Assembly (NCBI GenBank): GCA_963677925.2
Contig: CAXXYH010000004.1
Location: 768,001-832,000, forward strand
Reading direction: 5' to 3'
Origin: Spirochaetia bacterium
GTDB taxonomy: Bacteria > Spirochaetota > Spirochaetia > UBA9216
DNA length: 64,000 nucleotides
Shown here: positions 1 through 64,000 of the stretch, one piece after another
Layout: each line of letters begins with the position of its first letter
Position numbering within the stretch: position 1 is the stretch's first letter
Made by a program: the position numbers and the translations under genes
Notes under the pieces: model-generated
The model's database searches: none
Seen by the model: the letters and a program-made list of their open reading frames with translations, nothing else
What the model was told of the DNA's origin: nothing

Positions 1-62
1 CCGGCCGGGGCTTGAAACTTCTTGTTGTTAAACTTGAATAGAAATTTTGAAACTGACTTCAG

Positions 63-1295
63 ATGAATTATCCTTCAGTTATGGATAGTTTGCATGTCGA
101 TGAAAAACTTCTGGAATACGCTGAGGGGCTGGAGTCAGGTGATACAACAAGAAAATTCTATGATTTATACAGCCGGTATCTTGAAAACTGTACATCAGCT
201 GATCTTAATTCCGCTATCGACCTTTACATGCAGAAGCAGTCTGATTATACAAGGATAGAAAAGGTTGTCGGGCAGCTTATTCGGGCCTGTTCGAAGGGAA
301 TTGAGAAGAATTTTATAGAGCATATAGATGAACCTCCGTTTATCAGACTCCTTAAAATAGAGAACAGAAAACTGGAGGCTGTCAGAAGAGAATCTTCAAC
401 AATTTTCAGATCATTTATCAAGTGCGGAAAAGAAGACTGCCGTGAGCAGAAGCGGCGGGCGGATGATCTGATTAAAATTCTGGAAATCAAAAAAGGGATC
501 CTTCCGCACTATCAGAAAATTCAGAATACGCTTTTTTCCGCTCTTGAAGAGCAGAGCTCAGGTATGAACTGTCTTAAGCTGATGTGGTATCTTCAGGATG
601 GAGTCCTGGAAAATATAAAAATTCTGATAAAGCTGGTTTCAGAACCGGAACCTGATTTTAATATCATTAATAAGCTGTACGGTAAACTGTTTCTGACAAT
701 GGGGAATCTTATATACCGGGAAGAAAAAATACTGCTGCCGATATCGATGGAAATACTATCACCCGGTGTGTTCTCAGCAATGGTAAATGATGCAGCAGAA
801 TACGGCGGTGCATTTAATCTGGACATACTAAGTTTTGTAAAAGATTCAGTTCGGAAAGAACATTCTTTGAAAGATTTCGCTGGTGTCGAAGAAAAAGATA
901 ATCTATCGCTTTCGGTGGGAGCTCTGAATTTAGCTCAGCTGGACCTGATGCTCAATACTCTGCCTGTTGATATAACCTTCGTCGATGAAAATGATCGGGT
1001 GAAGTATTTCAGCCAGGGAAAGGAAAGAATCTTCCCCCGTTCTCCCGGAATTATAGGCCGTGCTGTTCAGAACTGTCATCCGCCAAAAAGTATGCATATA
1101 GTTCAGGAAATTATTGACGATTTTAAGACTGGAAAACGGGATACTGCAGAGTTCTGGATTACACTGGAGGGGCGATTTATCCATATCCGCTATTTTGCGA
1201 TGTTTGAAGGAAATTCCTATAGGGGCGTTCTTGAAGTCAGCCAGGATGTTACAGATATCCGAGCTCTTGAAGGACAGAAACGTCTGCTTGATTAG
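63..1295 (+). CDS. DUF438-type hemerythrin-like/PAS domain protein
   Basis: C-terminal PAS_10-like block (LPVDITFVDENDRVKYFSQGKERIFPRSPGIIGRAVQNCHPPKS...EFWI...FIHIRYFA) preceded by hemerythrin-like segments (HY...LF; IYREEKILLP). Confidence 0.8.
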   Translation: MNYPSVMDSLHVDEKLLEYAEGLESGDTTRKFYDLYSRYLENCTSADLNSAIDLYMQKQSDYTRIEKVVGQLIRACSKGIEKNFIEHIDEPPFIRLLKIENRKLEAVRRESSTIFRSFIKCGKEDCREQKRRADDLIKILEIKKGILPHYQKIQNTLFSALEEQSSGMNCLKLMWYLQDGVLENIKILIKLVSEPEPDFNIINKLYGKLFLTMGNLIYREEKILLPISMEILSPGVFSAMVNDAAEYGGAFNLDILSFVKDSVRKEHSLKDFAGVEEKDNLSLSVGALNLAQLDLMLNTLPVDITFVDENDRVKYFSQGKERIFPRSPGIIGRAVQNCHPPKSMHIVQEIIDDFKTGKRDTAEFWITLEGRFIHIRYFAMFEGNSYRGVLEVSQDVTDIRALEGQKRLLD

Positions 1296-2179
1296 AACAG
1301 ATCGCTTAGTTCCCTGATAAAATTATGAAGTACGGGATTCTGGTTTGTCTTCAGCCAGGCAAACACTACTTCAAGCTTGATATCAAAATTTTCTATTGGT
1401 ATAAACGATATTCCTCTGGTTGTATGAGGGGTTTTTACGTATTCCGGAAGAAGGCTCATTCCGAAACCCGATTCGACTAATAATAGAATTGAATCCAGGC
1501 CCCGGGTTTTTTTTATTCTGGATGGAGAAATACCGGCGCCCTCCCAGTCCCGCTGCAGGATTCTTCCCATTTCAGGATTCGCAGGATCTTCGTGAATAAT
1601 GACAGTAGATTTGTTGATTACAGAGATTGGAATTTTAGGCAGTAAGGCTTCGGGTGAATCTGATTTAACTGCAGCAACAATGCAAAATGTCCCCATTCGA
1701 AAAGTATCAATATTGACTGTGTTCAGCAGATCATAGGGAAAAGCCTGGATGATATCTGTTTTGCCGTATTTAAGATCTTCAAGTATACTCCAGTTTTCAC
1801 TCTGATTAATTTCCAGATCAACTGAAGGAAACTTTTTATGGAAACCGCTGATAACAGATGGCAGGTTCAGCCTTCCAAGGTAGTTTGGAAAACTGATTTT
1901 GAGTGTCCCCTCATATCCTTCGTTTATGAGTCTTCCCTTTGAAATTGAAGATTCATGAAGATCAAGTATTCTTTTAGCATCAAGTAAAAAACTTTCTCCG
2001 GCTCGTGTTAATCGGACTTCCCTGTTGTTTCTGTCAAAAAGTCTGAATCCTGCTTCTTCTTCAAGTTTTGAAATTTGAGCACTCATTGCAGTCTGGGTCA
2101 GGCCGCATTCTCCGGCAGCTCTTGTGAAATTCAGATATTCTGCTGCAACTGTGAAGTTTTTTATACTTATCAGATCCAT
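1292..2179 (-). CDS. LysR family transcriptional regulator
   Basis: N-terminal HTH LNFTRAAGECGLTQTAMSAQISKLEEEAGFRLFDRNNREVRLTRAG; 295 aa. Confidence 0.95.
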   Translation of the reverse strand: MDLISIKNFTVAAEYLNFTRAAGECGLTQTAMSAQISKLEEEAGFRLFDRNNREVRLTRAGESFLLDAKRILDLHESSISKGRLINEGYEGTLKISFPNYLGRLNLPSVISGFHKKFPSVDLEINQSENWSILEDLKYGKTDIIQAFPYDLLNTVNIDTFRMGTFCIVAAVKSDSPEALLPKIPISVINKSTVIIHEDPANPEMGRILQRDWEGAGISPSRIKKTRGLDSILLLVESGFGMSLLPEYVKTPHTTRGISFIPIENFDIKLEVVFAWLKTNQNPVLHNFIRELSDLF

Positions 2180-2193
2180 AAGTGATTATACAT

Positions 2194-2229
2194 AAAAAAT
2201 ACCCCGCCCGCACCTGCGGACAGGGTATT
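2194..2229 (-). terminator. intrinsic terminator after the flavoprotein gene
   Basis: Minus strand AATACCCTGTCCGC-AGGT-GCGGGCGGGGTATT running into a T tract. Confidence 0.7.
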
Positions 2230-2240
2230 CTAATAAAGTT

Positions 2241-4118
2241 TTACTGTTCAGCAGCCTTATATCCGGCAAGTCTTCCGGAATTAAAGGCAAAAGAAAGGCA
2301 CAGTCCTTCATATACAGGATAAGAATCTCCATAAAGACTTCCTGCATCGCATCCGACCGCAAAAAGTCCGGGGATTGCTTTCATTTCGTCAGTAAGGACT
2401 TCAAGATCGCTGTTGACCCGAACACCGCCGATCGAGTTTTCAACAAGTGCCGCAGCTTTTATTGCATAGAACGGGCCCTCGGAAACACCATACTTCAGGT
2501 ATTCTTCATCTTTGAAAAACTTAGTGTCATTTCCTGTCCTTACCGCTTCTGTGTAGGATGCAGCAGAAGCCTTTAGATTTTCAGGGTCCACATCAATTGC
2601 TGCCGCAAGTTCTTCCAGTGTATCAGCCTTGAATGCTCCGCCGGCTTGAATGGTTGCCTCCATCGACTCGTAAAGGTTCTCGAGAGGAGCGACAACTCCG
2701 GAAGCAAGATTAGTATCTACATTTGCACCTACAAGATAGGTTCGTTCAAAAGAGTTCGTCAGCGGTGAACCTTCAGTTGAAAGAAGCTTCATGGTTGTTT
2801 CATCAACAACGGTATAATAAACTCCCCCCTGCGTAACTACGGCATTGCCCCATAACGCAAAGTCGTAAACAGCTGATTCATCAACAAATCTTTTTCCCTC
2901 TCTGTTTATCCACATAAGGGGAAGGTTGTGCAGCTGCCCTGCAGTTCCCTGCCATATTTTGGGATCTTTTACAGGGATAAGAGCGGAATGAACTGCAATC
3001 CCGGGGTTAAACTCGTCAGCACCAGCTTCAACAGCCATGTTGAAGCCGTCTCCAACATTGTTTGCATATGCAAGAGTTGCGTAGTCGGTTACATTCATAT
3101 ATTTTCTTATCATTTCATCATTGCCCCCGAAACCGCCTGTTGCAAGAATTACAGATTCGGCTCTAACGGTCAGCTCAGATCCGTCAGCTTTTTCAGCAAT
3201 AATTCCTGTGACTTTTCCGTTTTCAATTATGAGTTTTTTTCCTGCAGCATCGGTATACAGTTTTCCACCCATGTTTTCAAATTTTGAGTACATAGTGTCG
3301 TATGCCTGATGCTTATCCACATATTTATGATAGGTGGCGGGATCATTTACATGAGCTTTCTGTGTATTCGGGATCAATTTTGTTTCCGCACCGTATTTTG
3401 CCATCCAGTCTATTGTTGACGCGCTTTCCGCAAGTATAGTTCTGGTAAGATCTCCGTTATTTTTCAGATGAGTATATTCAGCAAGAAACTTGAATGCCTG
3501 TTCTACAGTATACTTAATTCCAAGGTCTTTCTGCTGACTGCTTTCAAATGCCAGAAGTCCTTCTGCAAAAAATCTACCGGCACCACCGGGCGTGGATGCT
3601 TTTTCGAGAACAACAACATTGGCTCCTTTTTCTGCAGCCGCAAGCGCTGCTGCTGTTCCTGAAGCGCCTCCTCCGACTACAACAACATCTGCTGTAATCT
3701 CTTCATTCTGAAGACTGTTTTCCCTGGCGGACGGACGAAGATCTGCAGCAGATCCGCCGGCTTTTTCTAAAGCTATCATGACGGCTTCCTTTACCGCATC
3801 AGATGAGTCCGATGCCCCGGTCACTGCGTCAACATCAAGGCTTTGTTCTGCGATTATTTTTGAAGCCATTTTCTCAAGTGCCGGTTTGCCAAGTCCGTCA
3901 GTCTCTGATTCGCTGATAACTGTAATAGCCGTAATTCCTGTTTCTGACATTTCCACCTCGAACTCAATGTCGCCGCCGTGTCCTGAAATTGTTACCGGGT
4001 ATTTTCCCGGTGTGAAGCGTTTGCCTTCTGCAGTATTTGGTGTGCTGCATGAGAAGATTATTGCAAAGGCGAGCATCAGCAGTCCTGCCGCCGCAATAAT
4101 TTTACTGAGATTTTTCAT
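2241..4118 (-). CDS. lipoprotein FMN-binding/FAD-dependent oxidoreductase (flavocytochrome c / fumarate-urocanate reductase superfamily)
   Basis: Start moved to ATG 4118 (AGGAG upstream); signal peptide with lipobox-like IFSC; FMN_bind domain with SETDGLG and flavinylation motif DAVTGAS; FAD motif DVVVVGGGASG; VILATGGFG; IPGLFAVG. Confidence 0.85.
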   Translation of the reverse strand: MKNLSKIIAAAGLLMLAFAIIFSCSTPNTAEGKRFTPGKYPVTISGHGGDIEFEVEMSETGITAITVISESETDGLGKPALEKMASKIIAEQSLDVDAVTGASDSSDAVKEAVMIALEKAGGSAADLRPSARENSLQNEEITADVVVVGGGASGTAAALAAAEKGANVVVLEKASTPGGAGRFFAEGLLAFESSQQKDLGIKYTVEQAFKFLAEYTHLKNNGDLTRTILAESASTIDWMAKYGAETKLIPNTQKAHVNDPATYHKYVDKHQAYDTMYSKFENMGGKLYTDAAGKKLIIENGKVTGIIAEKADGSELTVRAESVILATGGFGGNDEMIRKYMNVTDYATLAYANNVGDGFNMAVEAGADEFNPGIAVHSALIPVKDPKIWQGTAGQLHNLPLMWINREGKRFVDESAVYDFALWGNAVVTQGGVYYTVVDETTMKLLSTEGSPLTNSFERTYLVGANVDTNLASGVVAPLENLYESMEATIQAGGAFKADTLEELAAAIDVDPENLKASAASYTEAVRTGNDTKFFKDEEYLKYGVSEGPFYAIKAAALVENSIGGVRVNSDLEVLTDEMKAIPGLFAVGCDAGSLYGDSYPVYEGLCLSFAFNSGRLAGYKAAEQ

Positions 4119-4138
4119 AGATTCTCCTGTCTTTATTT

Positions 4139-4190
4139 TAGATAATATATTATCTATTGATTTGTCGGTTGTAAAATGAAATATTTTCAT
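4139..4190. promoter_or_regulatory. candidate operator sites upstream of the flavoprotein gene
   Basis: Perfect 18-bp palindrome TAGATAATATATTATCTA (4139-4156) and LysR-type T-N11-A dyad ATGAAATATTTTCAT (4176-4190). Confidence 0.5.
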
Positions 4191-4291
4191 CACGTGAGCA
4201 CTGTAATTGCTGATAATTCTGATCTGCATCCGGATTATAAATGCAAATGTTCCGGTTTCCGTAGTAAAATATTTCGAGGGAGAATTTAATT

Positions 4292-4849
4292 ATGAGAACT
4301 CTTCAGAAGACTAAAACAGACCGGTATTCAGTTTATGTTTTTTATTTAATCACGGTCTCAGTTGTTCTCCTTCTGTTTACAGGCTGTCAGACTGAGAGAG
4401 CCGGAACAGAAAAGGTTGTACCTGAGGCTGCTGTTCGCGAAACAGTCCCTGAGCAGAAGCCTTCTTCCGATGCTGTGACTTCCTCTGGGCAGGCTGTCCC
4501 TCAAACTCTGCCGGGATTTCAGCCTGAAGAAATTCACCGGATTGCAGGAGCGTATGCAAGGATTGCACCGAATGCCCCTGAAGTACTGTCAGTGTATCTG
4601 TGGTTGATACCCCGTCTGGAAAAGATGGGAATACTGCTTAATATGGATGCGCCCCAGGCAGCCTATATGCAGGTGGTTGCCGGTTTTAAATACCGGATTC
4701 TTTGTTCCTATACTGGTAACGGCAGCTCTGAAATTAAATACCTGCTGGTTCTTGTTTATGAAAATCCGGAAGGTGAAAGGGAGATAATGAAGCTTCAGAA
4801 AGAACTTACTGATGATGAAGTTTCTGAGCTCATTCTTGCTGATTATTGA
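4292..4849 (+). CDS. hypothetical lipoprotein with cystatin-like QVVAG motif
   Basis: Hydrophobic stretch ending LFTGC (lipobox-like); low-complexity linker; C-terminal MQVVAGFKYRI. Confidence 0.55.
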   Translation: MRTLQKTKTDRYSVYVFYLITVSVVLLLFTGCQTERAGTEKVVPEAAVRETVPEQKPSSDAVTSSGQAVPQTLPGFQPEEIHRIAGAYARIAPNAPEVLSVYLWLIPRLEKMGILLNMDAPQAAYMQVVAGFKYRILCSYTGNGSSEIKYLLVLVYENPEGEREIMKLQKELTDDEVSELILADY

Positions 4850-5738
4850 AGCTGTAATATTCTGAGGCAAACTCAACGTATTTTTTCAGAACAGGATTGG
4901 TGTTTGATTTTCTGTATGCCAGGACAATATCCATTTTAATATCGAGGTTCTTGAGCTGAAGCAGTCGAATTTTGGATCCTGTAGGCGTCGGTTTGACGAG
5001 AACCGGTATGAATGATATTCCGTATCCGGCCTCAACCATAAACAAGATAGAATCGAGGCCTTTGGTTCTGATTGTGTTTTTAGGAAATATACCGGCTGCA
5101 GCCCAGTCTTTATACATTCTGTTATTCAGCTCCGGCATGGCAGCATCTTCGTGGATTATTACGGTTTCTTCATTTATCATCTCGACAGTGATTTCTTTTT
5201 CATTGGCAAGTTTGTGGTTAACACTTACTGCGGCATTCATTCTGAAGGAGCCTGCTTGTATGATCTTTACATCATCTATCGACTCTAAATCGTAGGGGAA
5301 GGTTTGAACAATATCGGTTTTATTATATTTAAGCTGATCAAGAAGTATCCAGTTCTCGTTTTGGGAGATTTCAATACCTATTTCAGGGTATCTGCTGCTG
5401 AATCTCCCGGTAATCTCCGGGAGGTCTATTCTTCCTGTGTAATTAGGAAATCCGATTTTCAGTAATCCTTCCGAACCTTCAGAAAGTCTTCGTGCCCTGT
5501 CTACGTTGGAATTATAGGTTTCAATTAGGTTTGTTGTATCTATAAAAAACTGTTCTCCTGCCTTTGTAAGTCTTACTGTACGGTTGTTTCTTTCAAACAA
5601 TTTAAAACCAAGCTCTTCTTCCATTTTGAAGATCTGGGTACTCATTGCTGTCTGTGTGAGTCCGCATTCAGCTGCTGCTTTCGTAAAATTGAGATATTTG
5701 GCAACGGAAAGAAAATTCCTAAGGTAAAAGGTATCCAT
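4830..5738 (-). CDS. LysR family transcriptional regulator (paralogue of 1292-2179)
   Basis: HTH LNFTKAAAECGLTQTAMSTQIFKMEEELG; start placed at ATG 5738 by alignment with the paralogue. Confidence 0.93.
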   Translation of the reverse strand: MDTFYLRNFLSVAKYLNFTKAAAECGLTQTAMSTQIFKMEEELGFKLFERNNRTVRLTKAGEQFFIDTTNLIETYNSNVDRARRLSEGSEGLLKIGFPNYTGRIDLPEITGRFSSRYPEIGIEISQNENWILLDQLKYNKTDIVQTFPYDLESIDDVKIIQAGSFRMNAAVSVNHKLANEKEITVEMINEETVIIHEDAAMPELNNRMYKDWAAAGIFPKNTIRTKGLDSILFMVEAGYGISFIPVLVKPTPTGSKIRLLQLKNLDIKMDIVLAYRKSNTNPVLKKYVEFASEYYSFNNQQE

Positions 5739-5891
5739 ACTTAGATTATAGATCAGAAAGTCAGTAAAAATCACCCTGGACATAGCTACGATTTTGTAGG
5801 ATTTTAAGCTGAATTAAATAAAAGGGCAGAAAATCCATTTGTAAATTAAATTGATTGATATTACAAAAATTAAGGTTTATGCACTTTTTTC

Positions 5892-5929
5892 TTGACTATC
5901 GGTTTAATATTAAATAGTTTAATATTGTA
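5892..5929 (+). promoter_or_regulatory. sigma70-type promoter overlapped by a candidate MarR operator
   Basis: TTGACT-N17-TAGTTT; palindrome TTTAATATTAAA (5903-5914) and a degenerate copy TTTAATATTGTA (5918-5929). Confidence 0.6.
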
Positions 5930-5934
5930 CTAAT

Positions 5935-6366
5935 ATGAAAGAGAATGATTTGGCATTAAATACATATACAAAACTTCTTAGAGCTGAGGCGATGATCTCG
6001 TCAATAGTAGCAGCGGAAGAACTTGAAGCCAGCGGACTAACTATCAGTCAGTTTGGGGTACTTGAAGTTCTGCTGCATAAGGGAGATTTGACCGCCAGAG
6101 ATTTGTCAGAAAAGATTCTCAAAACAAAGGGAAATCTTACAATGGTAATTGATAATCTTCAGAAAAAGGGGTTGGTTGAAAGGCTGCCCTGTCTGAAGGA
6201 TCGACGGAAAACATACATTAGCCTGACACCCGAGGGAAGAAATCTTATTCAGGATATTTTCCCCCGGCATGCCCGGAGTATATCTAATTGTATGAAGGTC
6301 CTTACCGAAGAAGAGCAGGCGCAGTTAGGCGCACTGTGTAAAAAACTCGGTACAGGTCTTATTTAG
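5935..6366 (+). CDS. MarR family regulator (MhqR-like)
   Basis: GLTISQFGVLEVLLHKG...LKTKGNLTMVIDNLQKKGLVER...DRR...LTPEG. Confidence 0.93.
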   Translation: MKENDLALNTYTKLLRAEAMISSIVAAEELEASGLTISQFGVLEVLLHKGDLTARDLSEKILKTKGNLTMVIDNLQKKGLVERLPCLKDRRKTYISLTPEGRNLIQDIFPRHARSISNCMKVLTEEEQAQLGALCKKLGTGLI

Positions 6367-6384
6367 TATTTTAAGGAGTCTTAA

Positions 6385-6993
6385 ATGAAGATTGCTGTTT
6401 TGTTTTATTCGACCTATGGTCATAATTATGCTATGGCTGCAGCTGCAGCAGAAGGTTTAAAGAAAGAAGGAGTAGAAGTAGATCTGCTCAGAGTACCCGA
6501 GACCCTGTCTGATGACATTCTTGAAAAAATGGGAGCGATTGAAGCTCAGAAAGCATTTGCGGATGTTCCGCTGGTTGATGTTGAAAAACTTCCTGAATAT
6601 GACGGGTTTGTATTTTCATTTCCGACAAGATTCGGAAATATGCCTGCCCAGTTCAAGGCCTTTGTTGATGCTACCGGTGGTTTATGGCAGTCCGGAGCCC
6701 TGGTAGGTAAACCCTACGGACTGATTGCCGGTTCGGCCACCCAGCACAGCGGGCAGGAATCTACTCTCCTGACATCGATGGTTCCCTTTCTTCATCATGG
6801 AATGATCTTTGTCGGTCTTCCGCAGACTGAACCCCTGCTTTTCAACAGTTCCGAGGTAGAGGGAGGTTCCTTTTACGGAGCAACCACTGTATCTGCCGGT
6901 GATGGTTCAAGACTGCCCAGTGATTCAGAGAAACAGCTTGCATCCATTCTTGCAGTCAGGGTAGGTAAGATCGCAGCCAAGCTGGCAGCATGA
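6385..6993 (+). CDS. wrbA: NAD(P)H:quinone oxidoreductase type IV
   Basis: FYSTYGH, PTRFGNMPAQFK, TGGLW, GQESTL, GGSFYGATT motifs. Confidence 0.93.
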   Translation: MKIAVLFYSTYGHNYAMAAAAAEGLKKEGVEVDLLRVPETLSDDILEKMGAIEAQKAFADVPLVDVEKLPEYDGFVFSFPTRFGNMPAQFKAFVDATGGLWQSGALVGKPYGLIAGSATQHSGQESTLLTSMVPFLHHGMIFVGLPQTEPLLFNSSEVEGGSFYGATTVSAGDGSRLPSDSEKQLASILAVRVGKIAAKLAA

Positions 6994-7015
6994 ACAGACT
7001 GCTGCGTATAGCTTT

Positions 7016-7045
7016 AAAAAAGCCGGATAATTCCGGCTTTTTTTT
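7016..7045. terminator. bidirectional intrinsic terminator
   Basis: AAAAAAGCCGGA-TAAT-TCCGGCTTTTTT between convergent wrbA and trxA. Confidence 0.85.
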
Positions 7046-7358
7046 ATGGAAGATTGCGATCCAGTTCTGCTTTAAGTGATTCGTAGGGATAAGCTCCTTC
7101 AAGACGCATGAGCTGCTTTCCTTTGTGAAAAAGCATGATAGTGGGTATTGAAACTATGGAATACTGGTATGCTATATTCTGTTTTTTTTCGGTATTTACC
7201 TTAACTGTTGTGATTTTCCCCTTGTATTCTTTAGCCAGTCTTTCAATTACGGGACTTACCATTTTGCAAGGGCCGCACCAGTCGGCGTAGAAATCAACAA
7301 GTACCGGAAGATTATTAGTTTTAACAAGTTCCTCAAAACTGTCGGCTATTTGAGACAT
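7044..7358 (-). CDS. trxA: thioredoxin
   Basis: VLVDFYADWCGPCK, SIPT; 104 aa. Confidence 0.95.
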   Translation of the reverse strand: MSQIADSFEELVKTNNLPVLVDFYADWCGPCKMVSPVIERLAKEYKGKITTVKVNTEKKQNIAYQYSIVSIPTIMLFHKGKQLMRLEGAYPYESLKAELDRNLP

Positions 7359-7430
7359 ATTACCTCCTGTCTGTATATGTTTATTTTAATATACTAAAAA
7401 TAAAGGAAGGCGACAAACACGGTCTGATAA

Positions 7431-7826
7431 TTATACCTGCGGAATTATTTCTTCTACAGCCGAGATAAGCTGCGAGTTTCTCCAGGGTTTTATCAGTATT
7501 CTGTCGGCAAGATTTTCTTTTTCCACAGCTTCAAGCGCGTCTTTAGCCGCATGACCGGTAATCATCATTGTTTTTATATCCGGATTGATATTTCGAATCT
7601 TACGAAGGAACTCGTCACCCTTCATTCCCGGCATAAGCCAGTCTGAAATAACCAGAATAAGAGTTACTCCTTCATAAGTAAGATCATTTACTATCTCAAG
7701 GGCTTCCTCAGCATTCAGAGCTGTTTCATAAAGAAACCGTGTTTTGAAATGATTTTTAAGTTCCTGTTTGATTGACATTAGGATAATGGCTTCGTCATCT
7801 ACACAAAGTATAGCCTTTTTGTTCAC
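7431..7826 (-). CDS. single-domain response regulator
   Basis: ILCVDDE, ISDWLMPGMKG, ITG, KPW. Confidence 0.92.
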   Translation of the reverse strand: MNKKAILCVDDEAIILMSIKQELKNHFKTRFLYETALNAEEALEIVNDLTYEGVTLILVISDWLMPGMKGDEFLRKIRNINPDIKTMMITGHAAKDALEAVEKENLADRILIKPWRNSQLISAVEEIIPQV

Positions 7827-10111
7827 TTTTTCACTCCTGTACTCTGTAAGAGTCGCGGCAGGTAGACCGAGAATACTGTTTCGCCTGGCCGGCTTGTAAA
7901 CTCTATTCTTCCCTCATGCTCCTCGATAATTTTTCGGCATATATCAAGTCCTAATCCTGTACCCTCACCTTCCGATTTGGTTGTGAAGAAGGGGTCAAAA
8001 ATCCGGCTCTGCATATTTTCAGGTATCCCGTGCCCGTCATCTTTAATGGATACGCAGATGAATTCTCCCTCATCCCTTACCTCAATGCCCAGTAAACCCT
8101 TATATTCAATCGCATGGAGGCTGTTGTTGATAAGGTTTATCCAAACCTGATTAAGTTTATCACGGTTTCCGGAAACGGTGGTTGCGGTTTTGTACTCTTT
8201 ATTTAATGTTACATTTTTTTTAATCTGATTGTAATAAAGGATCAGAATGTTATCTATTTCGCTGCATATATCCACTTCGGTAAATGATTCATCAGGGGTG
8301 CTGTGTATATAGCCGGACAGTGCGGAGATTGTTGAAACAGCCTTGCGTGATGCCTGCTGTATTATATAAAGTCCCCGCATTACTGATATTATTACGACAG
8401 CTGCATCTATCAGTTTTCTGTCGCCGTTCTTAATCAGTTCGATGATTCGGGCCTGATCCCCGGCTGCTCCCATGGTTTCCAGTTCATCAGCTAGGTTCTC
8501 TGCATCCTCAACACCAAGTTCAGTCAGAATTTTAGCCATGGAACGCTTTCGCTTACGATCAGGGATATGCTGTATATCCAGGGCAGCCTTACGGCCCGTA
8601 TTCTCCAGCTCTTTAAGAATTTCCAGTTCATCCGGGTTTAGATTGCTGGTCTGCTCCGGCAGTCCGATTATGGTATCTATTCCATCTTCGATTATGTATG
8701 AGATCGAAGAGTCAATCGCCCCAAGCGGCGTGTTGAGTTCATGTGCAATGTTAGCCATCAGATTTCCCAGAACTGCAAGTTTTTCTGAGTGAATCAGTGA
8801 TTCCTGCGAAGAATTCAGATCCTGAATGGTTTTATTTAACTCTGAAGTCCGCTCGCTTACCATTTTTTCAAGATTTCTGTTTGCTGACTCATGCTGTTCA
8901 AGAAGTTCCTTGACCCTGGCTGTCATAGTGTTAAAGGATTCGATCAGTAAATCAAGTTCGTTATTGTACTTGTTATCAAATCGTAAATTAAAGCGGCCAG
9001 CTGATATCAGCTGTACTTTCTGGGTTATTTCCAGTATAGGCTTACTGAGTGTCTTTGATGCGATATAGATTGCTGTAAGCATAATCATGAAGGTTACAAT
9101 CCCGAAGAATATCTGATACTCGACTATTGTATTCAAATTTTTATACAGGTGTGAGTTCGGCATTATTGTGGCCACATACCAGGTGTTTCCCGCATCATCA
9201 ATCCTTATAGGGTTAAGGTTTACTCTGGCCGGCGATCCGTCAGATGTTGGCATGTTTGTCAGGGAAAACGGGACTTTATTTTTAAATCCGTCTGTTACAG
9301 ATTTATACTCACCTGGATTCAAAAGATTTGAGATTGGAGTTCCCAGCTGAGTTCGCTCAGGGTGGGAGAGTCTGACGGCAGATTCTGAATCTATTAAAAC
9401 AATATAACCATTATTGGGGATTTCAAAACTGTTAATCAGATCCTGAATCTGATTAAGTGAAACATCGGCACCTGCCACCCCAAGAAACCTGTCTTCGATA
9501 ACAACCGGAACACATAGACTTGTTTCAAGCACAGCATCTTCAATATCCCCTGTATAGGACCACCAGTAAGGTTTTATCACAGTAGATTTTCTGTTTGTCC
9601 GGGGGACGGTATAAAAATCTCCATTGTAGGCTTCGTTTGTTATTTCCCCCTGCACCAGTTCGCCGTCATCGAAGTACCATGTTGTGTTAAAACCGCCGTT
9701 GGGTGCTGATAATACGCTACCGTAGTATTCATTTTCATTGTCTTCTATTGCGCCGGGTTCCATCTGCAGCCATACAGCATGGAATTCTCCCTCATGATAG
9801 GATAATGTCTCACGTACGATATTAGATAAGAAGGGCCGTCTTATTTCGGCAGGAAGATTTTGATAGCCTCCGGCAATTGAGGCCACAGTCTTTACAGATG
9901 AAAAATAATCATCCAGCAGGCTTTCAATTCTTTCAGTATAAAGTACGCCAAGCAGATCCATCCGTTCATGAATATCGTTTCGAAGTACAGTATCGGTTTG
10001 TTTTGCACTGATGAAGACCATCGCTGAAAGCGGAAGCAGTGAAGCGATGCCGATAATTAACAGCATTCTGGAAAAAAAACCTGACTTTATAAACTTGATT
10101 TTTGGCGACAT
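7823..10111 (-). CDS. dCache/HAMP sensor histidine kinase
   Basis: Two TM segments around a Cache-like domain; HAMP; H-box AHELNTPL; NQVWINLINN; DDGHGI; FFTTK; GTGLGL. Confidence 0.92.
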   Translation of the reverse strand: MSPKIKFIKSGFFSRMLLIIGIASLLPLSAMVFISAKQTDTVLRNDIHERMDLLGVLYTERIESLLDDYFSSVKTVASIAGGYQNLPAEIRRPFLSNIVRETLSYHEGEFHAVWLQMEPGAIEDNENEYYGSVLSAPNGGFNTTWYFDDGELVQGEITNEAYNGDFYTVPRTNRKSTVIKPYWWSYTGDIEDAVLETSLCVPVVIEDRFLGVAGADVSLNQIQDLINSFEIPNNGYIVLIDSESAVRLSHPERTQLGTPISNLLNPGEYKSVTDGFKNKVPFSLTNMPTSDGSPARVNLNPIRIDDAGNTWYVATIMPNSHLYKNLNTIVEYQIFFGIVTFMIMLTAIYIASKTLSKPILEITQKVQLISAGRFNLRFDNKYNNELDLLIESFNTMTARVKELLEQHESANRNLEKMVSERTSELNKTIQDLNSSQESLIHSEKLAVLGNLMANIAHELNTPLGAIDSSISYIIEDGIDTIIGLPEQTSNLNPDELEILKELENTGRKAALDIQHIPDRKRKRSMAKILTELGVEDAENLADELETMGAAGDQARIIELIKNGDRKLIDAAVVIISVMRGLYIIQQASRKAVSTISALSGYIHSTPDESFTEVDICSEIDNILILYYNQIKKNVTLNKEYKTATTVSGNRDKLNQVWINLINNSLHAIEYKGLLGIEVRDEGEFICVSIKDDGHGIPENMQSRIFDPFFTTKSEGEGTGLGLDICRKIIEEHEGRIEFTSRPGETVFSVYLPRLLQSTGVKK

Positions 10112-10176
10112 TAATTAAATAATATATTTTCCGCAGTTTATTATCAAATATTTTATTTAAATAAAAAAGAGGGTTT

Positions 10177-10728
10177 ATGAAAGTAACGATTCTTGATGGA
10201 CGCTCTTCAGTTGATAGTTCTGATTATGAAAGACAGTTAGCTGCAATCCTGTCCGATATGCAGAAGCATTATGATGTCGAGATTTACTCTATAAATGATA
10301 TGAATTTAAAATACTGTACAGGCTGCTGGAGCTGCTGGTGGAAAACACCTGGCGAGTGCTCTATAAAAGACGGTGCAGATGCAATTTTTAAGTCGGTAAT
10401 ACATTCCGATTTTCTGCTTCTGGCTTCCCCGATGATTGCAGGCTTTGTATCCTCTGAACTTAAAAAAATAATGGACAGGCTTATAGTACTTCTCCACCCG
10501 TACATTCAGATGATAAACGGTGAATCTCATCACAATAAAAGATATGATTCATATCCTTCACTGGGAGTTCTTCTTGCCCGGGAAGCCGGTTCAGACGAAG
10601 AGGATATGAAGATTACCGAAGGTCTGTTTAAAAGGTTTTCACTGAATTTTCACGGAGAGTTGAAATTTGTCCGATGGATTGAAGACTGGAATATAGAGGG
10701 GTTTGATAATGAAACTGCTGGCTGTTAA
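10177..10728 (+). CDS. flavodoxin-fold protein (NADPH-dependent FMN reductase / iron-sulfur flavoprotein-like)
   Basis: CTGCWSCW..TPGECSIKD Cys motif; LLASP. Confidence 0.8.
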   Translation: MKVTILDGRSSVDSSDYERQLAAILSDMQKHYDVEIYSINDMNLKYCTGCWSCWWKTPGECSIKDGADAIFKSVIHSDFLLLASPMIAGFVSSELKKIMDRLIVLLHPYIQMINGESHHNKRYDSYPSLGVLLAREAGSDEEDMKITEGLFKRFSLNFHGELKFVRWIEDWNIEGFDNETAGC

Positions 10729-11386
10729 TGGATCTCCGCGCGGAAAAAACTCCAATTCCTCAATATTGCTTAATAACTTTCTGGAAGGGTATAAAGACTC
10801 AGCAGAAGCGGACGCTGCCGGGGCTGAAGGTCTGGAACTGGTTTATCTTCATAACAGCAGGGCGAGAGAGGCTGCCTTTTCCGCTTTGGAAAGTGCCGAT
10901 GTTCTTGTTCTCTGCTTTCCTCTGTATACCGATGCAATGCCTGGAATAACCAAGGCCTTCATTGAGTACTTATTTAAGAGGCGGCCGGCATTACTTAAAA
11001 CAGCCGGTTTTATAGTTCATTCCGGTTTTCCCGAATCCGCCCAGTCTTTTAATGTTGAGGCATACCTTGAAAGGCTCTGCAGGCGGATGGACATTGATTA
11101 TTCGGGTACAATTATCAAGGGCGGTTCAGAAGGCCTCCGGCTTATGCCGCCGGCAGCAAACCGGAAACTGTTTGACCGCTTAAACAGAGCAGGCAGGTAT
11201 TTTGCAGAACACGGCAAATTTGATCCGGTGCTCGTTGAAGAGATAAAAAGGCCTTACAGGCTGAATATTTTTGCAAGAACGGGTTATCGGTTATTAAGTT
11301 ATACCGGACTGACTAATTTCTACTGGAATATGAACCTGAAGCAGAACGGCGTCTACAAACAGCGTAATGCCAGACCCTTCGCTTAG
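10709..11386 (+). CDS. flavodoxin-fold NAD(P)H-dependent oxidoreductase
   Basis: LLAVNGSPRGKNSNS, FPLYTDAMPG, HSGFPE. Confidence 0.8.
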   Translation: MKLLAVNGSPRGKNSNSSILLNNFLEGYKDSAEADAAGAEGLELVYLHNSRAREAAFSALESADVLVLCFPLYTDAMPGITKAFIEYLFKRRPALLKTAGFIVHSGFPESAQSFNVEAYLERLCRRMDIDYSGTIIKGGSEGLRLMPPAANRKLFDRLNRAGRYFAEHGKFDPVLVEEIKRPYRLNIFARTGYRLLSYTGLTNFYWNMNLKQNGVYKQRNARPFA

Positions 11387-12843
11387 AAGGGTCCGAAGCC
11401 TATCAGTACCGCAAATCCGAGAAATACTGAAGTTACCGCAAGCATTATCAGCTGCAGCGGAAATGTCCATCTAACCCAGCGGGGATAGCTTACAACTGTA
11501 AATCCCAGTGCAATTAAAAGCAGTGCATTTGACGGAAAAAACATATTGCTGAAACCGTCCCCGAAGTCAAAGGCCAGAACTGCCGTCTGTCTTGTTATTC
11601 CAACCAGATCGGAAAGCGGGCTGAGTATCGGCATCATCAGGAAAGCCTTTGCCGAAGCAGAGCCAATGAAAAAGTTCATGAGCAGGGTGATAAGATAGAT
11701 CATGAAAGCCGCTCCCATTTTCGGGGTGCTTGCAATCCATGTCGCAGCCGAGTAGAGGATAGTGTCTGTTATCATCCCCTTATCAATAATGTGCTTTACG
11801 CTGTAAGCCATCATGATAAGCAGTATTCCAGGAAGCATTCCTGCCATTCCGCTGAAAAATGATTTGGCAATCTTTCCAGCCTTAAGGCCGGCGAATATTC
11901 CGGAACCTATACCGCCTATAAAAAACATCAGGCCCATAAGCGGGAAAGCCAGATCGCTGATGGCCGGAATTATCGAAGTCAGAATAACAAAGGCAATCGC
12001 AATACCCATGCATGATCCGAACCATATAAGGGCTTTCTTCATTCCGGGGTTCTTAACTGAATCCTTTTCCGATTCCGAGTTAAGCTTATGCGCCGCGATA
12101 AGAGGAAGGTCTTCCTTATGGACAAGCGATTTTGACGGGTCTTTCTCAATCTTTTTTGCGTAGCGTGAAACGAAGAAAAACAGGATGAAGTAAACAACAA
12201 TAAAAAATATTATCCGCAGCCAGGACCCTGAAAAAAGAGGAAGCTCAGCTATACCCTGTGCAACAGCGATTGTGAAAGGATTGGTAACGGCAGATGCAAA
12301 TCCGAAGGCCAGAGGCAGAAGGCTTATTCCCAGGCCGGTAAGCGAGTCCCAGCCCAGCGAGTAGGCAAGCGGAACAATAAAGATAATCAGCGGAACAAGC
12401 CCTTCATAGATTCCCAGAAATGCGGCAAGGAACATGAAAAGAAATATCATGATTCCCATCAGGAGGTATTTCCTGTTTATAAAGCGTTCAACCATCAGGC
12501 TTAGAAGATCCTTCATAACACCTGACCCCTCCAGTATTGCAATTGATCCCCCTACAAAAACAATGAAGAGCATGATGGTTATAATTGCTGCGTTATTAGG
12601 CGGACCAAGGACTTCCAGCGGAGCTGTGAACCAGCGCCATACCGGATAGTCGGGTTTTTCTATCTGATGGTATGAATCAGGAACTATCAGAACCCTGCCT
12701 TCAGATTCATAACGTTCATACTGCCCGGAAGGAAGAATCATGGTTAAAATACCTGACACTATCATCAGCACAAGAATTATCCCCGCGGCTGCAAGAAATG
12801 CGTTCTTTCCTATTTTAAGACTGGATTTCGCTGTGTTGTCCAT
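11383..12843 (-). CDS. YfcC/DcuC-like (AbgT superfamily) transporter
   Basis: About 12 TM segments; LPSGQYER, NPFTIAVAQGIAELPLFSG, GDGFSNMFFP. Confidence 0.85.
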   Translation of the reverse strand: MDNTAKSSLKIGKNAFLAAAGIILVLMIVSGILTMILPSGQYERYESEGRVLIVPDSYHQIEKPDYPVWRWFTAPLEVLGPPNNAAIITIMLFIVFVGGSIAILEGSGVMKDLLSLMVERFINRKYLLMGIMIFLFMFLAAFLGIYEGLVPLIIFIVPLAYSLGWDSLTGLGISLLPLAFGFASAVTNPFTIAVAQGIAELPLFSGSWLRIIFFIVVYFILFFFVSRYAKKIEKDPSKSLVHKEDLPLIAAHKLNSESEKDSVKNPGMKKALIWFGSCMGIAIAFVILTSIIPAISDLAFPLMGLMFFIGGIGSGIFAGLKAGKIAKSFFSGMAGMLPGILLIMMAYSVKHIIDKGMITDTILYSAATWIASTPKMGAAFMIYLITLLMNFFIGSASAKAFLMMPILSPLSDLVGITRQTAVLAFDFGDGFSNMFFPSNALLLIALGFTVVSYPRWVRWTFPLQLIMLAVTSVFLGFAVLIGFGPF

Positions 12844-14306
12844 TATTTCTCTCCGTTTATTTTCTGGAACATTGTTTTATAGAATCTGATTACAAGTCCG
12901 TAGTTTTCAAGGCTGATTTTCTCGTTTGAGGCGTGTATGCTTTCAACGTCTTCAGGCTGTAATATCATGGGTGCAAGCCTGTAAATATTTTCGCAGCATT
13001 CGATATATGCCTTTGAATCGGTAGTTCCTGTATTCAGGTAGGGCAGGATTAGTGCGTCGGGCACCGTTTCAGAAATCACCCTGCTGATAATTTTATAGCC
13101 CTGTCCTCTTGTGCTCGATTCTGAAACAGGATTGTTTGCAGAATCGGGATTAAGCAGACTCACCTCAATGCTGTCGTCTTTAATAACTTTTCTGATTCCT
13201 GCAAGAACTGTTTCAAGTGTATCGCCCGAGAGCACCCTGGTATTTATGACGGCGGTTGCAGTTTCAGCCAGGACGTTTTCCTTGCTGCTGCCCTTTATCA
13301 TTGTCGGGGCGGTTGTTGTTCGAAGCAGTGCCGCCGACTGCGGACTTTTAGCCATAACGAATTTTATAATCGGACCGAAAAGCCATAAGTTGGCAAGAAC
13401 AACCTTCATCCATGATTCTGATCCGGATGACATTCCTGAAAACATCTTCCGGGTTGTTTTTATCCACCTCATTGGGAAGGGGTTTTTCTCGATTCTTGTT
13501 ACGGCCCGGGCTATCCGGCCTGTTGCTGTGATTGCGGGAGGCATTGCTGCATGACCGCCCTTTGCTTCTGTCTTTAGAAGAATATCCGCATACCCCTTTT
13601 CGGCTGTACCGATAAGCGCAAGTTTGCGGTTGACTCCCTTTATTATGCCGTCTGCAATAATGGAACCTTCGTCATGCAGCCACTCAAACCTTATTCCCTG
13701 TGATTTAATGTGTGCTGCTATTTTAACAGCGCCGAGGTGGCCTTCTGTTTCCTCATCTCCTCCAAAGGCGAAGTAGGTATCTCTTTTGGGAATAAAACCT
13801 TCTTTGCAGAGGCTTTCGGCTGCTTCAAGCATTCCCATCAAAGTGTTTTTTGTATCGAGAGTTCCTCTTCCCCATATATATCCGTCTATAATTTTTCCGT
13901 CAAAGGGCGGGTGGGTCCATTTTGAATCATCTGCCGGCACTACATCATAGTGGGCGATGAATAAAAGTGCTTTCTGCTTTTCTGAGCGTCCAGGCCATTT
14001 ATATATGATTCCGTAATCACTTAGAAGGGTTCTTTCTGCAGTGCTGTGAAAGGCTGGAAAGCTGTCCTTCAGGAATTTCTGAAATTCCCTGTGCTTTTCC
14101 AGATCATTGAGCGAATAATCGGAGTGGGATACCGTTTTTATCCTTACAGCCTTCGCCAGCCTTTCAGCGGCTTCGTTTGTACAGGCCTCGGGCTTGTATT
14201 CTGAGTAAGAGCCGGTTCTGGCTGTTATCAGGGTCTTAAGGCAAATTAAAATTATAAGGGCTACAATAACTGCGGGAATACTAAACATGGTCATTATTAT
14301 AATCAC
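12843..14306 (-). CDS. M20 family peptidase/amidohydrolase with N-terminal membrane anchor
   Basis: AHYDVVP, GRGTLDTK, DEE, DEG, GGHA, HASNEKI. Confidence 0.9.
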   Translation of the reverse strand: MIIIMTMFSIPAVIVALIILICLKTLITARTGSYSEYKPEACTNEAAERLAKAVRIKTVSHSDYSLNDLEKHREFQKFLKDSFPAFHSTAERTLLSDYGIIYKWPGRSEKQKALLFIAHYDVVPADDSKWTHPPFDGKIIDGYIWGRGTLDTKNTLMGMLEAAESLCKEGFIPKRDTYFAFGGDEETEGHLGAVKIAAHIKSQGIRFEWLHDEGSIIADGIIKGVNRKLALIGTAEKGYADILLKTEAKGGHAAMPPAITATGRIARAVTRIEKNPFPMRWIKTTRKMFSGMSSGSESWMKVVLANLWLFGPIIKFVMAKSPQSAALLRTTTAPTMIKGSSKENVLAETATAVINTRVLSGDTLETVLAGIRKVIKDDSIEVSLLNPDSANNPVSESSTRGQGYKIISRVISETVPDALILPYLNTGTTDSKAYIECCENIYRLAPMILQPEDVESIHASNEKISLENYGLVIRFYKTMFQKINGEK

Positions 14307-14341
14307 TATCCTGAAAAATGGATATTACGAAAATCTTTTTG

Positions 14342-14399
14342 TTGACAGCCGGAAAAAGCAGTGATAATATCTTTTCTAATATTACACTGATATATCAGT
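14342..14399 (+). promoter_or_regulatory. TRAP operon promoter with candidate GntR operator
   Basis: TTGACA-N17-TAATAT with an upstream TG; perfect palindrome ACTGATATATCAGT at 14386-14399. Confidence 0.65.
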
Positions 14400-14520
14400 T
14401 AGATATAAGTTGACTATCAATCATGCAAATAGTAGTAAATATGGACGCAGAATAATGGTTCTTTTGAGATCCGCTTTCTGTTCCATTAAAATAAATCTTA
14501 AGAAAGGATCGAGGAGAAAA

Positions 14521-15522
14521 ATGAAAAAAACACTTGCTCTCTTAATCTGTCTTATGCTGGTTGGCGCAATGGCGTTTGCAAGCGGAGACAGCGAAGGTTC
14601 AGACGGTGCAAAAAAAATCAAAGCAAATATTGCTTCAGTTTATCCGCCGGATTCACCGGTAGATAAGGCACTTAACATGTTCAGGGATACTGTTGCTGAG
14701 AAATCAAACGGCAGAATCGAAATTCTTATTCACCCGGCAAGCGCAATGGGAAGTGAAGTTCAGACAATCGAGATGATTGCTGACGGATCTGTTGAAATTG
14801 CGGCAATCGGCGGAACTGATGCCTACATGTATTTCCCGAAAGTAGCTACAGTTGAACAGCCGTTTATGATTGCTTCTGTAGATGAGTTCTGGAAATACTG
14901 GAACGGCGAACCCGGTCAGAAAATGCTTAAATCTCTTCAGGAAGAGCATGGTATCCGAGCTGAAGGCATTATTTACAGAGGTGCACGATACCTGACTTCA
15001 AATACACCTGTAAGAACAATCGAAGACCTTAAAGGTCTTAAGATGAGACTCCCCTCTGTTGCTCCCTGGATTAAGGTATGGGAAGGTCTTGGCGCATTTC
15101 CTTCAACCATCGATTTCGGTGAAGTTTACCTTGCTCTTAAAACCGGAGTTATTGAGGCACAGGAAAACCCTGCAGAGACAATTCTCAATTACAAGTTTTA
15201 TGAAGTTCAGAAATACCTGATTGCCACACAGCATGTATATACAACAGGAAAGGTTGTGACTTCAGACAAATGGTGGAATACCCTTTCTGCTGAAGATCAG
15301 GCACTTCTTGATGAAGCTTTTGCTGAAGCAATCGCTTATGGAAATGAACTTACTGCTGCCGGTGATGCTGCATTTGTTGCTGAACTGCAGGACCTCGGTA
15401 TGGAACTGATTACAGTTGACAACGAAGCTTTCAAAAAGGCTGCTGCTCCTATTCAGGATGAGATTGCACATCAGATGTGGGATTATGATACCTATCTGGA
15501 CCTTGTAGAGGCTATGAAATAA
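14521..15522 (+). CDS. dctP: TRAP transporter substrate-binding protein
   Basis: Start at ATG 14521 (GAGGAG SD); signal peptide; DLKGLKMR, GEVYLALKTGVIEAQEN, FYEVQKY. Confidence 0.93.
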   Translation: MKKTLALLICLMLVGAMAFASGDSEGSDGAKKIKANIASVYPPDSPVDKALNMFRDTVAEKSNGRIEILIHPASAMGSEVQTIEMIADGSVEIAAIGGTDAYMYFPKVATVEQPFMIASVDEFWKYWNGEPGQKMLKSLQEEHGIRAEGIIYRGARYLTSNTPVRTIEDLKGLKMRLPSVAPWIKVWEGLGAFPSTIDFGEVYLALKTGVIEAQENPAETILNYKFYEVQKYLIATQHVYTTGKVVTSDKWWNTLSAEDQALLDEAFAEAIAYGNELTAAGDAAFVAELQDLGMELITVDNEAFKKAAAPIQDEIAHQMWDYDTYLDLVEAMK

Positions 15523-15534
15523 TTTAGTAATTTT

Positions 15535-15570
15535 ATCCGTCCGGTTCTTCACCGGGCCGGACGGATTTTT
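15535..15570 (+). terminator. stem-loop after dctP (attenuator or mRNA-stabilising hairpin)
   Basis: ATCCGTCCGGTTC-loop-GGGCCGGACGGAT followed by TTTT. Confidence 0.65.
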
Positions 15571-15594
15571 AAATGATCCTTACATTGGGGAGAC

Positions 15595-16050
15595 ATGGAT
15601 TTGAGAAAATTTCTGGAAAGGCTTAACGGCCTTGTTTTATTTATTCTGCTTATAGTTACCGTGCTTATGGTGTTTTTCAGGATGGTGCTGCAGCAGTCTG
15701 CGGCCTGGGGTGAAGGCCTGGGGCAGATGGGCCTTGTTCTTATATGTTTTATCGGTTCAGCAGCTATCATGAAAGATGAATCACATATAAAGATAACAAT
15801 TTTATCCGACAGGTTGCACGGTAAGAAGAAGATTATACTCAACACTTTTAACAGAATTTGTACCCTGGCATTTCTGGCAGTTTTTGTTATCGGTTCATAT
15901 CAGTCTACATTAAAAAACTGGACAGTAAACGATCCGATTATTTCCTGGATGAAATCAGGATACTTATACCTGGTACTCCTGTTATCCGGTGTCATTATGG
16001 CAGTCTACACAGTCATAAACGCTGTCAGTGAATTTAAGGAGTCTGAATAA
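15595..16050 (+). CDS. dctQ: TRAP transporter small permease
   Basis: Four TM segments; VFFR, HIKI; between dctP and dctM. Confidence 0.88.
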   Translation: MDLRKFLERLNGLVLFILLIVTVLMVFFRMVLQQSAAWGEGLGQMGLVLICFIGSAAIMKDESHIKITILSDRLHGKKKIILNTFNRICTLAFLAVFVIGSYQSTLKNWTVNDPIISWMKSGYLYLVLLLSGVIMAVYTVINAVSEFKESE

Positions 16051-17333
16051 TGGTTTTAATGTTAACCCTCGGGTTGCTTATATTTTTAATTTTGGGGATG
16101 CCTGTTGCTGTAGCTATAGGTCTGTCTGCGGTAGGCGCTGCCTTTATTTCAGGTCCTGCTACGTTCAGCGCGGCTGTCGTTGCTATAAAAATGCAGGCAA
16201 GTCTTCATAGTTTTATTTTTCTTGCAGTACCTCTGTTTATTCTGGCTGCAAAGCTTATGAATAACTCAGGTATCTCGCACCGTATTTTCGGATTTGCCAA
16301 TACTTCCCTTGGTTTTCTTCCCGGAGGTCTCGCACAGGCTAATGTCGGGGCAAGCCTGCTTTTTGCCGGAATGACCGGAGCTGCTGTCGTTGATGCTGCC
16401 GGGCTTGGTCAGGTAGAGATCGACTCGATGACCAAAAACGGATATCCGAAAGATCTCAGTGTTGCTGTAACTGCTGCTTCATCAACTATTGGACCGATTT
16501 TTCCTCCGAGTGTTCCTATGATTGTCTTCTCGTTTGTCTCGAGTGTTTCAGTCGGAAGGCTTTTTCTCGGCGGAGTTGTTCCGGGACTTCTGATGACCGC
16601 AGGCCTTATGATTATGGTTGCAATCGTTGCAAAGCGACGAGATCTTCCGAGGCAGCCGGTTCCCACACTTAAACTGCTTGCCCGTGAGTTTATGGCGGCA
16701 TTCTTTCCGCTGCTTACACCTGTAATTCTTCTGGGCGGTATATGGCTTGGATTCTTTACTCCGACTGAAGCTGCTGCCGTCGCTGTAGTTTATGCATTTA
16801 TAGTTACGGTTTTTGTGATGAAAGAGCTTAAGCTGAAAGAGTTTATCAATATCTTTATTGATACTGCTAAAGAGGCTGCAAAAATAACTCTGATTGTTGC
16901 TGTTTCCGCTTTTTACGGATGGGTTTTGATGCGTTCAGGCCTGACCATTACAATTGCTCAGAAGCTGGTTGCCTTAAGCTCAAACCCCTTAGTGGTTCTG
17001 ATTGTTATAAATATATTTCTGCTGATCATCGGCTGTTTTCTTGATTCAACCGTCGCAATTCTGATCCTCGGCCCTGTTCTGATGCCTGTAATCAACCAGC
17101 TGGGTATCGACCCTGTACACTTCGGAGTAGTTATGGTTCTTAACCTTATGCTTGGTCTTATGACACCCCCCTTCGGAGTTATTCTGTTCGTTATGTCCGA
17201 GGTTTCCGGGATGAAGGTGGAGAATGTTATAAAAGCGGTACTTCCCTATCTGATACCGATCTTTATTGTACTGGTGCTGATGATCTTTATTCCGGGAATT
17301 GTAACAGCATTACCAAATTTGTTAATGAACTGA
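16050..17333 (+). CDS. dctM: TRAP transporter large permease
   Basis: LAVPLFILA, GGLAQANV, GPIFPPS, TPTEAA, DPVHFG, TPPFG. Confidence 0.95.
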   Translation: MVLMLTLGLLIFLILGMPVAVAIGLSAVGAAFISGPATFSAAVVAIKMQASLHSFIFLAVPLFILAAKLMNNSGISHRIFGFANTSLGFLPGGLAQANVGASLLFAGMTGAAVVDAAGLGQVEIDSMTKNGYPKDLSVAVTAASSTIGPIFPPSVPMIVFSFVSSVSVGRLFLGGVVPGLLMTAGLMIMVAIVAKRRDLPRQPVPTLKLLAREFMAAFFPLLTPVILLGGIWLGFFTPTEAAAVAVVYAFIVTVFVMKELKLKEFINIFIDTAKEAAKITLIVAVSAFYGWVLMRSGLTITIAQKLVALSSNPLVVLIVINIFLLIIGCFLDSTVAILILGPVLMPVINQLGIDPVHFGVVMVLNLMLGLMTPPFGVILFVMSEVSGMKVENVIKAVLPYLIPIFIVLVLMIFIPGIVTALPNLLMN

Positions 17334-17354
17334 CTTTGATGGAGAACTTAAAAT

Positions 17355-18296
17355 ATGATTGACCCGCAAACAGAGAGATTTTTAGAAAAACTTAATAATT
17401 TGGGACTGGCACCGGATACTAACGATACACCGGTAGAGGCGAGGGAAAGACTGTTCCGAAGGCTTGAGCTGATACAGGAAGAAAAGCAGGATGTCAGTTC
17501 TGTTGAAGATAAAACAATAGAAGGTAAACATGGACCGTTTAAAGTCCGTGTTTACCGTCCCGCAGGTATTGATGCTGAAGCAGTGATTCCTGTGCTGATA
17601 TATTTCCACGGCGGAGGCTGGGTTGTCGGCAGTATTGAAACAGTCGACAGTGTATGCAGGAAGCTCTGTAATGAATCCGGCGCCTGTGTTGTTTCAGTAG
17701 ATTATCATCTGGCTCCTGAATATAAATTTCCACGGCCTGTTGATGATGCATTAACCGCTGCTTACTGGGTATACCGGAACTGCAGTATGCTTCATATTGA
17801 TCCGGATAAGATTGCTGTCGGCGGAGACAGTGCAGGCGGAAACCTGGCTATTGTCGTTTCTATTCTGGCTAGAGATGCCGGAGATCTGCCTGTGGCATTT
17901 CAGCTGCTTTTCTACCCGGGTGTCGATCTTCAGCCTGTCAGGTCCGCCAACAGTGAAGAGAATGGAGATGCTCCGATTCTTGGGAATGGTGCATTGGATT
18001 ACTTCAGAAATTTCTATCTTGAGAATGATGAAGACGGTATGGACTGGAAGGCTTCTCCAATAATATGCAGTGATTTAAGCGGTCTGCCGCCGTCTTTTAT
18101 GATAACAGCAGGAAACGATCCGCTTCATGATGAAGGGATGGCTTTTGCGCAGAAACTCAGTGAAGCCGGTAATGACAGTACTTTCATAAATTTTGAACGG
18201 CAGATTCATGGATTTATGACATTGCCAAGAGAGATAGATGAGTCAAAAACAGCATTGAGTATTGCAGCTGCAGAACTTAAACGCAGGATGATATAA
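17355..18296 (+). CDS. alpha/beta hydrolase (HSL / family IV esterase)
   Basis: HGGGW, GDSAGGNL, DPLHDEG, HGF. Confidence 0.92.
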   Translation: MIDPQTERFLEKLNNLGLAPDTNDTPVEARERLFRRLELIQEEKQDVSSVEDKTIEGKHGPFKVRVYRPAGIDAEAVIPVLIYFHGGGWVVGSIETVDSVCRKLCNESGACVVSVDYHLAPEYKFPRPVDDALTAAYWVYRNCSMLHIDPDKIAVGGDSAGGNLAIVVSILARDAGDLPVAFQLLFYPGVDLQPVRSANSEENGDAPILGNGALDYFRNFYLENDEDGMDWKASPIICSDLSGLPPSFMITAGNDPLHDEGMAFAQKLSEAGNDSTFINFERQIHGFMTLPREIDESKTALSIAAAELKRRMI

Positions 18297-18381
18297 AGAA
18301 ATTTATCTGATTTTCATTTACAGCATCAATGGTTATAATTGTCATCAGTAAAAAAATTTCTGATGAGTTAAAGGATTATTC

Positions 18382-19011
18382 GTGGGATTCAATTATAAAG
18401 AAAAAGCCTATAAGGTTCTTAAAGAAAAAATAATCACTTGTGAATTAATGCCCGGTGCTGTGGTGGATCAGAATCAGCTGATGGAAGAGATAGGAGTCAG
18501 CAGGACTCCCGTTCGTGAAGCTGTGAACGCGCTTGAACAGGAGGGGCTGCTTGTTGTAATGCCTCGAAGAGGAGTCATTGTTTCCAATATTTCATTAAAG
18601 GAAGTCAGTCATATATATACTGTCAGGGAAACTATGGAACCGGTAATTGCCGAGCTTGCAACTCCTGTTGCTGAAATAAAAACATTGGAAAAATTTCGCG
18701 ATGTTTTTAAAAATTCTAGTGATGATTTTACGTTAGTTACTCATAACGATTATCTTCTGCATGTATATTTTGCAGAATGCACAGGTAACAGTTATTTGAT
18801 CAGGCTTATGGATAATGTTCTGTCCCACAATATGAGGATAGTTGTTCTGGGTTCAAGAATTCCGGATAGAATTAAAACAAGCAATCATGAGCATCTGGAA
18901 ATTATTGAGCGAATGCTTGATAGAAATGCGGAAGGCGCAAAACTGGCGATGCAGAAGCATATTATGTCGGCAAAAAAAATAGCCTCATCAATTAATGGAG
19001 TTGAATACTAA
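18382..19011 (+). CDS. GntR family regulator (FCD domain)
   Basis: GVSRTPVREA wHTH; C-terminal EH..II...A...M..HI. Confidence 0.93.
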   Translation: MGFNYKEKAYKVLKEKIITCELMPGAVVDQNQLMEEIGVSRTPVREAVNALEQEGLLVVMPRRGVIVSNISLKEVSHIYTVRETMEPVIAELATPVAEIKTLEKFRDVFKNSSDDFTLVTHNDYLLHVYFAECTGNSYLIRLMDNVLSHNMRIVVLGSRIPDRIKTSNHEHLEIIERMLDRNAEGAKLAMQKHIMSAKKIASSINGVEY

Positions 19012-19038
19012 GTCATCACTCTAAGATGGAGTGATAGT

Positions 19039-20073
19039 ATGAAAGCATTGCAGGTTGTTGAACCTGGAAAAATTATAGTTGCGGATCTTCCCGAACCCGG
19101 AGAACCCGGTCCCGGCGAAGTTCTTGTAAAAACAAAGGCAGCAGGTATCTGCTATTCCGATATCCACATTTACCATGGTACTTCTCCCTTTGCTCTTTAT
19201 CCCCGTGTTATCGGACATGAAGCAGTAGGTGAAGTATATAAAACCGGTGAGGGTGTTACTAAAGTAAAACCCGGCGATCGTGTGGTTCTTGAACCTATTG
19301 AACCCTGCGGACATTGCTATGCCTGCAGAAAGGGCCGCCCCAATGTATGCGAGAGTATGAATGTCAGGGGTGTAAACAAGGACGGCGGTTTTCAGGAATA
19401 TTTCACAGCCTTTGAAGACAAGGTTCATAAATTTTCAGACAGCCTGGACTGGAAAGATGCTGTCATGATTGAACCCTTCACCATTGGTGCCCAGGTCTGC
19501 TTTCGTGGCGGTGTGGAGAAGGATGATCTTGTTCTGATTATCGGAGCAGGACCCACCGGACTTGCGGTCCTCGAAAACGCAAAACTTCTCGGAGCAAAAG
19601 TGATAGTTTCCGACCTCAGTGACAAGCGTCTTGATTTTGCAAAGGAGTTCGGTGCTGATTACACAGTTAACCCTGAAAAGGCCGATCTTGCTGAAGAGGT
19701 TCGAAAAATTTCAGACGGCATGATGTGCAATGTCGTAATTGATGCCGCCGGAACTCCGGCAACACTTGAGCAGGCTGTAACGCTTGCTTCTACAGCAGCG
19801 AGAATAGTCTGTCTGGGGTTCACAGACACCTATGCAAAGATGTCTATGCTGAACATAACAAAGAAAGAACTTACGGTTGTCGGCTCAAGACTTCAGACCT
19901 ATCAGTTTGAAAAATGCGTAAAAGTCTTCAATGAGGGAAAAACAAAAATCACCAGACTGATTACCCATGTTTTTGACTACGATAAGGTGCAGGAAGCCTT
20001 TAATCTTATTGAAAATAACCAGAAAGAAATCGGGAAAATAATTCTAAGCTTTGACGTAGAGGAAGATAAATAA
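19039..20073 (+). CDS. zinc-binding sugar-acid dehydrogenase (RspB/YjmD-like)
   Basis: GICYSD, GHE, CGHCYACRKGRPNVC, GAGPTG, GSRLQ. Confidence 0.88.
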   Translation: MKALQVVEPGKIIVADLPEPGEPGPGEVLVKTKAAGICYSDIHIYHGTSPFALYPRVIGHEAVGEVYKTGEGVTKVKPGDRVVLEPIEPCGHCYACRKGRPNVCESMNVRGVNKDGGFQEYFTAFEDKVHKFSDSLDWKDAVMIEPFTIGAQVCFRGGVEKDDLVLIIGAGPTGLAVLENAKLLGAKVIVSDLSDKRLDFAKEFGADYTVNPEKADLAEEVRKISDGMMCNVVIDAAGTPATLEQAVTLASTAARIVCLGFTDTYAKMSMLNITKKELTVVGSRLQTYQFEKCVKVFNEGKTKITRLITHVFDYDKVQEAFNLIENNQKEIGKIILSFDVEEDK

Positions 20074-21143
20074 TGAAAATGACCTGGAGATGGTTCGGGC
20101 AGGGAAATGACAGCATCACCCTTGATCAGATAAAACAAATACCCGGAGTTGAGGGGATAGTCTGGTCCCTGCACGACAAGGTTGCCGGAGAGCTCTGGGA
20201 CTCAGAGCGAATAAAAGCTGAGGCTGATTTTATAAAGGCAGCCGGCTTCAATGCTGAAGTAGTTGAGAGTGTAAATATTCATGACTCAATTAAAATAGGC
20301 TCTCCGGAGAGAGACCGTTACATAGATATTTATATCGATACCATAGAAAAGCTTTCGAAGGTTGGGGTAAAGGTAATCTGCTACAACTTTATGCCGGTTT
20401 TTGACTGGATCAGAACAGATCTTTACAAAGGCCTGTCCGATGGTTCGAATGCTCTCTTTTACGAAAAGCTGAAGGCTGAAGTTGATCCGCAGGATTTGAT
20501 TGGTGAAATTCTCAAGAACGGCAATAAATTCACAATGCCGGGCTGGGAGCCTGAAAGACTTGCCGGTATCAGTGAACTGTTTGAAGCTTATAAAGATGTA
20601 GATGAAGCAAAACTTACTGAAAACTGTAAGTACTTTCTTGAAAGAATAATGCCTGCGTGTGAAAAATATGATGTGAAAATGGCCATTCACCCGGATGATC
20701 CGCCATGGCCTATGTACGGTCTTCCACGTATTATCCGAAGTGCCGATCATATTGATCGCTTTCTGAAGCTGGTGGACAGTCCCTGCAACGGGCTGACCTT
20801 CTGTACCGGTTCGCTTGGTGCCAACCCGGAAAATGATCTTCCTGCAATGATACGCAGGTTCGGTGATCGTATTCATTTTGCGCACGTCAGAAATCTTAAA
20901 TATTTGGACGGCGGAAACTTCATTGAATCATCTCACAAGACCAGCGATGGAAATCTTGATGTAGCAGAGATAGTAAAAGCACTGCTTGAGGTCTCTCCTG
21001 ATGCCTATATCCGCCCTGATCATGGACGTCATATCTGGGGTGAGGAATCGGAATGCCGTCCCGGATACGGTCTTTATGACAGGGCTCTTGGAGTCATGTA
21101 TCTTAACGGGCTGATTGATGCCTACGGAAACTGCGGAGAATAG
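20073..21143 (+). CDS. uxuA: mannonate dehydratase
   Basis: MTWRWFG, CYNFMP, HPDDPP, RPDHG, PGYGLYDRALG. Confidence 0.96.
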   Translation: MKMTWRWFGQGNDSITLDQIKQIPGVEGIVWSLHDKVAGELWDSERIKAEADFIKAAGFNAEVVESVNIHDSIKIGSPERDRYIDIYIDTIEKLSKVGVKVICYNFMPVFDWIRTDLYKGLSDGSNALFYEKLKAEVDPQDLIGEILKNGNKFTMPGWEPERLAGISELFEAYKDVDEAKLTENCKYFLERIMPACEKYDVKMAIHPDDPPWPMYGLPRIIRSADHIDRFLKLVDSPCNGLTFCTGSLGANPENDLPAMIRRFGDRIHFAHVRNLKYLDGGNFIESSHKTSDGNLDVAEIVKALLEVSPDAYIRPDHGRHIWGEESECRPGYGLYDRALGVMYLNGLIDAYGNCGE

Positions 21144-21145
21144 AA

Positions 21146-22750
21146 ATGCCTGAACTTAAGCTTAAAACTCTCAATAATTCGGGATGGGAATCCGCCGGTG
21201 TTAAAACTCCTGCCTTTGATATTCAGGCAATGAAAGAAAGAACCTCCCGTAAGCCTGAATGGGTCCACTTCGGTGCGGGAAACATATTCCGCGGCTTTAT
21301 TGCGGCAAACCACCAGCACCTGCTTGAGGCAGGCAAGGCGGATACAGGAATTATTGCTGTTGAAACATTTGACTACGAGATAATTGATAAAATCTATAAG
21401 CCTTATGACAAGCTGACACTTAATGTTTCCGCCTCTGCCGACGGAACGCTTAAAAAGGAAATAACTGCATCCGTTGCGGAAGCTCTGAAAGGTGATATGG
21501 AACCGGGAGCTGATACCGGCAGACTGAAATCGGTATTCGGGGCACCCTCGCTCAAAATGGTTAGTTTCACTGTTACAGAAAAGGGCTATACAATAAGCGG
21601 AACAGACGGACAGCTGATGCCTGTGGTTCTGAAAGATCTCGATGCCGGACCTGAAAAGCCCTCCCATCTTATGTGCATCCTTACCTCTCTTATGCTTCAC
21701 CGATATAAAAGCGGGGCCCTTCCTGTTGCTCTTGTGAGCATGGACAACTGCTCACATAACGGTGAGAAGCTTATGAATACTGTACTTCAGGTTGCCGAAG
21801 AATGGAAAATACGCGGCTTTTTGAATCAGGAATTTATTGAATATCTGAAAAATCCAAAGCTTGTGTCTTTCCCCTGGTCAATGATCGACCGCATCACACC
21901 AAGGCCTTCAGATGATATTAAAGATGATCTGGAGCTTGCAGGAATAAGCGGAATGGCGCCGGTAATAACTTCAAGAAATACTTATATAGCACCCTTTGTA
22001 AATTCCGAGGAAACGAAATATTTGTTTATTGAAGATTTGTTTCCTAACGGAAGAATTGAGCTTGGCGATACCGAGGGTATGTGGTTTACCGACAGAGAGA
22101 CCGTTAACCGCATAGAGACTATGAAGGTCACAACCTGTCTGAATCCTCTGCATACGGCAATTGCTGTGACTGGCTGTATGTTTAACTATACCCTGGTCTC
22201 AGAAGCTGTAAAGGATGCCGAAATTGACAGGCTGATCAAGCGTATAGGTTACGATGAAGGTCTGCCGGTTGTAATCGATCCGGGAATTATCAGTGCTAAA
22301 GATTTTCTTGATGAAGTCTATTTCAGGCGCCTTAGAAACCCCTATATCCCCGACAGCCCTGCAAGGATTGCCTCTGATACTTCGCTCAAAGTCGGTATCC
22401 GCTTCGGTGAAACAATTAAGGCTTACCACAGGAATGGAAAGGCCTCTGAGTCGCTTATAGGTATACCGCTTGCTATTGCTGCGTGGCTTAGATACCTGAT
22501 GGGTACTGATGATAAGGGTGAACCGCTGGAGATAAGTGTTGATCCGCAGAAGGATTATCTGGTTGAAATACTTCATGGCTCCGAATCCAATGAGGGGCAT
22601 CCCGATCTCAGGCCTGTTCTGTCGAATGCTGCAATATTCGGAATTGATCTGTATGAGGCTGGAATTGGAGATCTTACTCAGAAGCTGTTTAATGAAATGA
22701 ATTCAGGTGCCGGAGCTGTCAGAAAGACATTATCAAGCCGCCTGACCTGA
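21146..22750 (+). CDS. uxuB: mannitol dehydrogenase family protein (D-mannonate oxidoreductase)
   Basis: WVHFGAGNIFR, TVTEKGY, SMDNCSHNG, MIDRITP, KVTTCLNPLH; adjacent to uxuA. Confidence 0.85.
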   Translation: MPELKLKTLNNSGWESAGVKTPAFDIQAMKERTSRKPEWVHFGAGNIFRGFIAANHQHLLEAGKADTGIIAVETFDYEIIDKIYKPYDKLTLNVSASADGTLKKEITASVAEALKGDMEPGADTGRLKSVFGAPSLKMVSFTVTEKGYTISGTDGQLMPVVLKDLDAGPEKPSHLMCILTSLMLHRYKSGALPVALVSMDNCSHNGEKLMNTVLQVAEEWKIRGFLNQEFIEYLKNPKLVSFPWSMIDRITPRPSDDIKDDLELAGISGMAPVITSRNTYIAPFVNSEETKYLFIEDLFPNGRIELGDTEGMWFTDRETVNRIETMKVTTCLNPLHTAIAVTGCMFNYTLVSEAVKDAEIDRLIKRIGYDEGLPVVIDPGIISAKDFLDEVYFRRLRNPYIPDSPARIASDTSLKVGIRFGETIKAYHRNGKASESLIGIPLAIAAWLRYLMGTDDKGEPLEISVDPQKDYLVEILHGSESNEGHPDLRPVLSNAAIFGIDLYEAGIGDLTQKLFNEMNSGAGAVRKTLSSRLT

Positions 22751-22823
22751 AGAACTTAAAAAAATGTATGCAGAAAATGCTGCTAAGGTTTACAGCCTTA
22801 GCTGATTTTGCTATGAATTAATA

Positions 22824-23282
22824 ATGATTAGGGACGTAGAAATAAGCAGAGCAGATCTGAACGACGTTGAAGAATTGAGCAGTCTTTTAAATATACTTTT
22901 CAGTATGGAAGCTGAGTTCACACCGGACAAGGACGCCCAGATGCGGGGCCTTGGAATGATAATTGAAGATCCGGATACCGGATTTATTCTGAAAGCGGTA
23001 CACCAGAACCAGATTGTTGGAATGGTTAATATTCTTTTTACTGTATCAACCGCACTTGGAAAGAGGGTAGCCATCCTTGAAGATCTTGTAATTCATCCTG
23101 ACTACAGAAGGAATAGAATCGCCTCCGAGCTGATCAGGGCGGTAGAGCGCAATCTTCTTGAATTTGATATAGGAAGGCTTACCCTTCTGACCGATGATAC
23201 AAACGCGGAATCGCAGAGTTTTTACCTTAAAAACGGATTTTTTAAATCCGAGATGGTTGTATTCCGAAAGCTGGAAGGATAG
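22824..23282 (+). CDS. GNAT family acetyltransferase
   Basis: LEDLVIHPDYRRNRIA, LLTD..N...FY.KNGF. Confidence 0.9.
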   Translation: MIRDVEISRADLNDVEELSSLLNILFSMEAEFTPDKDAQMRGLGMIIEDPDTGFILKAVHQNQIVGMVNILFTVSTALGKRVAILEDLVIHPDYRRNRIASELIRAVERNLLEFDIGRLTLLTDDTNAESQSFYLKNGFFKSEMVVFRKLEG

Positions 23283-23293
23283 AGATTAAAACA

Positions 23294-23326
23294 GGCTGCC
23301 TGACGTAAAAGTCGGCAGCTTTTTTT
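23294..23326 (+). terminator. intrinsic terminator
   Basis: GCTGCCTGAC-GTAAAA-GTCGGCAGC followed by a T7 tract. Confidence 0.7.
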
Positions 23327-23338
23327 ATACGCTATAAT

Positions 23339-24364
23339 TCAGTCCCAGTGAAGCAGAACCTTTCCGGCCCGTCCTGTTCGCATGATCTCGAATCCTTCAT
23401 GAAAATTGTCAACCGGCAGCTCATGTGTGATTATAGGGTCAATCTCAAGGCCTGTTCTGACCATCGCGGCCATCTTATACCAGGTTTCAAACATTTCACG
23501 TCCGTAGATCCCCTTTAGGGTAAGTCCCTTGAATATGATTTCACTCCAGTCTATTTCACTTTGGCCGGAAGGCAGTCCGAGCATTGCTACGCGTCCTCCG
23601 TTATTCATAAGAGAAAACATCTGCCGCTGTGCTGAAGGATTCCCAGACATCTCAAGTCCGACGTCAAATCCTTCAAGCATATGAAGTTCGCTCATGACAT
23701 CCGGAAGATTTTCCCGCGCGGTGTTAACAGTTTTTGTAACACCGAAATCTCTGGCAAGCTGAAGGCGGTAGTCATTAACGTCTGTGATGATAATATATCG
23801 GGCTCCGGCATGACGTGCCACAGCGGCCGCCATTATCCCTATCGGGCCTGCGCCTGTGATTAGAACATCTTCTCCGACTAAATCATATGCTAGCGCGGTA
23901 TGAACCGCGTTTCCAAGGGGATCAAAGATGGCTGCGATCCGGTCGGGGATATAATCATCAAGCTTAAATGCGTTGTATGCAGGAAGAACAAGATATTCTG
24001 CAAAACAGCCGGTCCGGTTAACCCCGATACCGCTTGTATTGCGGCAGAGATGACGCTTTCCTGCACGGCAGTTTCTGCAGTGCCCGCAGGTGATATGTCC
24101 TTCACCGGTAACCCTGTCGCCGATATGAAATCCGTCGACTTCGCTTCCGGCTTTTTCTACTACACCCACAAACTCATGACCGGTTATCATCGGTACAGGT
24201 ATTGTCTTTCTTGACCACTCATCCCAGTTGTAAATATGGACATCGGTGCCGCAGATGGCTGTAATCTTTATCCTTATAAGCAGATCGTTAGGTCCGTATT
24301 CCGGAACAGGTGAATCAATCATCCACAGGCCGGGTTCTGATTTTGTCTTTGCCAGCGCTTTCAT
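23339..24364 (-). CDS. tdh: L-threonine 3-dehydrogenase
   Basis: [42 protein letters not shown]. Confidence 0.97.
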
Positions 24365-24367
24365 GAT

Positions 24368-25555
24368 TTAAATAACCCCCAGTTCCTTTCCGGCTGCAGC
24401 GATGGTTTCTACCGCCTGCCGGACCTGTTCAGTGCTGTGTGCCGCCGACATCTGAAAACGAATCCTTGCCTGTCCTTCAGGCACTACAGGATAGCTGAAT
24501 CCCACTGCATAGACCCCTCGTTCAAGCAGAAGGTCCGCCATTTTAACGGCAAGCGGGGCATCATAAAGCATCAGCGGAACAATCGGGTGTACACCTTCCA
24601 CTATTGTAAACCCGGCGGACTTCAGGCCTTCCCGGAATATTTCTGTATTGTTATTAAGGGCAGTACGGAGGTCGCCGCTGCCGCGCAGCATCTCCAGAGT
24701 TTTCAGTGCAGTATATGTCATAACCGGTGCAAGCGAATTTGAGAAAAGATAAGGACGTGAACGCTGACGCAGCCAGTCAATAATTTCCCTGCGGCCTGAA
24801 GTATAACCGCCGGAGGCCCCTCCCAGAGCCTTTCCCAGTGTTCCCGTTACAATATCAACGCGATCCCGGACTCCGCAGTATTCAGGCGTCCCGGTACCGT
24901 TTTCTCCGATAAAACCTACAGCGTGAGAATCATCAACCATGACAATTGCGTCATAGCGGTCAGCCAGTTCGCAGATTCCTGCAAGATTAGCAATTATACC
25001 GTCCATTGAAAAAACCCCGTCTGTGGCTATTAGTCTGAAGCGGCAGTTCGAGGCTTCTTTGAGGCAGTTTTCAAGCTCTCCCATATTGTTGTTTGCATAA
25101 CGCATCCTCCGCGCCTTTGAGAGCCTTACACCGTCAATGATGCTGGCATGGTTTAAAGCATCCGAGATAATTACATCCTCTTCCCCGAGAATTGTTTCAA
25201 AGAGTCCGCCGTTTGCATCGAAGCAGGATGAGTAAAGTATTGTGCTTTGAGTTCCGAGAAAGCTGCTTAACTGTTTTTCAAGTTCCTGATGAATCGACTG
25301 TGTCCCGCAGATAAACCTTACCGATGACAGTCCGTACCCGTATTGTTCAAGCCCCTCTTTGGCCGCGGCTATCAGTTCCGGGCTGTCTGAAAGTCCCAGG
25401 TAGTTATTGGCGCAGAAATTAATTACCTTCCGGCCGTCTTCAAGAGTAATTTCAGCCTGCTGGGGAGAACAGATAGTGCGTTCCTGTTTGTACAGGCCTT
25501 TTGCTTTAAGCGCCCCGGCTTCATTCCTGTAGAAATCAAAGATCTTCCTGCTCAT
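24368..25555 (-). CDS. kbl: glycine C-acetyltransferase (2-amino-3-ketobutyrate CoA ligase)
   Basis: [48 protein letters not shown]. Confidence 0.97.
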
Positions 25556-25674
25556 ATCAGCCTCCTGATGGTATATTTTACCACGGTTCCTGATAGACCG
25601 GTAATTTCTAAATGATATTTAGGCTTATAGCTTGACCGGCCGTATGAAAATCCAATAAATTTATAGCAAATCTT

Positions 25675-25770
25675 CGAGTCCCGTGCTCCTAAATGAAGTC
25701 TCAACTCACATGGAGCCTGGACCGACAGGGTGTTGCCGGAAACAGCAATGCCTCCCGACTGGAAAGGAGA
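25675..25770 (+). ncRNA. structured 5' leader, candidate ldcC-motif RNA (polyamine-associated orphan cis-regulatory RNA)
   Basis: Hairpin GGTGTTGC-c-G-GAAA-C-a-GCAATGCC; anti-SD CTCC able to pair with GGAG of the SD; 5' pairings GCTCC/GGAGC or CCGTG/CATGG; promoter-like TTGACC-N18-TAAATT just upstream. Family assignment is from memory of the motif plus gene context. Confidence 0.55.
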
Positions 25771-25775
25771 TAAAA

Positions 25776-27224
25776 ATGAAAGACAGTTATGAACTGTGGA
25801 TTAATGGAGGCTGGGTGCCCTCCAGAGGAAAGGACAGGATTGATGTTATCAACCCTGCCACCGGTCAAAAGTTTCAGAGCGTACCAGATGCAGCGGTTTC
25901 TGATTTTGAATCAGCTGTTGCTGCGGCGGAAAAAGCCTTTTATGAAGGGCCCTGGAGCGAGAGCACACCGGCCGAACGTTCCGGAATAATCTGGAAGATG
26001 GCAGATCTTATCGAAAAATACTCCGACGAACTTGCAGCGCTTGAGACCGAAAATACCGGAAAGCCGCTGGAATATCAATGCAAGGCAGTTGATATTCATG
26101 ATTCAATCGACAACTTCAGGTATTATGCAACCCTTGCAAGAGATACGCATGGTATTGCCTCAGGTCAGTATGTTAAAGGTCTTACCCATGTTTTCCGCCA
26201 TGAACCTGTAGGAGTTGTCGGCCAGATAACACCCTGGAATTATCCATTTCAGATGGCCGCCTGGAAGATCGGCCCGGCCCTTGCGGCAGGCTGCACAATA
26301 ATTATGAAACCTGCTTCAAATACGCCCCTGTCCACTCTTCGTCTTGGAGAGATTGCAAAGGAGGCAGGCCTTCCCGACGGTGTTCTTAATATAGTAACCG
26401 GGCGCGGTGCAAAAGCTGAGGTCCTTGCGACTCATCCGGCAGTACGCCTTGTAAGCCTTACCGGTTCAACCGGAACCGGACGGAGAATTATGGAGCTTGC
26501 TTCCGGAACGATGAAGCGTACCCATATGGAGCTGGGTGGAAAGGCTCCTGTTGTTGTTTTTGAAGATGCCGATATCGCAAAGGTTGCTGAAACTGCTGTT
26601 CTGGGCGGAACCTTTAACGCCGGCCAGGACTGTACCGCGGCAACCAGAATCTACGTTCATGAAGGCCGGTATAAGCAGCTGCTGGAGGCTGTCACTGCCG
26701 CAGCAGAGGCTGTGAAAGTCGGAGATCCGCTGAATCCTGAAACAGAAGTCGGGCCTCTCATCAGCTCAAAACAGCTTGAGCGAGTTTCCGGCTTTGTCGA
26801 GCGTGCAAAATCTGCAGGTGCCAGAGTCCTGACCGGCGGACGGAAAATGTCCGAACTTGGAAGCGGATACTTCTATGCGCCGACAGTTATTGCAGATGCA
26901 AAGCAGGGTTCAGAGATTATCCAGGAGGAGGTCTTCGGGCCTGTTCTGACAATCAATACATTTAAGGACGAGGCAGAGGCTGTGAGGCTTGGGAATGATG
27001 TCGTCTACGGCTTGGCTGCATCGGTATGGACCGCTGATGTTGCCCGTGCAATGAGGGTTTCCCATAAGCTGGAGTTCGGAACCGTATGGGTTAATAATCA
27101 TCTTATTGTGGCTTCAGAAGCTCCTCACGGCGGATTCAAGCAGTCCGGCTTTGGAAAGGAGCTTTCACTTGAAGCTGTCAGCGAATACCTTGTCACCAAG
27201 AATATCGCTATTACTACCGAATAG
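25776..27224 (+). CDS. aldehyde dehydrogenase, likely gamma-aminobutyraldehyde/aminoaldehyde dehydrogenase (PatD-like)
   Basis: Start ATG 25776 after AAGGAG; ITPWNYP, WKIGPALAAG, SLTGS, ELGGKAP, NAGQDCTAATR, EEVFGPV, PHGGFKQSG. Confidence 0.85.
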   Translation: MKDSYELWINGGWVPSRGKDRIDVINPATGQKFQSVPDAAVSDFESAVAAAEKAFYEGPWSESTPAERSGIIWKMADLIEKYSDELAALETENTGKPLEYQCKAVDIHDSIDNFRYYATLARDTHGIASGQYVKGLTHVFRHEPVGVVGQITPWNYPFQMAAWKIGPALAAGCTIIMKPASNTPLSTLRLGEIAKEAGLPDGVLNIVTGRGAKAEVLATHPAVRLVSLTGSTGTGRRIMELASGTMKRTHMELGGKAPVVVFEDADIAKVAETAVLGGTFNAGQDCTAATRIYVHEGRYKQLLEAVTAAAEAVKVGDPLNPETEVGPLISSKQLERVSGFVERAKSAGARVLTGGRKMSELGSGYFYAPTVIADAKQGSEIIQEEVFGPVLTINTFKDEAEAVRLGNDVVYGLAASVWTADVARAMRVSHKLEFGTVWVNNHLIVASEAPHGGFKQSGFGKELSLEAVSEYLVTKNIAITTE

Positions 27225-27231
27225 AATAAAT

Positions 27232-27271
27232 AAAAAGCCGGGCTGAGGAGTTCCTCTTCCCGGCTTTTTTT
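27232..27271. terminator. bidirectional intrinsic terminator
   Basis: AAAAAGCCGGG...GAGGA-GT-TCCTC...CCCGGCTTTTTT between convergent genes. Confidence 0.8.
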
Positions 27272-27288
27272 GATTCTGCGGAATAGAA

Positions 27289-28500
27289 TTATTTCGCAAA
27301 CTTCATTGCTTCAAGTGCGAATACCTTTTCTTCGTCAGTCGGAATTACCCAGGCCTTGAGTCCGGGGATAAGACCGCTTTCGGCTACAATGACTTCCTCG
27401 TTTCTGGCCATGATTGTATTTTCATCAATCTTCCACTTGTAGAGCTTCATGAAGCCCATTACCTTCTTTCTGAAGTAGCCTTCATTTTCACCGATTCCTC
27501 CGGTGAAGATGATTCCCTTCGGATTTTCCATTGTTCCGATATAGGCGGAAAAATATTTTGCAACACGGTATGCAACAGTCTGAATGGTTACCTCTGCCTC
27601 GATGTCTCCCTTTTCGGCCTCCATCCTTATTTTGTTCATGTCCTTGAGTCCGTTCTTGTTGTAGAGGCCCAGAAGTCCTGATTCCTTGTTGAGTATACGG
27701 ATAATTTCCTTGATGTCGGTGTTCAGGTTGTCGGCCATAAGTTCAAGAGCGCCCGGATCTATGTCGCCGCTTCTTGTTCCCATGATAAGGCCTTCGAGAG
27801 GGGTTGTTCCCATACTTGTATCGGTTCCCTTTCCGCCTTCAACCTTCGCAATTGAACATCCGTTTCCAAGATGTGCAATAACGCAGTTTGTTTCATCGGT
27901 GCTCAGGTTGTTTAGTTCGGCGAATCTGCTGCTGATGTATGTGTAGGACGCACCATGGAATCCGTAGCGCTGTATCTTGTAGTCATCGAGCCAGTGGCTT
28001 GGAACTCCGTACTGTCTTACATACCTGGGCATCTCGGCATGGAACTGGGTGTCAAAGATTGCCGCATTCGGGACCTTGCCGAAAACAGAATCGGCAAGCG
28101 CCGCCTCGATTATCTGAAGGTTGGCCGGATTGTGAAGCGGAGCGAGTGATGAGTATTCTTCAATCGATTTCATGACCTTTTCATCAATAAGTGCGGTTTC
28201 AGTAAATTCCGGTCCGCCGTGAACAACCCTGTGTCCGGCTGCTACTATGTTGAGTTCCGGATATCTCTCTGAAATGAGACTTGTAATTGCTGTCAGGGCC
28301 GTCTTATGGTCCTTCATCGGAGTGTCGATTGTTTCTTTTCCGTCAGCGGTTTTAACATCGATATAACCGTGGTCCATTCCCAGGCCCTGGCAGTTAAAGT
28401 CGACAATTGTCTCGACATCGGCGCCGTTTACTTCTTTTACTGATATTTTGATAGAGGAGCTTCCTCCGTTAAAACAGATTACATGCTGCTTCTGTGACAT
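27289..28500 (-). CDS. ackA: acetate kinase
   Basis: NGGSSSIK, GHRVVHGG, LAPLHNP, FDTQFH, RYGFHG, HLGNG, GTRSGDIDP, FTGGIGEN, PTDEE. Confidence 0.93.
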   Translation of the reverse strand: MSQKQHVICFNGGSSSIKISVKEVNGADVETIVDFNCQGLGMDHGYIDVKTADGKETIDTPMKDHKTALTAITSLISERYPELNIVAAGHRVVHGGPEFTETALIDEKVMKSIEEYSSLAPLHNPANLQIIEAALADSVFGKVPNAAIFDTQFHAEMPRYVRQYGVPSHWLDDYKIQRYGFHGASYTYISSRFAELNNLSTDETNCVIAHLGNGCSIAKVEGGKGTDTSMGTTPLEGLIMGTRSGDIDPGALELMADNLNTDIKEIIRILNKESGLLGLYNKNGLKDMNKIRMEAEKGDIEAEVTIQTVAYRVAKYFSAYIGTMENPKGIIFTGGIGENEGYFRKKVMGFMKLYKWKIDENTIMARNEEVIVAESGLIPGLKAWVIPTDEEKVFALEAMKFAK

Positions 28501-28616
28501 ATTTTTCTCCGGTCTGTGTTTGTTTTGTCTGAGTATAATATCATATTCTGGCTATAATTCCAGTTCGACATTCCGGTCTACTTGCGAAAAGCCGGAATAT
28601 TGAATACTTTTTAAGT

Positions 28617-29402
28617 ATGAACCAACTTGCTTATCAGAGAAATCCTTTTGAGGGTGCAGTGATTGCCGGAGACGATTTGAGCGGTGATGCCGGGGATTTC
28701 GGACTGAGACTTAGAAAAACAATAGACGAAATTAAAGAGCAGAATCTCCGTGTTATATGGCTGGAGATTCCCATTGAGAAATCCAATCTGATTCCGGAGG
28801 CCGTAGCTGCCGGTTTTATCTTTCATCATGCACTTGAAGACAGACTTCAGCTTACTATGACCCTTGTTGAAGGCTCATATGTTCCGCCCTTTGCTACTCA
28901 TTATATCGGAGCAGGCGGAGTTGTGATTGATTCTGAAAACAGGATTCTGGTTATCCAGGAAAAATACAGACATAACAATCGGCGTCATTACAAGCTTCCA
29001 GGCGGAACCCTCCATCAGGGAGAGCATATTGAGGAGGCTGTTGTACGTGAGGTTGAAGAAGAGACCGGCATTAAAACCCGTTTTGTTTCACTTGCCTGTT
29101 TCAGACACTGGCACGGATACAGATATGGAAAGTCTGATATCTATTTTGTGTGCAGGCTTGAGCCGCTTTCTACAGAAATTACAATTGATGAATCCGAAAT
29201 TGAAGAGGGTTTATGGATGCCGCTTGATGAATATCTTGCCAGCCCCGATACCCATGATTTTAACCGCAAGATTGTAAAAACTGCAGTAGGCGGGAAGGGG
29301 CTTGCTCCGGAGAGTATCGAGGGATACGGTACTCCGGAGACCCATGAAATGATGTTTGTTACTGAAGACCCTTCGGTGTTCCCAGAATCTCCGACCAGAT
29401 AA
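28617..29402 (+). CDS. Nudix hydrolase (NUDT6-like with N-terminal domain)
   Basis: Nudix box PGG.....E.IEEAVVREVEEETG; GFIFHHA and P.FATH.IGAGG. Confidence 0.88.
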   Translation: MNQLAYQRNPFEGAVIAGDDLSGDAGDFGLRLRKTIDEIKEQNLRVIWLEIPIEKSNLIPEAVAAGFIFHHALEDRLQLTMTLVEGSYVPPFATHYIGAGGVVIDSENRILVIQEKYRHNNRRHYKLPGGTLHQGEHIEEAVVREVEEETGIKTRFVSLACFRHWHGYRYGKSDIYFVCRLEPLSTEITIDESEIEEGLWMPLDEYLASPDTHDFNRKIVKTAVGGKGLAPESIEGYGTPETHEMMFVTEDPSVFPESPTR

Positions 29403-29916
29403 CTGCCTTTTTCAGATCGGGCAGTCTGCTAATCCTGCCTGCAGCTGTATTTTCAGCTTCATATTCAGATTCCAAAGATTCTGAATATGTGTAGGCTTCT
29501 TTCCCGGTTTTGGCTGTCTTCAGGGCGGCCGGCTTTGCTTCAGTAGCCTCTGATGCCTGAATATCGAGCCCGAAAACGCTCTTTGTTGAAGAGTCTCCGC
29601 TGTATGCGGGGTCCTCTTTTGCAGACTCCGTCTCTACAGCGGTGTAAATCTGTTCCGGGACTTCCTGCTGACCGTTATCCCTGCCTTTAAAGGTAAAAGC
29701 ATCATCGATGTTTTTAATAAAATCCGAAAAGCCTTTTTCAAGCCCTGCTGCCGATTCTTTTCCTGTTTTCTTTTTTGCCGCATCCTGCATCTGCTTTTTA
29801 ACGGCACTGAAAGGATCAGCAGATTTACTCTGGTCTTTATTGGCCTTTTTGATAAATCTGAAAACCGAGAAGAATATTGCAATTATAAAGAAAAAAGGAA
29901 TTGATTCAAAAGCCAT
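29359..29916 (-). CDS. hypothetical membrane-anchored protein (YqfB-like position)
   Basis: N-terminal TM; C-terminal LKKAVIWSEILGTPKG, typical of genes following floA. Confidence 0.65.
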   Translation of the reverse strand: MAFESIPFFFIIAIFFSVFRFIKKANKDQSKSADPFSAVKKQMQDAAKKKTGKESAAGLEKGFSDFIKNIDDAFTFKGRDNGQQEVPEQIYTAVETESAKEDPAYSGDSSTKSVFGLDIQASEATEAKPAALKTAKTGKEAYTYSESLESEYEAENTAAGRISRLPDLKKAVIWSEILGTPKGLQ

Positions 29917-29930
29917 TATATTCCCCAGCT

Positions 29931-30917
29931 TTACTTGTCAGACTTCTTTCCGTCTTCGCTGATGCTCTGCCTCATGTCTGTATCAGCCTGAATGTTTCTG
30001 AGCCGATAATAATCCATGATGCCCAGATGCCCTTCTCTGAATGCGGCTGCAATAGCTTTTGGAATCTCGGCCTCCGCCAGAACAACCTGTGCCTGGTTTT
30101 CCTGAACCAGGGCTGACATTTCCTGCTCTCTTGCAATTGCTGCTGCTCTGCGCTGTTCCGCAACAGCCTGGAATCTGCGTTTATCTGCTTCTGCCTGATC
30201 GGCCTGAAGTTTTGCTCCGATATTATCGCCGACATCCACATCTGCTATATCGATTGAAAGAATCTCGAAAGCCGTTCCTGCATCCAGACCCTTTGCAAGT
30301 ACGGTTTTTGAAATCTTGTCAGGATTTTCAATAACATCCTTATAAGTTTCTGAACTTCCGATTGTAGTTACAATACCTTCACCGACTCTGGCTATGATTG
30401 TCTCCTCAGTGGCTCCTCCGACAAGCCTTTCTATATTGGCCCTCACGGTAACTCTGGCCTTTGCTCTCAGCTGTATTCCGTCCTTGGCCACTGCGTCAAT
30501 TGTCTGCCGGCCCTTATCAGGATTGGGGCAGTCGATTACCTTGGGGTTTACGCTGGTTTTTACCGCATCAAGTACATCACGGCCTGCCAGATCGATAGCT
30601 GCAGCCTGCTGAAAATCAAGCACGATATTTGCCTTATTTGCAGCAATAAGCGCCTTGCTTACTCTTATGACGTCACCGCCCGCCAGGTAGTGTGTTTCGA
30701 GAAGATCCGAATCTGTTGCAATACCGGCCTTTGTAAGCATAATCCGGCTGTCAACGATCTGCTTTGATTTGACCTGCCGTATCCACATTCCTATCAGGCG
30801 TCCGAGCGAGATGTGTGCACCTGAAAGCAGGGCTCTGAACCACAATCCGAAAAACTTGATAAACAGTGCAATAATTATGAGGGCTATAACCCCTGCTACG
30901 ATATAAACCAGAACCAT
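29931..30917 (-). CDS. floA: flotillin-like protein FloA (YqfA, UPF0365)
   Basis: [59 protein letters not shown]. Confidence 0.93.
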
Positions 30918-31394
30918 TTAATCCTCCTTGCTTACGACAATCCTGTTGCCGTCGACTTTTTTAACAATAATTTTACTGTCTTTTTCTATATATTCACCGT
31001 TGGAAACGGCGTTTATCCGCCTGTTTTCGATAATTATCATTCCGGACGGTCTGAGGTCGGTAAGAGCAGTCCCTGACTGTCCCAGAATGCTGCTCATGTC
31101 TCCAGCTCCTGCGGTAAAGCCTTCTTCTTTTCCGAAGGTCTTCCCGAGAATCAGCCGCTTGCCGAAAAAAGTATACGGAAAAACCTTGAAGAACAGAGCT
31201 ATCAGCAGCGGAATCATTATTGCCGCAATGATGATAAAAACCGCACCAGCGGTATTGCTTATCATAAACGCGGTTACAATGGATGCAATAACCGTCCCCG
31301 CACCGACAAGGCCGACAAGCCCGAAAGCCGGTATGAAAAACTCAATAATTATAAATATTATCCCTGCCGCAAGCAGTGCTGCCGCTTTTATCAT
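30918..31394 (-). CDS. short NfeD family protein
   Basis: TM segments plus OB-fold G.ALTDLRPSG....RINAVSNGEYI. Confidence 0.88.
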   Translation of the reverse strand: MIKAAALLAAGIIFIIIEFFIPAFGLVGLVGAGTVIASIVTAFMISNTAGAVFIIIAAIMIPLLIALFFKVFPYTFFGKRLILGKTFGKEEGFTAGAGDMSSILGQSGTALTDLRPSGMIIIENRRINAVSNGEYIEKDSKIIVKKVDGNRIVVSKED

Positions 31395-32860
31395 GTCATG
31401 TCCGCCTTTGAAGCAATAATCCGGTTTCCGTTAACGCCGGTAATAATTACTACAGTTCCCTTCTCAATATATTCACCGGAAGATTCAACCGTTATAAGCT
31501 CTCCGTCAATTTCGGCCTTTCCGGCAGGGCGGAGGTCGGTCGCGGCTGTTCCCGTCTTTCCAATGAGAGCAGAGTCTGTATTCACTTTCTGAACTGTAAA
31601 GCCGGAGGCCGGCGTTTCTTCTGTTTTCAGTACAAGCCGGTTGAATACACCAATTCTGGGAAACAGCAGGAATATTACACCTACCAGAATTATCGAGCCG
31701 AGGGTTCCTATTCCTACGTTGATGATATTCTGCTTAAAAAGATCATACTGCCAGTCTACCTCCGGCAGGACAAAGTCCTGACCTGCAAGTACAAGTCCGA
31801 CCGCAATGAGCACTATTCCGCTTATTCCTGCTGCCCCGAAGCCGGGAATTATAAATATTTCGACAGCAAGAAGAGCCACTCCTGCAAGAAAAAGCAGTAT
31901 TTCAAGCGAGCCCACATTCCCGAGCATTGCATTAGAGGCAAACAGAATTGAAAAGACAATTATCGCAACGGTTCCTGGTATTCCGAAGCCCGGACTTGTA
32001 ATTTCAATATATACGGCAGCCAGCCCGATTATTACAAGAAGTGTTGTGAGGGCGCTTCCTGTAATGAGTGCTATCAGGCTGTCGGGTATGCTTGATTCAG
32101 CTGTTTCCACACTGTCCGCCTCAATTCCTTCAAGTTTAAGCAGCTCTGTTCTGCTTTCAACTGTTCCCGAGCTGATCCGGTAAAAGGCCATTTCGTTGGC
32201 GGTCAGAGTCAGCAGTTTTCCGGGTTTAGAAACGGTTTTGCCTGTCCTGAATGTTTTACCGTTTTTCTCTGCATCAGTTTGAATCTGAGGCAGTTCTTCT
32301 GCGGATGCAAGTGAGGGGATATCATTTATAAAGTATTCTGAAAGCTCTGTGTCGGCATCTACCATTGCAAGTGCCGCAGCCTTCGGATATCCGTTCTTCT
32401 CGGCAAGTGCGGCCATCTGCCCGCGGACGGCGCTTACGGTTTTCTCTTCGGCCGCCTTCATTCCTTCAGCACTCGAATAGACCGGCGCCGCTGCGCCAAT
32501 GGATGTTCCGGGCGCCATATAAATTTCATTGCAGGCAAAGCTTATAAGAGCTCCGGCCGACCAGCTTACGCCGGTAGTTTCAGGGGCTGCCGGAATATAG
32601 GCAATTGTATGCTGTTCTGCATTGCCGATCAGCGTTGCAATCTGAAGCGCCGATTCAACAAGGCCGCCGAAAGTGTCAATTTCAAATATTATTGTATCCG
32701 CGCCGCTGTTATCGGCTTTCTCAATGCTGCGTCTTATAAATACAGTCAGTGAACGATCTATCTCTCCGTTAACCGGAATGACGGTAACGTCAGCTGCTTC
32801 CGCGCAGACGGCGGAAAAAAGAACCAGAATCGGTATTAATTTGAACAATCTTTTTTTCAT
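31391..32860 (-). CDS. long NfeD (YqeZ-like): ClpP-like protease domain, TM domain and OB fold
   Basis: IDTFGG, SAGALI, MAPGTSIGAA; PGFG repeats; TDLRPAGKA. Confidence 0.9.
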   Translation of the reverse strand: MKKRLFKLIPILVLFSAVCAEAADVTVIPVNGEIDRSLTVFIRRSIEKADNSGADTIIFEIDTFGGLVESALQIATLIGNAEQHTIAYIPAAPETTGVSWSAGALISFACNEIYMAPGTSIGAAAPVYSSAEGMKAAEEKTVSAVRGQMAALAEKNGYPKAAALAMVDADTELSEYFINDIPSLASAEELPQIQTDAEKNGKTFRTGKTVSKPGKLLTLTANEMAFYRISSGTVESRTELLKLEGIEADSVETAESSIPDSLIALITGSALTTLLVIIGLAAVYIEITSPGFGIPGTVAIIVFSILFASNAMLGNVGSLEILLFLAGVALLAVEIFIIPGFGAAGISGIVLIAVGLVLAGQDFVLPEVDWQYDLFKQNIINVGIGTLGSIILVGVIFLLFPRIGVFNRLVLKTEETPASGFTVQKVNTDSALIGKTGTAATDLRPAGKAEIDGELITVESSGEYIEKGTVVIITGVNGNRIIASKADMT

Positions 32861-32907
32861 AGTTAACTAATTTAAATTTGACTCTGCAGAGCCCTGTTGT
32901 CAAGTCT

Positions 32908-32954
32908 AAAAACAAAAAGCCGTCCGAAACAGGTTTTTTCCCATCCGAACGGCC
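32908..32954 (-). terminator. intrinsic terminator
   Basis: Minus strand GCCGTTCGGA...TTCGGACGGC followed by TTTTTGTTTTT. Confidence 0.6.
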
Positions 32955-32985
32955 TCTATTGGATTTCTTTACTGCGGTTCTTAAA

Positions 32986-34281
32986 TCAGCGAAGCATTTT
33001 TGCAAGCTCTGAAGCTATCTTCTTTCCAAGTTCCTTTGCTGCTTCGGTTGCCAGAGTCTGTACTGAGCGGATGTCGGTATCGTCTTTTGAGGCAAGATTC
33101 CGGTCGTTGTAGTCCAGCGCTCTCTCGTCGCCGCTCCATCTTGCCCATTCTGCTTCGTCCTCTTCACTCCAGCTGACCGTATTTCCCATCAGTATTTCAC
33201 CGGTTTCAACATCGATAGCTCTGAAGGTTACCGTGGCATTGAAAGTTATTGTTCTTTTGAAGTAGGTAATCTCAGCCTCTGCGACGTCGGGGGGCGGTGC
33301 TGTTGAACCTGATTTCCAGGAACCGGATGTTCCTGATGTGGATGATGTTGATGAGGATTCGGAATCTTCTTCATCAAAGGTTATTACCTTGTGTTCGGTT
33401 CTCCTTGAAGGCGGCGGATTGTCAATTGACGCTGCATCGATAGTTCCGGTTATGAAAATATTTGAATTGAGCAGGTTTCCTATCTCGACCCTGGACTGAT
33501 CGTCCATGAGTGCATTCATCGAGTTTATCTGCTCATTCAGAAGGCTTGACTGCATCTGTCTGTCGATAAACTTGGTAAACTTCATGACTTCGCGGTCTTT
33601 CATCAGTTCTGATATTGCGGTGGCCTGAACCAGATCGGAGAACTGGTTGATGGGGATGTCCCATGCGTTGTTTCTGAACTCGAAAAACGCTACAACCTGT
33701 GTACCTTCCTCAAGTGCTGCGGCCGCTCTGGTTTTTGCGTCCTTATAGCCGGGGACGAATCCAAGTGCCATTTCAAATTCTTTGGCCGCCTGTTTCGAAT
33801 CTTCCCTTGTCTTGAGTTTTGCGAGGCGCAGTCCTTCCTGGTAGTGGTCTTCAGCGGCCAGCTCGGAATATTCTCCGCGTTCAGCACTGTAGTCTGTATA
33901 GCTGAAACTAAGCTGCATCTTTGTTTTCGGGTGATAAAGCGGCGGCAGTGTTCTTGCTGCTTCATTTATTTCAACCAGATATCCGTAGTAGGTTGCGATT
34001 TTATCATTTTTGAATATTTCGCTGCTGGTCTTAGTCTGTTCGGCCTTCTGCTCATAGTAGCTGACAGCTTCGGGATATATTTCATCCAGAAAAAGCAGTG
34101 CCTTTTTATACTCGTTATCTATGCGCACAGATTCAATCGCATTGATTGCCGCATTGTAGTAGTCGCCGGATTTTCTTGCCCGTGTGGCATCAGTTAAAAG
34201 TCTTCCCTCACTTGAAAGAGATTTGCACCCGGTGAGAGAAATAATTATCAGGATTAAAACTAAAATACGATTTCTTTTCAT
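32986..34281 (-). CDS. lipoprotein with TPR-like helical region and CsgG-like C-terminal domain
   Basis: Lipobox-like LTGC; FVPGYKDA; DRQMQSSLLNEQ...EIGNLL; RAIDVETGEI. Confidence 0.6.
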   Translation of the reverse strand: MKRNRILVLILIIISLTGCKSLSSEGRLLTDATRARKSGDYYNAAINAIESVRIDNEYKKALLFLDEIYPEAVSYYEQKAEQTKTSSEIFKNDKIATYYGYLVEINEAARTLPPLYHPKTKMQLSFSYTDYSAERGEYSELAAEDHYQEGLRLAKLKTREDSKQAAKEFEMALGFVPGYKDAKTRAAAALEEGTQVVAFFEFRNNAWDIPINQFSDLVQATAISELMKDREVMKFTKFIDRQMQSSLLNEQINSMNALMDDQSRVEIGNLLNSNIFITGTIDAASIDNPPPSRRTEHKVITFDEEDSESSSTSSTSGTSGSWKSGSTAPPPDVAEAEITYFKRTITFNATVTFRAIDVETGEILMGNTVSWSEEDEAEWARWSGDERALDYNDRNLASKDDTDIRSVQTLATEAAKELGKKIASELAKMLR

Positions 34282-34337
34282 TTCAACAGTCCTTCCCATA
34301 ATCGTAGCATCGGCCTGTTTAATATTATATCTTCAGT

Positions 34338-34384
34338 AAAAAAAATAAAACTCCAATAATTTCATTTTGGAACTATTGGAGTTT
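34338..34384 (-). terminator. intrinsic terminator of the Rrf2 operon
   Basis: Minus strand AAACTCCAATAGTTCC-AAAA-TGAAATTATTGGAGTTT followed by a T-rich tract. Confidence 0.7.
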
Positions 34385-34403
34385 ATAAAAGGCGTATGCT
34401 TTT

Positions 34404-34646
34404 CTAATATCCGGCTTCCGCAGCCATTACGTTGGCCGGGTCGAAGGCGTGACATGGGGTAACCGCATGTACCGAACCGCAGTCCGGGCATTTAAATTCG
34501 AAGGTTTCCATCTCGAATTCGCTTCCGCAGGATCCGCAGGTAATCTGCAGAGGCACCGGAAGGTACTGTTCCGAGAATCCCATCATCCTTACCTTGTCTA
34601 CAACTGCCTTTGCATTATCAAATGAACCTGAACAACCGTCATGCAT
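34404..34646 (-). CDS. small HypA-like Zn-finger / metal-binding protein
   Basis: N-terminal MHDGC; CGSC and CPDC pairs; VTPCH; overlaps the upstream gene. Confidence 0.75.
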   Translation of the reverse strand: MHDGCSGSFDNAKAVVDKVRMMGFSEQYLPVPLQITCGSCGSEFEMETFEFKCPDCGSVHAVTPCHAFDPANVMAAEAGY

Positions 34647-35673
34647 ATCTTTTCTCCTCTGAATCTTTGGTTTCTGTCAGTCTGTTTCCCTGTCTGAGTT
34701 TTGTTCTGTAAGACAGGAGGGTTCTGTCGAGCTCTTCAAGCTCGCCGAGGATTGTTTTCTCCTCTTCTGTTGTTTCAATAATTTTTGAGATTCCGCCGTT
34801 TTTAATTACAATCCGCCGGTCGGCCATCAGCGCAAGAATAGGGTCGTGTGTGGCCATCAGGACAATTTTTTCTTCGGATAAAAGCAGTTCGAGAGCCTTT
34901 TTACGGTCAATACCTGCGTTTTCGATCTCATCAATAAGGATTATAGGTGATTTGCTTAGGATTGCTGTGTCGGCAATCATAAGAGCCCGTGACTGTCCGC
35001 CGCTGAGGCTTGTGACCGGGGTTTCCGGTCCGAACTGTTCGCCTGCAAGCCTGTTTGCCTCGGCGATGATTTTTTCAGTTATTTCCTCCCTGTTTTCGGC
35101 CATGCGGCTTTCGGCATGCATGCTCACAAATTCGCGGACGCTTAAGTCCATTACGAAGTTCATATTCTGCGACAGCTGTGCCACAAGCTTCTTCGAGGTA
35201 GAAAAGCGCCAGCTTTTATCAGGAACTTCCCCGTTTATAAGAATACGCCTTGATGTCGGTGTATCGGCCTGTGCAACCCATTCAATATCGCCGAGCAGCC
35301 TGCTTTTTCCGGAACCGGTAGGGCCTACAATTGAGACAATTTCACTTGTCCTGATCACAAGCTCTTCAAATCCTTCGGAATTTCCCGATTTATCGGTTCC
35401 GGGAAGTATCGTTACCGACTGTACCTTTTCGTTTTCACCGAGGAATTCAAGCATCTGGTTTATAAAGTCTGCAAGGCCGGTCATAAGCCTTTCAGGGTCG
35501 ATCGCCCTGTCTTCGCGCTCGGTTTCATCAAAGCTGTTGAAAAGTTCTCCGATAGTCTGCTTTTTCCGGCCTGTCAGGCTTATGTTGTTGTCGGCGAAAT
35601 AAGTTTCGGCAAAGGGGTAGGCGTCAAGAACCCTTGCCGCCGTCAGTGTTTCGAGATCCTTTTTAAGCACCAT
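34639..35673 (-). CDS. ABC-type ATPase with N-terminal accessory domain
   Basis: GPTGSGKS, LSGGQ, ILIDEIEN, ATHD; start ATG 35673 (or 35682) near AGGAGG. Confidence 0.9.
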   Translation of the reverse strand: MVLKKDLETLTAARVLDAYPFAETYFADNNISLTGRKKQTIGELFNSFDETEREDRAIDPERLMTGLADFINQMLEFLGENEKVQSVTILPGTDKSGNSEGFEELVIRTSEIVSIVGPTGSGKSRLLGDIEWVAQADTPTSRRILINGEVPDKSWRFSTSKKLVAQLSQNMNFVMDLSVREFVSMHAESRMAENREEITEKIIAEANRLAGEQFGPETPVTSLSGGQSRALMIADTAILSKSPIILIDEIENAGIDRKKALELLLSEEKIVLMATHDPILALMADRRIVIKNGGISKIIETTEEEKTILGELEELDRTLLSYRTKLRQGNRLTETKDSEEKRYA

Positions 35674-36373
35674 GGCTGGCATCCTCCTGAAGGTTTATTT
35701 TGCGAACATTTCCCATCTGGTAGCTTTCGCCTATCCGGGTTTCACCCAGACAGTAGGAGCACATTGCAGACGGCATCGGAAAACGCAGCTCCTTTCCCTG
35801 AAGGCTTGTGAGGGCGGTTTTCGGGTCATACAGCAGGGTGCTCAATTCAAAGCTTCCCTGGCCTGTAAGCCCGTTGATGTGCATAATTACAGCCGAAGGG
35901 TTAACGGCGTTCACTCTGGATGCAAAGACTTCCCTTTCCGCCTGGGAAACAATGTCGCCCTTGGTGATGATCACAATGTCAGCCGACTTAAGCATTGGAC
36001 CGATTTTCTTGGGGGTGTTTATTCCGCTTAGATTGTCGATTACGCAGACGGCCTTCACTTCCTTCACGTATGGAGAACAGCGGTTGCAGAGACCTGCAGA
36101 TTCACTTATCAGTACATCAAAGCCCGACTCGACTCCCCACTGTGTTATTTCTTCTATATTGCTGACGAAATAGTGGTCAGGACAGAGTGAGCCTGAGAGG
36201 CCTTTTTTTACAGGGATGCCTGCCTTGCGGTAGAGTTCGTCATCATCTGTATAGAGGCAGTCGAACTTGGCTACTCCCACTTTAAGGCCTCTGCTTTTAA
36301 GTGATTCGATAGTTTTAAGTATCACCGAGGTCTTGCCCGATGAGGGCGGACCTGAAAATGTCACAAGGTTCAT
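35663..36373 (-). CDS. G3E-family GTPase (HypB/UreG/CobW-like)
   Basis: GPPSSGKT, LCPDH, ESAGLCNRC, TKGD, C-terminal CSYC. Confidence 0.88.
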   Translation of the reverse strand: MNLVTFSGPPSSGKTSVILKTIESLKSRGLKVGVAKFDCLYTDDDELYRKAGIPVKKGLSGSLCPDHYFVSNIEEITQWGVESGFDVLISESAGLCNRCSPYVKEVKAVCVIDNLSGINTPKKIGPMLKSADIVIITKGDIVSQAEREVFASRVNAVNPSAVIMHINGLTGQGSFELSTLLYDPKTALTSLQGKELRFPMPSAMCSYCLGETRIGESYQMGNVRKINLQEDASHGA

Positions 36374-37609
36374 TTATACTCCTGCTGCTGATTCGACAGC
36401 TGAATTGAATACTTCTTCGCAGTGACCGATCAGCTCTGCGATATCGTTTGAATATATATAGTCCCATCCCGGCCACATAAATGTGTTTGACAAATCTATC
36501 CGGTTATCAACATCCTCTCTTGTGCTGGGGAAAAGCCCGTTGTGGGCCAGGGTTTCACCGACTTCTTTTGATGCAAAGAAATCAACTACCGGCTGAATCT
36601 TTTCCGCAGAAGCAGCCTTAGTAAGCATGAAGATCGGACTTAAAATTGCCCCGTCCTCGGGCCATACCGCCTTCATCGGTCCGCCTTCTTTTACGGTCTT
36701 AGTGAAGAAAAACGGCATTATTGTTACCGCAGGCCTGTTTGCTTTTTTGGTACTGCTTTTGACCATCTGTGAGGGGTGCATTGATTCAAGCAGACTTTTT
36801 CCCAGTCTGAAGACGCCGTCGTCGCCGTAATTCCGGTGGATGTTTATCAGAATCGCATTGAAAAGATCGAAGTCTCCTATAGGGATTGATACCCTGTTTT
36901 CAAATTCGGGGCTGAGAATGTCTTTCCAGCTTTTCGGTGCCGGGGTATCTCCAAGTTCATTTGTGTTTACAAGAAATACTGCAGGTACGGCGCTGATTAT
37001 GGAATAGTGCCCGCGGGGGTCTTTCAGATCGATTCCGTCAAAAAGTTCGTTGTATTTTTCATATCCGCTTAAATCACTGAAAACTCCCTGCTCCTTGTAT
37101 CTGCCGATTTTTTTTCTGTCAAAGAAAAGATCGAATCCGGCTGAAATGAAAATGTCTGGAAGGTTCTCATGGCTGCTTAAACCGCTGATGTTTTTTTCAA
37201 CCCAGTCCAGTCCCATGGAAGCGGCTTTCAGTTCGTGGGCAATCTGCAGTCCGGAATCCTTTTCAAAGCCTTCGGCAAAGCGGCTGAACTGTTCCAGCAG
37301 CGGAATTCTTACCGGGCAGGGCAGGAGTCCTGTGAGGCTGATGTCGGGGTCCGAAACCTTTTCGGTATTTATTCCGTCAATTCCGCTTTCTGCTTTCCGT
37401 TTGATTGCCTCGTTGAGCAGTGCGGAGAAGGACTGCAGGTCTGTCTGCTTAAGCATCAGTGCGTGCTTGAGGGATATGGTCTTAGCGAATTTTTCCCTTT
37501 GAGCCTCGTCATCCATCTGTGGAAATCCGTTGTTTATAAAAACAGGAATAGTTTCCGGATACCTGTCTACTATGCTGTAAAGTTTGTCGTTTTCTTCAAA
37601 ATAGTTCAT
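36374..37609 (-). CDS. substrate-binding-protein homologue with N-terminal DUF1858-like domain and no signal peptide
   Basis: IVDRYPETIPVF..NGF N-terminal domain; LPCPVR; P.SW.D.L.P; WPEDGA..SP. Confidence 0.8.
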   Translation of the reverse strand: MNYFEENDKLYSIVDRYPETIPVFINNGFPQMDDEAQREKFAKTISLKHALMLKQTDLQSFSALLNEAIKRKAESGIDGINTEKVSDPDISLTGLLPCPVRIPLLEQFSRFAEGFEKDSGLQIAHELKAASMGLDWVEKNISGLSSHENLPDIFISAGFDLFFDRKKIGRYKEQGVFSDLSGYEKYNELFDGIDLKDPRGHYSIISAVPAVFLVNTNELGDTPAPKSWKDILSPEFENRVSIPIGDFDLFNAILINIHRNYGDDGVFRLGKSLLESMHPSQMVKSSTKKANRPAVTIMPFFFTKTVKEGGPMKAVWPEDGAILSPIFMLTKAASAEKIQPVVDFFASKEVGETLAHNGLFPSTREDVDNRIDLSNTFMWPGWDYIYSNDIAELIGHCEEVFNSAVESAAGV

Positions 37610-38043
37610 TTGTTCTCCGTATCCCCGCTTATGCCTGTATGACTGCTGAATTCAGCCAGATTTATAGTTTCCAGTATATTGTAGATTTCCTGTGAGACTG
37701 AGCTCATCTTTGCCGTGAAGATACAGCTGCTGAATGAGCACTCCGATCTGCCCAGCGGACAGCCTTTATTATCTATTTTTGATTCCATGATCTCGTAGAT
37801 GTTTAGAAAACTGATTTCCCGGGGGTCTTTTGACAGTATGAATCCGCCGGAGGGGCCCCTTACCGAGGACACTATGCCGGCCTTGCTCAGCCTCTGAAAC
37901 ACCTTTGCCAGATGGGCTTCGGATGCACCCAGATTTTTTGCTATAAAGCCGGTATTCAGCCTTTGCGGGGCCTCTCTTGCTATGAGGGCAAGGCTGTGAA
38001 ATGCCAGTGATGCTCCCTCGGATATATTTATAAGCGGATTCAT
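37606..38043 (-). CDS. Rrf2 family transcriptional regulator (three Cys, probably Fe-S binding)
   Basis: ASEAHLAKVFQRL, SVRGPSGGF, CPLGRSECSFSSCIF. Confidence 0.93.
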   Translation of the reverse strand: MNPLINISEGASLAFHSLALIAREAPQRLNTGFIAKNLGASEAHLAKVFQRLSKAGIVSSVRGPSGGFILSKDPREISFLNIYEIMESKIDNKGCPLGRSECSFSSCIFTAKMSSVSQEIYNILETINLAEFSSHTGISGDTENK

Positions 38044-38061
38044 GGATTCTCCTGTAAACTG

Positions 38062-38089
38062 TTATTTAGGTATTACAATACCTAAATAA
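38062..38089. promoter_or_regulatory. candidate Rrf2 operator
   Basis: Perfect inverted repeat TTATTTAGGTATT-AC-AATACCTAAATAA ending 18 bp before the rrf2 start codon. Confidence 0.75.
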
Positions 38090-38158
38090 ATAAATATGAT
38101 CAAGATGAAAAATGTTTTTTTAATTGAAAATTGCATCTGTGATTACCTAAAATAGTGT

Positions 38159-39280
38159 ATGGACCCAATAATGTATGATATCAGCAGAAGGCTCGGGCCG
38201 GATGAGCTGAAAAAACAAAGCAGAAATATCGGAAAGAATGAATTAATTCAGATTGTAGCTGAATATTCAGATCACTTTGTCGGCATCCTCAATGATGCAA
38301 GGCAGTTCGTATACATCAACGAGGCATATTTTAAAAATAATGCTCATCTTGCAGATCTGATCGGCTACAGACCCGGAGAGGTTTTTAAATGTATTCACTC
38401 AGAGGAACATTCAGCCGGCTGCGGCAATTCGGAAAGCTGCAGGTTCTGCTATGCCGGAAACACAATTCTGCAGACAATTTTTAAGGATGAGAAAGTAATA
38501 AATCAGGGAAGAATGCTGGTAACTCTCGATAACCGTATTTCCGCGGTTGATTTCGAGGTGAAAACAGTACCCTTCAGAATGGAAAATGAGAGGTTCATTC
38601 TGTTTTTCCTTACTGATACAAGCAGGATTAAGCAGAGCGAACTGATTGAAAGGGCCTTCTTTCATGATGTTTTAAACAGCTCGAATGTGCTTACAAGCCT
38701 GGTTTCGATCTCTAAAATATCATCAGAGTATATTGAAAATGCGGACAGAATAATCGAATCGAGTATTACTGATATTATTGAGCAGATATACTTCTTTAAA
38801 AAACTGAAAAACTCAGAGGCCGGTACATTTCATCCGGATTTTGAAGTAATTGACCTTTTAGAAGAGATTGAAGCTCTTGTAAATACTGTTAAAAATACAT
38901 CCTGGGTTGAGGGTATAGAACTCGAGCTGTCTACCGCCGGCCTGGGTGAAGAGCTTAAGACCGACAGAATAATATTCCGCAGGATAATACTCAACCTTCT
39001 GAAAAACGCTTTCGAAGCCAGCCGTCCCGGTGATGAAGTTAAGCTGGCGATCTATCTGCGTGATGATTATATTGAGATTCATGTTAACAATCCTGCTGTA
39101 ATGCCGGAGGAGGTCAGGATGCAGGTTTTTCAGAGATCGTTCAGTACGAAGGGGGAGGGCCGGGGCATAGGAACCTACAGTATTAAGCTGTTCACCGAGA
39201 ATTTTTTAAAGGGTAGGGTTGCCTTTACATCAGAGGAAGGCCGCGGCACCACCTTTGTGCTGACCCTTCCAAGGCAGTAG
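38159..39280 (+). CDS. cytoplasmic histidine kinase with Cys-rich PAS-like sensor
   Basis: FFHDVLN H-box, NLLKNAFEAS, FSTKGEGRGIG; CIH....GCG.SESCRFC. Confidence 0.88.
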   Translation: MDPIMYDISRRLGPDELKKQSRNIGKNELIQIVAEYSDHFVGILNDARQFVYINEAYFKNNAHLADLIGYRPGEVFKCIHSEEHSAGCGNSESCRFCYAGNTILQTIFKDEKVINQGRMLVTLDNRISAVDFEVKTVPFRMENERFILFFLTDTSRIKQSELIERAFFHDVLNSSNVLTSLVSISKISSEYIENADRIIESSITDIIEQIYFFKKLKNSEAGTFHPDFEVIDLLEEIEALVNTVKNTSWVEGIELELSTAGLGEELKTDRIIFRRIILNLLKNAFEASRPGDEVKLAIYLRDDYIEIHVNNPAVMPEEVRMQVFQRSFSTKGEGRGIGTYSIKLFTENFLKGRVAFTSEEGRGTTFVLTLPRQ

Positions 39281-39312
39281 AATTCTTTATCACTGGAGGA
39301 TATACTCAAGCC

Positions 39313-40149
39313 GTGAATACCGGAACATGGAATAAACTTGAAATTGTTAAGATAAGCCCTAAAGCCTGCTTTCTTTCAGAAGGGAAGGGTAAGGATATTT
39401 ATCTTCCGCCTGATGAAGTCCCGCCGTCAGCGGTGAAAGGATCTTTTATTGATGTCTTTGTGTACAATTCTGCCAAAGATGAGCTTCGGGCAACAACAAA
39501 AAAGCCCTATGCTGTCCTTGGTGAATTTGCAGCACTGGAGGTGGTGGGTAAGACTGATTTCGGAGCCTTTCTTGACTGGGGAATCGGCAAGGACCTTTTT
39601 GTGCCGAGACGCAGCATGCGCAAGGACCTTGAGACCGGTGATATGGCCGTGGTCAGAATTGTTCACGATTTTGAGGGGACCGGAGTGATTGGGACCTGTC
39701 TTCTTGATGAGTATTTTGAAACAGATACTTCTTCGCTCAAGCCTAATCAGCAGGTAGAGATGATAGTTTTCGGTTTTTCAAAGCTCGGGGCAAGGGTCAT
39801 AATTGATAATAAATACTCCGGAGTTCTGTACCGGAATGAGATATTTGAAAAGCTTTACATTGGAGATGTCCGTACCGGTTTTATTAAAAAGATCCGTGAG
39901 GACGGACTTGTCGACGCTGCTCTGCAGCCGCAGGGCTTTAAGGCGGCAAGCGACGATGCCAGGACCATCATTCTTGAATCGCTTAAAACTGCCGGAGGTT
40001 TTCTTCCTCTGCACGATAAAAGCAGTGCTGATGAGATTACGCAGGCTCTTTGTATTAGCAAGAAAATCTTTAAAAAGACTATCGGCGGCCTGTACAAGGA
40101 GCGGCTGATAGAGATAAGCGATAAAGGAATAAAGCTTATTAAGCAATGA
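39313..40149 (+). CDS. cvfB: S1 RNA-binding domain protein CvfB/YitL
   Basis: FGAFLDWGIGKDLFVP; C-terminal wHTH LPLHDKSSADEI...SKKIFKKTIGGLYK. Confidence 0.88.
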   Translation: MNTGTWNKLEIVKISPKACFLSEGKGKDIYLPPDEVPPSAVKGSFIDVFVYNSAKDELRATTKKPYAVLGEFAALEVVGKTDFGAFLDWGIGKDLFVPRRSMRKDLETGDMAVVRIVHDFEGTGVIGTCLLDEYFETDTSSLKPNQQVEMIVFGFSKLGARVIIDNKYSGVLYRNEIFEKLYIGDVRTGFIKKIREDGLVDAALQPQGFKAASDDARTIILESLKTAGGFLPLHDKSSADEITQALCISKKIFKKTIGGLYKERLIEISDKGIKLIKQ

Positions 40150-40191
40150 ATAGTCTTGCCTGATCGGCAGATTTAGAATACTTTTATTGCT

Positions 40192-40986
40192 ATGAATCAG
40201 GAACAGGTAAAAGAGATACTCCTTCAGCTTCGCGATGATATAGAAGAGTTTTCGCTGATATTTTCAGGAAAAAGCAGCAAGAAGGTTAACGGGCTTTATT
40301 ACCCCGACACCCGTGAAATAATTATTCACAATAAAAATCTGGAAAGCGATGTGCTTCTTCTGTATACGGCCATCCATGAGTTTGCCCACCATGTACATAT
40401 TACGGAATCTCCTGTCCCTGTAGGACCGAGAGCTCATACGGTAGAGTTTCGCAGAATCTTTCATGAGCTGCTGAACAAGGCTGAAGAGATGAGCCTTATC
40501 GGTAATGTGTTTGAGGCTGATCACGAGCTTGCGCTGCTTACCGAAACCATTAAGAAGAAGATGATAGGGCCTCAGGGCGATATTGCGAAACAGCTTGGCT
40601 CTGCCTTTGTACGAGCACAGGAAATATGCAGCACCAAGGGTTACCGTTTTGAAGATTATGTTGAGCGGGTGCTTCAGCTTGATACTACAACGGCAAGGAC
40701 TCTTATAAAAGCGAACAATTTTGAACTTCCGTCAGAGCTTGGTTATGAAAATATGATGCTGGTTGCTTCAGTGGCTGATGCCGAAACCCGTGAGAAGGTT
40801 CAGTCAAGCCTGATAGGAGGAAGCAGCCGTGATCTTGCAAGGGCTGCAAAGATGAAATCTGCAGCAGACGACCCTGTTGTTAGGCTTCAGAAGGAAAAAA
40901 AGCGGATCGAAAAAACCATCGACAGCCTCACAAAAAAGCTTGAGCAGGTTAATATGAACCTGTCCAGGTATGAAGAAGTCGAATAA
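40192..40986 (+). CDS. hypothetical protein with HExxH (SprT-like) domain and C-terminal coiled coil
   Basis: GLYYPDTREIIIHN...AIHEFAHH...AHTVEFRRIF. Confidence 0.7.
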   Translation: MNQEQVKEILLQLRDDIEEFSLIFSGKSSKKVNGLYYPDTREIIIHNKNLESDVLLLYTAIHEFAHHVHITESPVPVGPRAHTVEFRRIFHELLNKAEEMSLIGNVFEADHELALLTETIKKKMIGPQGDIAKQLGSAFVRAQEICSTKGYRFEDYVERVLQLDTTTARTLIKANNFELPSELGYENMMLVASVADAETREKVQSSLIGGSSRDLARAAKMKSAADDPVVRLQKEKKRIEKTIDSLTKKLEQVNMNLSRYEEVE

Positions 40987-41021
40987 AAAAGGCACCGCTG
41001 AATATCTTATTCAAGGGTGCC
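40985..41021 (-). terminator. intrinsic terminator of the psp operon
   Basis: GGCACC..TGAATA-TCT-TATTCA.GGGTGCC with an A6 tract on the left. Confidence 0.6.
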
Positions 41022-41052
41022 CTGTTCTTTATTTCCGGTGCTGTGCCCGGAA

Positions 41053-41430
41053 TTAATCCTTGTCATGAAATCTTCGATCCCAGTCTGTTTCTTTATCTGA
41101 GGTTGCATCGTCTTCCATTTTGTTGACGCGCTGTTTCAGGTTGTCAAACTCGCTTTTAATATCTTCAAAACCGTAATGTCGTCTTCCGCCGCGATCCTTA
41201 TAGTCATCATCGCTTCGTCTGCCCGAACGGTAGCCCGGTTCCATGGGGAGTACCAGTCCCATTATCAGGTATATTATAAGACAGGGCACTACGGCGCTTG
41301 CTATTGCAATCAGTATGAAAAGGAGTCTTACCATATTTACAGGGAGATCTCTCCATTCAGCAATGCCCTTGCAGACTCCGAGGATTTCACCGTGTCTGGA
41401 TCTGTATAGTTTTCTTCCGGTATAGGTCAT
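41053..41430 (-). CDS. pspC: phage shock protein C
   Basis: KLYRSRHGEILGVCKGIAEW, one TM segment, IYLIMGLVLP, coiled-coil tail. Confidence 0.88.
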   Translation of the reverse strand: MTYTGRKLYRSRHGEILGVCKGIAEWRDLPVNMVRLLFILIAIASAVVPCLIIYLIMGLVLPMEPGYRSGRRSDDDYKDRGGRRHYGFEDIKSEFDNLKQRVNKMEDDATSDKETDWDRRFHDKD

Positions 41431-41436
41431 AGTCAA

Positions 41437-41682
41437 TTACCGCTCCTTCCGTTTTTTATCGTTATACAGGGTTTCCAGGTTGTCGATTCTACGGTTTAAA
41501 TCCCGAAGACCCCTGTAAATTTCATCCATCATCTTCGCATCCTCGTCGCTCATTTTATCTCCGCGGCGGGATTTTTCCTTTCTGCCTGTTACTATCGCAA
41601 TCACCGCCAGCACGAATACAAAGGGTGCTGCGATAGCAAAAAGCGAAATTATCATTCCTGAACTAATTATTGGCCCCATCAT
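41437..41682 (-). CDS. pspB: phage shock protein B-like
   Basis: One TM plus coiled coil LNRRIDNLETL; between pspA and pspC. Confidence 0.72.
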   Translation of the reverse strand: MMGPIISSGMIISLFAIAAPFVFVLAVIAIVTGRKEKSRRGDKMSDEDAKMMDEIYRGLRDLNRRIDNLETLYNDKKRKER

Positions 41683-42343
41683 TCTTCTTTATACTCTTTT
41701 TAAGTTTTGAAAGCTCTTCTTCGATTTCGGTCTCATTTTCAAGTTTGTGAAACTCGTTTTCGTTGGTCCCGCTCTTTGAGCCGGTAAAAACCATATCTGC
41801 GTCAGCTTCCATTCTTTCAATCCGGCCTTCTAGTTCTTCGAAACGCATTGTTGCATCAACACCGGATGCGTTTCTTATAGTCTCTCTAGCCTTCTTTTTT
41901 TCGGTTGCATGAATGCTTCGCTGTATTAATATACGTCTTTTCTGTTTGACTGTCTCCAGTTTTTCTTCAAGCTGGGTAATGTTTCCCTTGCATTCATCAA
42001 TAATAGTATCAAACTGTTTAAGATCGTTTTCAAGCAGTTCAAGCTGGTTTGCGCAGGATTTTTTCTCAAGAAGAGCTTCACGGGCCAGATCGTCACGGCC
42101 TTTTTCTACTGCAAGTTTTGCCCTCGAACTCCAGCGGTCGCATTTTTCCTGGAAGTCATCTTTTTCCCGGGCCATTTTGGCCTTGTCTGCCATTGTTGCT
42201 GCGCATGATGATTTGAGTTCTACGAGTGTATCTTCCATCTCTCTAATCATCAGGTTGATCATTTTTTCAGGGTCTTCCGCCCTGTCAAGCATTGAATTGA
42301 TGTTTGAGTTAACTATGTCTTTGAATCTTGTAAAAACGCCCAT
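41663..42343 (-). CDS. pspA: phage shock protein A
   Basis: MGVFTRFKDIVNSNINSMLDRAEDPEKMINLMIREMEDTLVE; GRDDLAREAL; start ATG 42343 after GGAGG. Confidence 0.95.
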   Translation of the reverse strand: MGVFTRFKDIVNSNINSMLDRAEDPEKMINLMIREMEDTLVELKSSCAATMADKAKMAREKDDFQEKCDRWSSRAKLAVEKGRDDLAREALLEKKSCANQLELLENDLKQFDTIIDECKGNITQLEEKLETVKQKRRILIQRSIHATEKKKARETIRNASGVDATMRFEELEGRIERMEADADMVFTGSKSGTNENEFHKLENETEIEEELSKLKKSIKKNDGANN

Positions 42344-42375
42344 TTTATCCTCCATGGTTTGTTTGTACATATATA

Positions 42376-42392
42376 TGCAGATGCTGTGCCAG
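42376..42392 (-). promoter_or_regulatory. sigma54 (-24/-12) promoter of pspABC
   Basis: Minus strand CTGGCACAGCATCTGCA fits TGGCAC-N5-(T/C)TGC. Confidence 0.85.
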
Positions 42393-42538
42393 TTTTAGGA
42401 ATAACGCTGAAAAAATCAAAAAACTTCATAAAATCGGCTGTCTGACTGCACCTATGGGCTTATTCAGGCTCATTTTCAGTACATCGTTCCATAATTAAAC
42501 AGCTGTCGGGGAGGATTCTGTTACCATTTTGCTGGACC

Positions 42539-42626
42539 TGGCGAAAAAAACCAATAAAATGGTAAAAAATACCAAATAGCTAAAATAATACTGGTCAAAA
42601 TAACCATTACATGGTAAATTGTACCT
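42539..42626. promoter_or_regulatory. candidate PspF upstream activator sites
   Basis: Four TGGY-N7-ACCW dyads at 42539, 42560, 42592 and 42612. Confidence 0.65.
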
Positions 42627-42628
42627 AC

Positions 42629-43690
42629 ATGAAATTCTCAGATTTCGTTGAACGCGAAGCTCTGGGAGAATCTCCGGTATTTCTGGAATTTCAGGCAGAA
42701 CTCAGTCGGGCCGCCGGTATAAATCGATCGGTCATGATAATCGGCGAAAGGGGAACCGGAAAGGAATTAGCGGCCTCAAGGCTTCATTACCTTTCCGGAC
42801 GCTGGGAGGCTCCTTTCGTCACACTCAACTGTGCTGCTCTGCCGCCTACGCTTATTGAAACAGAACTTTTTGGACATGAAACAGGAGCGTACACCGGCGC
42901 AGGAAAAACCCGAAAAGGCCGCTTTGAAGAGGCCGACGGGGGGACCCTGTTTCTCGATGAGATAGGCCTGATCCCTCTTGAAGTACAGGAAAAGATACTC
43001 AGAGTAGTCGAATACGGCAGTTTTGAACGTGTCGGCAGTTCACGGACCATCGAAGTTGATGTCCGTATTGTTGCCGCCACCAATGAAGACATGCCGAATT
43101 TGTGCGAAGAGAACAAGTTTAAAAGGGACCTCCTGGACAGACTGTCTTTCGAGGTCCTTTTTCTTCCCCCTTTAAGAGAGCGCAGAGATGATATTATGCT
43201 TCTTGCCAGGCATTTTGCATCAAGAATGGCGTCGGAGCTGAGTCATGCCCGGATGCCCGAGTTCTCGGAAGAAGTAATTCAAAGAATGCATCAATATCCC
43301 TGGCCTGGAAACATCCGTGAGCTTAAAAACGTAGTTGAGCGCGCTGTCTACAAGTGTGAGTCGGGGCTTATTACAGATATAAATGTTGATCCTTTCAAAA
43401 ATCCCTATGAAAAGCCGGAGATTGAATACGGCGCGTCTGATGATAGAGGGGATTCAGGCTTTGAGGCTGAAAGCAGCGGGACTGCCCGCAGTCCCGGGAT
43501 TGTTGAAAAGACAGTTTCGGCTCTTCCCCCTCTTGCAGGATTTCGGGATAATATAAAAGAAATAGAAGTTGAGTACCTCCGGCGGGCCTTGTCGGAAGGA
43601 AAAAACAACCAGAAGAAAGCGGCTGATCTTCTGTCACTGTCCTATGATCAGTTCAGAGGTCTTTACCGCAAATACAGGGAGGAATTATGA
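42629..43690 (+). CDS. pspF: sigma54-dependent activator PspF
   Basis: GERGTGKEL, LHYLSGRW, ELFGHETGAYTGA, FLDEIG, WPGNIRELKNVVER, HTH LSYDQFRGL; divergent from pspA. Confidence 0.92.
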   Translation: MKFSDFVEREALGESPVFLEFQAELSRAAGINRSVMIIGERGTGKELAASRLHYLSGRWEAPFVTLNCAALPPTLIETELFGHETGAYTGAGKTRKGRFEEADGGTLFLDEIGLIPLEVQEKILRVVEYGSFERVGSSRTIEVDVRIVAATNEDMPNLCEENKFKRDLLDRLSFEVLFLPPLRERRDDIMLLARHFASRMASELSHARMPEFSEEVIQRMHQYPWPGNIRELKNVVERAVYKCESGLITDINVDPFKNPYEKPEIEYGASDDRGDSGFEAESSGTARSPGIVEKTVSALPPLAGFRDNIKEIEVEYLRRALSEGKNNQKKAADLLSLSYDQFRGLYRKYREEL

Positions 43691-44244
43691 GATTACTTGC
43701 AGAAGATACAGTTGGAGTAATAATTGATTTTCAGGACAGGCTTGTCCCACATATGCAGAAGAAGGAAGAGCTTATAAAAAATACTTCCACCCTCATTAAG
43801 GGGCTTCGTCATCTTGAGATTCCGCTGCTTGTTACCCAGCAGTACACCAGGGGCCTTGGACCAACAGTTCCCGAACTTGTTGAGGCGCTCGGCTGCAGTT
43901 CTGCCGAAGAGCTCCCGTATATTGAAAAAGGAACTTTCAGCTGTGCTGATGACCCTGCTTTTATGGAAAAATTGAAGGAAACAGGCAGGAAAAATGTACT
44001 CATCTGTGGAATCGAAGGTCATGTCTGTGTTCTTCAGACAATTACCGATCTCTGTGCAGAAGGTTATAACGTTAATGCTGTTGTTGACTGTATTTCCTCC
44101 AGAAAGGAACAGGATTATAAAACAGGAATAGAACGATACAAGTTTGAGGGCGCGATGGTTTCAGTATATGAGTCAGTACTTTTTGAACTAACCAGAACCT
44201 CAAAAAGCCCCTATTTCAAGGGGATATCCGCACTGGTAAAATAA
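43687..44244 (+). CDS. isochorismatase family hydrolase
   Basis: IIDFQDRL, TQQYTRGLG, K.TFSC, GIEGHVCVLQT. Confidence 0.9.
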   Translation: MRLLAEDTVGVIIDFQDRLVPHMQKKEELIKNTSTLIKGLRHLEIPLLVTQQYTRGLGPTVPELVEALGCSSAEELPYIEKGTFSCADDPAFMEKLKETGRKNVLICGIEGHVCVLQTITDLCAEGYNVNAVVDCISSRKEQDYKTGIERYKFEGAMVSVYESVLFELTRTSKSPYFKGISALVK

Positions 44245-44255
44245 AAGGAAGGCTT

Positions 44256-44861
44256 ATGTACAGAATCCTGTGCTACGGCGATTCAAATACCTGGGGAGTT
44301 AACCCTGTTTCCGGCCTCCGTTTTGCGTTCGGCGAGCGGTGGCCCGGTGTGATGGCAAATGAACTGGGGGCCGGCTTTGAGATAATCGAAGATGGTGTAA
44401 ACGGCAGAACCGTCACAGGGCAGGAGGAGTATTTCTCTGATGCCCTGGTTGATAATTTTCCGCTTGATGCGGTGATTATTTTTCTGGGGGTTAACGATCT
44501 CTGCCTGAACCCCGAATGCCCTGTGAATGATGTGGTCAGGGCTTCTTCGGCCTTTATCAGAACTCTGGAAAAAACCAGCGAAGACACCGGCTTTGTGAAA
44601 CCGGAAATGATTTTGATTTCGCCGGTGCCTCTTAATAATGATGAGGTGCCGGACGGGTATTATGAAACAGAAACCCGTAAAGTTCTGGAACTTGGTACAC
44701 AGCTTGGAACGCTTGCCTCCGCTATGAAATGCGGATTCATTAATTCAGGCGGAATAATTAAAAGCTCTCCGATTGACGGAATACATCTTGAGGCGGATGC
44801 CCACCGGAAACTGGGATCCGCTGCGGCTGAATACCTGAAGGCCTTTCTGAAAATCAGCTGA
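44256..44861 (+). CDS. SGNH/GDSL hydrolase
   Basis: CYGDSNTWG, GVNGRT, LGVND, DGIH. Confidence 0.9.
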   Translation: MYRILCYGDSNTWGVNPVSGLRFAFGERWPGVMANELGAGFEIIEDGVNGRTVTGQEEYFSDALVDNFPLDAVIIFLGVNDLCLNPECPVNDVVRASSAFIRTLEKTSEDTGFVKPEMILISPVPLNNDEVPDGYYETETRKVLELGTQLGTLASAMKCGFINSGGIIKSSPIDGIHLEADAHRKLGSAAAEYLKAFLKIS

Positions 44862-44886
44862 CTCCTGCCGGATCTTATCCAGTGTT

Positions 44887-45810
44887 TCAGTCGGCCTTTT
44901 TATCCTTATCTTCTTCTCTGCTGTCAGATTTTGAAAAATCCCTCATTGTGCTCCGAAGCTGGGTAAGAAGTTTGTAGCTTCTCTCATGTTCCTTTCCGGA
45001 AATCCTCCATGTTTTCATGTTGGAAAGCTGCCTGCGGTATTTTGTCTCCATACGGATGAGAGCTTTCTCTATTTTATCGAGAGCCTTTCCCCGGTTGTAG
45101 TCTCCGTCGTAGCCTCCGAAGTCGTATTCAAGAACGTCGTTTCCATAACGAATTTCACCCCGGAATGCACGGTAGACATTGAGTTTGATTCCCTTGGCCG
45201 CGTACTGAAGCCTGCCTTCCTTCTCGTAACGGCGGACACTGACCTTTACATGGGTTGAGTTCAGGTAGCGCAGGGGGCGGTGATCCGACGCGCGTTTTAC
45301 CAGATCGTTGTCTTCGGCAACCTTGATGGTTTCATCGAAACCTCCGATTCTGTCAAAAAGTCTTTTAGTAATAAATATGCAGAAACCGAATGCCATCGGA
45401 TTTATTCTGAGGTTTGCCATTACTGTAAGGTTGATAACATTATGGATCACCCGGTCAAGCTGAATGTCGGACATCGGTCTTATTGCACAGGTTGCGACAT
45501 CGATATATCTTTCCTGCATTTCGTTATACAGGTTTTTAAGAAAATGTTCGGGGATAACGACATCGGCATCAAGGAATACAAGGAATTCTCCTTTTGCAGC
45601 CCTTGCTCCTGCATTTCGTCCCGGCCCCGGCATTCCGCCGTCGACAACCCTGGCTCCGTAGCCGGCAGCGATTTCCCTGGTTCCGTCAGTGGAAAAGGCG
45701 TCAGCAACGATTACCTCATAATCATCAAAATCCTGATTCTTTATGCTTTCAAGAAGTACTGGAAGAAACTTTTCTTCATTCTTTGCGGGTATTATTACAC
45801 TGATTTTCAT
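44887..45810 (-). CDS. glycosyltransferase family 2
   Basis: ISVIIPAKNEE, STDGT, RNAGA, FLDAD, GGFDE...ED. Confidence 0.92.
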   Translation of the reverse strand: MKISVIIPAKNEEKFLPVLLESIKNQDFDDYEVIVADAFSTDGTREIAAGYGARVVDGGMPGPGRNAGARAAKGEFLVFLDADVVIPEHFLKNLYNEMQERYIDVATCAIRPMSDIQLDRVIHNVINLTVMANLRINPMAFGFCIFITKRLFDRIGGFDETIKVAEDNDLVKRASDHRPLRYLNSTHVKVSVRRYEKEGRLQYAAKGIKLNVYRAFRGEIRYGNDVLEYDFGGYDGDYNRGKALDKIEKALIRMETKYRRQLSNMKTWRISGKEHERSYKLLTQLRSTMRDFSKSDSREEDKDKKAD

Positions 45811-45896
45811 AATTATAATTTAACTCATTTATATACTGCCGGCTACAGAATTTAAAAATGGAAGCCTTATTCTCTTTATGCTAAAATACCGGGCAT

Positions 45897-46562
45897 ATGG
45901 TAAATAATAAATATAAACAATTGATAGTCGATACCGGCATAGAAATGCTTGAGAAGGGTATAACAGTCGGCACCTGGGGAAATATCAGCTGCCGAGATCC
46001 GGAGACCGGGCTGATGTATATAAGCCCAAGCGGGGTGGATTATTCGGTGATTACCCCTGACCTGGTTGTTGTAATGGATACAGATCTTAATCTTGTTGAG
46101 GGGAAGGCGGAACCCTCTGTGGAGAAGCACATGCATGCGGCTGTTCTGAAGGCCAGACCTGATGTAAACGCTGTTATACATACACATCCGGTGTATTCCA
46201 GTGCGTTCGGTGCGGCAGAAAAGCCGCTGCCGGCGGTAAGCGAGGACTTTGTACAGATTGCAGGTGCAGAGATTCAGGTTGCGCTTCCGTATGAACTGCC
46301 GGGCACCGCTGAACTGGGTGATGCAGCGGTAAGGGCTCTGGGCCGGAACAATGCGGTACTGCTGCCCGGACATGGAGCCCTTGTGACGGGACGTGATATG
46401 AAAACGGCCCTCAAGGTCAGCCTGGTGCTTGAGAAAAACGCCCAGATCTATTTGTTTGCAAAACTGCTAGGCGGTGATGTACGGAAGTTCAGCAATGAAG
46501 AGATTGATATCATGCAGGATTTTGCCAAAAACAAATACGGAAAGAAAAACAGCAGCCTTTAA
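45897..46562 (+). CDS. class II aldolase/adducin family protein (fuculose-phosphate aldolase-like)
   Basis: GTWGNIS, PSG, PSVE..MH, VIHTHP, LPGHG. Confidence 0.9.
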   Translation: MVNNKYKQLIVDTGIEMLEKGITVGTWGNISCRDPETGLMYISPSGVDYSVITPDLVVVMDTDLNLVEGKAEPSVEKHMHAAVLKARPDVNAVIHTHPVYSSAFGAAEKPLPAVSEDFVQIAGAEIQVALPYELPGTAELGDAAVRALGRNNAVLLPGHGALVTGRDMKTALKVSLVLEKNAQIYLFAKLLGGDVRKFSNEEIDIMQDFAKNKYGKKNSSL

Positions 46563-46578
46563 ACCGGCTGGTTGTTGC

Positions 46579-48921
46579 TTAAAACAGGTCCAGCTGCTGT
46601 CCTTCGATGATTGAATCAAAGTCCCTGCCGGCTGCAAAGAGTACTCCGTCGGCAATGGGTCGGATTTGTTTTTCTATGTAATGGCTGTAGTCGGCTCCGC
46701 CGCTGTACATTTCCACCGGAGTCGGCCCCTCGGCTGTCATTATGTAGCTGACGTTTCTGAGATTTTTTGAACCGTCGGGATCCAGTTTAAGTGCGGCTTT
46801 AACGTGGGGCGGTGTTGATTTTACATATTCAGATGTTTTCCGGTTGAGCTGACGTTTGTAGATGAGCAGACCATCGAAGCTTCCGGTTTTCAGATCCTCC
46901 ACAAATCCCTTTATCCATCCGGCAAGTTCCATATCGTTAAAGAATCTGAAAAACAGATCCTGCTGAAACTTCTTGGCAAGGTCGGTCCAGTCGGAGCGGA
47001 CGGTTTCCAGTCCCTTGAAATCTATCGTTCCGTCTTCAAGCATTCCGGCATAGCGTTTGCGGGCCCCTTCGCTGGTATAACGCATCGGCGGCAGGAAAAA
47101 CTTGGTGTAGTGCTTTTCAAATTCAATTTCCAGCTTCGACTCAATTCCGAAATCACTTTTCATCAGATTGATAAAATGATTGTTCACCTGCTCTGCAAGC
47201 TCTGCTCCGGCTGCATCAACCCTGTTCTGCTCCTCCGGTTTCATGCAGACAAAAAGAGAGTCGGTATCGCCGTAGATTACCTCATATCCGAGGTCTGTGA
47301 GATATGCCCTGCAGGTCTTCAATATCCACTGTCCTGTTCCGGTTATTGCCGTAGGCAGGTAAGGGTGGTAGAAGCGGCAGCCGGTGGTTCCCATAACGCC
47401 GTAGAAGCTGTTCATCAGAATCTTGACTGCCTGGGACAGGTAGGGATCGTTGTTCTTTTTTGCTTCAGCCCGTTTATCCATCAATCCTTCAAGAAAATCG
47501 GGAAGCACGTTCTCGGTGGATGAAAAACGTATGCCTTCCGGTGTTGTGACCGGGCTGACATCGGCTCTGACCCTTGATACGGGATCGATGAAAAAGGTCC
47601 GGATGATAGTGGGGTACAGACTTTTGAAATCAAGAACGATCACATGTGGGTAGAGTCCCGGAGCTGAGGTGAAAACAAAGCCTCCGGCCGCATGCTGCCC
47701 GGCCATTACATCGGCTGTATCTATGGCGACCAGTCCCTTGCGGTGCACTAGCGGCAGCATAAAAAAGTCGAAGGATGCTACCGACATGTGAACCTTGTCG
47801 GCGGGGAGCCCTGTAATGAGACTTCTGGTTACAAGCTGATCGATGATTGCAGTCTTCTGAAATATCTCGGTTACAAGCACGCAGTCCTCAAGATTATAGC
47901 GGGCCAGGGCCGGCTTGTCCTCACGGAACCGCCGCTCTATTTCTGCAACCTTGTCCTCGTCGGGGGTGATGTCCTTACCGCGGCCCAGCAGTTCTCCGGC
48001 GACTGTTTCAAGCTTGTAGTTTTCAAATTTGTAGAATGCTGTCCGAAGGCTCTGCGGTCCGTCGATGATTATCCGCCCGTTTGCTTCGGCCGAATACATT
48101 CCGCTTCTTTTCTGGAATATCCGAAGCTCCCTGTGTCTGAATCCACGGCCGGCAGTGAAGGGCCTGCCGTAGAGCTCCGACCGCCTTTTGATAAAATCAA
48201 GGTCGAAGCCTATAACGTGCCAGCCGACGATTATGTCGGGATCACGTTCCTGAAGGTGTCTTTCAAAGCCGAGCAGGAGAGACTGCTCATCCGGCAGGTA
48301 TCTAAGCTCCTGGCTGCTTCCGTAATTATTACCGGAGTCTCTATTCGCTGCATTAACCGGATTTGCAGGTTCCCCGCGCATCAGCACTGTTTTAAACTCG
48401 CCGGAAGCATAGGTCGTATGCTCCGCGATTGAATAGATGCTGCCGTCGGTTCCTGTTTCGATATCAAGCGACATGACCCGCAGTTCCGGACGGTAGTCAG
48501 CCGGGCTCAGGGAAGGATTTATGAAAACGTTAATATTGTTCTGTTTTTGAACATTTCCCTCTATCTGAACACCGCATTTAATGTAGCGTTCCATTAAAAA
48601 ACGGTCTTCCGCCCTGATATCCGATTCGTATACCCGTATGTTACTGTCGCGCAGCCTTCTGCGGGTCTGAAAGTAACTGTCGAGGCTGCTGAAGTAAAGT
48701 CCGTCGACCCGGACTCCGTCGAAATCGCTTAAATCAAGTGTTTTTCTTTCAAGCCCAGCTGTTTCCTGATCGGGGCAGTCATGTCTTATAAAGAAAACCG
48801 GTTTATGCGGACTGATTGCTATTACAAAAGGGCCGGAATCTCCGGTTCCGTAGTAATGCAGCTCACATCTGCCGTTAATATCGAGGCTGTGCATTGTAAG
48901 CAGGTAGCCGGTTTCGGTCAT
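46579..48921 (-). CDS. polB: DNA polymerase II (family B)
   Basis: ExoI SLDIET, ExoII GWHVIGFDL, YNLEDC, LDFKSLYPTII, KILMNSFYG, YGDTDS; C-terminal clamp-binding motif QLDLF. Confidence 0.95.
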   Translation of the reverse strand: MTETGYLLTMHSLDINGRCELHYYGTGDSGPFVIAISPHKPVFFIRHDCPDQETAGLERKTLDLSDFDGVRVDGLYFSSLDSYFQTRRRLRDSNIRVYESDIRAEDRFLMERYIKCGVQIEGNVQKQNNINVFINPSLSPADYRPELRVMSLDIETGTDGSIYSIAEHTTYASGEFKTVLMRGEPANPVNAANRDSGNNYGSSQELRYLPDEQSLLLGFERHLQERDPDIIVGWHVIGFDLDFIKRRSELYGRPFTAGRGFRHRELRIFQKRSGMYSAEANGRIIIDGPQSLRTAFYKFENYKLETVAGELLGRGKDITPDEDKVAEIERRFREDKPALARYNLEDCVLVTEIFQKTAIIDQLVTRSLITGLPADKVHMSVASFDFFMLPLVHRKGLVAIDTADVMAGQHAAGGFVFTSAPGLYPHVIVLDFKSLYPTIIRTFFIDPVSRVRADVSPVTTPEGIRFSSTENVLPDFLEGLMDKRAEAKKNNDPYLSQAVKILMNSFYGVMGTTGCRFYHPYLPTAITGTGQWILKTCRAYLTDLGYEVIYGDTDSLFVCMKPEEQNRVDAAGAELAEQVNNHFINLMKSDFGIESKLEIEFEKHYTKFFLPPMRYTSEGARKRYAGMLEDGTIDFKGLETVRSDWTDLAKKFQQDLFFRFFNDMELAGWIKGFVEDLKTGSFDGLLIYKRQLNRKTSEYVKSTPPHVKAALKLDPDGSKNLRNVSYIMTAEGPTPVEMYSGGADYSHYIEKQIRPIADGVLFAAGRDFDSIIEGQQLDLF

Positions 48922-48991
48922 GCTTCATTTTAACAGATAATTCATCTTTTTTCGTTGACCGCAGAGGCGGTAAAGCGATATTTTTAGATAC

Positions 48992-49867
48992 ATGACTGAA
49001 ATAATGAGGATTGAAAACCTCGTAAAGGATTACGGGAAAGTCAGGGCCGTTGACGGTATAAGCTTTTCCATTCCCGAAGGTGTCTGTTTCGGACTTCTCG
49101 GGCCGAACGGCGCAGGAAAAACTACTACCATCGAGATGATGGAGGGTATACTGAAGCCCACAGCCGGCAGGATACTTTTCCGTGACCGTGACATAGATTT
49201 CCACTTCAAGCAGAAGGTCGGTATTCAGTTTCAGAACACCGCCCTTCCGGAGTTTATCACTGTAAAAGAAACACTCGAACTTTTCCGGGCATTATACCCG
49301 CAGCCGCGTGAACTTGATGAAATCATCGATATCTGTTCCCTTTCAGAGTTTGTGAACAGGGACAACCGCAAGCTTTCCGGAGGCCAGCGCCAGCGCCTGC
49401 TTCTGGGGCTGGCAATAATCCCCCGGCCTGAGATTCTCTTTCTTGATGAACCGACCACCGGGCTAGATCCGCAGGCAAGAAGAAATTTCTGGGATCTGAT
49501 AGAGAGGATAAAGGCTGAAAACACTACTATCCTGCTTACAACCCACTACATGGATGAGGCCGAAATTCTCTGTGATCAGATCGGCATCATCGATCACGGT
49601 AAACTTCTTGAGATTGATACACCGCAGGCCCTGCTTAACAGGCATTTCAGCGGTGCAATTGTCAGGGTTCCGCTCAAGGATGAAGCCTGCTTTGAATTTG
49701 AAAACGGCGAGGTTAAAAACGGTATTCTGAAGATTGAAACCCCTGATCTCGATCACACGATGCGCCATCTGCTCAACTGCGACATCAACCTGGAAGGGCT
49801 GACAATTCAGAAGCCGAACCTTGAGGATCTTTTCCTGAAACTTACAGGAACTATGCTGAGGGCATGA
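48992..49867 (+). CDS. ABC-2 exporter ATP-binding protein
   Basis: GPNGAGKTT, LSGGQ, DEPTTGLD, TTHYM. Confidence 0.95.
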   Translation: MTEIMRIENLVKDYGKVRAVDGISFSIPEGVCFGLLGPNGAGKTTTIEMMEGILKPTAGRILFRDRDIDFHFKQKVGIQFQNTALPEFITVKETLELFRALYPQPRELDEIIDICSLSEFVNRDNRKLSGGQRQRLLLGLAIIPRPEILFLDEPTTGLDPQARRNFWDLIERIKAENTTILLTTHYMDEAEILCDQIGIIDHGKLLEIDTPQALLNRHFSGAIVRVPLKDEACFEFENGEVKNGILKIETPDLDHTMRHLLNCDINLEGLTIQKPNLEDLFLKLTGTMLRA

Positions 49868-49883
49868 AGGCGGAGAAATTAGA

Positions 49884-50879
49884 ATGAAGAAATTTTATGC
49901 GATAGTACATGCCAGAACGATGGAGTTTGTGAGGGACAGGGGAACCCTTTTCTGGAACCTGCTTTTTCCTCTCCTTCTGATAGTCGGTTTTTCTTTTGCC
50001 TTCGGAGGCGAAGATGATGCCCTGTTCAAGGCGGCCGTTATCGGCGAGGTTCCGGAATCTGCTTCGGCGTTTTTTGAGCTCTCTTCGGTTGAGAAGATAA
50101 TATCCTCTGATACGCCTGAGGATGCAGTTTCAAAGGTACGGCAGCATCAGCTTGATATGCTTGTTAATTTTAATGAAGGTGTTTTCTACCTGAACCCGGA
50201 AGCCTCCTCCGCCGAGGTCTTGCGTTACTTCGCCGTTGATATGCTTCCCGGTCTTTCTGAACGTGAAGCTGCAGGGGAACCGGTCCGTTATATTGACTGG
50301 GCTGTTCCTGGCATCATCGGAATGAACATGCTTTTCAGCTGTATGTTCGGCGTCGGCTTCGTTATCGTCCGTTACCGGAAGAATGGTGTGCTTAAACGGA
50401 TGAAGGCCACGCCTATCACACCCTTTGTGTTTGTAACCGCCCAGATGGGCAGCCGCTTTGTTATTGCACTCGTATCATCTGTGGTTATCTTTACAGGTAC
50501 TAACCTCTTTCTGCATTTTACAATGAACGGCTCCTGGCTGCTTCTTCTGCTTATAACCGCCCTTGCGATTCTGTGCATGATATCCTTCGGGCTGATATTT
50601 GCGGCAAGGATAAAAAGCGAGGAACTGGCCAACGGCCTGATGAATATCTTCAGTTTTCCGATGATGGTATTCTCGGGTGTTTTCTTCTCGCTTGAGGGCT
50701 CACCGGAACTGCTTCAGAAGTTTTCAAAGATATTTCCGCTGACCCACTTTGTTGACGGGGCCAGGGAAATTATGATTGACGGCGCCGGAATCATAGATGT
50801 ACTGCCGCAGTTTGCCGTTTTAGGCGCAATGACGGCGGCTTTTCTTCTGGCCGCGTCGCTTCTTTTCAGGTGGGAATAA
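49884..50879 (+). CDS. ABC-2 exporter permease
   Basis: RDRGTLFW, YIDW.VPG, GVLKR.KATP, FPLTH. Confidence 0.92.
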   Translation: MKKFYAIVHARTMEFVRDRGTLFWNLLFPLLLIVGFSFAFGGEDDALFKAAVIGEVPESASAFFELSSVEKIISSDTPEDAVSKVRQHQLDMLVNFNEGVFYLNPEASSAEVLRYFAVDMLPGLSEREAAGEPVRYIDWAVPGIIGMNMLFSCMFGVGFVIVRYRKNGVLKRMKATPITPFVFVTAQMGSRFVIALVSSVVIFTGTNLFLHFTMNGSWLLLLLITALAILCMISFGLIFAARIKSEELANGLMNIFSFPMMVFSGVFFSLEGSPELLQKFSKIFPLTHFVDGAREIMIDGAGIIDVLPQFAVLGAMTAAFLLAASLLFRWE

Positions 50880-52533
50880 TCTCAGCATAGCGGCGGTCTG
50901 CTGTGCCAAGCAGTCTTTTCAGCAGCAGTATAGCTGCGGCTGCGGCTGCCAGGGTAATTATCAGCCCGATTAAGACTACCGGAAGCCCCGCTAAATACAG
51001 GCCTGAGCCTACAGCTGCTCCTGCAATTGCCGGGAGCAGGCTCATCCCCATTCCGGCAAGTACATTCATATTCTGCTTCATTGCCTGCTGGGGATTGTCC
51101 CAGTTGAGTACCGGCCGTGAGAGATCTATTCCCAGACCAAGGGCAAATCCAATCATGATGAAGGCGGGGCCGCCGGGGAGCAGGTAAAGCAGGTGTGCGG
51201 CTGGAAACCTGAAAATTGCAAACATGATAATGATATTCAGAAGCCAGCTTCCGCAGAACAGGGCCAGCTGAAAGTACAGCTTTGCCAGCACCTGCTCTCT
51301 GCCGCTGACCGGAATGCTCTTGCTTAGATTAATGCTCCTTCCTTCACGGGAGATGCTTGTTGATGCGATGCTGTTTATTGTGCTGAAGAGTACCAGCGCT
51401 GCAAAAACCAGCAGAGGGGCGGCCGGGAAGCCGTTGAAAAACGGCATTATCTGGCTCATGTACTCATCGGGCATTGAAAAGCTGAAGACTATAAGGATGA
51501 TCGGCAGCACAAGCAGTTCTCCGGCCGCTTCAAAGAGAAATGTCGAGTTTGAACTGAGTATCCTCCACTCGCGCAGCATTAAGGCCGCCCCGGGGGTAGA
51601 ATGCTTCAGAAACTGAAGATGGTGCTTTTGTGTCGAACGGCTGTCTGCACGCCGCTTTTTCCGTACTGACGCGGTCTGTCCCGCACTTCGGAGTGCATTA
51701 AGAATCAGCCTGCTCATCAGAAGAAATACACCGCAGAATACAGCAGCTGAGGTTGCCGCATAGAGCAGTGCATAGAGAATGCTGCCCTTACCGATTGAAA
51801 CTGCTGCGAACCTTGAAATGAAGAAAGTCTTTTCAAGCATCCCGATATATCTGTTAAGAAGTGCTGCTATTGCCGCTGTGTCGCCTTCCATCAGCTGGCG
51901 GCTCCATAGCGTCTGTATGGCCACGATAAGGATAACCCCTGTCAGCATCCCCGCAATTTCCAGCAGGCTCTTGTGTTTACCTCTTCCGGACAGCTTCGAA
52001 AGGAGGGCTGCTGCCGCTGCTGCGATGCATATTGGAATAAGAGGCTGAAAGATTACAGTGAACAGTGCTGCCAGAATCGGCATAACGCCCGGGCCTGCCC
52101 ACTGCAGATATACAACTACTGCCGGTATGAAGAAAAATAGATTTATCGGCTGGGTAAAGATGTAGATGTAGGCCGACTTGGATATGATGATGTCGTATAC
52201 TGAAACCGGCAGGCTTAAAAGCAGACGGTTTTCCTTCGACTGAAAAAAGACAGACAGAGCTATTGGTACCGATACGAAGAAGAGCATGAATGAAGCTGCT
52301 GCAGATGCTACAAGCAGTACAGTTTCTGGCTTGCCTGCAATAACTCCTGCGGTCAGCATTGCCTGGTAGTTGCTTATCAGCATGAACATGAAAGTTCCCA
52401 GTCCGGAAAGCATACCAAGTCCTGCTATCGGTATCAGCCAGAGCCTGTCTTTCTCTTTCATCTGACGGAAGTATGCTTTTGAAAACATCCCCGATGAGAG
52501 GATGTTGGCTTTAATCAGTGCTGCTGTTTTCAT
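50866..52533 (-). CDS. putative ABC-2 type permease (large)
   Basis: Many TM segments; SISREG, P.LNWDN.QQAMKQN; coupled to the ATPase gene. Confidence 0.85.
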   Translation of the reverse strand: MKTAALIKANILSSGMFSKAYFRQMKEKDRLWLIPIAGLGMLSGLGTFMFMLISNYQAMLTAGVIAGKPETVLLVASAAASFMLFFVSVPIALSVFFQSKENRLLLSLPVSVYDIIISKSAYIYIFTQPINLFFFIPAVVVYLQWAGPGVMPILAALFTVIFQPLIPICIAAAAAALLSKLSGRGKHKSLLEIAGMLTGVILIVAIQTLWSRQLMEGDTAAIAALLNRYIGMLEKTFFISRFAAVSIGKGSILYALLYAATSAAVFCGVFLLMSRLILNALRSAGQTASVRKKRRADSRSTQKHHLQFLKHSTPGAALMLREWRILSSNSTFLFEAAGELLVLPIILIVFSFSMPDEYMSQIMPFFNGFPAAPLLVFAALVLFSTINSIASTSISREGRSINLSKSIPVSGREQVLAKLYFQLALFCGSWLLNIIIMFAIFRFPAAHLLYLLPGGPAFIMIGFALGLGIDLSRPVLNWDNPQQAMKQNMNVLAGMGMSLLPAIAGAAVGSGLYLAGLPVVLIGLIITLAAAAAAILLLKRLLGTADRRYAEIIPT

Positions 52534-53248
52534 TTGTAAGCTCCAGGAATATTTTTTCCAGAGTATCGCCGGGCTGCGCTCCGGCCTTTATTTCATCCAT
52601 GCGTCCAAGCGCCCGGATCTTTCCGTGGCTTATTATTCCTACCCGGTCGCAGATTCTTTCGGCTACTTCCATTACATGGGTTGAGAAGAATACCGTTTTG
52701 TCCAGATCGCAGAGTTCCCTCATTTTTGTTTTTAAAACGAAGGCCGACTGGGGATCGAGTCCTGAAATAGGCTCATCGAGTATAAACACTTCAGGTTCAT
52801 GCATGAGGGCTGCGGTTATTGAAAGTTTCTGCTTCATCCCGTGAGAGTATGATGAGATTAGCTCGGAAAGCTTGTCTTCAAGACCGAACTCAGCCGCTGT
52901 TCCGAGGGCTGCTTCTCTCTGTTTTTCATTGCAGTCATAAATATCAGCAATGAACTTGAGAAAGGTCAGGCCGCTCATTTTGTCATAGAATACCGGTTCA
53001 TCCGGTACGTATCCGATAAGCTTCTTTGCCTCAATGGGTTTTTGCACGATATCGATCCCGCAGAGTTTAAGGTTTCCGCTGTCAGGGTTCAGGAGGCCTG
53101 TAAGCATTTTAATTGTTGTTGATTTTCCTGCTCCGTTGGGGCCGAGAAAACCGAAAATCTGGCCCGGTTCAACTGTGAGATTCAGGCCGTCGACCGCTTT
53201 TACCGTGCCCTTTGAATAGCTTTTACTGATTTCATTGATTTCTATCAT
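52511..53248 (-). CDS. ABC transporter ATP-binding protein
   Basis: GPNGAGKST, YSHGMKQK, DEP, STH. Confidence 0.95.
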   Translation of the reverse strand: MIEINEISKSYSKGTVKAVDGLNLTVEPGQIFGFLGPNGAGKSTTIKMLTGLLNPDSGNLKLCGIDIVQKPIEAKKLIGYVPDEPVFYDKMSGLTFLKFIADIYDCNEKQREAALGTAAEFGLEDKLSELISSYSHGMKQKLSITAALMHEPEVFILDEPISGLDPQSAFVLKTKMRELCDLDKTVFFSTHVMEVAERICDRVGIISHGKIRALGRMDEIKAGAQPGDTLEKIFLELTNENSSTD

Positions 53249-53301
53249 CTGATTACCTCGATTTTTGTGACATCCATAAATACATCTTTATTAATCATTT
53301 A

Positions 53302-53331
53302 TTCACAGAAAAGAAAAAATAAAGGTATAAT
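53302..53331 (+). promoter_or_regulatory. candidate sigma70 promoter for sbcDC
   Basis: TTCACA-N18-TATAAT; predicted start ~53337-53338. Confidence 0.5.
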
Positions 53332-53336
53332 AATGG

Positions 53337-53485
53337 AACGTCCCGTAAAACCCGGTTGGTTTTACTGGACGTTTTGAAGTAAAATTTTACATAAATATTT
53401 AAATTCCTGATTTATTTCAGCTTGTAAAATTTTCTTCATTTACATTAAGGTTGGAAAATCAAAAATTCCCGATTTTTGATTTTCC
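53337..53485 (+). repeat. three-hairpin structured intergenic element, copy A
   Basis: Homologous to the reverse complement of 63668-63810; shared blocks TAAAACnCnGTTGGTTTTA, TTTGAAG, TCTTCATTTACAT, AAGGT; three stems. Confidence 0.75.
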
Positions 53486-53512
53486 CTAATTGAAAAAAAT
53501 CCGGAGCACCTA

Positions 53513-54772
53513 TTGAAGATTTTACATACGTCGGACTGGCATCTCGGTGCCAGGCTTGGAGATTACAGCAGGATAGATGAACAGAAAGAGGTCCTCGAAG
53601 AAATAAGGCATATTGCTGAACAGAATGATGTATCGCTGGTTATTGTTGCCGGTGATCTTTTTGATACCTTTAACCCCCCGGTTGAAGCTGCCGAACTGCT
53701 TTACCGGGAGCTGAAAAAGCTTTCCGATGACGGCAGACGGCCGGTAATTGCTATTGCGGGCAACCATGATTCACCAGACCGTATCGAGGCTCCGGACCCG
53801 CTTGCAGCCGAATGCGGTATATTCTTTGTCGGCTACCCCGAGATGCAGAAAAAAGAGACAGTACTCGAATGCGGTACGCGTATCAGCTTTCCCGATCGCG
53901 GAATCCTTGAAGTGGAAACTGCCGGCGGTGAAAAGGCACGGATCATTACTACAGCCTATGCGAATGAAAACAGGCTTCGAAGATATCTCGGTGCTGAAGA
54001 CCGTGAACAGAAAATTTCAGAGGTTCTCGGACAGCTCTGGAAGGAGCTTGCTGATAAGTACTGTGATGATAAGGCTGTAAATATTCTTGCAGCACATCTG
54101 TTTATGAGTGCAGTCTCGGAGATCGGACCGCTTTTCAGTGAAGAACTGCCGGAGAATCCCGAACCTGAGGGAGAGCGTTCAATCCTTCATCCCGGCGGGC
54201 TTGAAATGATTGACGCCGCTCTGGTGCCTCCGCAGATTCAGTACACAGCTCTCGGGCATCTTCACCGTTTCTCTGAGATTAATACGCCGTCCGGAGCACC
54301 GGCAGTGTATTCAGGCAGTCCGCTTGCTTTCGGACTCAGCGAGGAAAACCAGCAGAAGTATGCTGTCCTTGTAGATGTTATACCCGGTGCAAAGGCCGCA
54401 GTTGAAAAAATCCCTTTGAAATCGGGAAAGCGGATTCTCAGAAAGCGCTTCGCCGGAATAAGCGAGGCCGAGGAGTGGCTGAAGGAAAATCAGGACTGCT
54501 ATGTAGAGCTTATAGTACGCTGCGGTTCATGGATAAGCGCCGATGAGCGGAAGATGCTTTACGGACTGCACCCGGGAATTACTGCCTTGATTCCTGAACT
54601 TGAGAATGATGAAGACGGCGACACTCAGTATTCGGAAAGCCTTCCGGATCTTGGGAAATCTGTACCGGAACTTTTTGCTTCCTACTTTGAAGCGGTGAAG
54701 GGGAGTCCTCCCGACACTGCGCTGATGGCGCTTTTCGGTGAGCTTTCTTCTCTCGGGGAGGATGAGGAATGA
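53513..54772 (+). CDS. sbcD: exonuclease SbcCD subunit D
   Basis: HTSDWHLG, AGDLFD, AGNHDS, ALGHLH, YSGSP. Confidence 0.95.
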   Translation: MKILHTSDWHLGARLGDYSRIDEQKEVLEEIRHIAEQNDVSLVIVAGDLFDTFNPPVEAAELLYRELKKLSDDGRRPVIAIAGNHDSPDRIEAPDPLAAECGIFFVGYPEMQKKETVLECGTRISFPDRGILEVETAGGEKARIITTAYANENRLRRYLGAEDREQKISEVLGQLWKELADKYCDDKAVNILAAHLFMSAVSEIGPLFSEELPENPEPEGERSILHPGGLEMIDAALVPPQIQYTALGHLHRFSEINTPSGAPAVYSGSPLAFGLSEENQQKYAVLVDVIPGAKAAVEKIPLKSGKRILRKRFAGISEAEEWLKENQDCYVELIVRCGSWISADERKMLYGLHPGITALIPELENDEDGDTQYSESLPDLGKSVPELFASYFEAVKGSPPDTALMALFGELSSLGEDEE

Positions 54773-57700
54773 GACCTGAAAAACTTGTCCTTGAGGGTGT
54801 TTACTCCTACCGCAGCCGGACTGAAATCGATTTTACAAGCCTTACCGAGGCTGATCTGTTTGGTATATTCGGAAGTGTCGGCAGCGGAAAGTCGGCTATC
54901 CTTGAGGCGATAACCTTCGTCCTTTATGGAGAGATCTCTCGACTCGACAAGAAAAACCGTTACTACAATATGATGAACCTGCGGGCTGCTGTAATGGTTA
55001 TCGATTTTATTTTCTGTCATGAAGGCCGCCGTTACCGGTTTACATTCAATACTAAAAGGAACAAAAAAGATTTTGAAAAGATAGAAACCCCTGAGCGGGC
55101 GGGTTATAAGGATGACACCGGCGAATGGATTCCGCTTTTTGACAAGGATAATGAGGTTACAGCCGAAGGTATTCTCGGGATGAACTATGACAGCTTCCGA
55201 CGGGCGGTGATTGTTCCGCAGGGGCAGTTTCAGGAGTTCCTTCATCTGGGAAAAAATGAGCGGACCGGTATGCTTAAGGACCTTTTCAGCCTCGGCCGCT
55301 TCGACCTTTTCAGCAGGGCTTCAATACTTGCTTCCCGAACCAGCAAGGAAGCTGCTGGAATTGACGGTGCCCTCAGCGGCCTTGAAGGTGTATCCGAAGA
55401 GGAGCTGGAAAAACAGAAGGAAGAAGCTGCGGAAAACAGCAGAATGCTGGAAAAGGCACAGGTTGACTTTAAAAAAAGCAGTGATGCCTTTGAACGGATG
55501 AAGGGCCTTGCCGAGCGCTTCGCAGAGCTTTCGGGGTACGAGGCACAGAAGAAGGAGCTCGACTCCCGGGCGGCTGATATCGGTGAAGAGAAAAAGCTTG
55601 TTTCGGACTATCAGATCTATGTTGAATACTTTAAATCTGATCTTGAGCGTCTTGCATCTCTTGAAAAGGAGGAGGCTCAATCGGCTGAGCGGCTTTCGGA
55701 AACTGAGAAAGAACTGCAGAAAATATCAGCAGAAAAGCTGGAAGTAGATACAGCCTATGAAAAAGCAAGGGCGCAGTATGAGCAGCTTGATGACAATAAA
55801 AAGAAATCAGAGTGGTTTGTGGGGCTTCTTGAGCTTCAGCGCTTCAATGATGAGCTTGAAAAGCTTGATTCCGGTATATCGGAGGCTGAGAAATTTCCGG
55901 CGGAATCAGCTGCAAAACTGGCTGCTTTTAAGTCTGAACTTGATAATTTAAATCTTGAACTTGAAGATCTTCAGCAGTCCGGTACGGCCGAGCAGATGAG
56001 AGGCCTTGCTGAGTGGTATTCAAAAATGGATGCACTTAAAAGTACTGAAAGGGCTGTGCTTGAAAGACTTTCTGCGGTTGAAAAACGGCTGAAACTGGCG
56101 GAAGCTGAGTTATCCCGGATTCTGTCAGGGGAAGATGCAGTAAACTCAGGCTTTGATTTTTCAGAAGCTTCTTCATCTGATGAGGCGCTGTCTGCTGTCT
56201 CTGATGCAGAGGAGGTTCTATCCAGAGAGGACTTTGAACTGAGAGACAAACAAAAGGATGAGGCGGTCCGGAATGAGATGGCAAGACTCAGTTCATCACT
56301 TCATGATGGTAAACCCTGTCCTCTCTGCGGTTCAACTGAACATCCGGCTCCGGCTGGATTCTCCGAAGATGGCGGGGATAGCCTGACCTGGGCTTCAGAG
56401 GCTCTGAGCCGGCGAAGAGCCGCCCTTGAAAGGCTTAAAACTGAGTTGACCGCCCTGTATGCCACCCTCCGTGCAGCAGCGGCTTCTGCCGCCGAATGCC
56501 GCGGTGAAGCCGCTGCTGCATCGGCAGCTGTTCTTGATTTTAAGGCATCATTCAGTTCCGATAAATTCAGTGCTGCTGATCCTGATGATTTCCGTCAGGA
56601 GTACCGCAGGTTTCTCGATAATCAAAAACGGACCGAAGATATCAGACGTGCACAGTCCGGGATTAATGCTGAGATGGAGAAGCTTCGTTCCGAGGCTGAG
56701 GCCGCCGCCGGAAAACTTGCTGAGCTCAGGAATCGCCGGTCGGCAATGACAGCCCGAATTGAAAGTATTGAAGAAAGAATCGATTCCGATTTCATAGAAC
56801 AGTATTCCGCTTCGGGCCCGGAAGTGCTTCAGAAGCTGCAGAGAGCAAATGATGATAGCATTAAAAATATTTCGGATAATTACAGGCGGCTTTCTGAAAA
56901 ACGTGATTCCATGACTGCCATTGCAGCCGGACTTGAATCTAAAAAGAGAGAGCTGTCGGCCAGACTTGCTGAAACAGAGGCTGCAATATCGGAACTCAGG
57001 AAGAAAATAAATGAAATGCTTGAAGAGAAAAAGGCTGATTCAATTGATGATGTTTCTGCAACTCTCAGTCGAGCTTCTGAGATAGATGCAATAAGAAGCC
57101 GGGTTCGGGACTTTGAACAGGCTCTGCAGGAAGTTTCTGCAAGGATAGAACATCTGAAAGAAATCACAGAGGGCGCAAAATTTGATGAAGATGCTTTTCA
57201 GGCGGAGGGCAGGCGGAATGATGTTCTTAAGCAGGAGGTTCAGAGACTGTCGGGTGAAGCCGGGCGCTATGAGTCCGAGCTTAAAAGAGCCGCTGCCGAC
57301 CTTGAGAAAAAGAATGAGCTTATGAAGCAGAAAAAAGAGCTTGATACACGGACTGAAAATCTGAAATTACTGAAGTTTATGCTTCAGGGAAATAAATTTG
57401 TCGATTTTGTTGCGACGGTCTACCTCAAGGAACTCTGCAATTCTGCAAACAGCCGCTTTCGCATTCTGACCCGAGAATCGCTTCGGATTGAGCTTGATGA
57501 ATCAAATAACTTTATCATACGCGATTATCTTAATGATGGAAAAACAAGATCTGTAAAAACCCTTTCCGGCGGTCAGACTTTTCAGGCGGCTTTTTCTCTT
57601 GCACTCGCTCTTGCCGACAACATGGAGAAGGGTAAGGCTGAGTTCTTCTTTCTTGATGAGGGCTTCGGATCTCTGGACAGGGAGTCACTTGAACTTGTTT

Positions 57701-57849
57701 TTGACAGCCTTAAATCGCTTAAGCATGAAAACAGGACTGTAGGTGTGATTTCACACGTACAGGAGCTTAAGCAGGAAATAGATACATTCATTACAGTAAC
57801 AAAAAACGGAGAAGAAGGCAGTTTCATTGAAAACAGCTGGGATCTCTGA
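54769..57849 (+). CDS. sbcC: exonuclease SbcCD subunit C (SMC/Rad50-like ATPase)
   Basis: GSVGSGKS, VPQGQF, coiled coils, zinc hook CPLCGS, LSGGQ, LDEGFGSLD, ISH. Confidence 0.95.
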   Translation: MRPEKLVLEGVYSYRSRTEIDFTSLTEADLFGIFGSVGSGKSAILEAITFVLYGEISRLDKKNRYYNMMNLRAAVMVIDFIFCHEGRRYRFTFNTKRNKKDFEKIETPERAGYKDDTGEWIPLFDKDNEVTAEGILGMNYDSFRRAVIVPQGQFQEFLHLGKNERTGMLKDLFSLGRFDLFSRASILASRTSKEAAGIDGALSGLEGVSEEELEKQKEEAAENSRMLEKAQVDFKKSSDAFERMKGLAERFAELSGYEAQKKELDSRAADIGEEKKLVSDYQIYVEYFKSDLERLASLEKEEAQSAERLSETEKELQKISAEKLEVDTAYEKARAQYEQLDDNKKKSEWFVGLLELQRFNDELEKLDSGISEAEKFPAESAAKLAAFKSELDNLNLELEDLQQSGTAEQMRGLAEWYSKMDALKSTERAVLERLSAVEKRLKLAEAELSRILSGEDAVNSGFDFSEASSSDEALSAVSDAEEVLSREDFELRDKQKDEAVRNEMARLSSSLHDGKPCPLCGSTEHPAPAGFSEDGGDSLTWASEALSRRRAALERLKTELTALYATLRAAAASAAECRGEAAAASAAVLDFKASFSSDKFSAADPDDFRQEYRRFLDNQKRTEDIRRAQSGINAEMEKLRSEAEAAAGKLAELRNRRSAMTARIESIEERIDSDFIEQYSASGPEVLQKLQRANDDSIKNISDNYRRLSEKRDSMTAIAAGLESKKRELSARLAETEAAISELRKKINEMLEEKKADSIDDVSATLSRASEIDAIRSRVRDFEQALQEVSARIEHLKEITEGAKFDEDAFQAEGRRNDVLKQEVQRLSGEAGRYESELKRAAADLEKKNELMKQKKELDTRTENLKLLKFMLQGNKFVDFVATVYLKELCNSANSRFRILTRESLRIELDESNNFIIRDYLNDGKTRSVKTLSGGQTFQAAFSLALALADNMEKGKAEFFFLDEGFGSLDRESLELVFDSLKSLKHENRTVGVISHVQELKQEIDTFITVTKNGEEGSFIENSWDL

Positions 57850-57862
57850 CATGGAGGATGAA

Positions 57863-58297
57863 ATGCATCAGGACGAAGGACATTACGCCGGAAAACATCC
57901 GGACAAATCAGCCTTGAATGAGCGGATTGCTGAAGTGCTGAAGGCAGAAGCCGAAAATGGACGGTTAAGCTGTACTGCAGCCCACCGGATTGCGTCGGAA
58001 CTGGGTGTGAGCCCTGCTGAAACCGGCAGGAACATGGATCTTCTCGAGATCAGAATTACTGGCTGTCAGCTTGGACTGTTCGGCAAAGATAAGGATGAGG
58101 TTGATAAAACCCTGCCTTCTGAGGATGATGTGGATGTACTCAAAGAAATAATTGAGGAGGACTCACGCAACGGAGGAATAAGCTGCCGTACTCTCTGGAC
58201 GGCTGCCGAAAAAGCCGGTTCTACCAAGGCTCAGGCTGCGGCTGTCTGTGATTTGATGTCTATTAAGATACACAGCTGCCAGCTGGGCGCATTTTAG
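57863..58297 (+). CDS. hypothetical protein with two tandem C...CQLGxF domains
   Basis: GRLSCTAAHRIA...IRITGCQLGLF and GGISCRTLWTAA...IKIHSCQLGAF; start ATG 57863 after GGAGG. Confidence 0.75.
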   Translation: MHQDEGHYAGKHPDKSALNERIAEVLKAEAENGRLSCTAAHRIASELGVSPAETGRNMDLLEIRITGCQLGLFGKDKDEVDKTLPSEDDVDVLKEIIEEDSRNGGISCRTLWTAAEKAGSTKAQAAAVCDLMSIKIHSCQLGAF

Positions 58298-58343
58298 AAT
58301 ATCAGGGGGCAGCTTTTTTGCGGCTGCCTCCCTCCCTATCTTT

Positions 58344-59279
58344 TTAAGCCTTATTTTTAAAGTTCGTAAGGCTGTAGGCAAAATCCTTGAATATAGCCCT
58401 GTCAAGTTTTCCCTGATCAACATCCTTCTTTATCAGCTCAAGCGCGTTAAGCGGGCTAAGCGCTGTCCTGTAAGGCCTGTCGTCATTGGTAATAGCTTCA
58501 TAACAATCGATAATAGCCAGAACCCTTCCCATATATGAGATGTCAGTTTTCCCTTCAGGATATCCGGAGCCGTCCAGCTTTTCATGGTGCTCCTTGCTGG
58601 CAAGTGCAATCTCGGAGAAATCCTCATCGGAATAAAGCTGAAGGATCTCAAAGCCGAGGGTCGTATGGGATTTGATCTTGTCAAATTCTTCATCAGTGAG
58701 TCTTCGGCTGGCCTTGAGGATGTAATTCGGAACCTCAGTCTTTCCAACATCATGAAGCAGGGCTGCCAGGCCGAGTTTTTTGGTTTCCTCTTCTGTAAGC
58801 GAAATGTAGTAACAGTATCCCACTGTCAGCGCCATAACATTGACTGAATGCAGAGCGGTTGTGTAGTCGTTGAAGGACATTCTTGCGAAATTCTTGAGGA
58901 CATTGGGCTGTAATGAAAAACCATCGATAAGATGGTTAACCGTATTCGGAGCCCGTTTAAGACCTCCGGCCCTTGGGGCTGCCAGTGTTTCCTCTACAAG
59001 ATCAACAAGGGAATCCTTTACTGTTGTGATGTCTTTGGTTGTTTCAAGTTTCTTTTGAAATCCGCGCTGAGCTGCTTCAATACTTTCCAGTCTGTTGTCG
59101 GGGTGTATGAAGAACTCGTCGATTGCGTATTTTCTTTCCAGGCTTTCGTGGGTAAACGACATTCCTGCCGGCTTGTACAATGTTATGTTTCCGCTTGGTG
59201 TTCGGTAATACAGCGGAATATCATCATAGTAGAGCAGATGACTTTTGCGGGCCGGTATCCATTTTTTTGGTGCAGACAT
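58344..59279 (-). CDS. HD-GYP domain protein (putative cyclic dinucleotide phosphodiesterase)
   Basis: HSVNV, LLHDVGK, HHEKLDGSGYPEG, DRPYR. Confidence 0.92.
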   Translation of the reverse strand: MSAPKKWIPARKSHLLYYDDIPLYYRTPSGNITLYKPAGMSFTHESLERKYAIDEFFIHPDNRLESIEAAQRGFQKKLETTKDITTVKDSLVDLVEETLAAPRAGGLKRAPNTVNHLIDGFSLQPNVLKNFARMSFNDYTTALHSVNVMALTVGYCYYISLTEEETKKLGLAALLHDVGKTEVPNYILKASRRLTDEEFDKIKSHTTLGFEILQLYSDEDFSEIALASKEHHEKLDGSGYPEGKTDISYMGRVLAIIDCYEAITNDDRPYRTALSPLNALELIKKDVDQGKLDRAIFKDFAYSLTNFKNKA

Positions 59280-59375
59280 GATCAGCTATCTCCAGATTGA
59301 CAGATTAGGTCGTAATTATATTCCTGATAATTTCGAAATTCAATCTTTTTACTTTTTTTTAACACTATTGTGGTA

Positions 59376-60614
59376 TCAGTATACCGGAAACAAATTGAAG
59401 AAACCATCCCCTATGCTGCCCGGGATCAGATTGGATAGATGGCCGCTTGTCCTTCCGCATTTGCTGTACAGCAGGGCGGACATGTTTTCGGTTGAATTGA
59501 TAAAAGAATCAGGATAGTTCCTTTCAAAAGTTTCGACAAAACCGGCTTCATAGGGTCTGGCTGATGTCATTCGTACATAGAGAAAGGTTTTAAAATAGTC
59601 GTTGATATCCTCAAAGGGCTGCTGCAGTATGTAAGCCATAAACTCGTTTACCAGCAGGTAGTCATTGCTCACGTCGTATCCCCGGTAATCGAGAAGCTTT
59701 TTCCAGAAGGTGATTTCATCCGGATGCATGCTGAAGAAAATCCTCTCTGACTGTGCTCTGAAATCAGGATCGGAAAAGAAGATTCCGTGCAGACATTCAT
59801 GGGTTAAAAAGCGGTAGCGCCAGTCCGGGAGTGATTCTCTTGAAACAGACAGCACAGCACCCTTTCCTCCGCTGTATTTTTCATTCTGCACGTTCAGTAT
59901 GCCTTCTGAGACAAGCAGGTCGCGGAGGTATATCTCTTCGCTGTTAAGTACTTCCGGTGTTTCCATAGCCATGTTGAAAAAATCAGCCAGATCCTCGGGG
60001 CGGTAATCATGTGCATTCCAGCCGTGACGGCCTTCGAGCCCCTCGTTTGAGACAATGGTTCCAACGAAACCCGGCTTTTCCACGAAGAAGGCCAGACGCT
60101 TAAAGAGCCTTGCCTGTGCTTCATAGTTCCAGGTATCAAAAATCAGTATGTCAGGGTAAAGGTTCCAGCGGTACACCTCCCAGTCATGTCCGCCGCGCGG
60201 AGCAAAATCCGAGAAAATTATATGTCCTATATCGGCATCCAGCGGTGTTTCACTGTCAATATCGAATACCTCTGATGAGATTAGATCAAACTCTGATTCT
60301 GTACTCTGTATCTCAACTCTATCAGGGAAAAACCCTAGCAGAGAAGGGTATAGAGAAATTTTTACCGGCCTGCTGCCTGAGGAAAAAGATGCGGTATATG
60401 ACTGAGTCTCCGAGAATGCTTTCAGCTCCCCTGTACCGTTTAATAAAAGATTCAGCCCCTTATTATTATCGTCGCCGGTAGAGACTATTACCCGGGTAAG
60501 ATCCCTGTTTTTGATTATTAGGGTTCCGGAATTACCGGCTGCGGATACTGAAGCAGAGCAAGTAAGCAGTAAGACTAAACTGAAAAAAAATGCAGACAAT
60601 CTCGGCGCATTCAT
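59376..60614 (-). CDS. secreted hypothetical protein with HExxH motif
   Basis: Signal peptide; RLAFFVEK, HGWNAHDY, THECLHG, NEFMAY. Confidence 0.7.
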   Translation of the reverse strand: MNAPRLSAFFFSLVLLLTCSASVSAAGNSGTLIIKNRDLTRVIVSTGDDNNKGLNLLLNGTGELKAFSETQSYTASFSSGSRPVKISLYPSLLGFFPDRVEIQSTESEFDLISSEVFDIDSETPLDADIGHIIFSDFAPRGGHDWEVYRWNLYPDILIFDTWNYEAQARLFKRLAFFVEKPGFVGTIVSNEGLEGRHGWNAHDYRPEDLADFFNMAMETPEVLNSEEIYLRDLLVSEGILNVQNEKYSGGKGAVLSVSRESLPDWRYRFLTHECLHGIFFSDPDFRAQSERIFFSMHPDEITFWKKLLDYRGYDVSNDYLLVNEFMAYILQQPFEDINDYFKTFLYVRMTSARPYEAGFVETFERNYPDSFINSTENMSALLYSKCGRTSGHLSNLIPGSIGDGFFNLFPVY

Positions 60615-60684
60615 ATAATCTGTATATTATCATTTATTGCGATCAGATAACAGTGTATATATACTTTAAACGGAGGGTTTAAAA

Positions 60685-61041
60685 ATGGATATCAAAATGA
60701 AGAAATATCTCGATATACTCAAAATCGAGCTGGAAGATCTGATATATGACATCGAATTCAATGAAGAAAATATGAAACGCCGGTTTGATGAACACGAAAT
60801 AACCGAATATGTTTTTCTTGAGAATACCAGCCTTCTGAAAAGGGAAGTTCTCGGAATTGAGAATGTTACTAAAGCTGTGGAAAAAGCCAAGGCTGAAAGT
60901 GAAAATGTTTCAGAGCTCAGGGCATACATCGAGAACTACTTTATTAATGAAATGAAAGCTGCCGGACTCCCCGGTGCTGTCAGACTTCTTGTCGAGCGCA
61001 AGCTTGAAAAGATTGCGACCTATATGGAGCTTGAAGACTGA
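60685..61041 (+). CDS. hypothetical protein
   Basis: GGAGG SD; helical 118-aa ORF upstream of cysQ. Confidence 0.7.
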   Translation: MDIKMKKYLDILKIELEDLIYDIEFNEENMKRRFDEHEITEYVFLENTSLLKREVLGIENVTKAVEKAKAESENVSELRAYIENYFINEMKAAGLPGAVRLLVERKLEKIATYMELED

Positions 61042-61054
61042 TATTTCTTAATTC

Positions 61055-61858
61055 ATGGAAGAATTAAACATTATTTTCGACAGTCTTGTTTCAATTTGCG
61101 CTCATGCAGGTGAACTTATTCTTGATGTTTACAGCAGAGAATTCCCTGTTGAGATGAAAGAGGATAATTCACCGCTTACCCAGGCCGACCGTGCTTCTCA
61201 TGAATACATCTGCAGCAAACTTGAAACGATAAAAGTGGACGGCAGAATTATCCCGCTCATTTCCGAAGAGGGCGAGATTGCCCCCCATGAGAAGAGGCGC
61301 AATTGGGATTATTACTGGCTGATAGACCCGCTGGACGGTACAAAAGAATTTGTAAAAAAGAACGGTGAGTTTACAGTCAATATAGCCCTGATGAAGAACA
61401 GCCGGCCTTATGCCGGAATAGTCTATGTTCCGGTTACCGGAGCTGTTTATTACGGCTCTGAACCGACCGGCAGTTTCCGGGCTGCGGTTAAAGACGGAAA
61501 ATCAGTGAATGCGATCCAGCTGCCGGATGAATCAATTAACCGGCGTGATGATGTTCTTGTCGCAGCAGGCAGCCGTTCCCACCGCAGTGAAGATTTTGAT
61601 AAGTTTGTCAATGAGTGGGCATCTGATAAGGGCTATAGTTCGGTTGAAGTCATTACCGCCGGAAGCAGTCTCAAGTTCTGCATGATCGCAGAAGGCGCCG
61701 CCGATATCTATCCGCGCTTCAGCCCGACTATGGAGTGGGATACAGCCGCCGCTCATGCTGTGGTAGAAGGTGCCGGACGCAGCTGTACCAGCCTTGACGG
61801 AAGCGAATTTCCTTATAACAAGCAGTCTCTTAAAAACGGCGGCTTTCTGGTGTTCTGA
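61055..61858 (+). CDS. cysQ: 3'(2'),5'-bisphosphate nucleotidase
   Basis: K.DNSPLT.AD, SEE, WLIDPLDGTKEF, GEFTVNIAL, SRSH, GSSLK, TMEWDTAA. Confidence 0.95.
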   Translation: MEELNIIFDSLVSICAHAGELILDVYSREFPVEMKEDNSPLTQADRASHEYICSKLETIKVDGRIIPLISEEGEIAPHEKRRNWDYYWLIDPLDGTKEFVKKNGEFTVNIALMKNSRPYAGIVYVPVTGAVYYGSEPTGSFRAAVKDGKSVNAIQLPDESINRRDDVLVAAGSRSHRSEDFDKFVNEWASDKGYSSVEVITAGSSLKFCMIAEGAADIYPRFSPTMEWDTAAAHAVVEGAGRSCTSLDGSEFPYNKQSLKNGGFLVF

Positions 61859-61871
61859 GCCGCCGCTTAGT

Positions 61872-63641
61872 CTACAGGCAGATGGTAAACGTTGATCCCT
61901 TTCCCGGAGTGCTCTCAACCGAGATGCTTCCGTTGTGGCTCAGGGCAATATGCTTGACTATCGACAGCCCCAGGCCTGTACCGCCTGATTCCCTGCTGCG
62001 CGCCTTGTCTACGCGGTAGAATCTTTCAAAAATACGATCCTGATCCTCCTGCGATATTCCGCAGCCCTGGTCCTTTACGCTGATGCAGGTTCTGCCCTCA
62101 TCGTTCTGTTTTACTGAAACCTTTATTTCAGTATCAGCCCCGCTGTATTTGATTCCGTTGTCTATCAGATTTATTACAGCCTGTTCGGCAAGCAGGGGGT
62201 GAACCTTCAGGATGATATCCTCGGGGCAGTTCATTTTAAGTTTTATGTTTTTATCTTCCGCCCTGGGTTCGCAGCTTGTTACAGCGCTTGTGAGCAGGTC
62301 TATCGCCGGAATCTCTTCAAACAGCGGAGCATTTCCGTCGTTCTTTTCTATTCCTGAAAGCAGAAGCAGATCGTCGATAATAGCCTCGATTCTGGAAGAG
62401 TGCTTCTCCATGATTCCAAGGAACTTGATTGTATTGTTTTCGCCTTCCTCCGGGGACATGCTGTCCAGCAGGGTTTCAATATATCCCTTAATCATAGTGA
62501 CCGGTGTTTTCAGTTCATGTGATACATTGGCTACAAAATCTTTGCGCATCTGTTCCAGCTGCTTCATTCGGGTTATGTCGTGCATTACAAGCAGAAGGGC
62601 GCTTACCTCCCCCTCGGCATCCTTAACCACGGTACCGTGAATTTCAAGGTGGGCGGGGCGGGGAAGATCCAGGGTAATAATTTCAGTCTTCGATGTCCCT
62701 GCCTCAACCATGCTCTGTGCAAAATTGTTCAGCTCCGAGTTTCTGAAAAGTTCAAGGATGCTCCTTCCCCTGTCGTCCTCTTCGTTGAAATGAAACAGTG
62801 TTTCCGCGGCCGAATTGATCCGCAGTATGTGCAGCCGTCTGTCGGTGAAGAGAACCGGCTCGGTCATGTTGTTCAGAATGAGCTGAAGCTCGTTTTTCTG
62901 TGTTTCAACCTTGTTTATACGATCCTGCAGCTGCATCCCCATTGAGTTTATGTCGTCCGAGAGTTCGGAAATTTCCTGAGGGCGCTCAATGAAAAGCTTT
63001 TTGGAAAAATCTCCGGCCGCATACATTGCCGCAGTCTGCTTGAGTTCGTTAATTATCCGGCTTACCCAGCCGGCAAGGATGTAGCTTAGCACCCCGACTG
63101 CAATAAAAAGAACGATGCTCAGTATTACTACACTCCGGTTTATGAGTGATAATCTTGAATCGATATCTTCAAGTGAACGTGCAAGCCTTATTGCGCCGTT
63201 GGTCGAATCACTGAATTGTATGGGGACGGCCGAATACATCATCTCAAAAGACATGGTCGCGCTGTTGCGGGTTGATGAGCCGTAGTTTCCGGAGAGGGCG
63301 GCAGAGACCTCCGGCCGGTCTGCGTGGTTGTTCATGCTGTCAGGGTCGTTCTGGGAATCCGCCAGCACGAGTCCGTTTTCGTTTATGATGGTAACCCTCA
63401 TGTCGGTTTCATTGGATGCCGTGTAAGCAAATTTTTCGATTCCCGCTATGTCGGTTGATGCAAGTCCTGCAGGAAAAACATTTTTAAGAAGTATACAGCT
63501 TTCCTTCAGGTATTCCTCGGTTTCACTGTAGTAGAAGGTTTTAAAGTTATAGGTGTTAAAGACGGCAATAGGTACTATAGCGATGAGCATCATCAGCATC
63601 AGTACAAGAAAGCTCTGCCGGAAAAGTGGGCGCTTTTTCAT
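61872..63641 (-). CDS. phoR: PhoR-like sensor histidine kinase (HAMP-PAS-HisKA-HATPase)
   Basis: NHADRPEV, RKDFVANVSHELKTP, FERFYRVDKARSRESGGTGLGLSIVKH. Confidence 0.85.
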   Translation of the reverse strand: MKKRPLFRQSFLVLMLMMLIAIVPIAVFNTYNFKTFYYSETEEYLKESCILLKNVFPAGLASTDIAGIEKFAYTASNETDMRVTIINENGLVLADSQNDPDSMNNHADRPEVSAALSGNYGSSTRNSATMSFEMMYSAVPIQFSDSTNGAIRLARSLEDIDSRLSLINRSVVILSIVLFIAVGVLSYILAGWVSRIINELKQTAAMYAAGDFSKKLFIERPQEISELSDDINSMGMQLQDRINKVETQKNELQLILNNMTEPVLFTDRRLHILRINSAAETLFHFNEEDDRGRSILELFRNSELNNFAQSMVEAGTSKTEIITLDLPRPAHLEIHGTVVKDAEGEVSALLLVMHDITRMKQLEQMRKDFVANVSHELKTPVTMIKGYIETLLDSMSPEEGENNTIKFLGIMEKHSSRIEAIIDDLLLLSGIEKNDGNAPLFEEIPAIDLLTSAVTSCEPRAEDKNIKLKMNCPEDIILKVHPLLAEQAVINLIDNGIKYSGADTEIKVSVKQNDEGRTCISVKDQGCGISQEDQDRIFERFYRVDKARSRESGGTGLGLSIVKHIALSHNGSISVESTPGKGSTFTICL

Positions 63642-63667
63642 TCGTTTCCTTTTTGTAAGAAAAATTT

Positions 63668-63810
63668 AGAATAATAAAAGTTAGCGACTTTTATTATTCT
63701 TACCTTGGATGTAAATGAAGATTTTTCACAAGTTCACTCAAGCATTTATATATACTGAACACCGAAAATCTTCAAAGCCAAATTTAAAACCAACTGCGTT
63801 TTAAATTTGG
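63668..63810 (-). repeat. three-hairpin structured intergenic element, copy B
   Basis: Minus strand: CCAAATTTAAAAC-GCAGTTG-GTTTTAAATTTGG; TGAAGATTTT...AAAATCTTCA; AGAATAATAAAAGT-CGCTA-ACTTTTATTATTCT; homologous to 53337-53485. Confidence 0.75.
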
Positions 63811-63811
63811 A

Positions 63812-64000
63812 TCAGTCACTTTTTAGACGGTACCCGACTCCGCGTACGGTTTCAATATATCTGCCCTGAGATCCGAGCTTTTTCCTGATACCAAGTATCT
63901 GTACATCCACTGAACGTTCGGTAACAGGGTAGTTCTGTCCGCGTACTGCATCGATTATCTGGTTCCTTGAAAATACCCATCCCGGATTGGATGCGAGGTG
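63812..64000 (-). CDS. OmpR/PhoB-family response regulator, 3' end (truncated by the window edge; not in the ORF track)
   Basis: Manual translation HLASNPGWVFSRNQIIDAVRGQNYPVTERSVDVQILGIRKKLGSQGRYIETVRGVGYRLKSD*. Confidence 0.9.
   Translation of the reverse strand, partial: HLASNPGWVFSRNQIIDAVRGQNYPVTERSVDVQILGIRKKLGSQGRYIETVRGVGYRLKSD

Follow-up and report, generated by a model that had tools for sequence, protein, structure and literature searches.

The window, a 64,000-nucleotide stretch of DNA, contains a compact operon that raises the question of what an ABC-type ATPase and a binding protein do together with no permease. Five abutting or overlapping genes had been proposed in the preliminary description, and all five ORFs were recovered on the minus strand at the same coordinates (Table 1). 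From the Rrf2 gene to that of the 80-aa protein the junctions are overlaps of 4, 0 (abutting), 20 and 8 nt. The proposal that the operon has its own 13-bp-arm operator and its own terminator also stood. The inverted repeat is perfect, and the hairpin at 34348-34384 (-15.6 kcal/mol, z -4.3) was equalled in stability by none of 200 shuffled sequences. A promoter is predicted by eye, below the threshold of our consensus scan, with a -10 element at 38080-38075, a -35 element at 38103-38098 and a 17-nt spacer. The list from that scan, whose counts were near chance (11 vs 7.1 and 9 vs 6.2), includes neither the operon promoter nor the terminator.

Table 1. Genes and control elements of the operon (positions within the window).
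Feature	Position	Strand	Remarks
Rrf2-family repressor, 145 aa, C95/C102/C107	37606..38043	-	PF02082 and TIGR00738 above cut-off
DUF1858-SBP: binding-protein fold (FbpA/AfuA/P5PA type), 411 aa, LPCP (C98)	36374..37609	-	
G3E P-loop GTPase, HypB/UreG fold, 236 aa	35663..36373	-	Profile, fold, alignment
Soluble ABC-type ATPase, 347 aa, ~80-aa N-terminal extension	34639..35682	-	
Zinc-ribbon protein, 80 aa: MH(D/E)GC, two CxxC, PCH	34404..34646	-	
Operator: perfect inverted repeat, 13-bp arms, 2-nt spacer	38062..38089	.	Covers predicted -10
Terminator-like hairpin and U-run	34335..34384	-	Arms 34348-34364 / 34368-34384

Related loci (the close type), 80 in all and spread over several phyla, keep the string of binding-protein, GTPase and ATPase genes. 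An ABC permease, which the operon of an ABC importer would include, was found on the same strand within 1.5 kb at none of the 80 (55 with full flanks); some membrane protein, of assorted families, lies in that range at 7. No membrane segment was detected in the five proteins by a Kyte-Doolittle scan (top 19-residue hydropathy 0.56-1.39), in agreement with what had been claimed. The ATPase is a member of the ABC ATPase (NBD) superfamily (ABC_tran, E 4e-15; PF00005 in 60/60 members), with Walker A, Q-loop, LSGGQ, Walker B and H-loop motifs intact in invariant columns and an unusual D-loop. Among longer homologues of the GTPase, 86 of 91 are GTPase-ATPase fusions; one fusion cluster has 61 members and includes complete Clostridium beijerinckii genomes. 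These natural fusions indicate that the ATPase works with a soluble partner. Of 150 distant ATPase representatives, none is fused to a membrane domain (two or more hydrophobic segments). The earlier conclusion that the operon does not encode a transporter is thus well supported by the missing permease, the fusions and the lack of membrane-fused ATPases. The short N-terminal domain described for the ATPase is present as an extension of about 80 aa; its supposed likeness to DUF1858 is faint (4 of 60 members, best E 0.012, profile-profile probability 26%). The ATPase was also seen fused to radical SAM, nitroreductase and binding-protein domains (two cases each); the four cases looked up are clusters of one member each and may be artefacts.

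Two known systems with similar parts were considered and rejected. SufC of SufBC2D is likewise a transporter-type ATPase without a membrane domain (PMC9164220). However, neither the operon nor this genome has a SufB/D partner, and the best 25 NCBIfam and 10 PDB matches of the ATPase do not include SufC and are MacB/LolD-like at about 50 bits. The Clade B CODH/ABC operons described in PMC13592312 do not match, since those have permeases.

The binding protein combines a DUF1858 domain (residues 6-61, E 5e-12) with SBP_bac_6 (E 2e-77). Its fold is that of the cluster-D SBPs FbpA, FutA, AfuA and P5PA, which serve ABC importers (structure match E about 1e-13, 12-16% identity). Unlike these it has no signal peptide or permease, and it carries the N-terminal DUF1858 domain and an invariant cysteine. 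This cysteine, C98 of LPCP, is present in 74/74 sequences and lost in some deeper relatives. The absence of a signal peptide, noted before, was supported by the hydropathy scan, which predicts neither export nor lipid anchoring, and by the folded DUF1858 domain that occupies the N-terminus. Two of 74 homologues were flagged by hydropathy, one for an apparently over-long start and one for an internal segment. Reports on DUF1858 place it in a fusion with SufT (PMC4982691), under NnrR dependence (PMC6710368) and, as part of DrpB, in a nitrate reductase system (PMC6282519); they point in the direction of the metal-sulfur reading given below.

The GTPase scored above the cut-off for cobW/HypB/UreG (PF02492, E 1e-12). 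It has the fold, G1, the Glu at G3 and the [NT]KxD-type G4 of the G3E superfamily, whose reviewed members are maturation factors (PMC9164220). The GPPSSGKT, ESAG and TKGD motifs are invariant or nearly so among 60 sequences, and C64, H67, C96, C99, C110, C205 and C208 are invariant in 78/78; five Cys and one His are common to three subtypes (12/12 aligned sequences). Identity is 79-98% across Spirochaetota, Cloacimonadota, Bacteroidota, Fusobacteriota and Bacillota, and this suggests a function under tight constraint. The best structural matches were 2hf8, 4lps, 2wsm, 4hi0 and 5xkt. The GTPase shares its fold, the G1-G5 motifs and a Cys-His motif at the aligned position with HypB and UreG. It differs from HypB in its low identity (~23%), its extra Cys pairs and its obligate ABC ATPase partner, and it misses the HypB/UreG family cut-offs (TIGR00073, 48.9 vs 121.2 bits; TIGR00101, 20 vs 204). 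Nor is it a COG0523 (CobW/ZigA) protein: the CxCC motif of that group (PMC9164220) is absent from its 236 aa, and the ZigA model gave 14 vs 600 bits. A HypA/HypB-style nickel role is unlikely, because [NiFe]-hydrogenase, urease and Ni-CODH were absent from all five carriers searched, including this 99.6%-complete genome, and we rejected it. The carriers tested therefore lack the nickel clients that HypA/HypB and UreE/UreG serve.

Of the 72 loci with enough sequence downstream, 66 encode the 80-aa protein, and its H2, C5, C37, C40, C53, C56 and C65 are kept in 48/48 sequences; its atlas clusters have no common Pfam family. It resembles HypA in its small size, MH start and two CxxC motifs, but most of HypA is missing. 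The HypA model (PF01155) reached 25 vs 28.9 bits and covered only profile positions 66-96 of 112, the zinc finger, so that the protein is not a full-length HypA.

The regulator is an Rrf2 protein (PF02082, E 2e-25) with the winged-helix domain and three C-terminal Cys of the family; C95 and C107 are kept in all 34 sequences and C102 in 33 of them. It scored below the cut-offs of the IscR, NsrR, CymR, RirA and HypR models (NsrR 31 vs 182 bits and IscR 53 vs 208 bits against the equivalog cut-offs). The palindrome at its own promoter predicts autoregulation. A genome-wide mismatch search with the 22-nt operator core found one exact site in the 5.04-Mb genome, and the other matches were 5 sites with 5 mismatches each. 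Of the Rrf2-carrying loci, 32 of 33 have a similar palindrome upstream, vs 2 of 43 loci without Rrf2, by a pattern derived from the same sites on which it was counted.

What, then, is the client? Hcp, which serves in the defence against nitric oxide, is an iron-only enzyme, and its hybrid cluster contains a cysteine persulfide. The hcp gene adjoins the module in 21 of 80 loci (23 counting partial cases). Among Spirochaetota, hcp is present in 16/17 module carriers vs 77/284 non-carriers, and 7 of the 8 hcp-adjacent spirochaete cases come from one genus. In Bacillota, hcp lies at most 6 kb away in 8 of 11 close-type carriers. Co-occurrence in that phylum says little given a background of 224/301 (sister branch 17/17, intermediate type 7/9). 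HcpR2 boxes, sought with the consensus of PMC1274295, occur in 18 of 43 loci without Rrf2 vs 0 of 33 loci with Rrf2; 14 of the 18 are from Marinifilaceae. In the present genome the hcp gene, which has an HcpR2 box, is on a different contig from the operon, at which none was found; genome-wide the boxes are near chance (7 vs 5 in the control), and they are suggestive only by their placement ahead of hcp and of a cupin gene. The HcpR/NsrR regulons with hcp, frdX and dnrN/ytfE described in PMC1274295 share the neighbours hcp, ferredoxin and cupin with the module, as well as the HcpR2 boxes of Rrf2-less loci, whereas the Rrf2 protein here has an operator of its own and does not reach the cut-offs for NsrR or IscR. 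The main text of that paper contains neither 'ABC' nor 'GTPase' and does not name the module.

Neighbourhood, co-occurrence and regulator sites thus support the suggested link to Hcp, and this subtype travels with hcp and hcp regulators. No match to the GTPase was found in 77 of 93 hcp-bearing spirochaete genomes, the module being present in 16 of 93, nor in most hcp-bearing Bacillota. The module is therefore not an obligate Hcp maturase and would be an auxiliary system. One 99%-complete carrier genome (G125) lacks hcp, and 12 of 54 genomes tested with an hcp-less locus gave no hcp match, many being MAGs of unknown completeness.

Deeper relatives of the GTPase-ATPase pair occur in other contexts. 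Some are in nif clusters (L136, L137, L141-L144, L160, L163), and others lie beside modABC, ModD, ModE-like regulators and FecCD importers, or, among intermediate relatives, also beside TonB importers. A sister branch (ATPase 40-47% and GTPase 36-41% identical to the operon's proteins) has a PF04060 Fe-S protein as third partner and adjoins cysK, metA and metY (L132, L133) and a CymR/IscR-like gene. It matches by description, on which the identity is inferred, the trio of ATPase, 'Ni2+-binding GTPase' and COG2000 Fe-S protein beside coenzyme M genes, whose role the Fig. 2 legend of PMC12068725 states to be unknown. The present operon differs from that trio in having a binding-protein fold instead of an Fe-S protein, and the context of the trio is sulfur metabolism. 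The GTPase and ATPase are an invariant pair, neither with a membrane subunit, and form a conserved core that recurs in the settings of nitrogenase/molybdenum and of sulfur assimilation, with a third partner that can be exchanged. This genome encodes NifS/NifU and hence does not need the module for Fe-S assembly in general.

We consider it about an even chance that the module, driven by nucleotides and with a cargo protein that can be exchanged, carries or inserts metal-sulfur centres and here serves Hcp or NO-damaged Fe-S proteins. Such a cytoplasmic machine would supply a client enzyme with the centre, which is most likely to be an Fe-S cluster or part of one. The Cys-rich GTPase, probably a HypB/UreG-like dimer, may hold the centre on C64/H67, C96/C99 and C205/C208, and the ATPase, acting in the manner of SufC, would use ATP to load or release it. 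The binding-protein fold could keep the cargo at its cleft C98 while DUF1858 docks partners, with the 80-aa protein as a putative HypA-like shuttle. The three-Cys Rrf2 protein would bind an Fe-S cluster and leave the operator upon NO exposure or cluster loss, and its release would allow the module to boost or repair Hcp and similar clusters under nitrosative stress. A wider interpretation is possible but doubtful. The GTPase-ATPase pair might be an old cluster biogenesis or insertion platform of anaerobic bacteria and archaea, retargeted by swapping the third subunit. For sulfur-inserting enzymes this would be an Fe-S protein, for nitrogenase/molybdenum a binding-protein fold in the cytoplasm, and for Hcp that fold together with DUF1858 and the HypA-like protein. 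This subtype would then be a dedicated hybrid-cluster maturation or repair system, and an importer's ATPase and binding protein would be cooperating without a membrane.

The many invariant cysteines would also suit a persulfide relay, in which the Cys pairs of the GTPase together with C98 pass on sulfane sulfur, for instance to Hcp, or reverse S-nitrosylation, and no metal is carried. The cysK, CymR/IscR-like, metA and metY neighbours of the sister branch and the coenzyme M genes beside the similarly described trio (PMC12068725) fit this scheme. We nevertheless find it unlikely: the GTPase has the HypB/UreG fold with the aligned Cys-His metal motif, intermediate relatives adjoin molybdate, FecCD and TonB importers, and no desulfurase is conserved at close-type loci (NifS/NifU in 4 of 80).

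Those importers would be expected if the module were a chaperone that passes a single metal or metal oxyanion (Fe, Mo/W, Ni, Zn) from importer to client, as HypA/HypB do, and this account seems no more probable than a sulfur relay. The FbpA-like fold, the HypA-like MH(D/E) start and zinc finger, and the relatives beside modABC, ModD, ModE-like regulators and self-sufficient FecCD importers all agree with it, as does the nesting of the close-type clade (support 0.93) among importer-adjacent relatives in a tree rooted by assumption on the sister branch. Against this, the conserved cysteines exceed the needs of one ion, the known nickel enzymes are missing in the five carriers tested, and Hcp uses iron only.

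A sensing unit, in which the binding-protein fold detects a ligand in the cytoplasm and both NTPases turn a target on or off with no cargo transfer, has little probability. Binding-protein folds do serve as cytoplasmic sensor domains, as in the HTH-PBP regulator in the L136 neighbourhood, and the same NTPase pair appears in three different pathways; but the operon already has a dedicated repressor, no output domain was found, and the reviewed G3E GTPases act in maturation (PMC9164220). A true importer with its permease encoded elsewhere and its binding protein exported by an unusual route is highly improbable: the ABC motifs are intact and permease genes adjoin some deeper relatives (L116, L119, L120, L123, L149, L154), but those transporters come with a signal-bearing binding protein and an ATPase of their own, the operon's binding protein has a folded domain in place of a signal peptide, and the ATPase occurs fused to the GTPase 86 times and directly to a binding-protein fold in two single-member records with no clear membrane segment.

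Carriage and insertion of a metal-sulfur centre thus remains our preferred reading, and the current gene labels 'ABC transporter' and 'Ni-binding GTPase' are probably wrong. The folds are individually known, but among described systems we found none in which a G3E GTPase is combined with a membrane-free ABC ATPase and a binding-protein fold in the cytoplasm. Our search of the openly readable literature found no description of the module; transcriptome tables, and the site tables of PMC1274295, may list the genes. The small, soluble gene set makes testable both the building or repair of the Hcp hybrid cluster in strict anaerobes and the role of the extra genes in clostridial nif clusters. A plasmid search returned one unannotated Fusobacterium record.

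The five genes of the module lie on the minus strand where the preliminary description placed them, and their junctions overlap or abut. The operator proposed there was recovered as a perfect palindrome with 13-bp arms that overlies the predicted -10 element of the operon and whose core was found at a single site in a search of the whole genome. The terminator was likewise present as a strong hairpin with a U-run at the operon end, and none of the five proteins has a predicted transmembrane segment (maximum hydrophobicity of 1.39, 19-residue scan). Family matches were to Rrf2, DUF1858 plus SBP_bac_6, cobW/HypB/UreG, ABC_tran and, below threshold, the HypA zinc finger; the ATPase does carry a short N-terminal domain, although its suggested similarity to DUF1858 was weak. 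The HATPase_c gene divergent from the Rrf2 gene, with which it shares a 115-bp intergenic region, probably lies outside the module, because it is missing at the corresponding position in the closest relative (L001).

A GTDB scan with the GTPase gave at least 539 confirmed stretches, of which the best 80 loci (79-98% identity) were retained. They span Spirochaetota, Cloacimonadota, Fermentibacteria, Bacteroidota, Fusobacteriota, Bacillota and further groups, the nearest relative being a Spirochaetia MAG (GTPase 98% identical). Among these best 80, the binding protein and the ATPase were each found in 78 loci. The small protein was detected in 69 loci, including 66 of the 72 with downstream room, and the Rrf2 gene in 34. 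The hcp gene, which encodes the nitric-oxide defence enzyme Hcp, occurred in 23 loci, as a called ORF in 21 of them; a cupin gene accompanied the module in 18 loci and a ferredoxin in 9. The module is real and widespread. Seven Cys/His residues of the GTPase (78/78 sequences), C98 of the binding-protein LPCP motif (74/74), H2 and six Cys of the small protein (48/48) and every ABC catalytic motif among aligned ATPase homologues are invariant. The GTPase model has a HypB/UreG fold (mean pLDDT 73), with pLDDT below 50 in the Cys-bearing loops (60-68, 95-100 and 202-236). In the binding-protein model (FbpA/AfuA/P5PA fold plus a separate N-terminal domain, pLDDT 86), C98 sits where the first strand meets the first helix, a site that, as in FbpA, would line the ligand cleft.

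The relationship to hcp was examined in two samples. Among 301 evenly drawn Spirochaetota genomes, 17 carried the GTPase and 93 carried hcp; hcp was present in 16/17 GTPase carriers vs 77/284 genomes without the GTPase, counts in which kin are not independent. The two genes were about 4 kb or less apart in 8 Spirochaetota carriers, 7 of them from one genus. A GTPase homologue was found in 37 of 301 Bacillota; those of the close, hcp-linked type (at least 70%) had hcp in 11/11 cases, within 6 kb in 8, against a background of 224/301. Of the 59 loci without a called hcp among the best 80, 54 genomes were searched and 42 had hcp elsewhere. However, most hcp-bearing genomes lack the module and one genome (G125) has it without hcp, which argues against an obligate role. 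Regulation divides cleanly. An Rrf2-type palindrome precedes the module in 32/33 Rrf2 loci vs 2/43 Rrf2-less loci, whereas HcpR2 boxes, matched to the consensus excerpted from PMC1274295, occur in 18/43 Rrf2-less loci (14 Marinifilaceae) and 0/33 Rrf2 loci. In genome G170 an hcpR-like crp gene and hcp form one contiguous stretch with the module, in which two identical HcpR2 boxes occur; in the genome of the window, hcp is located on contig C3, where it has a box to itself and a crp-type gene in the vicinity.

More distant homologues, with gene-by-gene annotation for 18 of 40 metagenome loci, form an intermediate (~49-67%) and a sister type (36-41%). The GTPase LCPDH, CxRC and C-terminal CxxC motifs are common to all three types. 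In a FastTree phylogeny that we chose to root on the sister type, and for which near-duplicate loci were dropped and the first 80 loci thinned to one in five, the hcp-linked type falls as a single clade (support 0.93) within the intermediate type. The latter retains the binding-protein fold, often without DUF1858, and occurs in nif clusters both fused (L136, L137, L141, L142 and L144) and unfused (L143, L160 and L163). A clostridial fusion served as metagenome query and tilts the sample toward nif, but the unfused loci fall on other branches. The fused order is modABC, fusion, binding protein, HTH-PBP regulator, AnfO-like gene and, where the locus extends there, nifH. The intermediate type also adjoins FecCD, NMT1-type and TonB importers, ModD, ModE-like regulators and methyltransferases. 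Each of these importers comes with a signal-bearing binding protein and an ATPase of its own, and therefore the module is an add-on. In the sister type a PF04060 Fe-S protein replaces the binding protein (10/10 leaves), and cysK, metY and related genes adjoin 2/4 wide loci. Atlas look-alikes include archaeal clusters, most commonly Methanobacteriota. The Fig. 2 legend of PMC12068725 mentions a trio that fits this description next to coenzyme M genes and gives its role as unknown.

Because metal-sulfur chemistry is the common ground of Hcp, nitrogenase, molybdenum enzymes and sulfur-inserting enzymes, and known nickel clients were absent from 5/5 module carriers tested (the CODH model weakly matched hcp itself only), we favour, at about even chances, a cluster carrier or inserter switched on under NO or Fe-S stress in support of Hcp. 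The gene coupling, the fusions, the lack of membrane components and the neighbourhoods are observed. The metal, cargo, complex and client are putative: the Cys-rich G3E GTPase would hold a metal-sulfur centre, the SufC-like ATPase would power its loading or release, an exchangeable third subunit would pick cargo or client, and the three-Cys Rrf2 or HcpR would turn on the close type. The module would work like HypAB/UreEG and SufC, but membership tests placed it in neither, nor among ABC importers. No description was found in the open literature (supplements and subscription journals outside scope), and there is a fair chance that this is nucleotide-driven metallocofactor maturation of a new sort. 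A sulfur relay is unlikely; so, to the same degree, is a single-metal chaperone. A sensor is less probable still.

A transporter with a distant permease is the least credible reading: no same-strand ABC permease lies within 1.5 kb of the module in the best 80 loci (full flanks in 55). Same-strand membrane proteins of any kind occur within that distance in 7/80 (an ArsP-type pair, an oxidoreductase, a chromate transporter, a MutS-domain protein, a cytidylyltransferase, MatE and one without family). The ATPase instead partners a soluble GTPase. Longer GTPase homologues (n=91) comprise 86 GTPase-ATPase fusions, 3 binding protein-GTPase joins and 2 others; one fusion cluster has 61 members, complete C. 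beijerinckii genomes among them, and a few near-identical singleton records may be frameshifts. The ATPase belongs to a compact family (187 clusters at E <= 1e-30), distant from ABC domains of solved structure (top PDB match ~52 bits), and none of the family's 150 best representatives has more than one hydrophobic segment. In two single-member records the ATPase is directly fused with the binding-protein fold. Others join it to radical SAM/SPASM domains or nitroreductase (two each; P0240, P0281, P0225 and P0252), possible client hints, the two examined being single-member clusters. Internal stops in the G214 and G469 GTPase matches probably reflect alignment beyond the true end, since in the fetched loci the reading frames are 231 and 227 aa long.

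Coordinates of features in the window and in related loci (L) and genomes (G)
Source	Positions	Strand	Feature
Window	38062-38089		operator palindrome
Window	38159-39280	+	orphan histidine kinase-like gene (HATPase_c)
Window	41053-43690		phage-shock (psp) set-like genes; presumably pspC-, pspB- and pspA-like with divergent sigma-54 activator (from sequence)
Window	29931-32860	-	apparently a pair of NfeD-type genes plus one flotillin-like (YqfA/FloA) gene (from sequence)
G000:C3 (genome of window)	686768-687152		stand-alone cupin gene, HcpR2 box 39 nt upstream; kin of cupin in 18 module loci
L136	9884-11456		AnfO-like gene and a ~320-aa gene of no assigned family, lying between fused module and nifH (clostridial nif cluster)
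L137	9575-11196		as L136
L130	6977-9113		tandem pair of cytoplasmic binding-protein genes within a single module; flanks with TonB-dependent receptors and periplasmic binding proteins
L106	2204-2866		sister-type third protein: N-terminal PF04060 Fe-S motif, conserved domain without Pfam match
L132-L135			as L106
G180:C1	2377619-2378314		GTPase match with listed internal stop codons
G214:C20	87278-87973		as G180
G469:C1	2411400-2412080		as G180
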